From the sequence record SRR31156797_17769: DNA of 37,702 nt, one strand, 5' to 3'. How positions within the stretch are numbered: the stretch's first letter is position 1; every line of letters starts with the position of its first letter. Both the position numbers and the translations under genes were made by a program. Below are positions 1 through 37,702 of this stretch, one piece after another. The notes under the pieces were generated by a model. It was not told where the DNA came from. It searched no databases and saw nothing but the letters and a program-made list of their open reading frames with translations.

Positions 1-1107
1 ATCGGCAAGGCCAATATGGATGAATTCGCCATGGGGTCTTCCACTGAAAATTCCGCATTTTTCCAGACCGGCAACCCGTGGGATACTGATCGTGTTCCCG
101 GTGGATCGTCCGGTGGTTCCGGTGCGACTGTTGCCGCAGGCCAGTGCTATGCTGCTCTTGGTACGGATACCGGCGGCTCCATCCGCCTGCCTGCCTCATT
201 TTGTGGCATCGTTGGCCTCAAGCCGACCTATGGCCGTATTTCCCGGTTCGGCCTGATCGCTTACGGGTCTTCGCTTGACCAGATTGGTCCCATGACCCGT
301 AGTGTCGAAGACGCTGCCCGCATGCTGCAGGTTATGGCCGGACATGATGCTAAGGATTCCACTTCCGTGGACGTGGATGTGCCGGATTATCTGGCCGCAT
401 TGGGGCGTGAGAATTTGGACGGTGTGACCATAGGTTTGCCCGAGGAATACTGGGGTGAAGGGCTGGATGTCGAAGTCGAAGAAGCATGTAAGGCTGCCGT
501 CACCAAGATGGAAGCATTGGGTGCCAAGACCGTACCTGTGAAGCTGTCGCTGACAGATTACGCTATTGCGACCTATTACATTATTGCCATGGCAGAGGCT
601 TCAAGCAACCTGTCACGGTTTGATGGCGTGCGGTTCGGGCATCGCAACAAGGATGCTGCGGAACTTATCGATATGTATACCTCCAGCCGGACTGAAGGGT
701 TTGGAGATGAGGTGCAGCGTCGTATTATTATGGGAACTTACGTGCTTTCCAGCGGTTATTATGACGCATATTACAACAAGGCCGCCAAGGTTCGTCGTCT
801 CTTGCGTGAAGATTTCGACAAGGCGTTTGAGCAGTGCGATCTCATTGCTGGTCCGGTATGCCCGACCACGGCCTTCAAGGCTGGCGACAAGGCCGACCCG
901 TTGCAGATGTACCTGATGGATATTTTTACCATTTCAGCCAACCTGGCAGGGCTGCCCGGTATGAGCTTGCCCGTAGGACTTGGCAAGGATTCCGGCATGC
1001 CTGTAGGTCTTCAGTTCATGGGACCTGCATTTTGTGAAGCGGACATGCTTTCCGTCACAGAGTGCCTTGAACGGAATCTTGATCCCATGCCCATGGCTGA
1101 TTTGTAA
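1..1107 (+). CDS. gatA: Asp-tRNA(Asn)/Glu-tRNA(Gln) amidotransferase subunit A (5' truncated by window edge)
   Basis: Frame open from base 1 ([18 protein letters not shown]). Amidase signature [36 protein letters not shown], and [19 protein letters not shown]. Confidence 0.97.
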
Positions 1108-1128
1108 GCATACACATACTGTTGAGAT

Positions 1129-1164
1129 AGCCGGTTGTGAGCGTTGCTTTACAACCGGCTTTTT
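1129..1164 (+). terminator. Intrinsic terminator after gatA
   Basis: Inverted repeat AGCCGGTTGT (1129-1138) / ACAACCGGCT (1151-1160) followed by TTTT. Confidence 0.75.
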
Positions 1165-1232
1165 CATTTGAATTACCTGTGGTAAAAGTGTGCTGAAGGT
1201 TTTTTTTTTAGCGTGAGGCTGGAGATATTTTT

Positions 1233-2273
1233 ATGACAATCGCCGTTGCTGTATCAGGAGGCATGGACAGCCTGCTTGCTTTGGCTCTGCTCAAAGAGCA
1301 GGGGCATGATCTTATGGCTGTGCACGGCCATTTTTTGCCGCCGTCATCTGCTTGGGGTAAGGTTGAAGATGGACTGTCGGCTGTGTGCGAACGTCTTGAT
1401 ATTCCCTTCCATGCGCTTGATTTACACGAAGAATTTGAAAAGCGGGTGGTCGCTCCTTTTGAGGCGGACTATCGAGCTGGCTTGACCCCTAACCCGTGTG
1501 CGTTGTGCAATCCGCGTATGAAGTTCGGGGTACTCTTTGATGCTGTTCGCGCTCTGGGGGCGGACAGACTTGCAACTGGACATTATGTGCAGATGGAAGA
1601 GCGGGGCGAGTTGGGGCGTATGCTTGTGCGGGGTGCGGACAGTACCAAGGATCAGAGTTATTTCCTTTCACTTGTTCCCATTGAGACTTTGCGCCTGTCA
1701 GTGTTTCCTTTGGCGGAGACCTTGAAAAAAGATGTTCTCGCCATTTTGGCTGCTCAGGGATTGACGCCACCTGTTCCGGGAGAAAGTCAGGAAATCTGTT
1801 TTGTGCCCGATGATGATTATCAAGCTTTCCTTTCCGGGCGTGGTATCATGCCCGGACCGGGAGCTGCAGAACTCCCGGACGGCACAGTGGTTGGTGAACA
1901 TCAGGGATTGTGGCGGCATACGCAGGGGCAACGGCGGGGCTTGGGCATTCCGTGGCAGGAAGCCTTGTACGTACTGGACAAGGATGTGGCGCGGAATGTA
2001 CTCATTGTTGGGCCCAAGTCGGAGTTGGCATCGGATGGATGCGTGGCTGGTCTGGTCAATCTCATGACCGCCGTAGAGACGTGGCCTGAAGTTGTTATGG
2101 TCCAGACGCGATATCGCCAGCAGGCCAAGCCGAGCCATGTGACTTTGGTCGATGGCAAATTGCAATTTGCATTTTTGGAACCCCACACGCGCCCAACACC
2201 GGGGCAGGTGGCCGCTGTTTACGATGATGACGGCGTTGTGCTCGGTGGTGGGGTCATAGAAAAAACGCTGTGA
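1233..2273 (+). CDS. mnmA: tRNA 2-thiouridine(34) synthase
   Basis: SGGMDS PP-loop, TPNPCALCN, ATGHY, KDQSYFL, ESQEICF, GQRRGLG, TPGQ motifs; GGAG RBS upstream. Confidence 0.95.
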   Translation: MTIAVAVSGGMDSLLALALLKEQGHDLMAVHGHFLPPSSAWGKVEDGLSAVCERLDIPFHALDLHEEFEKRVVAPFEADYRAGLTPNPCALCNPRMKFGVLFDAVRALGADRLATGHYVQMEERGELGRMLVRGADSTKDQSYFLSLVPIETLRLSVFPLAETLKKDVLAILAAQGLTPPVPGESQEICFVPDDDYQAFLSGRGIMPGPGAAELPDGTVVGEHQGLWRHTQGQRRGLGIPWQEALYVLDKDVARNVLIVGPKSELASDGCVAGLVNLMTAVETWPEVVMVQTRYRQQAKPSHVTLVDGKLQFAFLEPHTRPTPGQVAAVYDDDGVVLGGGVIEKTL

Positions 2274-2831
2274 TTACCAGCGCGACGGGAGTATATCCGT
2301 GCGCTCGCGCATCTCTCGCTGGTAGCCGTCACTTCGATTCTTGTTCATGACTTCGTGAATCTTTTGAGCCGTGAGTTCCGGCTTTTCTTCCAGATATGCA
2401 GCAGACCGTTGTACTTCGCTCGTCATCCGATAGTTGTCCGGGTCGCGGTAGGATTTGAGCAGGGCGAATCCTTCGTCTCTTTTTCCCTGATATATACGTG
2501 TCAGGCCGAGATAATACGTTGCGTCTGGGTGGTTTGGGTATTTTTGCAAATTGGATTCAAAGGTTTGGCTTGCTGCGTCATAGTCGCCTTCGTTCATGGC
2601 GACGACCGCTTTTTTGTTACTGGCATAGATGTCGCTTGGCCCGTTGGGGAGAAAGTCCTTGTATGCGGTAAAGGCGACACCCGCACCGGTTTGTGCTCCT
2701 ATGCCGACCCCGGTTCTCCCACCGCCAGTTCCGACTCCTATGCGAGAGGTGCCGGTATGCATGCCCACGCCTACGCTGGTATTACAGGAGCAGAGCAAGG
2801 CCAGCAGTACGATACAAAAAAGATAACGCAT
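2274..2831 (-). CDS. TPR-repeat lipoprotein with Gly-rich N-terminal segment
   Basis: Signal peptide and lipobox-like LLCSC; TPR-like YDAASQTFESNLQKYPNHPDATYYLG; AGGAG RBS. Confidence 0.8.
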   Translation of the reverse strand: MRYLFCIVLLALLCSCNTSVGVGMHTGTSRIGVGTGGGRTGVGIGAQTGAGVAFTAYKDFLPNGPSDIYASNKKAVVAMNEGDYDAASQTFESNLQKYPNHPDATYYLGLTRIYQGKRDEGFALLKSYRDPDNYRMTSEVQRSAAYLEEKPELTAQKIHEVMNKNRSDGYQREMRERTDILPSRW

Positions 2832-2841
2832 GGTTTTCTCC

Positions 2842-3333
2842 TTATTTGAAGTCAGCCCGTTTATCCATGGTCATGCCTTCTGTCCACGCCTGAGCCATTT
2901 TGTCGATGAGGTATTCGGTCGTGGCGTCGGTGTTGCCCGTGAGCTGATGAGCCATACTTGTGACAGAACGGGTCACTTCGGGCTTGCCTGGATAGCGGAA
3001 GTTGGTCAGTATGCCGAACCCTGCCGTACGGTCGCCTTGTGCAAGGGTGGACAGTCCAAGATAAAAGACGGCTTGAGGGTATCCCGGTTCAACCTGAGTG
3101 GCAGCCGTGAAGTTTGTCTCGGCCTTGGCGTAATCGGCCAGATTGTAGTACGCACGACCAAGGTTGGTCAGCAAGATGACGGAATCGGGGTTTTGTTCCA
3201 AGGCGGTTTCATAGTAGGTTGCCGCAGCCTGATAATCCTTGACGGTCATGGACATGTTTCCGGCGTGTTTTGGCGAAGGCGCACAGGCCAAGGTTATGAA
3301 GGCTATTGTTATGAGAAGAAATAATTTATTCAT
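2842..3333 (-). CDS. TPR-repeat lipoprotein
   Basis: MNKLFLLITIAFITLAC lipobox; TPR units YQAAATYYETALEQNPDS..NLGRAYY and ..PGYPQAVFYLG. Confidence 0.8.
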   Translation of the reverse strand: MNKLFLLITIAFITLACAPSPKHAGNMSMTVKDYQAAATYYETALEQNPDSVILLTNLGRAYYNLADYAKAETNFTAATQVEPGYPQAVFYLGLSTLAQGDRTAGFGILTNFRYPGKPEVTRSVTSMAHQLTGNTDATTEYLIDKMAQAWTEGMTMDKRADFK

Positions 3334-3390
3334 TGGTTCGATCCCGGCAAAAAAGTTTATGTATTATCCAAGCGAGTGCCAGAGCATATC

Positions 3391-4683
3391 ATGATTACCT
3401 TTTATACCGCTACCCTGGGTTGCAAGATCAACCAATATGAAACCCGATCCATTGGTGAAGCATGGGCCGGGGGGGATGCTCGTGAGGTGTCCACTCCGCA
3501 GGAAGCCAATCTTATTTTGGTCAATTCCTGTGCCGTGACCGCCAATGCCGTGGCCGATTTGCGGCAATCCGTCCGTCGTTTTCATCGCGACAACCCGAAG
3601 GCCGAGATTATTATTACCGGCTGTGCGGCCCAAATCATGCCCGAAGAATTGGGCAAGCTGCCCGGTGTGGTTCGTGTGGTATCACAGGAAGACAAACCGC
3701 AACTCCTTGAAGGACCGGAAGGGACGAGTCAACCGGGTACGGACAAGCCGGGATTCGCGCCGTTTTCCATCAACGGATATGGTCGTGCTCGTGCCGTGGT
3801 CAAAGTACAGGATGGTTGCTCCCATAATTGTACCTATTGCATTATTCCGACCACTCGCGGTAAATCCATCAGCCGTCCGGTGAACGAGGTGGTGGATGAG
3901 ATTTCTCGTCTGCTGGTTGCAGGATTTCGTGAATTTATTTTGAGCGGAATCAATTTGCGACATTTCGGGCGCGGATTGGATGAAAAAATCGATTTTTGGG
4001 ATTTGATATCCCGCCTTGAATCCGAGTTTGGTCTGGATTGGGCCGGCCGAGCGCGGTTTCGCATTTCATCTGTTGAGCCGGGGCAGCTTACTGATAAGGC
4101 CCTTGATGTCCTGAATCGATCCTCCATGGTCTGTCCGCAATTGCATCTTTCCTTACAAAGCGGTGACCCTGAAGTTCTTCGGGCCATGGGGCGCGGACAT
4201 TATGATCCATTGTCCGCAGTGACTTTTTTGGAACGTCTCCGTGAGCATTGGCCCGTCATCGGACTCGGTGCAGATCTTATCACCGGATTTCCCGGAGAAA
4301 CTGAAGCGCAGTTTGAGAATACCATGGAATTATGTCGTGCTTTGCCAATGACCTACGGGCATATTTTCCCGTATTCCGAAAGACCGGGAACGCGGGCTGC
4401 CGACATGTTGGATTCCGTGGATGTCCCCATACGCAAGGCGCGCGCTGCTCGATTACGGGAATTAGTGAATGAAAAGAAAAAGTCTTTTTTGAATTCCCTG
4501 CTCGACCAACCCCATCTCGACGTGCTTGTTCAGGATGACAAGGGGCGTGGGGTCAGTGAGTATTATGCGGCCTGCCGTTTTGTTACCCTGCCAGCAGGGA
4601 CCAAGCCGCGTTCTCTGGTCCGGGCGAGACCTGTAAGACTGGAGAAAAATGTGATTCTGGTTGAACCGTTGGAGATCGCATGA
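3391..4683 (+). CDS. mtaB: MiaB-family tRNA methylthiotransferase, MtaB-like (alternative GTG start at 3376)
   Basis: TLGCKINQYE, VNSCAVT, ITGCAAQ (UPF0004 domain); radical SAM motif QDGCSHNCTYC; HLSLQSG; D.ITGFPGETE; FPYSERPGT. Confidence 0.85.
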   Translation: MITFYTATLGCKINQYETRSIGEAWAGGDAREVSTPQEANLILVNSCAVTANAVADLRQSVRRFHRDNPKAEIIITGCAAQIMPEELGKLPGVVRVVSQEDKPQLLEGPEGTSQPGTDKPGFAPFSINGYGRARAVVKVQDGCSHNCTYCIIPTTRGKSISRPVNEVVDEISRLLVAGFREFILSGINLRHFGRGLDEKIDFWDLISRLESEFGLDWAGRARFRISSVEPGQLTDKALDVLNRSSMVCPQLHLSLQSGDPEVLRAMGRGHYDPLSAVTFLERLREHWPVIGLGADLITGFPGETEAQFENTMELCRALPMTYGHIFPYSERPGTRAADMLDSVDVPIRKARAARLRELVNEKKKSFLNSLLDQPHLDVLVQDDKGRGVSEYYAACRFVTLPAGTKPRSLVRARPVRLEKNVILVEPLEIA

Positions 4684-5216
4684 GTACGCCGAAAACCCCT
4701 GAACCGGGATTGTTGATCATATCCATATTGAGCGCGAATTGGGATGCGTTCTGGCCGGATCTGCTCAAGGCTTTGGAAGAACGTTTCGGCCCTGCGGATG
4801 ACATTTGTGAGCCGTTCGCGTTTGATCAGACCGGGTACTACGATGCTGAATTGGGTACACCGATCACTCGCCGTATTGTTTCCTTCGAGAAGTTGCATCC
4901 GCTCGATGATTTGGCGGATATCAAACTGTTCACAAATGCATTGGAAAAGCGGTATGCTGATGGTGATAATCGGGTGTTTAATCTTGATCCCGGATTCATC
5001 ACGTTGCAGAGTCTTGTTTTGGCAACGGGTAAGAAATTTTCGCACCGTATTTACCTCAAAGAGGGAATATGGGCAGACTTGACTCTGATCTGGCAGAAAA
5101 AACAGTGGGTTGTCTTTCCATGGACATTTCCCGACTATGCCGGAGAGGACATGAAATCTCGGCTGACAAAGTTGCGTCAGTCGTATAAAAACACGCTGAG
5201 CAAGCCGCAAACGTAA
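4680..5216 (+). CDS. DUF4416 family protein
   Basis: TGYYDAELG, NLDPGFI, LATGKKFSHRIYL..GIWADLTL, PWTFPDY motifs typical of this family; ATGA overlap with mtaB. Confidence 0.8.
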   Translation: MSTPKTPEPGLLIISILSANWDAFWPDLLKALEERFGPADDICEPFAFDQTGYYDAELGTPITRRIVSFEKLHPLDDLADIKLFTNALEKRYADGDNRVFNLDPGFITLQSLVLATGKKFSHRIYLKEGIWADLTLIWQKKQWVVFPWTFPDYAGEDMKSRLTKLRQSYKNTLSKPQT

Positions 5217-5260
5217 GAGTGTCGACAACACGCGGCTTCCAACCATAAAGGAAGAAAAAT

Positions 5261-6142
5261 ATGCCTGTAAGTATGACCGGATTCGGTCGTTTTGAAACCA
5301 ATGAAGACGCCTGGACACATGTTTGGGAAATCAAGAGTGTTAACGGCCGTTATCTCGACGTTAAATGGCGCATGCCCGGTTACCTGCGTTCCCTTGAGAA
5401 CGGATGGGAAAAGATCGTTCGTACCTACGCCTCACGCGGAAGGGTGGACGTATCCCTGAACCTTGAAGTGCTGGATTCCGGCATTCTTGGTATGACTTTC
5501 AACGAGACCATGGCTCAGGCCATGTTTGAGCAGATGGAAAAGCTCGCCCAGTCTCGTGGTGAGAAGTTTGAGCCTGATTATAATCGGGTGCTGTCCATGT
5601 CCTCTTTGTGGCGTGACAACGGTTCTGAGCCTGATCCCGGTTTGTCCGAGAGTCTGACGAATGGTCTTGAGGCTGCGCTGAAGGATTGGGTTGATTCCCG
5701 TTCTGTGGAAGGTGAGGCCATGGGTGATGATCTCACAACTCGTCTGGATACCCTGCGTGACCTTGCACAGAAAGTGGCGACTCGTATTCCTGATATTCTT
5801 GAAGCCAAGAAATCCGCACTCAGGCAACGCATCATCGATATGCTCGACTCGGCCAATGCGGAGTTTTCCGAAGACCGGATGCTTCAGGAAGTGGCTTATC
5901 TTACAGACAAGCTGGATGTTTCCGAAGAGTTGACCCGTCTGGATGCTCATCTGGATCGCTTGAGCGAAGTCCTGGCAGCCAAAGGGAATGTGGGTAAGAA
6001 GCTCGATTTTTTGGTGCAGGAAACTTTCCGCGAAATCAATACCTGCGGCAACAAGGCTCAGGACACCGAGGTCAGTCGACTGGTCGTTGATTTCAAAGCT
6101 GAGTTGGAGCGGTGTCGCGAACAGGTCCAGAACATAGAATAG
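5261..6142 (+). CDS. yicC: YicC/YloC family endoribonuclease
   Basis: SMTGFGR, EIKSVNGRYLD, DVSEELTRL, GKKLDFLVQE..REINTCGNK, REQVQNIE C-terminus. Confidence 0.93.
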   Translation: MPVSMTGFGRFETNEDAWTHVWEIKSVNGRYLDVKWRMPGYLRSLENGWEKIVRTYASRGRVDVSLNLEVLDSGILGMTFNETMAQAMFEQMEKLAQSRGEKFEPDYNRVLSMSSLWRDNGSEPDPGLSESLTNGLEAALKDWVDSRSVEGEAMGDDLTTRLDTLRDLAQKVATRIPDILEAKKSALRQRIIDMLDSANAEFSEDRMLQEVAYLTDKLDVSEELTRLDAHLDRLSEVLAAKGNVGKKLDFLVQETFREINTCGNKAQDTEVSRLVVDFKAELERCREQVQNIE

Positions 6143-6169
6143 ATACTTTCTGAAAACCGGAAGGAAACT

Positions 6170-6424
6170 ATGCAGAAGCAGGGATTACTCAACGTCGGTT
6201 TCGGTAATTTCGTTGTCCTCGACAGGGTCATTTCCATCGTCAATCCATCCAGTGCCCCCATGCGGCGGTTGAGGGAAGACGCGCGTGCTGATGGACGGCT
6301 TATCGATGCCACTCAGGGACGTAAAACCAGGGCCATTATTGTGACTGATTCCAATCACGTGGTCCTGTCAGCCATTCAGGCGGAAACCATTGGTCAGCGG
6401 TTCAGTGCTGACGAAGGGGAATAG
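6170..6424 (+). CDS. remA: RemA/DUF370 family regulator
   Basis: [40 protein letters not shown]; conserved yicC-remA-gmk order. Confidence 0.9.
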
Positions 6425-6429
6425 AATAG

Positions 6430-7071
6430 GTGAAGCAAGAAGATCATAAATTCAGGCTGGGACAGGTCCTTGTGGTTTGTGCTCCCAGCGGCACCGGCAA
6501 GTCCACGCTGATATCCATGCTTCGGGAAGAGTTCTCGGATTTTGGATTTTCCGTATCCTATACCACTCGTGCACCGCGTGGTGAGGAACAGAATGGGCGT
6601 GAATACAATTTCATTTCTCGCGAAGCTTTTGTGGCAATGCGGAGCCGGGGAGACTTTTGCGAATGGGCTGAAGTTCACGGTAATTTTTATGGAACGGCCA
6701 CCAAGCCGGTGGAAAAGATGCTCGATTCCGGGCGGGACGTGCTGTTTGATATTGACGTGCAGGGCGCCAAGCAACTCAAGAAAACGTTCTACAAAGGGAC
6801 GTTCGTTTTTCTGTTGCCACCGTCCCGTGAAGAACTTGTGCGTCGGCTTGAAGGACGTGGCACTGATTCCGCCGATTCTATTGAACGTCGGTTGAACAAT
6901 GCTATTGGTGAGCTTTCTCAGGCCAAGTGGTTTGACTATTGGGTGGTCAATGACTCTTTGGATGAAGCGTACCAAGAGCTGAAGGCTGTATATCTGGCTG
7001 GTAAATGCAAGCCTTCGTTGCGCCCCGGTATTTTAGGTAATATTCAAAAGACATGGGAAAACGATGGCTGA
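6430..7071 (+). CDS. gmk: Guanylate kinase
   Basis: [10 protein letters not shown]-loop, [33 protein letters not shown]. Confidence 0.96.
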
Positions 7072-7768
7072 TCTAGTTGTTGCGCTTGATTACAAGGATG
7101 CTGAATCCGCTTTTGCCATGGCACGGACTCTCAAAGGGGCCGCGCCGTGGATGAAGGTCGGTTTGGAGTTGTTTACTGCCGAGGGGCCGAAAGTTGTTTC
7201 CGGTCTCAAGGAGATGGGATTCAAGGTCTTTTTGGACCTGAAATTCTTTGATATTCCCAATACCGTACAGGGCGCGGTCCGTTCCGCAGTTCGTTCCGGG
7301 GCGGATATGGTCAATATTCATGCCTTGGGTGGAGAGCGTATGGCCAAGGCCGCCATGGTTGGATGCGCCGAAGGCGTTGCTTCCGGGCAGGAATCTCCCA
7401 TGGTGCTCGCCGTGACCATGCTGACCAGTATGGCCGCCGGAGATCTGCCTGTTGACAATGCGTCCGACCCTTCTGAGATGGCCCTTGACCTGGCTGTGAA
7501 AGCCAAGCAATATGGCTTAAATGGAGTGGTTTGCTCCGGCCTTGAAGTCGAGCGAATCAAGGACGCCTGTGAGAATGACTTTATTTGTTTGACACCGGGC
7601 ATTCGGCCGGCTTCGGCGGATGCAGGTGACCAGCGACGGGTAGTGACTCCCGCGCAAGCTGTTCGGAGTGGTTCCGATTACCTTGTGGTGGGACGGCCTG
7701 TTACGCAGGCAACGAATCCACGGGATGCCGCTTTGGCGATTGTCGAGGAGATGGAACAGGTCAAGTAG
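7064..7768 (+). CDS. pyrF: Orotidine-5'-phosphate decarboxylase
   Basis: [44 protein letters not shown]. Confidence 0.96.
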
Positions 7769-7777
7769 GAGCGTTTG

Positions 7778-8677
7778 ATGTCCGATCAGGAATCAACAGT
7801 GAGGGCCGAGCAGGAAATCGTTCGCGATGGTGCAGAAAAGATCAAGGGTATCTTTTCCACTCAGACCGTGGCGAAGGTCGGCACTGGTACGACGCAGCGA
7901 AAGACCATTCAGAAAACCTACTGGGATGTCGAAGAGCAGGATGAAACCATTATTTCCGTTCAGCCTTTGAATAGGAATTATGTTCCATCCGGTCCCAAAC
8001 GACAGATTGAACGTGATGATTTCCTTACCAAATTCAATCCCGAACCCGAATTTTATGTCAGCACAGTATACCCGGCCATCAAGGAGATGGACGGTGCCAT
8101 CGTGCGTGGCGAGAAGCATCGGGAGCGGGGAGCGGCCTACAGTGCAGAATTTGAATATCAGCAGGCCATGTCCATTGATGAGGAAAACGTTCGTGCCAAC
8201 TTTGGTTTGGGATTGACGTATCTTGATCGCGGTGATCAGGTGAAAGCCAACGATATTTTTGAACGGCTGGTCGGATTGGAAGCGGCTTTTGAGGCTGAGC
8301 ATAAGCATCTGTTTAATGATTTCGGCATCAACATGCGTAAAAACAAGATGTATGATCAGGCCTTGCAATACTATCTGCGTGCTGAAGAATTGGTGAAGAA
8401 TGACGAGCACCTTTTTCACAATATTGCCCGGTGTTACTTTGAAAAGGGCAATGTAGATGAGTGCAAGAAATATCTGATCAAGAGTTTGGCGGTTAACCCG
8501 GATCTCGAAGCAAGCAAACAATTTTGGACTTATTTACAAACTCAAGGATACGTTAAAGACGGCGAAGCGCCGGGCGTGTCTATCGAATTGCAGCCTCGTG
8601 ATTCTTCTCAGAGTGAGAAAAATGCGGGGAAGTCGAATGGGGCGGGCGGTGCTCCTCTTTCCATGAATTTGGATTAA
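7778..8677 (+). CDS. TPR-repeat protein
   Basis: Several TPR units (ENVRANFGLGLTYL; HLFNDFGINMRKNKMYDQALQYY; DEHLFHNIARCYF); AGGAG RBS. Confidence 0.85.
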   Translation: MSDQESTVRAEQEIVRDGAEKIKGIFSTQTVAKVGTGTTQRKTIQKTYWDVEEQDETIISVQPLNRNYVPSGPKRQIERDDFLTKFNPEPEFYVSTVYPAIKEMDGAIVRGEKHRERGAAYSAEFEYQQAMSIDEENVRANFGLGLTYLDRGDQVKANDIFERLVGLEAAFEAEHKHLFNDFGINMRKNKMYDQALQYYLRAEELVKNDEHLFHNIARCYFEKGNVDECKKYLIKSLAVNPDLEASKQFWTYLQTQGYVKDGEAPGVSIELQPRDSSQSEKNAGKSNGAGGAPLSMNLD

Positions 8678-8719
8678 CGGGGTCAGAATTCGCTGTATGG
8701 CGAATGAGTAGGAGTTTCC

Positions 8720-9580
8720 ATGAATCAGGATAGAGTTCAGGATTTCCTTCGAGAGCTTCCGGGAATGCGTGAGGATTTACCGTTTTCTCCAGAGGTCTTA
8801 CAAAAGCTTTTTGTCCAGACAGGGAAAGGGTCAGTGGCTTCTCTTGAGGATGTGGGTGAGACATTAAGCATGGATCAGGGGTTGACCACGCGTATATTGA
8901 GTCTTGCCAATTCCGCATATTACGGATTGCAAGCCGAGGTCCAGTCTGTTACTCGCGCAGCCGCTGTTCTTGGTATGGCTGAAATTCGCAACATTGTTAT
9001 CGCTCTGGGTGTAGCCGGTTTGACTAAGGCGTACTCGATCCCGGAAGATTTTGACCTTGGAGAGTATTGGTCGCATCAGTTTCTTGTCGGCATGGTCTCC
9101 AAAGAGTTGTCCCGTATGACCGATGTGGGAAAACCTGACAATATGTTCACCGTGGGGTTGCTGCATGATATCGGCAAGCTTATTACGGCATTGAAACGGC
9201 CTGATGATTGGCAGGCCATTCGTGAACTGGCTGAAGACGATGAGTTGACCGACTCGGTGGCCGAAGAGGAATATTGGGGATTGGACCACGCCGTTGTCGG
9301 TGCGTTGGTGCTCAAGTCTTGGGATTTGCCTGCGGATTTGGTGGAGCCAGTTAACTGGCATCATTCCCCGGCATTGGCCCCGGATCATTCCCTTGAAGCC
9401 AATATTATTTGTCTGGCAGATGCCGTGGTCCGCACCGTTGAAGATTCCGAGAGTTTTTATGCCGAGAAGGTCGAACAACTTTGCTCGGACGTGGAAGTTG
9501 ATATGGATGATATCATGGAGACTGCCGAAGAGATGTTCGAATCCGGTGATATCGAACAATTTGTGAAAACACTTTCCTAA
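8720..9580 (+). CDS. Stand-alone HDOD domain protein
   Basis: DQGLTTRILSLANSAYYG, AAVLG, YWSH, GLLHDIGKL, E...GLDHA.VG..VLKSWDLP, VNWHH. Confidence 0.9.
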   Translation: MNQDRVQDFLRELPGMREDLPFSPEVLQKLFVQTGKGSVASLEDVGETLSMDQGLTTRILSLANSAYYGLQAEVQSVTRAAAVLGMAEIRNIVIALGVAGLTKAYSIPEDFDLGEYWSHQFLVGMVSKELSRMTDVGKPDNMFTVGLLHDIGKLITALKRPDDWQAIRELAEDDELTDSVAEEEYWGLDHAVVGALVLKSWDLPADLVEPVNWHHSPALAPDHSLEANIICLADAVVRTVEDSESFYAEKVEQLCSDVEVDMDDIMETAEEMFESGDIEQFVKTLS

Positions 9581-9597
9581 CCTATCTGGAATATACA

Positions 9598-11307
9598 TTG
9601 CCTTGCATTTGGAAACCTCGCGGTGAAGAAACCGCTCCCGCTTCTGCTGCGTCTATTGCAGAGGAATTGTCTGTCTCGCCGTTAATTGTTGAAATCCTGT
9701 GGAATCGTGGTCTGACTGACGTGGAGGAGATGGACAAGTTTTTAAGTCCGTTGCTTCGTCATATGGCGAACCCAGCCGAAATTCCCGGCCTAACGCAGGC
9801 TGTCGAAGTCTTGGCTCAAGGCTTGGCAGAGGGACGGACTCTTGCCGTTTGGGGTGATTATGATGTGGATGGCATAACAGCTACGGCTGTTATCAAAGAA
9901 TTTTTCGCTATGCATGACATGGAAATCATGCACCACCTGCCCAATCGCATGGAAGAAGGCTACGGCATGAATGTCCCCGGTGTAGAACACCTGCACGAAC
10001 AGGGTGCCACCATGCTGCTTACCGTAGATTGTGGTATTTCCGATATGGAACCTGTGGCTCGTGCTCGCGAACTCGGCATGACCGTGATTGTGTCGGACCA
10101 TCACCTGCCGGGCGAAGAGATGCCCGATGCCCATGCTATTTGTGATCCGCGTTTGGAAGACGGTGGCTCGTGTGATGACCTTGCCGGAGTGGGCGTAGCT
10201 TTTATGCTTATGGTCGCCCTCAATAAATTGCTTCCCGGTGATCCTGTAGATGTCCGTCCGTTGCTCGATCTTGTCGCCCTTGGTACCATCGCTGACATAG
10301 TCAAGCTGACCGGCCAGAATCGTATTCTGGTCAAGAATGGTTTGCTTCTTATTAAGGAAGCCAAACGTCCCGGCATGGCCGCGCTTAAGGTCGTCAGTGA
10401 TTATGAACGTGGTGCAGAACTCGGTGCTGGTCAAATTGGATTCAACCTCGCGCCGCGTATCAATGCAGCCGGACGTATGGGGGACCCGACCAAGGCGCTG
10501 AATCTTTTGTTGGCCAAGGACTTTGATACGGCCATGCCCATTGCCGAGGAGTTGAACGCCATCAACATGGAGCGCCGTCGGCAGGAGCAGGAGATTTCGG
10601 ATCAGGCTTTTGAACAGGCTGAAAGCATGCGTCACATGGCCGGACTGGTCTTGTACGGCGAAGATTGGCATCCCGGCATAATCGGCATTGTGGCTTCTCG
10701 TGTTGTCGAGAAATTTTATCGTCCCACGCTCATCCTGTGTTCGCCTGAGGCTTCTGAAGGACTGCTTAAAGGATCAGGTCGGAGCATCGCCGAATTTAAT
10801 TTGTACGAAGGGTTGAAAGCAGTCAGTGGGGTGTTGGTCGGGTTTGGTGGGCACAAACAGGCGGCAGGGATGTCTCTTGAGGCTGAGAACTTGACCGCTT
10901 TGCGCGAACAATTCAACCAGCACGTGATCGATACGCTCGGTCCAGAGCCGTTGACGCCAACGCTCAAGCTTGATCACGAACTTGGCTTTTCCAACATCAA
11001 TAATACATTGCTTCAGGAGTTGGAACTTCTTCAGCCGTTCGGCATGGGGAATCCCGAGCCGGTGTTTGCCACTCAGCCGATCACTGTCGCTGAGCATCGA
11101 ACCTTTGGCCGTGAACATGAGCACGTCAAACTCGTGCTTCAGGATAAGGAGACCGGGGCCAAGTTCCCCGGCAAGGCATGGCGCATGGGGAGCAGTCTTC
11201 CCAGAGACATTCAAGGCAGAACAATGCGGTTTGCCTTCACTCCGAAAATTGATCGCTATCGAGGTATCCCAAAGATAGATTTACGTATTCGCGATTGGCT
11301 GTATTGA
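9598..11307 (+). CDS. recJ: Single-stranded-DNA-specific exonuclease RecJ (TTG start)
   Basis: GDYDVDG, TVDCGI, SDHH, LGTIADIV, APRINAAGR, WHPGIIGIVASR, GSGRS, GGHKQAAG, PFGMGNPEP. Confidence 0.96.
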   Translation: MPCIWKPRGEETAPASAASIAEELSVSPLIVEILWNRGLTDVEEMDKFLSPLLRHMANPAEIPGLTQAVEVLAQGLAEGRTLAVWGDYDVDGITATAVIKEFFAMHDMEIMHHLPNRMEEGYGMNVPGVEHLHEQGATMLLTVDCGISDMEPVARARELGMTVIVSDHHLPGEEMPDAHAICDPRLEDGGSCDDLAGVGVAFMLMVALNKLLPGDPVDVRPLLDLVALGTIADIVKLTGQNRILVKNGLLLIKEAKRPGMAALKVVSDYERGAELGAGQIGFNLAPRINAAGRMGDPTKALNLLLAKDFDTAMPIAEELNAINMERRRQEQEISDQAFEQAESMRHMAGLVLYGEDWHPGIIGIVASRVVEKFYRPTLILCSPEASEGLLKGSGRSIAEFNLYEGLKAVSGVLVGFGGHKQAAGMSLEAENLTALREQFNQHVIDTLGPEPLTPTLKLDHELGFSNINNTLLQELELLQPFGMGNPEPVFATQPITVAEHRTFGREHEHVKLVLQDKETGAKFPGKAWRMGSSLPRDIQGRTMRFAFTPKIDRYRGIPKIDLRIRDWLY

Positions 11308-11331
11308 TGCAGTAGTCAAAAAAATAACTTT

Positions 11332-11381
11332 AAAACCAGAATGGCGCACCATGCATTAAGCAGGGTGCGCCATTCTGGCTT
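11332..11381. terminator. Hairpin between convergent recJ and lipA (probable terminator)
   Basis: CCAGAATGGCGCACC (11336-11350) / GGTGCGCCATTCTGG (11364-11378) 15-bp stem; the left A-tract gives a U-tail on the minus strand. Confidence 0.7.
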
Positions 11382-11419
11382 GAATTGAGATTCTTAAGAG
11401 ATCTGCCAACAGGCCACCT

Positions 11420-11516
11420 TCGCCGCAGGCGACACATAAAGTTTTGGAGAGCTCAGAGAACCTTTTTCAAAAGGTTCTCTGGCGGGTCCAAGGGCAGCGC
11501 CCTGGCCGCCGGAGGC
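11420..11516 (-). repeat. REP-like palindromic element, copy A
   Basis: Minus strand reads GCCTCCGGCGGCC...CAGAGAACCTTT-TGAA-AAAGGTTCTCTG..CTCTCCAAAACTTT; homologous to 28652-28740, 28805-28905 and 37667-37702. Confidence 0.85.
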
Positions 11517-11517
11517 C

Positions 11518-12387
11518 CTACACGAAGTCGGCCGCGTTGTAGCTTGACCGGACGAGTGGTGCGCTGAACATGTGCTTGATGCCGCGCTTTTTGCCTTCCT
11601 CGGCGTACTTGTCGAAAACTTCTGGCTCCACATAGCGTTTGACCATGGGGTGCTGGCGACTGGGCTGCATGTATTGGCCGATGGTGACGATGTCACAGTC
11701 CACGGCGGCGAAATCGTCGAGAACCGTCATGATCTGTTCGTCGTTTTCACCCAGACCGACCATGATGCCGGACTTGGTGGGAATGTTCGGGGCCATGCGT
11801 TTGGCGTTGACCAGCACGTCGAGAGACTGACGGTAGTTAGCCTGTGGTCGGATATCGTCATAGAGAGCCGCCACAGTCTCAAGGTTGTGGTTGAGCACGT
11901 TGGGACGAGCATCAAGCACGGTTTTGAGAGCGTCCTGATCTCCTTGGAAATCCGGGATGAGCACTTCAATGGTACAATCGGGCATGACCTGTTGCACGGC
12001 CTTGATGGTGGCCGCGAAGTGAGCGGCTCCTCCGTCAGGCAGGTCGTCGCGGGTGACGGAGGTGATGACTACGTGCTTGAGCTTGAGGCGTTTGGCAGCC
12101 TCGGCCACACGGGCTGGTTCCGTCGGATCAAGCTGTTCGAGATCGCCGGAAACGATGTTGCAGAAGGCGCAGTTGCGCGTGCAGATCGAGCCCATGATCA
12201 GGAATGTTGCCACGTTCTTGGAAAAACATTCCCACTTGTTCGGACACTTGGCGCTCTGACAGACCGTGTTGAGATTCAGGTCCGCTATCAAGCCGGAAGT
12301 GTTGGTGAAATTTTCGTTATTCGGCAGCTTTATGCGCAACCATTTGGGAATCCGCAAAGGCTTTTCGGAATTCTTTTTCAAAGACAT
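11518..12387 (-). CDS. lipA: Lipoyl synthase
   Basis: TVCQSAKCPNKWEC (CX4CX5C), ICTRNCAFC, VITSVTRDDLPDGGA, NHNLETV, GQYMQPS, PLVRSSY. Confidence 0.97.
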   Translation of the reverse strand: MSLKKNSEKPLRIPKWLRIKLPNNENFTNTSGLIADLNLNTVCQSAKCPNKWECFSKNVATFLIMGSICTRNCAFCNIVSGDLEQLDPTEPARVAEAAKRLKLKHVVITSVTRDDLPDGGAAHFAATIKAVQQVMPDCTIEVLIPDFQGDQDALKTVLDARPNVLNHNLETVAALYDDIRPQANYRQSLDVLVNAKRMAPNIPTKSGIMVGLGENDEQIMTVLDDFAAVDCDIVTIGQYMQPSRQHPMVKRYVEPEVFDKYAEEGKKRGIKHMFSAPLVRSSYNAADFV

Positions 12388-12976
12388 TTTTAGCGTCCTT
12401 CATATCTATTTCGTGTCCGGCTTCTGTTGAAAGAGAGGTGGGAACCGCCCCTTGGATGCCGCACAATGTGATGGCGTTGAACAGGCTGACGTCACTACCG
12501 ATGTTGAGGGCCAGACCGTGGTAGGTGACCCAACGGCGAACGCCGATGCCCATTGAGCATATTTTCCGTGTTTCGTCCACCCATACGCCGGGATGTTTGG
12601 GGCGTCGGATGGTCTGTACGCCGAAATGCGCGCAGGTGTTGATGACGGCCTCTTCCATGTCGTGGAAGAATTTTCTCATGCCGCCGGGACGTTTTTCGAC
12701 CCGCCAGATAGGGTAGGCCACGAGCTGGCCCGGAAAGTGACAGGTGATGTTCCCGCCACGGGTGGTTTGGGCCAGTTCGATACCGTGTTCGGCAAGTAAA
12801 GCCTTATCCATATGCAGATTTTCGGCTCCGCCCTGACGGCCAAGCGTAATAACCTTGGGATGTTCGAGGATGAACACGGTATTGTCTTCGGAACCGGCAG
12901 TGACCGCTTCCAACGTCTTGAGTTGCAGGGCTTCGGCTTTTTTGTAGCTGATCAGCCCGAGGTCTATGATCTTCAT
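12317..12976 (-). CDS. lipB: Octanoyltransferase
   Basis: LEHPKVITLGR, RGGNITCHFPGQLVAYPI, PGVWV, KICSMG, TYHGLALN; 3' end overlaps the lipA start. Confidence 0.95.
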   Translation of the reverse strand: MKIIDLGLISYKKAEALQLKTLEAVTAGSEDNTVFILEHPKVITLGRQGGAENLHMDKALLAEHGIELAQTTRGGNITCHFPGQLVAYPIWRVEKRPGGMRKFFHDMEEAVINTCAHFGVQTIRRPKHPGVWVDETRKICSMGIGVRRWVTYHGLALNIGSDVSLFNAITLCGIQGAVPTSLSTEAGHEIDMKDAKNVFEKEFRKAFADSQMVAHKAAE

Positions 12977-14106
12977 TTCTTTTTGGTTGTTTTGGGCGTG
13001 TATGGAAGAATGATCGCCTTGGATTTAAGGTCGGTTTTGGGTTTTTCAGGCCATGTCGGAATAAACATTTGGCCCGGGAACAGTGACCGGGTCTTCGGGG
13101 GAATGTCAATGAGAGTCAGCCCATGATCGGAACAGGCGTATTGGCCCCTGTTGCCGTGCAGCTTGAATGGTTCGGATATGGCTCGAACAGCTCCCCAGCT
13201 TTCACTGCCTTTTTTCGAGAGATAAAGGAAGTTGAGTGTGACGTTGTCTTTTTCAAGTTCTGCATCTCGTGAAATCTTTTCCAGCCATTTGGGTGCATCT
13301 TTTACAGAAAAGTTGAAGTGACACCACGGTGCACTCTGGGTCATGGCTGGCATGGGACATTCATCACAGTGCGGACAGGGGGCAATGGGTTTGAAGCCTT
13401 TCTCAAGCATTTGCGTGCGCATCTCCGAGATAATACGTCCGGTCATGCGGACGCCTGTTTCGATGAGCAGAATACGTCCGGTGTCTTTGGTCGAATTTGA
13501 AAGGTGCTTTGATAGAATTTCAGCCTGCGGGCGCGTGGTTCGGCCAGACCAGTCCAGTTCATTGAACGCGTTGGCGACCATGAGGAGATCGACTTTTTTA
13601 TGAAGTCGGTCCGTGAACCGGGCTTTGACTGTTTTGATACGCCACGGAGAATCTTTTCCTGCCATGGCGTGGAAAAGTTTGAGACCTGTCTGCATGGATT
13701 TGGGGGAAAGGTCCATACAGGTGAAGTTGAGCTTGCGGGTGCGCAGATGTGGGCGCGACATCCATAGAGCCAGTACAGCCGTCAATGGCCCGGAGCCGAG
13801 ATCGGCAATTTCGCCACCGTCAGGGATATCCAGTTCCAGACCGGCAAACAGCCGGGACATGCGATACAGGTTCCATGGAAGGAAATAGTAGAGATACGGC
13901 GACAGAAATTTGTCGTCGGTCATGTATTCCTTGCGGCGTTGGGTGCGCTCATTGGTAAGACCTCGTGACATATCCCTGATGTCATATTTCAGGTGGTCGC
14001 GGTGTTTGCCTTTGAGAGGCCACACCTTTTTCAAGTGAGCGCCGAAACGTTCCAACTCTGACGCATTCTTCGGGGTGAGATTGGGAAAGAGTCCATCAAT
14101 CGACAT
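12973..14106 (-). CDS. Rsm22/METTL17-like SAM-dependent methyltransferase-fold protein
   Basis: YLYYFLPWN, SAM motif ADLGSGPLT, ANAFNEL, LLIETG, IAPCPHCDECP..WCHF. Start placed at the ATG (MSIDG) overlapping the upstream gene end. Confidence 0.75.
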   Translation of the reverse strand: MSIDGLFPNLTPKNASELERFGAHLKKVWPLKGKHRDHLKYDIRDMSRGLTNERTQRRKEYMTDDKFLSPYLYYFLPWNLYRMSRLFAGLELDIPDGGEIADLGSGPLTAVLALWMSRPHLRTRKLNFTCMDLSPKSMQTGLKLFHAMAGKDSPWRIKTVKARFTDRLHKKVDLLMVANAFNELDWSGRTTRPQAEILSKHLSNSTKDTGRILLIETGVRMTGRIISEMRTQMLEKGFKPIAPCPHCDECPMPAMTQSAPWCHFNFSVKDAPKWLEKISRDAELEKDNVTLNFLYLSKKGSESWGAVRAISEPFKLHGNRGQYACSDHGLTLIDIPPKTRSLFPGQMFIPTWPEKPKTDLKSKAIILPYTPKTTKKK

Positions 14107-15646
14107 AGCTAAACCGCATCCTTTGTATAAATTCATCACCAAATCCCGTATCGCCTGTCAGGTCAAGCCGGATCATGGTATCGGGCAGGGACTCGGCAAA
14201 ATGCCGGGCCTGCTTGTCAGTGGTCAGTATTTCAGTTCCTCTCAGGGAGGAGTTGCCTGCCTTAATTGCTTTGTTTTTGCAACCGGGAGGCAGGAACCCG
14301 AGAGTTTCCAGATCCTCCAAGCTTACGTATTCGCCCAGAGCGCCGGCAATGTAAATTTTCTTCAAGCCTGTTGGACCGAATCCTGCGGCATTGAGCAGGG
14401 CTGACATAGCCAGATTGAAGGCCGCTTTTACTTTGAGGATTTCTTCGATGTCCGAAGCCGGGAGATGGAGCGTGTCGTTGATGACAAAGGCTGGTTCACC
14501 TTGAAGGGTTGTAACCTTGTCGGCCAATTTTGCTGCCAGCGGCGTGGTGCCTGTGTCGAATTGTCCAGATTCATTGACTACGCCATGCTTGCGCAGGATG
14601 GCGACCAACGAGAGATATCCAGTGCCGGTCATGCCGGTTTTCTCGGAGGCTGAGTCATCGAAATAACGAGATTCAAGCCCCTTGGGTGTCAGGGTGAATC
14701 CGGTGATGGCTCCGGGGCCTGCAGTTCGTCCAAAGGAGAGTCCAACACCCTCAAGGGCTGGTCCCATGGGGACACTGGCGCAGATTCGTTTGTCCGGGGA
14801 CAGGGCAAGAATGAATTCTCCATTGGTACCGAGGTCGGCCAATAGAAATGGGTAATCTGGTGTGTCGCGATATTCCAACGCAGTTAATCCGGCGGAAATG
14901 TCCGCGCCTACGAATGGTGCGAGTAGGGGCGGAATGTACGCATCTGGTAGCTCGGTTGTCAGGTGTTGTTCATTTCCACCGGTGTAAGACAGTGTGTACG
15001 GGGCAGTAGCGAGGCCGTCCGGTTCCATACCGAGCAGGATGTATGTCATGACCGAATTGCCGGAAACCACGAGCGCGGTACATGAGCCGTCGAGTGTGGC
15101 AGCCGTTGTCTGTACCAGCTCTGTGAGTCGATCAACAATGAGGGCGCGTAACACCGTTCGACCTTTCGGGGTGGCTGCTACCGCCAATCGTGACATGACC
15201 TCGGAGCCGAGACCTATCTGCGGGTTGAGCTCCTGTCCCGATGCCACGAGAACGTCATCAATAAGGGCAGTCCAGTGAATGGACGTGGTGCCAAGATCGA
15301 CGGCCAGAGAAAAGTTGCCGGTTCTGTTTGCAAGGCTGTGTGTGGTCGGTTTTGAACGGATCGGTTCCGGCAGTTCAATGTCACACGATTCGGACGGGTG
15401 CAGACAGGCGAGCCGCCAGCCTTGAGCAATGGCGTCCTCACCAAGTTTTTTTATTTCGTCGGCAGTGTCTGTCGGGGCGTCATTCACATAACGAACACGG
15501 CATAACCCACATTTGCCCATGCCTGAACAGAGCGGTACGCCATGCCACAGACCACCCAGGAAGATGGCGCGGGCCAAAGTGTCACCGGAATTCGGTTCAA
15601 GGGCGATATGTTCGCTAGTATGTGTGTGAATGTGTATGCTCACCAT
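14096..15646 (-). CDS. ASKHA-family ATPase with N-terminal 2Fe-2S domain (RACo/DUF4445 corrinoid reductive activator-like)
   Basis: LCSGMGKCGLCRV..RLAC ferredoxin; AVDLGTTS; NPQ..GSEVMSR; FVGADI.AG; DLGTNGE; GPALEG; AGALG; GNSSLRG. GGAG RBS before ATG 15646. Confidence 0.88.
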   Translation of the reverse strand: MVSIHIHTHTSEHIALEPNSGDTLARAIFLGGLWHGVPLCSGMGKCGLCRVRYVNDAPTDTADEIKKLGEDAIAQGWRLACLHPSESCDIELPEPIRSKPTTHSLANRTGNFSLAVDLGTTSIHWTALIDDVLVASGQELNPQIGLGSEVMSRLAVAATPKGRTVLRALIVDRLTELVQTTAATLDGSCTALVVSGNSVMTYILLGMEPDGLATAPYTLSYTGGNEQHLTTELPDAYIPPLLAPFVGADISAGLTALEYRDTPDYPFLLADLGTNGEFILALSPDKRICASVPMGPALEGVGLSFGRTAGPGAITGFTLTPKGLESRYFDDSASEKTGMTGTGYLSLVAILRKHGVVNESGQFDTGTTPLAAKLADKVTTLQGEPAFVINDTLHLPASDIEEILKVKAAFNLAMSALLNAAGFGPTGLKKIYIAGALGEYVSLEDLETLGFLPPGCKNKAIKAGNSSLRGTEILTTDKQARHFAESLPDTMIRLDLTGDTGFGDEFIQRMRFSYVD

Positions 15647-15758
15647 GTTCTCCGTTGGTGCCGGGAGACTAGCGTATGGGCCGAGCCATGTAAATGTTGT
15701 TGCGCACTCTTGGCAGCGGCGGGTTGGGCTGTTAGTATTGTACACACAAGGGAAAAAC

Positions 15759-16142
15759 GTGTTCAAGAATCCATTTAAAGTCGCAGTCAAACAATCATCA
15801 GGAAAGCGTGCTGCTTATCGTGCCAAAATTAGTGGTTTGCACGTTAAGGTTGTCGGGCGTCCTTCTGTGTATTCCGCTTCGGATCTGAGCCCTACAGGGC
15901 TTGGATTGTCCGGTTCTACCGGTATGCGTGAAGGAGATGTTTTTGTTTTGAGTCTTTATCTCAAGGGGAAGCGGGTGGCTGCTGATCTTCAGGCGCGGGT
16001 TGTCCGAGCCAAACCCATGTTTACCGGTTTGGTCTTTGTGAATCCCGATAGACGCCAAATGGATGCCTTGCATGCTCTGGTGCTTGAAGAGCAGAAAGAG
16101 CAGGCCGAAGAGCGGAAAAAGATTCGATACAGGTTTGATTAG
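15759..16142 (+). CDS. Stand-alone PilZ domain protein
   Basis: c-di-GMP-binding motifs RAAYR (RxxxR) and DLSPTG (DxSxxG); GTG start after AAGGG. Confidence 0.8.
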   Translation: MFKNPFKVAVKQSSGKRAAYRAKISGLHVKVVGRPSVYSASDLSPTGLGLSGSTGMREGDVFVLSLYLKGKRVAADLQARVVRAKPMFTGLVFVNPDRRQMDALHALVLEEQKEQAEERKKIRYRFD

Positions 16143-16942
16143 CAGCGGTTCATACGTTTGAGTGCATCATCCAGATGTTTGAGCCAGATATCAACCAACC
16201 GGTCATATTCTCCGGCTCCTTTTAACAGCGGCTCACATTTGATACCTGCTGTTTCAAGGCGGGATTTCCAGCTTGTCTCCGAGTCGCCTATCATGTCGCG
16301 TGCAACGTGCCAGCCCGCTCCAAACAGGAAGGGAACAAGGTATGCTTTTTTGACCCCGTTTCCCTTGAATCGTTCGATCACGACATCAATACCCGCTTCT
16401 TTCTGATGTTCCATGACTCCCATGTGGACGGTCTTGTCCCGTTTTTGGAAGGCGCGATGCATGGCCTCATAATATATGCTGCCGTCGTGGCGGGTGCCAT
16501 GTCCCATGAAGAGTACCGCGTCGTTTTCCCCTTTACCCTCTTCCGCAATGGACATAATGATGTCAGCCACCTGTTCAAGGCCGGTTTCTCCTGCAACGAG
16601 CGGGAAGCCCACTTCCACGCGGTTGAAGCCGCCTTCTTTGAGCATTTGATCATTCGCTAGACTGAGGAGTTCATGGAATTCGGTACCGGGGATAAGGTGG
16701 AGCGACTGAATGGCTACATGGGTTACGCCGTCTTCAAGAAGGCGGTCCAGAGCCATGGGCACGGAATCCACTGCCTCGCCTGCTTTTTCCATATGACCAC
16801 GGATGATGCTGGATGTATAAGCTACGCGTACGGGCACGTCGGGATATGCTTTGTTAACTCGTTCGATGATGTGATCGAGCGAGGCCATGGCATTTTTGTT
16901 GCGTGAGCCGAAGGCGGCGAGGACAATGGCTGTTTTCATCAT
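16139..16942 (-). CDS. cbiK: Sirohydrochlorin cobaltochelatase, cytoplasmic CbiK type
   Basis: AIVLAAFGS, AYTSSIIR, QSLHLIPGTEF, LFMGHGT, AGWHVARDM; no signal peptide. Confidence 0.88.
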   Translation of the reverse strand: MMKTAIVLAAFGSRNKNAMASLDHIIERVNKAYPDVPVRVAYTSSIIRGHMEKAGEAVDSVPMALDRLLEDGVTHVAIQSLHLIPGTEFHELLSLANDQMLKEGGFNRVEVGFPLVAGETGLEQVADIIMSIAEEGKGENDAVLFMGHGTRHDGSIYYEAMHRAFQKRDKTVHMGVMEHQKEAGIDVVIERFKGNGVKKAYLVPFLFGAGWHVARDMIGDSETSWKSRLETAGIKCEPLLKGAGEYDRLVDIWLKHLDDALKRMNRC

Positions 16943-17652
16943 TGCTTGTTCTTTTTTACCAATGCCAGCGAGAAATAGTGTGGCGTTTTCGGGGCATCCT
17001 TGATGTCCATGAGAATGGATTCATCGTCCATGCCTAGCCGGGAGACCAGAACGGTCTTGTCGTCCAGGCGGAGCCGGGTCAGGGTGTCCCGTATTTCTTC
17101 AAAGTTTTTGTACGCCTTGAGAATAACGGCATTGTCCGCCACGTCAAGCTGTGCTTCTAATTTTTCGGGGTCTGTGACACCGGAAGTGATGAGCAGGGAC
17201 TCTTTGGACTCGCACAGGACCAGTCCTATTTTGGATGCAGCGGCGTGGAAAGAGGTAATGCCGGGGATGGCCTGAAGTTTGATCGAAGGGTCTTTGATGA
17301 GCAGAGTGCGCTGCAAATATCCATAGGTGGAGTAAGTCAGCGGATCGCCCAACGTCAGGAAGGCCGCGCTTTGGCCGTTATTCAGGACTTCGGCCACAAT
17401 GTCGGCGTTGGCCGTCCATGCCTGTTCCAATTCGTTCTTATCTTTGGTCATGGGGAAACCAAGCTGGATAACGCGGACGCCTTTTTTGAGGTGCGGCTTG
17501 GCAATGGCGTATGCCGTGGAGTAGTCGTTCTTGGTAGACGCGGCGGCAAAGATGACATCAACCTCGCCAAGAGCGCGTACTGCCTTGAGGGTGAGAAGTT
17601 CCGGGTCGCCGGGGCCGACGCCTATGCCGTAGAGAATGCCTTTTTTTATCAC
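16939..17652 (-). CDS. cbiL: Precorrin-2/cobalt-factor II C20-methyltransferase
   Basis: LYGIGVGPGDPELLTLKA, FPMTKD, FLTLGDPLTYSTY, IPGITSF, YFSL; GTG start after AAAGGA. Confidence 0.9.
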   Translation of the reverse strand: MIKKGILYGIGVGPGDPELLTLKAVRALGEVDVIFAAASTKNDYSTAYAIAKPHLKKGVRVIQLGFPMTKDKNELEQAWTANADIVAEVLNNGQSAAFLTLGDPLTYSTYGYLQRTLLIKDPSIKLQAIPGITSFHAAASKIGLVLCESKESLLITSGVTDPEKLEAQLDVADNAVILKAYKNFEEIRDTLTRLRLDDKTVLVSRLGMDDESILMDIKDAPKTPHYFSLALVKKNKQ

Positions 17653-17704
17653 GATATATCCTTTGGGCAGAGCGTGGTTATTCGTGCTCTGCTGTGTATC
17701 AATG

Positions 17705-18610
17705 TTAGTTATGGTCAACCCGGTGCAAGAGTTCATGGACTGTTTCGATGCCTTGCAAAAGTCGCATGGTAGGGCGCGATACAAGATGTTCATCTACCAG
17801 AAAAACACCGTTGTTCAAGACAGCCATGATGCGGGATGCGGCCGGACCGTTTTTGATGGTGTTGATTGATACCTGATTCATGGGACCTATCTGGGCTAGA
17901 TAGACATCAATTTTGCTCGATTTTGCCAGTAATCGTTCCAATCCATAAGAAGCGATGTTCGTGCCGCGCCTTGATTTGGCATCGGTGGCTACGTTGATCC
18001 CGCCTGCTCTTTTGAGAACGAACAGGGGCATGGAGCCGGGAGAAAATGTTGAAAGTTTGGAATGAATGGATTCAAAGAACACCGTGGGGCGTTCGTTGAG
18101 TGGGAATTCATCCAGTCGTTTGTCAGCTTCTACCAAACCGTCTTTGAAATCTTCGATCATATATTCAGCCTGCATCTCCCGACCGGTTAAATGACCGAGG
18201 GTACGCCAATAGTCGTACATTTCATCGATAGTGTTTGGCTGGAGGGAAACAACCGTGATGCCATGTCGTTTAAGTGTCTTCCAGAGTGCTGGATACCCTC
18301 GTTTCAACATGGGGCGGATAAGGATCAAATCCGGTTTTGCTGCCAGAAATTTTTCTACGCCGTCACGTGCATTAAAAGTGGTTTTTTGTAAGGCAAGGGC
18401 CGGGTAGTCTTCGGTCCGGCTGACACCGATGATTTCATCTTCAAGGCCGAGGCCAAAAAGATTTTCTGAATGGGCGGCATACAACGATATAATTCGTGTA
18501 AATGGTTTATCGAATGTGACAGTCTGCCCGGAGTCATCGGTGATAGTACGTCCGAAAGCCGGTGTGCAGAGCATGGTCATGCAGATGAAAGAGAGGAGAA
18601 TGCGAATCAA
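17705..18610 (-). CDS. ABC transporter substrate-binding protein (BtuF/FepB-like; cobalamin or metal-tetrapyrrole)
   Basis: Signal peptide, ITDDSG, RIISL, IIGVS, AGGINVA, SRPTMRLLQGIE. Confidence 0.88.
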   Translation of the reverse strand: MIRILLSFICMTMLCTPAFGRTITDDSGQTVTFDKPFTRIISLYAAHSENLFGLGLEDEIIGVSRTEDYPALALQKTTFNARDGVEKFLAAKPDLILIRPMLKRGYPALWKTLKRHGITVVSLQPNTIDEMYDYWRTLGHLTGREMQAEYMIEDFKDGLVEADKRLDEFPLNERPTVFFESIHSKLSTFSPGSMPLFVLKRAGGINVATDAKSRRGTNIASYGLERLLAKSSKIDVYLAQIGPMNQVSINTIKNGPAASRIMAVLNNGVFLVDEHLVSRPTMRLLQGIETVHELLHRVDHN

Positions 18611-19395
18611 GAGAGTTCCTTTAAAGCGTAAGCGATGTGCGGGCCTTTTTCCGTGTTCAGAACATGAGCTTGAATACGGAAAACAGCGTTGATGGTTTCA
18701 GGGGTCAGGGTTGTTTCCACGCTTCCATGCGTGTGGACTCGGCCTTCATTTAGAATGACAAGTGTGTCACAGAAAGCTGCCGCCAGATTAAGATCGTGAA
18801 GGACGGCTACGATGGTTCGGTTCTTTTCGGACGTCAGTCGTTTGAGTTCGGTCATAGTGGTCAGTGCGTGACGAATATCCATGGATGAAGTTGGTTCGTC
18901 AAGGAGCAGAGCCGGTGTGTTTTGTGCCAGTCCTCGTGCCACGACAGTACGTTGCTTTTCTCCACCGGACAAGTCGGCCATATATCGATTTTTCAAGTCG
19001 CTGAGGTCCATGGATTTCAGCGAGCTTTCGACGATAGAGAGGTCGTTTTTTGATGGACGGGCGAACCGTTGGATATGTGGATGACGCCCCATGAGCACGG
19101 TCTCGAAAGCCGTGAATGGAAAATTGAAGTCGAGTTCCTGAGGGACCAGAGCGCACTGCTGAGCAAGTGCTTTTGGGATGATGGCTTTTACGGGAGTCGT
19201 GTTGAGTGTAACGGTTCCGTTTGTTGGAGAGCGATGTCCGGCCAGCAGACCAAGCAAGGTGGATTTACCACTGCCGTTGGGTCCGACGATGCCGTATAAG
19301 TGTCCCGGTTCAAAGGAGAGGTTGATATCGTGGAGCACCGGCGTATCGGTGTAACCGAAGGAGACGTCTTTGAGTGTAAAGGTGGCGGTGTGCAT
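18607..19395 (-). CDS. ABC transporter ATP-binding protein (BtuD/FepC-like)
   Basis: GPNGSGKST, VLMGRHPH, LSGGEKQR, LLLDEPT, VLHDLNLAA. Confidence 0.93.
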   Translation of the reverse strand: MHTATFTLKDVSFGYTDTPVLHDINLSFEPGHLYGIVGPNGSGKSTLLGLLAGHRSPTNGTVTLNTTPVKAIIPKALAQQCALVPQELDFNFPFTAFETVLMGRHPHIQRFARPSKNDLSIVESSLKSMDLSDLKNRYMADLSGGEKQRTVVARGLAQNTPALLLDEPTSSMDIRHALTTMTELKRLTSEKNRTIVAVLHDLNLAAAFCDTLVILNEGRVHTHGSVETTLTPETINAVFRIQAHVLNTEKGPHIAYALKELS

Positions 19396-19398
19396 GGA

Positions 19399-20430
19399 TT
19401 ACCCCCGGTGCCTTTTGGAGCGGGTGAATATCCAACAGAAGATCGGTCCGCCGATGAGCGCGGTGAGAACGCCGATGGGAACTTCATGGGGGAGGCCTGT
19501 GCGGGTCAGGGTGTCGGCTGCGAGTAACAGTATAGCTCCGCTTAAGCCTGAGGCAGGCAGAAGCCAACGGTTGTCCGGCCCGATAATCATGCGCATGAGA
19601 TGAGGAATAATTAATCCCACGAAGCCGATGACCCCGGAAACGGAAACACAGACCGCGCTGATCAAGGACGCTGTGACCAGAAGCGTGAGACGAACTTTGC
19701 CCGTATCCACGCCCAGACTTTTGGCTGAGCGAGCCCCCAGACTCATGATGTTGAGGTCGCGAGCGAAAAACAGGCAGACCGCAAAGCCAAACAGGCTGGT
19801 TCCTGCGGTCAGAATAACGTCAGTCCAGGTGCGGGCTACAAAGCTTCCCATGAGCCAGAATACAATGACCGAGACTTTTTCGTCGGCCAGATATTTGATG
19901 CAGCTCAGTCCGGCTGACAGAATAGCGGAAACAATGACACCTGCCAGTATCAGGTTGGTGGGAGACAACTCCCCGTCGCGTCCAGACATGGCGATGACTG
20001 CGAAAAGCGTGGCTGTTGCCCCGGCGAAAGCCATGAGCAGTAGTGTTGTCTGGCCGAAGAAGGACAGGCCAAGCAAGAGACTTAAGGCCGCTCCGAAGGC
20101 CGCACCGGAAGAGACTCCCAATGTGAACGGATCGGCCAATGGGTTAAGGAGTAACCCTTGAAAGACTGTGCCGGCCACGGCAAGGCCAAAGCCAACAGCG
20201 GCGGCAGTGAGGATACGGGGAAGACGTACCTCGAAAATGACGCTTGTTTTGAGTGGGTCAATGGAATCCGCCGCCCCTCGCAGAGCATCCGTCAGTGCGG
20301 TCAGCACTTCTCCCGGCGAGACCGGGATGAAGCCAAGACCTGTGGCAATAATCACCAATGCGGCCAGTGAGGCTGCGAGTAAGGTGAGAGTTGCTCCTTT
20401 GCTGATGGTGGTACGAGAAACGGCGGTCAT
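19399..20430 (-). CDS. FecCD/BtuC family ABC permease
   Basis: RLPR, FQGLLLNPLADPFTLGVSSGA, A.SLGV, GVIGFVGLIIPH, PIGVLTALIGGP. Confidence 0.93.
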   Translation of the reverse strand: MTAVSRTTISKGATLTLLAASLAALVIIATGLGFIPVSPGEVLTALTDALRGAADSIDPLKTSVIFEVRLPRILTAAAVGFGLAVAGTVFQGLLLNPLADPFTLGVSSGAAFGAALSLLLGLSFFGQTTLLLMAFAGATATLFAVIAMSGRDGELSPTNLILAGVIVSAILSAGLSCIKYLADEKVSVIVFWLMGSFVARTWTDVILTAGTSLFGFAVCLFFARDLNIMSLGARSAKSLGVDTGKVRLTLLVTASLISAVCVSVSGVIGFVGLIIPHLMRMIIGPDNRWLLPASGLSGAILLLAADTLTRTGLPHEVPIGVLTALIGGPIFCWIFTRSKRHRG

Positions 20431-20439
20431 GAGATCCCT

Positions 20440-21423
20440 TTAGGGAAGCATGTGAGTTTGGGCCATGGCATCCTTCAGGTGGCGTACATAGATATCAGCC
20501 CATGTGTCGACAGAACCAAGACCTCGCAGGTCGATGGTCACATCAAAGCCTGCCTTGGTGAGCATGACTTTCCATGCATCATCTTCGTCACCGGCCATGT
20601 CGTTGGAAGCGTGGTCGCCTGCAACAATCATGAAGGGCTTGAGAAGAACCTTTTTGGAACCTGAAGCCTTGAGGTTCACCAGCATATCATCAAAAGCAGG
20701 GTAGCCTTCTACGCAGGCCACAAAGATCGGGTGACCATACGCTTTCTGCATTTCACTTTGGAACTGGGCGTAAATGCCGGTGGAGAAAAAGTCGTTGCCG
20801 TGTCCCATGTAGACAAGGGCAGCGTTCATTTTTTTAGCGGCATCGACGTCAGCTTTGAGAGCTTTGGTGGCAGCGGCGATGTCATCAGTATAAGGATACA
20901 CATCTCCGGGCATGCCCAGAGCCGGACGGCCAAGGCGCAAGCTTTTGAAGGGAATCGATTTTGCTTTGAGGGCGCGGATGGAGCGCAGGCCAATCATTGT
21001 TTGGGTCAAGTCGGAGAATTCTTCACCTGCAAAAACATGAAGGGACTGCACCGCAATAGCCTTGTAGCCTTCGTCCTGAAGGTCGGCGATGGTTGCCAGA
21101 GGACCCTTGACGCTGAGGATGTCAGCAGGCACACCAGCATTTTTTTTCTGCCATGCCGTGTCATTTTGGCGTTCATGCCAAATGTCGCGGATAATGCTTG
21201 AGGTGAAGGCTAGTTTGACCGGAACACCGGGGTAGGCCTTTTCAACCTTGTCGCGAATATTCAGGATGGATTTGAGTGCTTCGGGATATGACGTTCCGAA
21301 TGCGGCCAAGACGATAGCGTCTTTGACCGGGCCTTTTTCATGATGTCCGGCCTGCGCCGGGGCCACCATGAGGACCGCGAGAAGACAGGAGAATAGTGCG
21401 ACATTGAGTCTGTGGATAGACAT
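20440..21423 (-). CDS. cbiK: Periplasmic CbiK-type cobaltochelatase (CbiK-P)
   Basis: Sec signal ending AQA; AIVLAAFGTS, AFTSSIIR, QSLHVFAGEEF, VYMGHGN, VEGYP, VAGDHASNDMAG. Confidence 0.9.
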   Translation of the reverse strand: MSIHRLNVALFSCLLAVLMVAPAQAGHHEKGPVKDAIVLAAFGTSYPEALKSILNIRDKVEKAYPGVPVKLAFTSSIIRDIWHERQNDTAWQKKNAGVPADILSVKGPLATIADLQDEGYKAIAVQSLHVFAGEEFSDLTQTMIGLRSIRALKAKSIPFKSLRLGRPALGMPGDVYPYTDDIAAATKALKADVDAAKKMNAALVYMGHGNDFFSTGIYAQFQSEMQKAYGHPIFVACVEGYPAFDDMLVNLKASGSKKVLLKPFMIVAGDHASNDMAGDEDDAWKVMLTKAGFDVTIDLRGLGSVDTWADIYVRHLKDAMAQTHMLP

Positions 21424-21455
21424 GACAACTCCAAGAGAGGCTGATTGGGGGAAAT

Positions 21456-21490
21456 GAGAAAACCCTTCCTCGACGATTTTCGAGGAAGGG
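21456..21490 (-). terminator. Riboswitch expression-platform terminator hairpin
   Basis: Perfect 10-bp stem CCCTTCCTCG / CGAGGAAGGG followed on the minus strand by TTTTCTC, between aptamer and cbiK-P RBS. Confidence 0.7.
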
Positions 21491-21555
21491 AGACCGTTTT
21501 ATCCCTTCGTACCTGTAGTGGTAAGCCCTCGTACCACCGAGGCAAAACCTATGGC

Positions 21556-21714
21556 TTTCCAGGCAGGTCTTCCGGCTGGCCCCTTCTGCTTTCGCCTTCC
21601 CAAGGAAGTTCCTCAGTGGCATGAAAGAAAGCAGTCTGGCGGGGCGTCACGGCGGCGGGTCCGCTCCCGATTTACACGGGATTCCCTATGAAGTCCTTTC
21701 GGACACCTGAAAGG
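21556..21714 (-). ncRNA. Cobalamin riboswitch
   Basis: Minus strand: AGGTG..ATAGGGAATCCCGTGTAAATCGGGAGCGGACCCGCCGCCGTGA..GCCACTG..GGGAAGGC..AGCCGGAAGACCTGCC (B12 box); directly upstream of cobalt chelatase and transport genes. Confidence 0.95.
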
Positions 21715-21719
21715 AGTCT

Positions 21720-21747
21720 ACTATGCTTGTAGAGTTGATCGTGTCAA
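21720..21747 (-). promoter_or_regulatory. Putative sigma70 promoter for the riboswitch leader, embedded in the cheA 3' end
   Basis: TTGACA (21747-21742), 16-nt spacer, CATAGT (21725-21720); implied start site is at the aptamer 5' end. Confidence 0.6.
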
Positions 21748-23403
21748 GCTGGCAGTGGCTCCCTGTTCCATACGTTCTTGGAAATGCTGGATCATTTTTT
21801 CCGTGTCGATAACCAGTGCGTCGGATTCACCCATCATGCCGTAACCAAGGATGGGAATATGGAATATTTCTTCCACCGGGACAGTGAAGCCCGTGATGAC
21901 TACCTGCTGCTGTTTAAGCACTTCATCGACTAGGATGGCTGCCTTATATTCGCCTACACGGACGACAATGGCCTGAGCCATTTCTATATTGTTTTGTTCC
22001 GGTGTCAGGTCCAGAAGGTCCGCCAGTCTAAGCAGTGAATGGACTTCACCGCGCACGTCTACAGTTTCACGTCCATCGGGCAGTTCCACCACATCGTTGA
22101 GGCGTGGCATGTAGATTTCCATCACGTCCCGGCTGGGAACGATGAAGGTATCTCCGCCGACCTTGCAGACCAAGGCTTCGACAATACCTTCGTTGGCTGA
22201 ACGATCAAGCGGGATTTCGATGGTAAAGGCCGCTCCCTTGCCGAATTCACTTTCAATTTCAACATCGCCGTCCAGCGTGACCTTGATGGCATTGACGACT
22301 GCGTCCATGCCGACACCGCGCCCGGAGACATCCGTGATTTGTTCGGCAGTGGAGAAGCCACTTTGGAGGACAAACTGGAGGATTTCCCTTTGTTCGTATT
22401 CGGTTTCGGGGTCAGCCAGTCCTTTTTCAAGGGCCTTGGCAAGGATTCTGTCCGGATCAAGTCCTCGACCATCATCCTTGACTTGAATATAAGCGTTATC
22501 GCCTTTGCGCCATGCCGCCAGAGTGACAACGCCGGTTTCTTTTTTGCCTGCGTTTTTACGTCCCTCAGGATCTTCCAGTCCATGGTCTACGGCGTTTCTG
22601 AGCAAGTGGACCAAGGGTTCGTTAAGGCTTTCAACAATGGTTTTGTCCAGAGCCAGTTCGTCACCTTCGACAACAAAGTCGAGTTTTTTGCCGATTTTTT
22701 GGCTCAGGCTTTTGACCAGCCGGTGCATTGGCATGAAAATCTGTTTGAGTGGCACCAGTCGGATGGCATTCACTTCTTGTTGAAGTCTGCTGATGACATT
22801 ATCAAGCTCACGTAAAGAAGAGGCTACCTGATTCATATTGCTCGCACCGCCTTGGGCGATGACAGCGTATGTGACCATGAGCTTACCTACCAGTTCGATC
22901 ACTCGGTCCAGTCTGTCCGTACCGACCCGGATGGATGAGATTGCCTGTGCTGAAGGTTTGGCTTCTGGTTTGGCCTTGTCCGGTTCCGTTTTTTTCTTTT
23001 CCTTGGGCTTTTCGATTTCTTCCGCAGGTTCTGTTTCAGCTGTTGCTGTAGCGGGCTCTTCAAACGCCTTTGCTGCATCTGCTTCGGATTCTTCGACAAC
23101 AGACGTGGATTTTGTTTCGATTTTAGCTAGAGCGTCGGCACTGTTGTCGAGCAGGCCACCTAGAGCGAAAAAGAATTTTTTTTGTGCCTCACAAATACCG
23201 AGCATTGCGGTGATGATGTCTGCGTTGACAGGAGCAATCCCGTCCGAAAGCATATCAAGAATGGCGATGACTCCGGCAGAGGAGAGGCGCATATGCGACA
23301 GGCCGAGTGCATCGACAACCTCTCCGGCTCCCTGGCCGGTGGCGTCTACTTCGAGGATTTGTTTTTCTATGTCCTCGATGCACTGAATAATGCTGTCTTG
23401 CAT
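21721..23403 (-). CDS. cheA: CheA-type histidine kinase (dimerisation, HATPase and CheW domains) lacking a recognisable P1 H-box
   Basis: SIRV...LD....VG, EPLVHLLRNAVDHGLE, DDGRGLD, GFSTAEQITDVSGRGVGMD, C-terminal CheW-like domain. Confidence 0.88.
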   Translation of the reverse strand: MQDSIIQCIEDIEKQILEVDATGQGAGEVVDALGLSHMRLSSAGVIAILDMLSDGIAPVNADIITAMLGICEAQKKFFFALGGLLDNSADALAKIETKSTSVVEESEADAAKAFEEPATATAETEPAEEIEKPKEKKKTEPDKAKPEAKPSAQAISSIRVGTDRLDRVIELVGKLMVTYAVIAQGGASNMNQVASSLRELDNVISRLQQEVNAIRLVPLKQIFMPMHRLVKSLSQKIGKKLDFVVEGDELALDKTIVESLNEPLVHLLRNAVDHGLEDPEGRKNAGKKETGVVTLAAWRKGDNAYIQVKDDGRGLDPDRILAKALEKGLADPETEYEQREILQFVLQSGFSTAEQITDVSGRGVGMDAVVNAIKVTLDGDVEIESEFGKGAAFTIEIPLDRSANEGIVEALVCKVGGDTFIVPSRDVMEIYMPRLNDVVELPDGRETVDVRGEVHSLLRLADLLDLTPEQNNIEMAQAIVVRVGEYKAAILVDEVLKQQQVVITGFTVPVEEIFHIPILGYGMMGESDALVIDTEKMIQHFQERMEQGATASLTRSTLQA

Positions 23404-23413
23404 GAATTTCCCC

Positions 23414-24139
23414 TTATTGAGTCGTGAAATAGGTGTCTTCGTCCGGGTAGACGGCGATGGTCTGGTCGAATCCCCAGGAATATAATGTTACTTTGGCATC
23501 TGGTGTGAGATTGCAGGCGGCGACTTTGAATGTCGTCCCCATACTGGCAACAGCCCCCCAGGCCCCGGAGCCGAAAGTCAGTACTTCGGAGAGGTCAAGC
23601 AGGATGGAGTCACCCGGTTCAACGCCGAGGATCGCTGAAATAATCGGTTTGAAATGTGTATCTTGATGAACGCGTGGATCTTTGACGCGGATGATGGTCA
23701 CAGCGTCGCGAATTTCCACTTCGACGCCTGCTCCCGTGACTTCGGTTTCGGCCATGCCGCTGCTTGAAGCCTCGGTAATGAGGGAGAGAACTTCTTCTTG
23801 TTCTTCTTCATCAAGGTTGTCGTCGCGAAGTTGTTCCAACACTTGAAAAATCATGTTCACGCCACGCGAAAGCAGGGTGACGTTTTCCGAAGAGGACTCC
23901 ACTTCGCCGGACTGAACCTTTTTCAGGAAGTCTTCGATTTTATGGGTGAAGTGAGATGCTTCTTCAAACCCCGCCATGAATCCGGTCACACCTTTAATGG
24001 TATGCAGCGGGCGTGCGAGTATCTCGATGCCTTCACCAAGGTTGGCACCTTCAAGCATCTCAAGCCCTTCCATGACCTGGGGGTAATATTTGTCGTTGAC
24101 CTCGGAGAAGAACTCTTCGATCATAGGATCTTCGCTCAT
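23414..24139 (-). CDS. CheA-P1-like Hpt domain fused to a STAS-like domain
   Basis: FFSE..ARPLHTIKGVTGFM..HKIEDFL (Hpt H-box); C-terminal ILLDLSEVLTFGSGAWG...GFDQTIAVYPDE resembles STAS. Confidence 0.8.
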   Translation of the reverse strand: MSEDPMIEEFFSEVNDKYYPQVMEGLEMLEGANLGEGIEILARPLHTIKGVTGFMAGFEEASHFTHKIEDFLKKVQSGEVESSSENVTLLSRGVNMIFQVLEQLRDDNLDEEEQEEVLSLITEASSSGMAETEVTGAGVEVEIRDAVTIIRVKDPRVHQDTHFKPIISAILGVEPGDSILLDLSEVLTFGSGAWGAVASMGTTFKVAACNLTPDAKVTLYSWGFDQTIAVYPDEDTYFTTQ

Positions 24140-24152
24140 GAGCTATCCTTGG

Positions 24153-24548
24153 CTACTTGTTCAAGAGTCCGAGTTTTTCCAACTCATTATACAATCTTTC
24201 TTTAGCAATAGGCTTGACGATGTAAGCGGAAGCTTCGCCGTCGTAAAAAGTTTTTATGACCGTTTGAGGATCGTCGAGGGCCGTGGTCATTATGACTTTG
24301 ACCTTAGGTTTATAGCCTCTGTCCGTCTCAATAGATCGTATTTTTTGCAGCGCTTCAATTCCATCAACTTCGGGCATCATGATATCCATGAGAATGAGAT
24401 CATAAGGCTGTTTTTCTGCATGACCGATTTTGAAAGCCTCAACTGCTTCTCTTCCATTGACAACAATGTCCACTTCAAAAAGTGTCATCAAAAATGAACG
24501 GAGGACCTTTCGGCTGAGAAATTCATCTTCAACAATAAGTGCGCGCAT
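24153..24548 (-). CDS. Single-domain response regulator (CheY-like)
   Basis: LIVEDE, DLILMDIMMPEVDG, IMTTAL, YIVKP. Confidence 0.92.
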   Translation of the reverse strand: MRALIVEDEFLSRKVLRSFLMTLFEVDIVVNGREAVEAFKIGHAEKQPYDLILMDIMMPEVDGIEALQKIRSIETDRGYKPKVKVIMTTALDDPQTVIKTFYDGEASAYIVKPIAKERLYNELEKLGLLNK

Positions 24549-24735
24549 CACTTTCTCCGGTTATAACCTGATGAAAAAGGGCTTGTTACTCTCTTTTCGA
24601 CCTTAAAACAGAAAAAAGTCAATATGATGATAAAAAATTATCATACGTATTACATACGTGTTTTTTTGTCTTTTGGACACCCTCTCATGAGTTCTTCATA
24701 CTTGCAAATCTGCGTGAGAATCGTTACCAACCCGC

Positions 24736-25326
24736 ATGTCTCGCGAAATAACAGAGAAAAGAAAGCAACGGATTGATCAGGTTCTAGCCAAGCGGCAGAA
24801 GGATCTGACTATGGTAATGGACAATATTTGGGATCCGCATAATGTTTCGGCTGTGCTGAGAAGTTGTGACGCTTTTGGCGTTTTTGGAGTCCATTTGTAC
24901 TATACCACTTCGGAGTGGCCGGATTTGGCCAAGAAAAGTTCGGCATCCGCAAAAAAGTGGATTCAGCGTACACGCCATATTGATGCGGCAAGTATGGTGG
25001 AAGATTTGCGCGGTCAGGGAATGCAAATTCTCAGGACTGGGTTTTCCGAAACGGCAAAGCCTGTTACTGCTTTTGATTTTACTCGTCCCACGGCTGTAAT
25101 CTTGAGCAATGAGCATCGGGGAACTTCTCCTGAACTGGCCGAATTAGTTCAGGACGAGATATACATTCCCATGCACGGTATGGTACAGAGTTTTAATGTT
25201 TCTGTGGCTGCGGCTATTATCTTGTATGAAGCCTCAACGCAGCGGGATCGAGCTGGTATGTATGAAACCTCTTCGTTCCCTGAAGACGAACTCGAAAAAC
25301 TTAAAGCCGAATGGTATACGCGATAG
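24736..25326 (+). CDS. trmH: TrmH/SpoU family tRNA 2'-O-methyltransferase
   Basis: DPHNVSAVLRSCDAFG, SASAKKW, NEHRG, IPMHGMVQSFNVSVAAAIILYEA..QR. Confidence 0.9.
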   Translation: MSREITEKRKQRIDQVLAKRQKDLTMVMDNIWDPHNVSAVLRSCDAFGVFGVHLYYTTSEWPDLAKKSSASAKKWIQRTRHIDAASMVEDLRGQGMQILRTGFSETAKPVTAFDFTRPTAVILSNEHRGTSPELAELVQDEIYIPMHGMVQSFNVSVAAAIILYEASTQRDRAGMYETSSFPEDELEKLKAEWYTR

Positions 25327-25333
25327 GAGTATA

Positions 25334-25948
25334 ATGATGCATGATTTATTGAAGGTCATGAACTCCGGCGGTGTCGTTCTCTATCCCACTGAGACGTTAT
25401 ATGCCGTAGGATGTGATGCAACAAGTCAGGAAGCGTGTGAAAAAGTGGCGACCATCAAAGGTCGTGCAGAAGATAAACCGCTTCCGTTAATTATCGGCGG
25501 CATGGATATGCTCGAATTGGTCACAGAGGAGAGCACGGCTCCATTAATTCACTTGGCGGAAGTTTTTTGGCCAGGCCCATTGTCTATTCTGGTCAAAGCG
25601 TTGCCGGAATTGCCGGAACTGCTATCTGATGATGAAGGATATACCTCAGTTCGATATAGTGGACATCCGTTTGCCGCAGAATTGTCCCGGCGTATGAAGA
25701 AACCGCTTGTTGCCACTAGCGCCAATCTTTCTGACAAGCCCCCAGTGGCTCTTCCTGAAGACATTGATCCGGAATTGCTTGAATTGGTGGACAAAGCGTA
25801 TCTTGATCCACCGTGGCCCCGTGGTAACAAGCCTTCAACGGTTGTCCGCCTGGTTGGTGCTTCTCAGTTGGAAGTCCTGAGGGAAGGTGCTGTGACCGTC
25901 AAGATGCTTTGCGACAAAGGATATTCTGTTTCCGTCAAGACATCATAA
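25334..25948 (+). CDS. tsaC: L-threonylcarbamoyladenylate synthase (TsaC/YrdC, short form)
   Basis: YPTETLYA, KGR..KPL, FWPGPLS, ATSANLS, PSTVV; AGGAG RBS; start 25334 or 25337. Confidence 0.9.
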   Translation: MMHDLLKVMNSGGVVLYPTETLYAVGCDATSQEACEKVATIKGRAEDKPLPLIIGGMDMLELVTEESTAPLIHLAEVFWPGPLSILVKALPELPELLSDDEGYTSVRYSGHPFAAELSRRMKKPLVATSANLSDKPPVALPEDIDPELLELVDKAYLDPPWPRGNKPSTVVRLVGASQLEVLREGAVTVKMLCDKGYSVSVKTS

Positions 25949-25974
25949 TTTTTTAATTTATCATCGTTTAAACT

Positions 25975-26008
25975 GGCTTCTCTCCATTATGGGGAGAAGC
26001 CTTTTTTT
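25975..26008 (+). terminator. Intrinsic terminator after tsaC
   Basis: GGCTTCTCTCCA / TGGGGAGAAGCC stem followed by T7. Confidence 0.85.
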
Positions 26009-26224
26009 GATGAAAATGAATTTGTTGAAACTGTTTTGGATGTTTCTTGGAGGCTTGGGGTTAAAATTTGTACTCGGAAACACGATAAATGGCGTTTCTT
26101 AGAGAACCGGTAAAAAATATTGTACTTACTCAGGCAGAAAAAATAGGAGTGTTAAATAAATTTCATATATTTAACATATTAATATAATTATATTTATTTT
26201 TTATTTTACCTTTATAAATTCGTT

Positions 26225-26240
26225 TGGCACGAGGGTTGCT
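26225..26240 (+). promoter_or_regulatory. Sigma54 (-24/-12) promoter
   Basis: TGGCACGAGGGTTGCT matches TGGCACG-N4-TTGCW with exact GG-N10-GC spacing; preceded by a very AT-rich tract. Confidence 0.85.
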
Positions 26241-26249
26241 ATATTAAAA

Positions 26250-26320
26250 GCATCTTCCTTCTTTTATTTTGCACACGAGAAACACAAGGCTTCACCGGAC
26301 GGTCCGATGAAGCCTTTCTC
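26250..26320 (+). ncRNA. Candidate sigma54-dependent small RNA
   Basis: Starts at the predicted +1; pyrimidine-rich 5' end CATCTTCCTTCTTTT; ends in the hairpin AAGGCTTCAcCGGA-cgg-TCCGaTGAAGCCTT plus TCTC; no credible ORF. Confidence 0.6.
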
Positions 26321-26538
26321 GCGTGGGGTGAGTGAAATATATTTTATCATTAAACACAGATATTTGCGTCTTTAGTGCTCGTCTGGCTTTATCGTTGCAC
26401 ATGGAACCGAAGGTGATACTTTTGTTTTTTCATTGAGAACTGGCAGAGTTAAAAAAGTTGAATTTTGATTCACTGTTTGACTTGGCGGTCCTGATTATGG
26501 AGACTTTATTGAAGTGAACCTGTGAATTGGAGTCAGTC

Positions 26539-27036
26539 ATGGTAAAAATCCGACCGTGTCCTCATTGCGGTGAAGAAATTGAAGTCTATCGAAACCCAAC
26601 CCCCACCGTGGATGTTGTTATTCTCATGTCGTCTGACGAGGGTGATGGTGTTGTTCTCATTGAACGAAAGAATCCTCCTCTTGGCTGGGCATTGCCCGGA
26701 GGGTTTGTGGACTATGGTGAGTCCTGTGAGGATGCGGCTGTTCGCGAGATGAAAGAGGAAACCGGGCTGGACGTGGAATTGGTAGGGCTACTTGGTGTTT
26801 ATTCCGATCCAAAGCGTGATCCGCGACAACATACCATGAGTGTAGTGTACATCGGTGTACCAAAAGATCCGTCGGCTTTGGTAGCAGGTGATGACGCGGC
26901 CAAGGCGGAGGTCTTTTTATTGGGAAAATGGCCCGAGTTGACCTTCGATCATGGCAAGATTTTGAACGACTTCATGACATATTTTATTGAGAATGGTGGA
27001 AAGAGGCGTGTTGACGGCTTTCCGACTCAGGCGTAG
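26539..27036 (+). CDS. NUDIX hydrolase (ADP-ribose pyrophosphatase-like) with N-terminal CxxC
   Basis: CPHCG..YRNP; Nudix box [36 protein letters not shown]. Confidence 0.9.
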
Positions 27037-27088
27037 TTCTCACGCGGATGTTTCATAACCATTTCAAACGAGCTGAATAAATAGTATC

Positions 27089-28099
27089 ATGCGTACATTG
27101 TGTATCACTCTTGGTGACCCGTGCGGTCTCGGTCCGGAACTTGTTGTCCGACATTTTGTTGATGCTCCTGCGGTTGAAGATCGATTCCTCCTGCTTGGAC
27201 CTTGTTCGGCAATGGACAGAGAGCTTGAAAGAATTGGTGAACCCCGTTTTTTTGCTGTGCTAGATGATCCTGAGCAGATCAGTAATAAAGGTGCAGGAGT
27301 GTATCTTTTTGAACCTGCTGGACTCGTCGGGTTGGAGTATCCTTTGGGAGAGGCTTGCACTGAAGGAGGTAAGGCAGCCGGGGTCAGTCTGGATATGGCG
27401 GTGGAGGTCCTCAAGTCAGGACTGGCTGACGGGTTGCTTACTTGTCCGTTGAACAAGGCGATGCTTCAGTCTGCGGGATTCGATTTCCCGGGGCACACAG
27501 AATTTCTGGCCGAAAAACTCGGCGTGGGTGCTGATCAGGTCTGCATGCATTTGTGTGGGCATGACCCGGACGATGATGCTCCCAAGCTTCGTGTGAGTTT
27601 GGCGACCACTCATCCTCGGCTCCGCGATGTGCCGGCCCTTGTCACCGAAGAACGGTTGCTGCGCTGTTTGCGACTCACCGCTGATTTCGTGCATACGTTG
27701 GGGCTTGAAGGTCCTGTTGGTGTGTGTGGTTTGAATCCGCATGCCGGTGAATCTGGTCGAATAGGAGATGAGGAAATCAAGACGATTATTCCGGCTCTTG
27801 AAACAGCGCGTAATGAAGGCTTGAATGTGGTCGGGCCTATTCCGGGTGATACCGTCTTCTATTTTGCGGCCAAGGGTGAGTATTCGGCTGTACTTGCAAT
27901 GTATCATGATCAGGGTTTGGCCCCGCTTAAACTTTTGCATTTCAGTCAGGCGGTGAATGTAACTCTTGGGTTGCCGTATCCTCGCACTTCGCCAGACCAT
28001 GGTACGGGATATGATATTGTGGGTACTGGTGAGGCTTCCATACAGAGTTTTCGTGCTGCCTTGGATATGGTGCAGCGGCTTGTCGAGGCAAAGAGGTAG
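27089..28099 (+). CDS. pdxA: 4-hydroxythreonine-4-phosphate dehydrogenase
   Basis: LGDPCGLGPE, PGHTEFLA, TTH, GLNPHAGE, AMYHDQGL, RTSPDHGT. Confidence 0.93.
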   Translation: MRTLCITLGDPCGLGPELVVRHFVDAPAVEDRFLLLGPCSAMDRELERIGEPRFFAVLDDPEQISNKGAGVYLFEPAGLVGLEYPLGEACTEGGKAAGVSLDMAVEVLKSGLADGLLTCPLNKAMLQSAGFDFPGHTEFLAEKLGVGADQVCMHLCGHDPDDDAPKLRVSLATTHPRLRDVPALVTEERLLRCLRLTADFVHTLGLEGPVGVCGLNPHAGESGRIGDEEIKTIIPALETARNEGLNVVGPIPGDTVFYFAAKGEYSAVLAMYHDQGLAPLKLLHFSQAVNVTLGLPYPRTSPDHGTGYDIVGTGEASIQSFRAALDMVQRLVEAKR

Positions 28100-28102
28100 A
28101 TC

Positions 28103-28648
28103 ATGGCACAACGGTGTATCCTTTTGGATCGTGATGGGACGATTATTTTTGACAAGCATTATCTCCACGACCCGGACGGTGTAGAGTTGCTGCCGGGGGC
28201 TGCCCAAGGACTTCGGCGGATGCAGGATATGGGATATTCTTTGGCCGTACTGACCAATCAGAGCGGTGTGGGGCGTGGATACTATAACGAGGCTTCAGTT
28301 CGAGCCTGCAATGATCGTATGGCCGAGCTGTTGGCGCGTCATGGTGTGATTCTTGACGGTGTTTTTTTCTGTCCTCATACGCCCGAAGACGGATGTCGGT
28401 GTCGTAAGCCTAATCCCGGTCTCATGGAGCAAGCCGTTCAAGCCTTGGGATTTGATCCGGCTCAAAGTTTTATGATTGGTGACAAGCAGGCTGATATGGG
28501 AGTGGGGCAAGCTACAGGTGCGACTACGATTCTCGTACGAACCGGCAAGGGGGCCGAACATGAGGAACGATGTCAGGACTTGGCCGACCATGTCGTTGAT
28601 GATTTGCAGGCCGCTGCTGATATTATTCAGTCGTTAGAAAAGAATTAA
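28103..28648 (+). CDS. gmhB: D-glycero-D-manno-heptose 1,7-bisphosphate phosphatase (HAD IIIA)
   Basis: LDRDGTI, TNQSGVGRG, CPH...C.CRKP.PG, MIGDK..D, VRTGKG. Confidence 0.9.
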   Translation: MAQRCILLDRDGTIIFDKHYLHDPDGVELLPGAAQGLRRMQDMGYSLAVLTNQSGVGRGYYNEASVRACNDRMAELLARHGVILDGVFFCPHTPEDGCRCRKPNPGLMEQAVQALGFDPAQSFMIGDKQADMGVGQATGATTILVRTGKGAEHEERCQDLADHVVDDLQAAADIIQSLEKN

Positions 28649-28651
28649 GAA

Positions 28652-28740
28652 GCCTTCGGCGACCAGAGGGGGGAACCTCTTGAAAGAGGTTCCCCCCTCT
28701 GGATTCCCCCTTCCAGAACTTTTTATCGCGCCTTCGGCGG
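28652..28740 (+). repeat. REP-like palindromic element, copy B
   Basis: GCCTTCGGCGA, then the perfect 18-bp stem CCAGAGGGGGGAACCTCT-TGAA-AGAGGTTCCCCCCTCTGG, then CCAGAACTTTT and CGCCTTCGGCG. Confidence 0.85.
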
Positions 28741-28804
28741 TGTGGTGAAATACACTATGAATTTTTTTTTGGTAACGTTGTTTGTTTTTTTATGGAAGGA
28801 CTTC

Positions 28805-28905
28805 GAGCGAAGCGAGCGAAACAAAGTTTTGGAGAGACCATAGAACCTTTTTCAAAAGGTTCTATGGTCCCGCTGAAAGCTACCCCCGGTAGGGCCGTCG
28901 GGGAC
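28805..28905 (-). repeat. REP-like palindromic element, copy C (inverted relative to B)
   Basis: AAAGTTTTGGAGAG and AGAACCTTTTTCAAAAGGTTCT are identical to copy A; 15-bp stem GACCATAGAACCTTT / AAAGGTTCTATGGTC. Confidence 0.85.
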
Positions 28906-28938
28906 AAAAAAAGGCTCCGTTTGGGGAGCCTTTTTTTT
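28906..28938. terminator. Bidirectional intrinsic terminator
   Basis: A7-GGCTCC-gtttgg-GGAGCC-T8 between convergent gmhB and TPR genes. Confidence 0.85.
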
Positions 28939-28964
28939 GATTGATTTGATTAAGAAAAATGGGT

Positions 28965-29768
28965 TTATTGTGCCATTTTCTTTTGGGCGAATTTGAGCAT
29001 CTTGACAGCTTCGGCGAATTCCGGGTTGAGATCCACCGCCACTTGAGCGGATTGCGCCATTTTAGGCCATTTTTTCCAGTCGAAGTAGAGACGGCCCATG
29101 TTGTAGTGGAGATACTCGTCTTCGCTGGTCAGTGTGAGAGCCTTGAGATAGTACTTTTCGGCGGTTTCAAAGTCCTTCATTTTGCGCAGAACCATGCCGA
29201 TGCGATTGTACAAGTGGATGGCGTTGGGGTCGTCCTTGAGGGCGTCGTCCAACATTTCATATGCTTCCTTGTACCGTCCGGCATTGAGATAGCGGTCAGC
29301 TATGTCTGCCTTGAGGTCAGTGTCGCCGCCAAAATCGGTGACAAGCTGATGAAAGGTCGACGTGGCTTTATCCCACTCCTGAGCATCCAGATGTTTCTGA
29401 CCTTGTTCAAGGGCAGCTTTTTTCTGCGCTAGAATGGCTTCCATATCACCCTGAACCGATTCATTGAGGGCCTTTTGCAATTCTTGCAAAAGTTCACGCA
29501 TGGCATTGAGCAGCGCACGCTCCTGCCCCGGTTCATAGCTGATAACCAAAGGATATATCTTGCGGAGTTCACCGTCTGAATTGAGAGCGTAGGTAACTTT
29601 ACGCAGAATATCTTCGAATTCTTCCCGTTCGTTTTTTAGGACTTGATTCTTGAGAAAAAGAATAAGCCCATCGTGAATACCCTGAACAGCGGGCATATAT
29701 TTGCCCTTTTTCAGAAGTGTAGGAACAGAATTCAGCTTTTTGCGCGATTTGATCAGATCCGTGGACAT
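28965..29768 (-). CDS. TPR-repeat protein
   Basis: TPR units HLYNRIGMVLRKMKDFETAEKYYLKAL and DEYLHYNMGRLYF..VDLNPEFAEA. Confidence 0.85.
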   Translation of the reverse strand: MSTDLIKSRKKLNSVPTLLKKGKYMPAVQGIHDGLILFLKNQVLKNEREEFEDILRKVTYALNSDGELRKIYPLVISYEPGQERALLNAMRELLQELQKALNESVQGDMEAILAQKKAALEQGQKHLDAQEWDKATSTFHQLVTDFGGDTDLKADIADRYLNAGRYKEAYEMLDDALKDDPNAIHLYNRIGMVLRKMKDFETAEKYYLKALTLTSEDEYLHYNMGRLYFDWKKWPKMAQSAQVAVDLNPEFAEAVKMLKFAQKKMAQ

Positions 29769-29788
29769 GCTTTGATCCTGTTTGAGTT

Positions 29789-30913
29789 CTAGATTCCGGT
29801 ATTTTCCCGAACCATATCACGAAAACGAGCAAAGAAATAGCGACTGTCGTGCGGTCCGGGACCAGCTTCGGGATGATGCTGAATCGCTAAAAGCGGCTTT
29901 TCCTTGTGCCGGAAACCTTCCAGAGTGTTGTCATTAAGGTTTTTGTGGGTGGGTTCCAAGAAATCCAGTCCTTCAATATCAACACAGAAACCATGGTTTT
30001 GTGAAGATATCTCAATTTTCTCAGTGTGCAGATCAATAACCGGATGGTTGCAGCCGTGATGGCCGAACTTGAGTTTAAATGTCTTGCCGCCCATAGCCAG
30101 ACCGAGAATCTGGTGGCCGAGACAAATGCCCGCGATTGGGTATTCGTTGGACAGTTCCTTGGTGGCCTGAACGGCTGTTGCTACGGCAGCCGGATCGCCG
30201 GGGCCGTTGGATAGGAAGATTGCATCCGGTCCGAGTTCACGAACTTGTGCTGCCGTGTAATGCGAGGGCAGGACAATCATGTCGAAACCTTCGGCAGCCA
30301 TGAGGCGCAGGATGTTCCACTTGATGCCGAAATCGAACACAGCCAGCTTCGGACCTGTGCCTGACCATGCGAAATTCTTCATGTCGTCAATGTAGACGGG
30401 CTTGGTGCCGTCCCATGTGTAGGGGCGATCACAAGACACGCGGTCGGCCAGATTTAATCCTTCCATATTCTCGATGGATTGGGCCTTTTTGACGAGTTCT
30501 TCGGGGTTGACGTCACCAGTGGCAATGTATCCACGCTGTGCGCCGTGTAAACGCAGATGGCGTGTCAGGGCGCGAGTGTCAATACCTTCGATACCCATGA
30601 CACCGACTTCGGTCAGATAGTCGGGCAGAGACATGGTGGATCGCCAGTTGCTTGGTCGTTTGCAGCATTCCTTGACGATGAAGCCGCCGACTTGGACCTT
30701 GTGGGATTCCACGTCCTCGGGGTTCACGCCGTAGTTACCGATGAGGGGATAGGTCATGGTGACCATCTGTCCGGTATAGGAGGGATCGGTCAGAATCTCC
30801 TGATAGCCGGTCATGCCGGTGTTGAAGATGACTTCGCCGCTGGCTTCGCCCTGTCCGGTGAAACTCGTCCCCTTGAAAATGGTGCCGTCTTCGAGGGCAA
30901 GTATCGCTTTCAT
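29789..30913 (-). CDS. carA: Carbamoyl-phosphate synthase small subunit
   Basis: [68 protein letters not shown]. Confidence 0.97.
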
Positions 30914-31653
30914 CAATCGTTCTCCAGAATGTTCTTCACAGTTGCGAGATCATTGGGCCTGTCCACGCCGTGGCAGGTGTGCCGTGTCTCAGTCACGTAA
31001 ATATCGATACCGTCTTCAAGCAGACGGAGTTGCTCCAGCTTTTCACGTTGTTCCAATGGACTTGGTTCGAGACTGCCGAACCGTTCCAAAGCCTCCATGC
31101 GGAATGCGTACAACCCGATATGGAGAAGGAACCCGTGCATTTTTTCGTCGCGGTCATGGGGGACGAGTGAGCGAGAAAAGTAAAGTGCTCGTCCATTTTT
31201 TGCCCGAACAACTTTCACCCGATCAGGGGAAAGAGCTTCTTCTTCACCGATGGCTGTGGCCAAAGTTGTCACTCGGACGGTGCAGTCGGTGAAAGGAGTT
31301 ACCAGTTCGGTCAGCATGGTCGGTTCAAGGCATGGTTCGTCACCTTGAATATTGACCACCACGGCCTCGGAATCGATGTTGAGCTTTCGTGCGGCTTCCA
31401 ATACCCGGTCCGTTCCGCTGGAATGGTCGGTCCGAGTCATGACGACCGGCACGTTTAATTTCTTGGCTGTCTCGAATATGCGAGCATCGTCAGTTGCCAG
31501 AGTTACGCTTGTCATTTGAGGACATTGTGCGGCCCGGGAGTAGACGTGCCAAAACATGGGCATACCGTTGATTTCAACCAGTGGTTTGCCGGGAAAGCGG
31601 GAGGATTCATACCTCGCCGGGATTATGCCGTGACATTCGGGAAATTCGCTCAT
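30913..31653 (-). CDS. kdsB: 3-deoxy-manno-octulosonate cytidylyltransferase
   Basis: [54 protein letters not shown]. Confidence 0.95.
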
Positions 31654-31672
31654 CTCGTTCCGTGGTGCGTTC

Positions 31673-32959
31673 TTAGTCTTTATTGAGAAAATCAGCAACC
31701 TGTTTGCAGACGGCTTTTGCGCCGCCCTTGTGGTCCGCGATATATTCTTTTGCCAGTTTGGCGACACTGCGTCGAGCAGGAGTTTTATCCAGAATGGAAA
31801 TCAAGGCGTTTTGCGCTGCCTGCCAATCTTTGGCCTCCACAGCCAGACCCGAGTCAAAGATGTCTTTGCCTACCCATGCAAAATTTTTCCAATGGGGACC
31901 GGTAACCGGGGTCACGCCACAGGTCAGCGGCTCAAGGAAATTCTGCCCGCCAAGAGGGGCAAGGCTGCCGCCGACAAAGGCCGCTTGAGCCAATCCATAG
32001 GCCGGGACTAATTCCCCGAAAGCATCCCAGAGGATGACGGTACCGGGCAGAGCCGGGCCATTGAGACGGGATCTGTGTATCCAGTTCAAGCCAGCGGAAT
32101 TCATGGCTGCTTCCCATATTTTCATGTGGTGCATGTGGCGTGGAAATAGGCCGAGAATTGTTTTGGGGCGTTCGCGCATAAGGCCAGCGGCCAGTTTGGT
32201 GACTTCCGCTTCTTCCTGTCGGCGTACGGAGCCGAAGACGGTAAAGATGCTTTTGGGGGGGATGATGTCTTTGAGCGGGTTGTTCTTCCGGGGCATGGGG
32301 GCTGCATCTGCCATGCGGTCGAATTTGATGTTGGGCATAACCCAGACTTTTTCGCGACCGAACAGCGTGCCGAATCGTCTTCCGTCAGCTTCGGATACAG
32401 CCATGACCGTGTTTGGTGATACTGCACGAAACAGCTCGGGCCATGTCAGATACCCAGCCAGACTCTTGGTGGACATGCGTCCGTTGGCGAGCAGAATGTT
32501 TACTTCGGATTTCTTGCATGCGCTGAGGAAACCGGGCCAGAGTTCCGTTTCTAGAATCAGTGCCAGCTTGGGACGAACATGGGCGACTACACGGTTCATC
32601 AGATCGGGATCATCAAAAGGGAAATACCATGGCTGAATCGCGAGTCCGCTCTTGCGTCCGTTGATGTCATCCGCAGCTCGCGACAAAGTCTCATATCCTT
32701 GCAAGGTGTTGGTGGTGACCAATACTCGCAGACTTTCAGAAAAGGGTGATTTGAGGTTTTTGAGCACTTCCCATGCCAAATACGCCTCTCCTCCGCTGGC
32801 TGCCTGCATCCAGATGTGGGCAGGAGCGGGCAGGCCGCCGGACAGCGTACGTTGTTCCCATCCGTCCCGGAGTCGGGAATTCAATTTCAGAAGTGGGGTC
32901 GCACACTTCCATCCCAGACTGTATGCCTTTAGAGCCATGTTCACGGATGTCTGGCTCAT
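31673..32959 (-). CDS. waaA: Kdo transferase
   Basis: [37 protein letters not shown]...GGQNFLEP; adjacent to kdsB. Confidence 0.9.
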
Positions 32960-32960
32960 A

Positions 32961-33875
32961 CTATTGCGTCCTTGTTTCCATGCCCAACCGGATGAGCTCG
33001 GCTATGAGGTCAGTGAATGACAGGCCTATATTGGCTGCGGCGCGAGGCAGTAAGCTTGTCGGAGTCATGCCGGGTAAGGTGTTAACTTCCAGCAGAAAAG
33101 CTTCGCCTTCTTTTGTGACCATAAAATCGCCTCGACTGTATCCCGTAAGACCGAGTGCGGCATGTGCGGTTACCATCTGTTGCTGGATAGACTCGGTGAG
33201 TGCATCGTCAACAGGTGCCGGACAGATTTCCTCTGCGCCATCAGCCGCGTATTTGTTTTCGTAGTCAAAGAAATCGGCGTCACTTTTTGGCTTGATCATT
33301 ATTAGCGGAAGTGGACGGTCACCGAGTATGCCGCACGTCAATTCCACGCCGGGGATGAAAGATTCCACCAAAGCGGACTGGCACATGGCAAAGACCTTAT
33401 CGAGTGCAGTCGGAAAGTCTTCAATATTTTTAACCAGTGACATGCCGAGGCTAGAACCACCTTTATTCGGTTTCACAAAAACCGGGAGGTTTAGTTCAAG
33501 TTGTGCCTCTCTTCCCTGAGTGGGAGTGACTATTTGCCAGTCTGGTGTTTTGATGCCCTTGTCTTCAAATACTTCCTTGGATGCGGCCTTGTTCAGGGCC
33601 AGATAGGATGCGGCGGGACCGGCTCCCTGATATGGGCAGCCAGCCTTGTCGAGTACAGCTTGCACCAACCCGTCTTCACCGGGAGTACCGTGCAGGTTGA
33701 TGAATGCAAAGTCCGCCTGTTTGGCTGTTGCCAGCAGGTTTTTGAAATCATCAGCAGGATCAAAAAAGGAAACATCGTGACCGAGTTCGTCCAGGGCCAT
33801 TCGAATTTTGGCAGCGCCGGACAGGGAAACCTCCCGTTCGTCAGACCAGCCGCCAGCTATCAAAATCACATGCAT
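32961..33875 (-). CDS. ddl: D-alanine--D-alanine ligase
   Basis: GG.S.EREVSL, LHG.PGEDG..Q, KP..GGSSLG, FDYENKY, RGDF, LEVNTLPGMT.TSL.P. Confidence 0.95.
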   Translation of the reverse strand: MHVILIAGGWSDEREVSLSGAAKIRMALDELGHDVSFFDPADDFKNLLATAKQADFAFINLHGTPGEDGLVQAVLDKAGCPYQGAGPAASYLALNKAASKEVFEDKGIKTPDWQIVTPTQGREAQLELNLPVFVKPNKGGSSLGMSLVKNIEDFPTALDKVFAMCQSALVESFIPGVELTCGILGDRPLPLIMIKPKSDADFFDYENKYAADGAEEICPAPVDDALTESIQQQMVTAHAALGLTGYSRGDFMVTKEGEAFLLEVNTLPGMTPTSLLPRAAANIGLSFTDLIAELIRLGMETRTQ

Positions 33876-34482
33876 TCAAGTCCACCTTGAGCGTATCGCA
33901 TAAAAGTTTTTCCAGAGTGAGGGCCTGTTCTTCGGTGGCTTTGATCCTGTCCATGAGGTTCAGGGGTATGCCGTATCGTTTGATCAGGTCCTTGAACCGT
34001 TCTTCGATGGAGACAAGTTCGGTATGGTTTACGCGTTTGTCTGCATAGATCACGGCCAGTGGGGTGAAGTATTTTTCGAGATTCAGTTCGAAGGGCCAAT
34101 AGACGTGGTGCGTGACGCCCGAAGCAATGTTCGGGTTATTTGTCATCTCCATGGCCCAGGCTCCGCCGAGTTGACTATGGTTGCCGCCGTGCAAGATGCA
34201 GTATGTCTTGGCGATATCGTGTAACAGGGCAGACGCTCGTACTGTGGCGACGTCCACTGGCAGACCGACTTCTTTGGCGCGATGGGCCATGAAGGTCGCG
34301 ATGTTGGCAACTTTGGTACTGTGCTCTGCCACATTTTCGAGCATGTCGTATCGTGCCCAAAACTCTGCGCAACGCGCATCATCCGGGACGGCGAGTGTCG
34401 GGTCAAACACGATACTCGGAGGCGGCGTGAGTGGTGAGCCGTATTGTTCTGTGGCGATATCGGAAGTGTCTTTTTCGCTCAT
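33841..34482 (-). CDS. HD-domain (HDIG-type) metal-dependent phosphohydrolase
   Basis: EHS.KV, ALLHDIAK, HSQLG, THH, YADKRV. Confidence 0.85.
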   Translation of the reverse strand: MSEKDTSDIATEQYGSPLTPPPSIVFDPTLAVPDDARCAEFWARYDMLENVAEHSTKVANIATFMAHRAKEVGLPVDVATVRASALLHDIAKTYCILHGGNHSQLGGAWAMEMTNNPNIASGVTHHVYWPFELNLEKYFTPLAVIYADKRVNHTELVSIEERFKDLIKRYGIPLNLMDRIKATEEQALTLEKLLCDTLKVDLNACDFDSWRLV

Positions 34483-34690
34483 GATTAGGCGGCGTGATAA
34501 TAGTTTCAGTTAAAGGGCTGCGTCAGTGCAACCTCTTTAAATTACCTACCAGTACGTTGAGAAAAAATAAAGCTGATGCATAGAATAAAAAAAGAATCAT
34601 CGAACAGGGGAGGTCATATATATCCCGCCTCTCTCGCAATGTCTTTCTTGGTGTGGTAAGTAAAATATAGAAAACCATAAGTTGGTTGTC

Positions 34691-35356
34691 ATGATGTATT
34701 TACAGGTTGTTTTTGTCCTTACCAGTGTGTGCATCGCAGGTATTGCCTGGGTGATGTGGCGTACATATAAACGGCATCGATTGCCGGGTGTTAATTGGTG
34801 GGCATACGGAGGTGGGGCAATTGCCTTGACGACGTTGCTGTCTGCAATCAGTGAATATGTCGGCGAGTGGGCAAGGGCTGTGATCGCCCATGTTCTTTTG
34901 GTCGGAGGTTTTGGTGCTATTTGGATAGGGACACAATTGTTTTTTGGTCGGAAATTGGGGAGATGGTGTTTTTTCGCTTTTGTGTTTTTTTTAATTACTC
35001 TTTGCGTCGTCTTTTTTTGGTACTGGTTTATTAACCCTGCGTATCAACTGCGGCTTGCTATGGGATGTGTGTTGCTGCTGTTGATATCTCTTGCCATTTC
35101 CCAGACATTTTTTTCTTTCAGAGTGGGGCAGAGGGCGGTTACTGCGGCCGGCATATATTATAGTGTTTTTGCTCTTATTAATGGATTGCGTACTGTTCAC
35201 ATTCTCCTCTTTCCAGATCCGGACGCGTATTTTTTATCTGGTATGAGTGCAAAGATACTTATGTCATTAATGATTCCCCTTCTTCTTGCTGCAATGACGG
35301 CACAGCTTTTTATACTTCGTCACGAGATTGATTCTTCCAGCGAAAGGGAAGAATGA
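34691..35356 (+). CDS. Multi-pass membrane protein (about 7 TM) without an output domain
   Basis: About seven hydrophobic stretches; PGVNWWA.G and IWIG...F.GR patterns resemble sensor N-termini of signalling enzymes. Confidence 0.65.
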   Translation: MMYLQVVFVLTSVCIAGIAWVMWRTYKRHRLPGVNWWAYGGGAIALTTLLSAISEYVGEWARAVIAHVLLVGGFGAIWIGTQLFFGRKLGRWCFFAFVFFLITLCVVFFWYWFINPAYQLRLAMGCVLLLLISLAISQTFFSFRVGQRAVTAAGIYYSVFALINGLRTVHILLFPDPDAYFLSGMSAKILMSLMIPLLLAAMTAQLFILRHEIDSSSEREE

Positions 35357-35500
35357 TACAGGACAAGATCGATATATGAATAACCACTCCGGCGTTCTAC
35401 CGATAGAATTGGTTTTTCATTTGCCCCCATCTTTGAGAAGGTATATGACTGTCGCTAATCTCTATGAAATTGACCCACCAATACCATAAAGGATTATGAT

Positions 35501-36595
35501 TTGAGCTTCGAATTCTTGGAAAAATTCCGCGACCCTGAACTGTGTAGGAAAATGCTGGACAGAATGGAGGCAGAGCTTGAGAGCGACCTCCGTTTCATGG
35601 AAGTTTGCGGCACGCATACAGTGGCTATTTTTCAGAGCGGACTGCGTTCGCTCCTCCCCAAGAAAATCGTGCATCTGAGCGGCCCCGGCTGCCCGGTTTG
35701 CGTGACCCACGAGTCCGAGGTGAATGCCTTTCTGGACCTCGCGGCTAACAAACGTGTTATTATGGCGACATTTGGTGATCTCATGCGTGTTCCCGGCGAT
35801 AACGGGCGCAACTTGAAGAAAGCCGTGGCTGACGGTGCTCGGGTGAAGGTGGTTTATTCTCCCTTCGATACATTGAAGCTGGCCCAAGAGAATCCCGACG
35901 ATATCGTCGTGTTTATCGGCGTTGGTTTCGAGACTACGGCCCCAACCATTGCCGCCACCATGAAAATGGCGCGTCAGCAGGGCATTAAAAACCTGCGTAT
36001 TCTCTGTTTTCACAAGACCGTTCCTCTGGCTCTGGACGCATTGTTGTCTGACGAAGCCATCAACGTGGACGGTTTTATTTTGCCAGGTCATGTTTCTGCC
36101 ATTATTGGTACAAAGCCTTACGAGTTCATCGCGGAGAAATATAATAAATCCGCTGTGGTCACAGGATTTGAACCGCTGGATATTCTTCAGTCTCTGAACC
36201 AGATGATTGATTGGCGCAAACAGGGTGAGGCCCACGTGGTCAACAACTACACCCGCATCGTGGGTGAAAACGGCAACCCCAAGGCCGTTGAGATCATGTA
36301 TGAGGTCTTTGAGCCCACCGACGCATTGTGGCGCGGCATAGGACTCATTCCCGGTTCCGGTCTGGAAATCAGGACCGAGTGGGAAGAGTTCGACGCCAAA
36401 AAGGAATTCGGTATCACCATTGAAGATTGTGCCCCTCTCAAGGGATGCAAATGTGGTGACATACTTAAAGGTATCAAGCAGCCCGACGAATGTCCGCTCT
36501 TCGGCAAGCCGTGTACACCGGCCAACCCTGTTGGCCCTTGCATGGTTTCCACCGAGGGCAGTTGTGCTGCATATTACAAATACAAACTGGATTAG
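35501..36595 (+). CDS. hypD: Hydrogenase maturation protein HypD (TTG start)
   Basis: MEVCGTHT, GPGCPVCVT, GFETTAP, PGHVS, GFEP, C.CG..L.G...P.EC.LFG..CTP..PVGPCMVS.EGSCAAYY. Confidence 0.97.
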   Translation: MSFEFLEKFRDPELCRKMLDRMEAELESDLRFMEVCGTHTVAIFQSGLRSLLPKKIVHLSGPGCPVCVTHESEVNAFLDLAANKRVIMATFGDLMRVPGDNGRNLKKAVADGARVKVVYSPFDTLKLAQENPDDIVVFIGVGFETTAPTIAATMKMARQQGIKNLRILCFHKTVPLALDALLSDEAINVDGFILPGHVSAIIGTKPYEFIAEKYNKSAVVTGFEPLDILQSLNQMIDWRKQGEAHVVNNYTRIVGENGNPKAVEIMYEVFEPTDALWRGIGLIPGSGLEIRTEWEEFDAKKEFGITIEDCAPLKGCKCGDILKGIKQPDECPLFGKPCTPANPVGPCMVSTEGSCAAYYKYKLD

Positions 36596-36597
36596 CC

Positions 36598-37602
36598 ATG
36601 TCTGATAAAGTACTTCTCGATTACGGCAGCGGAGGACGCGCTTCACAGCGCCTTATTTCCCAGCTTTTTCTGGGGCATCTCGGTAACGATGAATTGAATC
36701 GCCTTAATGATGCTGCAGAATTGTCCATGTCCGGTCGGCTGGCCATGTCCACAGATTCTTTTACCGTGGACCCCATTTTCTTCCCTGGTGGGAACATCGG
36801 TTCTTTGGCTGTACACGGTACGGTCAACGACGTTGCCATGATGGGTGCTATCCCTCGGTATATGACCTGCGGGTATATAATTGAGGAAGGCTTGCCTATG
36901 GATGATCTTGAAAAGATCGTTGAAGCCATGGGTGAAGCCGTACGGCATGCTGGTGTATCTATCGTTTCCGGTGATACAAAGGTTGTCCCCAAGGGGGCGG
37001 TAGACAAGATTTTCATCAACACCACTGGTGTCGGTGACATTATCGTGGACCCGGCTCCCAGCGGCGACGCTGCTCGGCCCGGTGATGCTGTGCTCATTTC
37101 CGGCACAATCGGTGATCATGGTCTGACAATTCTCGGTACTCGTGAAGGTCTTGAATTTGAGGCCGATGTTCAGTCCGATTCCGCAGCCCTCAACCATTTG
37201 CTTGTAAAAATGGTACAGGAACTCCCCGAAGTGCACGTCATGCGTGACCCCACTCGTGGTGGTCTGGCAACGACGCTGAACGAGATTACCGTCAGCTCCA
37301 ACGTTTGTTGTGAGCTGCAGGAAAATGACATCCCGGTTCGGTCCGAGGTCAAGGGTGGGTGTTCCATCCTTGGTCTTGATCCGCTGTATCTCGCCAACGA
37401 AGGCAAGTTCATCTGCATTTTGCCCGAGGAACATGCCGAAAAAGCCCTCGAGATCATGCGCGCCGACCCACTCGGTCAGGATGCATGTCGTATCGGCACC
37501 ATGACCGACGCCAACCCCGGCAAGGTCGTGCTCGTCACACAGCTCGGTGGCAAGCGTCTGCTCGGTATGCTCGAAGGTGAGCAGTTGCCGAGGATTTGCT
37601 AG
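36598..37602 (+). CDS. hypE: Hydrogenase maturation carbamoyl dehydratase HypE
   Basis: GSGG, TDSF.V.PIFFPGG.IG.LAVHGTVND, GDTKVV, RDPTRGG, ANEGK, C-terminal LPRIC. Confidence 0.97.
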   Translation: MSDKVLLDYGSGGRASQRLISQLFLGHLGNDELNRLNDAAELSMSGRLAMSTDSFTVDPIFFPGGNIGSLAVHGTVNDVAMMGAIPRYMTCGYIIEEGLPMDDLEKIVEAMGEAVRHAGVSIVSGDTKVVPKGAVDKIFINTTGVGDIIVDPAPSGDAARPGDAVLISGTIGDHGLTILGTREGLEFEADVQSDSAALNHLLVKMVQELPEVHVMRDPTRGGLATTLNEITVSSNVCCELQENDIPVRSEVKGGCSILGLDPLYLANEGKFICILPEEHAEKALEIMRADPLGQDACRIGTMTDANPGKVVLVTQLGGKRLLGMLEGEQLPRIC

Positions 37603-37625
37603 CTGAACAGCGAATTAATGAATGT

Positions 37626-37662
37626 AAAAAAAGGCCTCCGGGAAACCGGGGGTCTTTTTTTT
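37626..37662 (+). terminator. Intrinsic (likely bidirectional) terminator after hypE
   Basis: A-tract, GGCCTCCGG-GAAA-CCGGGGGTC stem-loop, T8. Confidence 0.85.
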
Positions 37663-37666
37663 GGAT

Positions 37667-37702
37667 GCCTCTGGCGGCTTAAGAACCCTTTGAAAAGGGT
37701 TC
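37667..37702 (+). repeat. REP-like palindromic element, copy D (cut by window edge)
   Basis: GCCTCTGGCGGC followed by GAACCCTT-TGAA-AAGGGTTC. Confidence 0.75.

What the first reader, a model, noticed from the sequence alone, without database searches (positions are those of the whole stretch)
26225..26320. Orphan sigma54 promoter driving a ~70-nt candidate sRNA with an anti-SD seed
Seen: the 590-bp tsaC-NUDIX gap holds a near-consensus -24/-12 element, TGGCACGAGGGTTGCT (26225-26240), insulated upstream by the tsaC terminator. The predicted +1 is ~26251. The transcript would read CAUCUUCCUUCUUUUAUUUUGCACACGAGAAACAC, then a 13-bp interrupted hairpin (26286-26316) with a short U/C tail. It has no credible ORF, and the next start codon is ~220 nt past the hairpin. 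Established: sigma54 promoters need an enhancer-binding activator, and base-pairing sRNAs often expose a CU-rich seed against ribosome-binding sites (e.g. sigma54-dependent Qrr sRNAs of Vibrio). Inference: this is a signal-activated trans-acting sRNA whose UCUUCCUUCU seed blocks AAGGA(A/G)G-type RBSs, a post-transcriptional layer that gene callers would miss.
Basis: partly seen in the sequence, partly recalled or inferred. Interest (0 to 1): 0.85.

Follow-up and report, generated by a model that had tools for sequence, protein, structure and literature searches.

The report
Conserved sigma54-driven small RNA gene
The spacer between tsaC and a NUDIX gene holds a small non-coding RNA gene with a complete sigma54 enhancer-type promoter; it belongs to a multi-copy family found in many sulfate-reducing Desulfovibrionaceae, and its exposed 5' end resembles the part of 16S rRNA that binds ribosome-binding sites.

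Summary
TGGCACGAGGGTTGCT lies at 26225-26240. It is the only exact sigma54 consensus in the window (0.07 expected by chance).

Comparative evidence shows a real gene, but I found no expression data. The block 26222-26321 is conserved while its flanks diverge. A covariance model built without the promoter hits 41 of 41 Pseudodesulfovibrio genomes sampled (1-5 matches each, some of them antisense echoes) and 15 of 72 Desulfovibrionaceae genera. Nearly all inspected hits carry a -24/-12 promoter at a fixed distance: 10/10, 25/27 and 20/20.

Every copy also carries two palindromic upstream sites (about -183 and -132) and an IHF-like site (about -72). The RNA (about 75 nt) has:
- an unpaired CU-rich 5' end, whose core CUUCCUU differs at one base from the anti-Shine-Dalgarno CCUCCUU;
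- a long hairpin supported by compensatory changes.

Paralogues, some in tandem arrays, share the promoter and seed but differ in the hairpin, as Qrr sRNAs do. The nearest genome has rpoN but no Hfq or ProQ.

Still open: transcription, targets and the activator (one weak candidate). In this window the hairpin lacks a U tail, so read-through into NUDIX is possible. Sigma54-dependent ncRNAs were already predicted in Desulfovibrio vulgaris, so this is a new member of a known kind. It is not in Rfam.

The parts
25975..26001 (+). Intrinsic terminator of the tsaC-type gene (12-bp stem followed by TTTTTTT). It insulates the unit from upstream transcription.
   Evidence: terminator scan; sequence
26060..26073 (.). 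Distal upstream activator-like site GTTAAAATTTGTAC, centred about -183. It is a candidate enhancer-binding-protein site.
   Evidence: A conserved position and motif lie upstream of type A and type B copies and at about -175 to -179 in 20 further copies. A 98.3%-identical relative shows no difference inside it. Protein binding was not tested.
26110..26125 (.). Proximal upstream activator-like site GTAAAAAATATTGTAC, an imperfect GTACAA-N4-TTGTAC palindrome centred about -132.
   Evidence: Found at a fixed distance in 31 of 33 Pseudodesulfovibrio copies scanned. PWM scores are 13.8-26.2 bits, against no site of 15 bits or more near 32 EBP genes of G001. Each tandem copy has its own site. Also present in 20 further copies.
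26172..26184 (.). IHF-like site TAACATATTAATA (one mismatch to YAANNNNTTGATW) lying between the enhancer sites and the promoter.
   Evidence: 22 of 34 copies have one mismatch or fewer (6 exact), mostly at the same offset of -76 from the model start. Shuffles give 11.8% (0.4% exact). The consensus itself is recalled, not taken from a call.
26225..26240 (+). Sigma54 -24/-12 promoter TGGCACGAGGGTTGCT. The predicted +1 is at 26249-26251.
   Evidence: The same element lies at a fixed distance upstream of RNA-only pattern or model hits: 10/10, 11/11 type B, 25/27, 20/20.
26250..26271 (+). Unpaired 5' segment GCAUCUUCCUUCUUUUAUUUUG. The candidate seed core CUUCCUU is at 26254-26260, followed by a U-rich tract and the invariant UUUGCA.
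   Evidence: Unpaired in the MFE and centroid folds. Conserved between paralogues whose hairpins differ and across genera. The 16S 3' end of G001 is GGAUCACCUCCUUU.
26272..26325 (+). Long imperfect stem-loop. The outer helix is 26276-26281/26316-26321, the inner helix 26287-26294/26308-26315 and the apical helix 26296-26299/26303-26306, with loop CGG. Conservation ends at about 26321. No U run follows in this copy.
   Evidence: fold.: 98.0% of 396 cells paired in 22 type A sequences, and 0 of 500 shuffles reach this.: 97.9% paired and 17 of 18 pairs with double changes in 47 distinct sense sequences.: sense 94.1 bits against 36.9 bits for the antisense echo.
26539..27036 (+). NUDIX hydrolase gene, the co-directional downstream neighbour, followed by pdxA (27089-28099). 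It is context only and a possible read-through target.
   Evidence: Pfam; the NUDIX neighbour is kept in 14 of 23 type A loci of the genus and 12 of 20 loci of other genera.

Best explanation
Window 26060-26325 is a complete, independently regulated gene for a small non-coding RNA of about 72-77 nt. It belongs to a multi-copy family of Desulfovibrionaceae that is universal in the Pseudodesulfovibrio genomes sampled.

Proposed mechanism:
1. An unidentified enhancer-binding protein binds two palindromic sites at about -183 and -132.
2. An IHF-like site at about -72 bends the DNA.
3. Sigma54-RNA polymerase, bound at TGGCAC-N5-TTGCT, starts transcription near 26250.
4. The RNA exposes about 22 unpaired nucleotides at its 5' end, with core CUUCCUU. 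This differs at one base from the 16S anti-Shine-Dalgarno CCUCCUU.
5. A long hairpin follows. It stabilises the RNA and, in most family members, terminates it.
6. The RNA most likely acts in trans, pairing its 5' end with purine-rich GGAAG/GGAGG-type ribosome-binding regions to lower translation. It would do so without Hfq or ProQ, which the nearest genome lacks.
7. The paralogous copies (type A here, and type B next to ilvD in the nearest genome) would respond to the same activator, much as the Qrr sRNAs respond to LuxO.

Shown here: the conserved architecture, the RNA structure, the multi-copy family and the strand.
Inferred: transcription, sigma54/EBP dependence, the trans action and the target type.

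Sub-odds: a real RNA gene 0.9; sigma54-dependent 0.85; base-pairing at ribosome-binding sites 0.5.
For: (1) The promoter is beyond chance: one exact consensus in the window, 0.07 expected.

(2) Conservation forms an island. blastn of 26150-26560 matches in 18 of 25 genus genomes, and in most of them the match is confined to about 26222-26321 while the flanks diverge. A 98.3%-identical relative in public contigs has 21 differences in the 590-nt spacer. None lies in 26216-26340, in either upstream site or in the IHF-like site.

(3) The promoter-RNA association holds when hits are collected without using the promoter.
- All 10 Desulfovibrionaceae hits to an RNA-only pattern carry the promoter; the 4 hits in unrelated taxa do not.
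- Model R1 excludes the -24/-12 elements. It finds 41/41 genus genomes, 25/151 family genomes in 15/72 genera, and 2 genomes of other families in the order.
- 25 of 27 inspected hits and 20 of 20 more have the promoter at a fixed distance.

(4) The enhancer architecture is shared by type A and type B copies and by each unit of the tandem arrays.

(5) RNA structure: 98.0% of cells are paired, and no shuffle or slid register comes close. 17 of 18 pairs show double changes over 47 distinct sequences, with many G-U pairs on the sense strand only. Sense scores 94.1 bits against 36.9 for antisense. The G001 type B copy and L148 replace the outer C-G pair with U-A.

(6) Independence from any one downstream gene.
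- 9 of 23 type A loci in the genus lack the NUDIX neighbour.
- The type B copy in G001 is followed after 29 nt by a convergent, Pfam-verified gene.
- Arrays of 2-3 units each have their own promoter and terminator.

(7) Seed: the 5' segment is unpaired and kept between paralogues with different hairpins. Core CUUCC is present in nearly all copies inspected. The 16S tail is GGAUCACCUCCUUU, and one distant member has CCUCCUUU exactly.

(8) G001 has rpoN and about 32 sigma54 activators.
Against: - No expression evidence. No run on record as RNA holds the stretch. The four runs found are of unknown kind and look like genomic contigs.
- In this window, and in the other genus copies that lie upstream of NUDIX, the hairpin is followed by CGUGGG or UAUGG, not a U run. 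The terminator scan does not call it on the + strand.
- The unit is co-directional with NUDIX, about 215 nt upstream. This synteny is kept in 14 of 23 genus loci and 12 of 20 loci of other genera.
- The simple sigma70 scan finds no promoter between the hairpin and NUDIX.
- No target was found. Seed-to-start-region duplex energies in the window are only slightly better than controls (-8.7 against -7.5 kcal/mol). Near-perfect 13-nt complements in five genomes are mostly intragenic and not clearly above the control count.
- The activator is unknown. No EBP gene lies within 1.5 kb of any copy. No EBP gene of G001 carries the upstream-site motif.
- The apical loop is conserved in sequence (GG-N-Y-GGUCC). 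A plain terminator would not need this, and it hints at a function I have not explained.
Confidence: 0.7

Rival explanations
1. Cis-acting leader: the sigma54 promoter is the regulated promoter of the NUDIX-pdxA-HAD operon. The conserved RNA would be its 5' leader, an attenuator or processing element, and not a trans-acting sRNA. It could also do both jobs.
For: - The unit is co-directional with NUDIX, about 215 nt upstream, and this synteny is kept across genera.
- The window-clade copies have no U run after the hairpin.
- No sigma70-like promoter was called between the hairpin and NUDIX.
- tsaC has a strong terminator, so NUDIX needs a promoter somewhere in the spacer.
Against: - The same promoter+RNA unit occurs away from NUDIX in 9 of 23 type A loci of the genus and in 8 of 20 loci of other genera.
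- The type B copy faces a convergent gene 29 nt downstream.
- Tandem arrays repeat whole units, each with its own promoter and U-tailed terminator, upstream of a single NUDIX gene.
- In other genera the NUDIX-proximal copies do end in U runs.
- The roughly 210 nt between the hairpin and NUDIX is not conserved.
Confidence: 0.12
2. Protein-binding or decoy RNA: the conserved CU tract, the UUUUGCA motif or the sequence-conserved apical loop would bind and titrate a protein (for example ribosomal protein S1, CsrA or an unknown RNA-binding protein), rather than pairing with mRNAs.
For: - The apical loop GG-N-Y-GGUCC and the UUUUGCA motif are conserved in sequence, not only in pairing.
- G001 has CsrA but no Hfq or ProQ.
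- No mRNA target was found.
Against: - There is at most one GGA per RNA, and GGA is not kept in all genera. CsrA decoys carry many such sites (recalled).
- Type B paralogues lack the apical motif yet keep the seed.
- A 5'-terminal unpaired pyrimidine seed in front of a terminator hairpin is the usual layout of base-pairing sRNAs (general knowledge).
Confidence: 0.12
3. Not a gene: a chance sigma54-like motif next to a palindrome (for example a bidirectional terminator or a repeated intergenic element) that is never transcribed from this site.
For: - No expression data were found.
- The terminator scan calls the hairpin only on the - strand.
- With one mismatch allowed, sigma54-like motifs are at chance level in the window.
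Against: - Promoter, spacing, upstream sites, IHF-like site, seed and helix are co-conserved in dozens of species and in paralogues.
- G-U pairs and model scores favour the + strand.
- No gene converges on the - strand, since NUDIX and pdxA are on +.
Confidence: 0.03

Closest known systems
Qrr1-5 sRNAs of Vibrio (LuxO/sigma54-dependent; Rfam Qrr). Properties recalled from general knowledge, not from a call.
   Same: Short RNAs transcribed from sigma54 promoters activated by a REC-AAA+-HTH activator. Several paralogous copies per genome share a conserved single-stranded seed but differ elsewhere. The genes are 'orphan' units in intergenic spacers. In G001, G022 and G007 the strict upstream-site pattern stands out only at the sRNA genes, which recalls LuxO's small regulon.
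   Different: No Rfam match of any kind in the spacer. The upstream sites (GTACAA-N4-TTGTAC-like) differ from the LuxO site (recalled). The RNA is shorter, with one long hairpin instead of four stem-loops. The nearest genome has no Hfq, whereas Qrr RNAs need Hfq. The seed is an anti-SD-like CU tract at the extreme 5' end. No quorum-sensing link is known.
GlmY/GlmZ of Enterobacteriaceae (sigma54 + GlrR/QseF + IHF; PMC3045617, seen as a search listing and abstract only)
   Same: Small RNA genes with a full enhancer-type architecture: repeated activator sites upstream, IHF sites and a -24/-12 promoter. The two paralogous sRNAs are under one activator.
   Different: No sequence or structure relation (no Rfam hit). 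GlmY acts by protein sequestration and GlmZ by activating glmS (recalled). Here the seed looks like an RBS-pairing repressor.
Sigma54-dependent ncRNAs predicted in Desulfovibrio vulgaris Hildenborough (Rajeev 2011, PMC3333781; Kazakov 2015, PMC4641369; passages read)
   Same: Same bacterial family and the same kind of object. Four ncRNAs have sigma54 promoters and assigned activators (DVU0653, DVU0679, DVU1419, DVU2359). The authors note that regulators of ncRNAs tend to occur in free-living species. The 'ncRNA upstream of DVU3282' (DVU1419 regulon) is, like this one, not next to its activator, and could be the same family.
   Different: The papers' main text gives no sequences, and the supplements are closed, so identity could not be tested. 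Three of the four DvH ncRNAs lie beside their activator gene, which is not the case for any of about 60 copies here. The passages I read do not describe the multi-copy or tandem organisation, the tsaC-NUDIX synteny, the anti-SD-like seed or the structure.
Hfq-independent sRNAs with C/U-rich seeds that pair with G-rich ribosome-binding sites (for example RsaE/RoxS of Firmicutes, RepG of Helicobacter). Recalled.
   Same: An exposed pyrimidine-rich motif complementary to Shine-Dalgarno-like sequences, in an organism without Hfq.
   Different: Those seeds sit in hairpin loops and are C-rich (UCCC). Here the seed is linear, 5'-terminal and U-rich (CUUCCUU), and the promoter type is different.

Membership tests
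Sigma54 (RpoN)-dependent enhancer-type promoter | GG at -24 and GC at -12, with the TGGCAC-N5-TTGCW spacing | tested here: met
   An exact match at 26225-26240, conserved in all aligned copies.
Sigma54 (RpoN)-dependent enhancer-type promoter | Upstream activator sequences about 100 bp or more upstream, bound by an enhancer-binding protein | tested here: inconclusive
   Two conserved palindrome-like sites lie at about -183 and -132 in type A, type B and tandem copies. Binding and the identity of the protein were not tested.
Sigma54 (RpoN)-dependent enhancer-type promoter | A DNA-bending (IHF) site between enhancer and promoter. This is common but not obligatory. | tested here: met
   One mismatch to the consensus in the window. 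22 of 34 copies have one mismatch or fewer at a fixed offset, against 11.8% of shuffles.
Sigma54 (RpoN)-dependent enhancer-type promoter | rpoN and EBP genes present in the genome | tested here: met
   The nearest genome G001 has one Sigma54_DBD match and about 32 strong Sigma54_activat matches. The window's own assembly is not held.
Sigma54 (RpoN)-dependent enhancer-type promoter | Transcription depends on RpoN and an activator | not testable with these tools
   Needs an rpoN or EBP mutant, or in vitro transcription.
Trans-acting base-pairing small RNA | Its own transcription unit: a promoter plus a defined 3' end, and no conserved ORF | tested here: inconclusive
   Promoter and lack of an ORF are met. 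The 3' end is clear in paralogues and other genera, where a U run follows the stem, but this copy has no U run.
Trans-acting base-pairing small RNA | A conserved, single-stranded seed | tested here: met
   The first 22 nt are unpaired. The seed is conserved among paralogues and genera while the hairpin varies.
Trans-acting base-pairing small RNA | The RNA is made in the cell | not testable with these tools
   No run on record as RNA was listed. The laid runs are contigs and cannot show RNA ends.
Trans-acting base-pairing small RNA | Complementary target sites in mRNAs | tested here: inconclusive
   The seed core differs at one base from the 16S anti-SD. No specific target emerged. No genome-wide IntaRNA/CopraRNA run was possible.
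Qrr sRNA family (Rfam) | A match to the Rfam covariance model | tested here: not met
   Only the cobalamin riboswitch passes the gathering score in the window. No sRNA family reaches E < 0.2 in 25900-26600, and none of the listed matches is Qrr.
Qrr sRNA family (Rfam) | Hfq-dependent action | tested here: not met
   No Pfam Hfq match in the complete nearest genome G001. The control search found Hfq in 5 reference genomes.
Qrr sRNA family (Rfam) | Several paralogues under one sigma54 activator, sharing a seed | tested here: met
   Type A and type B copies, with 1-5 model matches per genome, some of them antisense echoes, share upstream sites, promoter and seed. A common activator is inferred, not shown.
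Sigma54-dependent ncRNAs of D. vulgaris Hildenborough (Kazakov 2015) | Sequence identity or orthology with one of the four listed ncRNAs | not testable with these tools
   The sequences and coordinates are in supplementary files that are closed. The D. vulgaris genome could not be addressed by name. A search for 'DVU3282' finds only that paper, and the neighbouring locus tags find nothing.
Rho-independent terminator | A GC-rich stem directly followed by a U run | tested here: not met
   The scan does not list the + strand hairpin. The tail is UCUCGCGUGG. The feature is met in type B and in most other genera.

The most novel reading that the evidence does not exclude
Sulfate reducers of the Desulfovibrionaceae may run a LuxO/Qrr-like circuit without Hfq. 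A dedicated orphan REC-AAA+-HTH activator would have essentially no targets other than a battery of redundant small RNA genes, present as single, paralogous and tandem copies. The candidate activator is the orthologue of G001:C1:3358311-3359783. The 5' ends of these RNAs imitate the 16S anti-Shine-Dalgarno tail, so that on a signal they compete with ribosomes for GGAAG/GGAGG-type start regions and reset the translation of a regulon. The ancient tsaC-sRNA-NUDIX linkage and the sequence-conserved apical loop would then mark a second, still unknown function or partner.
Probability: 0.25. Interest if true: 0.75.

Novelty: new member of a known kind. Interest (0 to 1): 0.6.

Why it matters
Post-transcriptional control in sulfate-reducing bacteria is almost unexplored. 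A 2019 preprint I read in passages says it is the first in Desulfovibrio to suggest a definitive role for an sRNA (10.1101/803072).

This family now has a model and a defined architecture. It is universal in the 41 Pseudodesulfovibrio genomes sampled and widespread in the Desulfovibrionaceae. It is multi-copy and wired to a sigma54 enhancer.

That gives several things:
- a ready annotation (a covariance model) for a gene that protein-gene callers and Rfam miss;
- a defined cis-regulatory module for finding the activator and its signal;
- a test case for seed-driven regulation in a lineage without Hfq or ProQ;
- a possible explanation for one of the orphan sigma54 ncRNA promoters reported in D. 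vulgaris.

Tried and rejected
**Expression**
- The look-up of sequencing runs was unreachable ten times with the same request and answered. No RNA holder is listed. It returned four runs of one sample, kind unknown.
- Laid out, these are long contigs of a 98.3%-identical relative. They say nothing about transcription.

**Rfam**
- Nothing in the spacer.

**Activator**
- No EBP-like ORF within 1.5 kb of about 60 copies.
- The strict upstream-site pattern in three genomes gives counts like the reversed-pattern control, apart from the sRNA loci.
- A PWM scan of about 6 kb around 32 EBP genes of G001 finds no site of 15 bits or more.
- No Hpt gene lies beside an EBP gene.
- Other sigma54 promoters near EBP genes drive ordinary genes.
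- Reciprocal-best-hit comparison covered 29 of the 32 G001 EBPs; my motif filter missed 3. It compared them with one sRNA-positive and two sRNA-negative genomes and singled out an orphan REC-AAA+-HTH protein (L081:1015-2490).
- That protein is in 24 of 25 model-positive genomes, but also in 83 of 126 model-negative ones.
- Looking upstream of NUDIX orthologues, I found sRNA-like units in 9 of 15 genomes with this protein (one weak) against 1 of 13 without it. G107 was dropped because it has no NUDIX match.
- This is a lead only. The genomes are related, the E <= 1e-120 cut-off is arbitrary, and copies may lie elsewhere.

**Targets**
- RNAduplex of the seed against start regions of 38-39 window genes: mean -8.7 (first start) against -7.5 kcal/mol for intragenic windows. 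Shuffled seeds give -9.4 against -10.7 on best-start regions. This is weak and biased by the choice of start.
- A 13-nt complement with one mismatch or fewer in five genomes: the exact hits are the sRNA genes themselves plus one other site. 16 of the 17 non-self G001 sites and that one G022 site were inspected, and they lie mostly inside open frames.

**Other**
- A crude call of downstream-gene orientation was discarded. Spurious antisense ORFs in GC-rich DNA contradicted the tblastn results.
- A CsrA-decoy reading was rejected: one GGA at most, and not conserved.
- A regex to collect all copies for a broader model was too leaky, and I dropped it.
The window's own assembly is not held.
Full report
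**1. The observation**

- TGGCACGAGGGTTGCT lies at 26225-26240 (+).
- It sits in a 590-nt spacer between a Sua5/YciO/YrdC (tsaC-type) gene that ends at 25948 and a NUDIX gene that starts at 26539.
- A canonical terminator (25975-26001, then T7) lies upstream.
- It is the only exact TGGCAC-N5-TTGCW in the window. Shuffles give 0.07 on average, and 7 of 100 shuffles have a match. With one mismatch allowed the motif is at chance level (2 found, 1.92 expected).
- The reported hairpin (26286-26316) is part of a longer helix closed by CGAGAA/UUCUCG. The fold leaves the first 22 nt unpaired (-28.6 kcal/mol, z = -5.2, 0 of 200 shuffles as stable).
- On the + strand the hairpin is not followed by a U run, and the terminator scan lists it only on the - strand.
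- Rfam has nothing here.

**2. Organism and conservation**

The window's own assembly is not held. The nearest genome, G001, shares 74% of the window's sampled words, and its copy of the RNA is identical. Record titles from a collection scan place the element in Pseudodesulfovibrio: 8 of 14 hits carry that name, plus one 'Desulfovibrio caledoniensis' and one Desulfovibrionaceae MAG. The other 4 are unrelated taxa, about the number I estimated by hand as chance.

blastn of 26150-26560 against 41 relatives matched in 18 of 25 genomes of the genus. In most of them only window 26222-26321 matched.

In public contigs of one sample, a 98.3%-identical relative has 33 differences over 25300-27200. Of these, 21 lie in the spacer. 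None lies in 26216-26340, in the two upstream sites or in the IHF-like site. By my arithmetic, if the differences were spread evenly, the probability of none in that 125-nt block is about 0.007.

**3. Is the promoter tied to the RNA?**

To avoid circularity I collected copies with tools that did not see the promoter.
- An RNA-only pattern gave 10 Desulfovibrionaceae hits. All 10 have TGGCAC-N5-TTGC at the same distance upstream. None of the 4 unrelated hits does.
- A covariance model (R1) was built from 22 of the 23 type A sequences. L016 was left out because MAFFT shifted it by one base. The model starts 3 nt before the predicted +1.
- R1 finds matches in 41 of 41 genus genomes sampled and in 25 of 151 family genomes, in 15 of 72 genera.
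- In a draw of 151 genomes from the order it finds 9, two of them in other families.
- Of 27 hits inspected, 25 have a -24/-12 element directly upstream. The two without it, L067 and L074, look like false positives.
- 20 of 20 further genus hits have the element, including hits in the seven genomes that blastn had missed. Both hits outside the family have it too.

**4. Enhancer architecture**

Upstream of type A and type B copies alike there are two palindrome-like sites, GT-W-N-AAA...TTGTAC. In the window they lie at 26060-26073 and 26110-26125, centred about -183 and -132.
- 31 of 33 copies scanned have the proximal site at the expected place.
- The 20 further copies have best matches at -135 to -139 and/or -175 to -179.
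- Each unit of a tandem array has its own sites.
- An IHF-like site (YAANNNNTTGATW; consensus recalled) is present with one mismatch or fewer in 22 of 34 copies, mostly at the same offset. Shuffles give 11.8%.
- G001 has rpoN and about 32 strong sigma54-activator genes.

This is the textbook layout of an EBP/IHF/sigma54 promoter. Binding and dependence are inferred, not shown.

**5. The RNA**

In the 22 type A sequences, 98.0% of 396 cells are paired.
- No shuffle reaches this (0 of 500), and slid registers give 52.8% or less.
- Three pairs have double changes.
- The outer helix is invariant within type A.

Across 47 distinct sense sequences from many genera, 97.9% of cells are paired and 17 of 18 pairs show double changes.
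- Many pairs are G-U on the sense strand, which would be A-C on the other strand.
- I dropped 12 antisense or truncated rows before counting.
- The alignment was fitted to the model and leans towards its structure.

The window scores 94.1 bits in sense and 36.9 in antisense. The type B copy of G001 and L148 replace the closing C-G pair with U-A. No ORF is conserved.

**6. Paralogues**

A second type (B) shares the upstream sites, the promoter (TGGCACG-N4-NTGC), the 5' end AGCAUCUUCCUUUU(A)UUUGCAC and the closing UUUCUCG. Its inner hairpin differs (GCCUCC-loop-GGAGGC), and it ends in a U run.
- G001 has one type B copy. It lies after an aminotransferase gene, and 29 nt downstream of it is a convergent SBP_bac_3 gene followed by ilvD.
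- Arrays of two or three complete units occur in G022, G083, G137, G170, G115 and G159.
- Model matches per genome in the genus range from 1 to 5; some are antisense echoes.

**7. Seed**

The unpaired 5' end has the core CUUCCUU (26254-26260). The 16S rRNA of G001 ends in GGAUCACCUCCUUU, so the core differs from the anti-SD CCUCCUU at one base. It could pair with AAGGAAG perfectly, or with AAGGAGG through one G-U pair.
- CUUCC recurs in nearly all members inspected, including diverged ones.
- One distant member has CCUCCUUU exactly.
- G001 has no Hfq and no ProQ, but has CsrA.

I found no specific target, so the mechanism remains an inference.

**8. Synteny and the read-through question**

The unit lies upstream of, and co-directional with, a NUDIX gene in 14 of 23 distinct type A loci of the genus and in 12 of 20 loci of other genera. 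tsaC is often on the other side.

In genomes that R1 had missed, looking upstream of the NUDIX orthologue revealed further diverged units. The family is therefore wider than the model count suggests.
- In other genera the NUDIX-proximal copies end in U runs.
- In the window's clade they end in UAUGG or CGUGGG.
- The simple scan sees no sigma70 promoter before NUDIX.

Partial read-through into NUDIX-pdxA is therefore a live possibility for this copy. The many copies elsewhere, the convergent neighbour of type B and the tandem arrays argue that the unit is an RNA gene in its own right.

**9. The activator**

It was not identified.
- No EBP gene lies within 1.5 kb of any copy.
- No EBP gene of G001 carries the upstream-site motif.
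- Apart from the sRNA loci, the site pattern is at control level in three genomes.

A presence/absence comparison points weakly to an orphan REC-AAA+-HTH protein (G001:C1:3358311-3359783).
- It is in 24 of 25 model-positive genomes but also in 83 of 126 model-negative ones.
- sRNA-like units lie upstream of NUDIX in 9 of 15 genomes with it and 1 of 13 without it.

The genomes are related and the cut-off is arbitrary, so this is a lead only.

**10. What is known**

Sigma54-dependent ncRNAs have been predicted in D. vulgaris Hildenborough. Four ncRNAs are listed, with the activators DVU0653, DVU0679, DVU1419 and DVU2359 (PMC4641369 and PMC3333781, passages read).
- Three of them lie beside their activator gene, unlike this family.
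- The fourth, 'ncRNA upstream of DVU3282', could be the same family. The main texts give no sequences and the supplements are closed, so I could not test this.

Literature searches found no description of this family. They were:
- 'sigma54 / Desulfovibrio / sRNA';
- 'Desulfovibrio / small RNA / RpoN / Hfq';
- a six-term search including 'Pseudodesulfovibrio', in which none of the 15 papers listed contains that word;
- 'DVU3282' and its neighbouring locus tags;
- 'Desulfovibrio / sigma54-dependent / non-coding RNA / tandem'.

Qrr, GlmY/GlmZ and other sigma54-dependent sRNAs are the closest functional analogues. None is a relative.

**11. Verdict**

This is a real, well-defined and previously unmodelled small RNA gene family with a sigma54 enhancer promoter. 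Comparative evidence supports the gene-level interpretation. Transcription, 3'-end formation in this copy, the targets and the activator remain to be shown. I classify it as a new member of a known kind, with interest 0.6.

Noticed in passing
window 21545-21725 (-): A cobalamin riboswitch (98.8 bits, gathering score 31.5) lies directly upstream of a CbiK cobalt chelatase gene (20440-21423, -) and a FecCD-type permease gene (19399-20430, -).
   Followed up: partly
window 21721-24551 (-): A split CheA-like module: a CheY-like receiver (24153-24551), an Hpt-only protein (23414-24139) and a CheA core with dimerisation, HATPase and CheW domains but no Hpt hit (21721-23403). The CheY and Hpt genes keep their place next to trmH-tsaC in two other species (L021, L032).
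   Followed up: partly
window 26297-26305; loci L054-L073: The apical part of the sRNA hairpin keeps its sequence (GG-N-Y-GGUCC) across genera, not only its pairing. Type B paralogues lack it. I have no explanation; it could be a second seed or a protein site.
   Followed up: no
G001:C1:2777259-2777324 (+) = L044:10260-10325: A type B paralogue lies in the nearest genome, after an aminotransferase gene. 29 nt downstream of it is a convergent SBP_bac_3 gene followed by ilvD. The same neighbourhood recurs in G022, G007 and G011.
   Followed up: yes
window 26171-26200 (+): Sigma70-like hexamers (TTAACA-18-TATTTT, 9 of 12) sit in the AT-rich spacer just upstream of the sigma54 promoter. The number of such sites in the region (3) is not above shuffles (2.0 +/- 1.5).
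   Followed up: no
window 25300-27200, runs X1-X4: Besides the contig of a 98.3%-identical relative, other contigs of the same sample match only 26267-26321 or 26248-26321. Their loose ends read like further promoter+seed units, so other carriers of the family seem to live in the same sample.
   Followed up: no
window 25196-25948 (+) and 24736-25326 (+): The longest tsaC ORF (start 25196) overlaps the SpoU/TrmH methyltransferase gene by about 130 nt. The Pfam domain fits a start at 25334, 8 nt after the trmH stop, so the two genes are probably a tight operon.
   Followed up: partly
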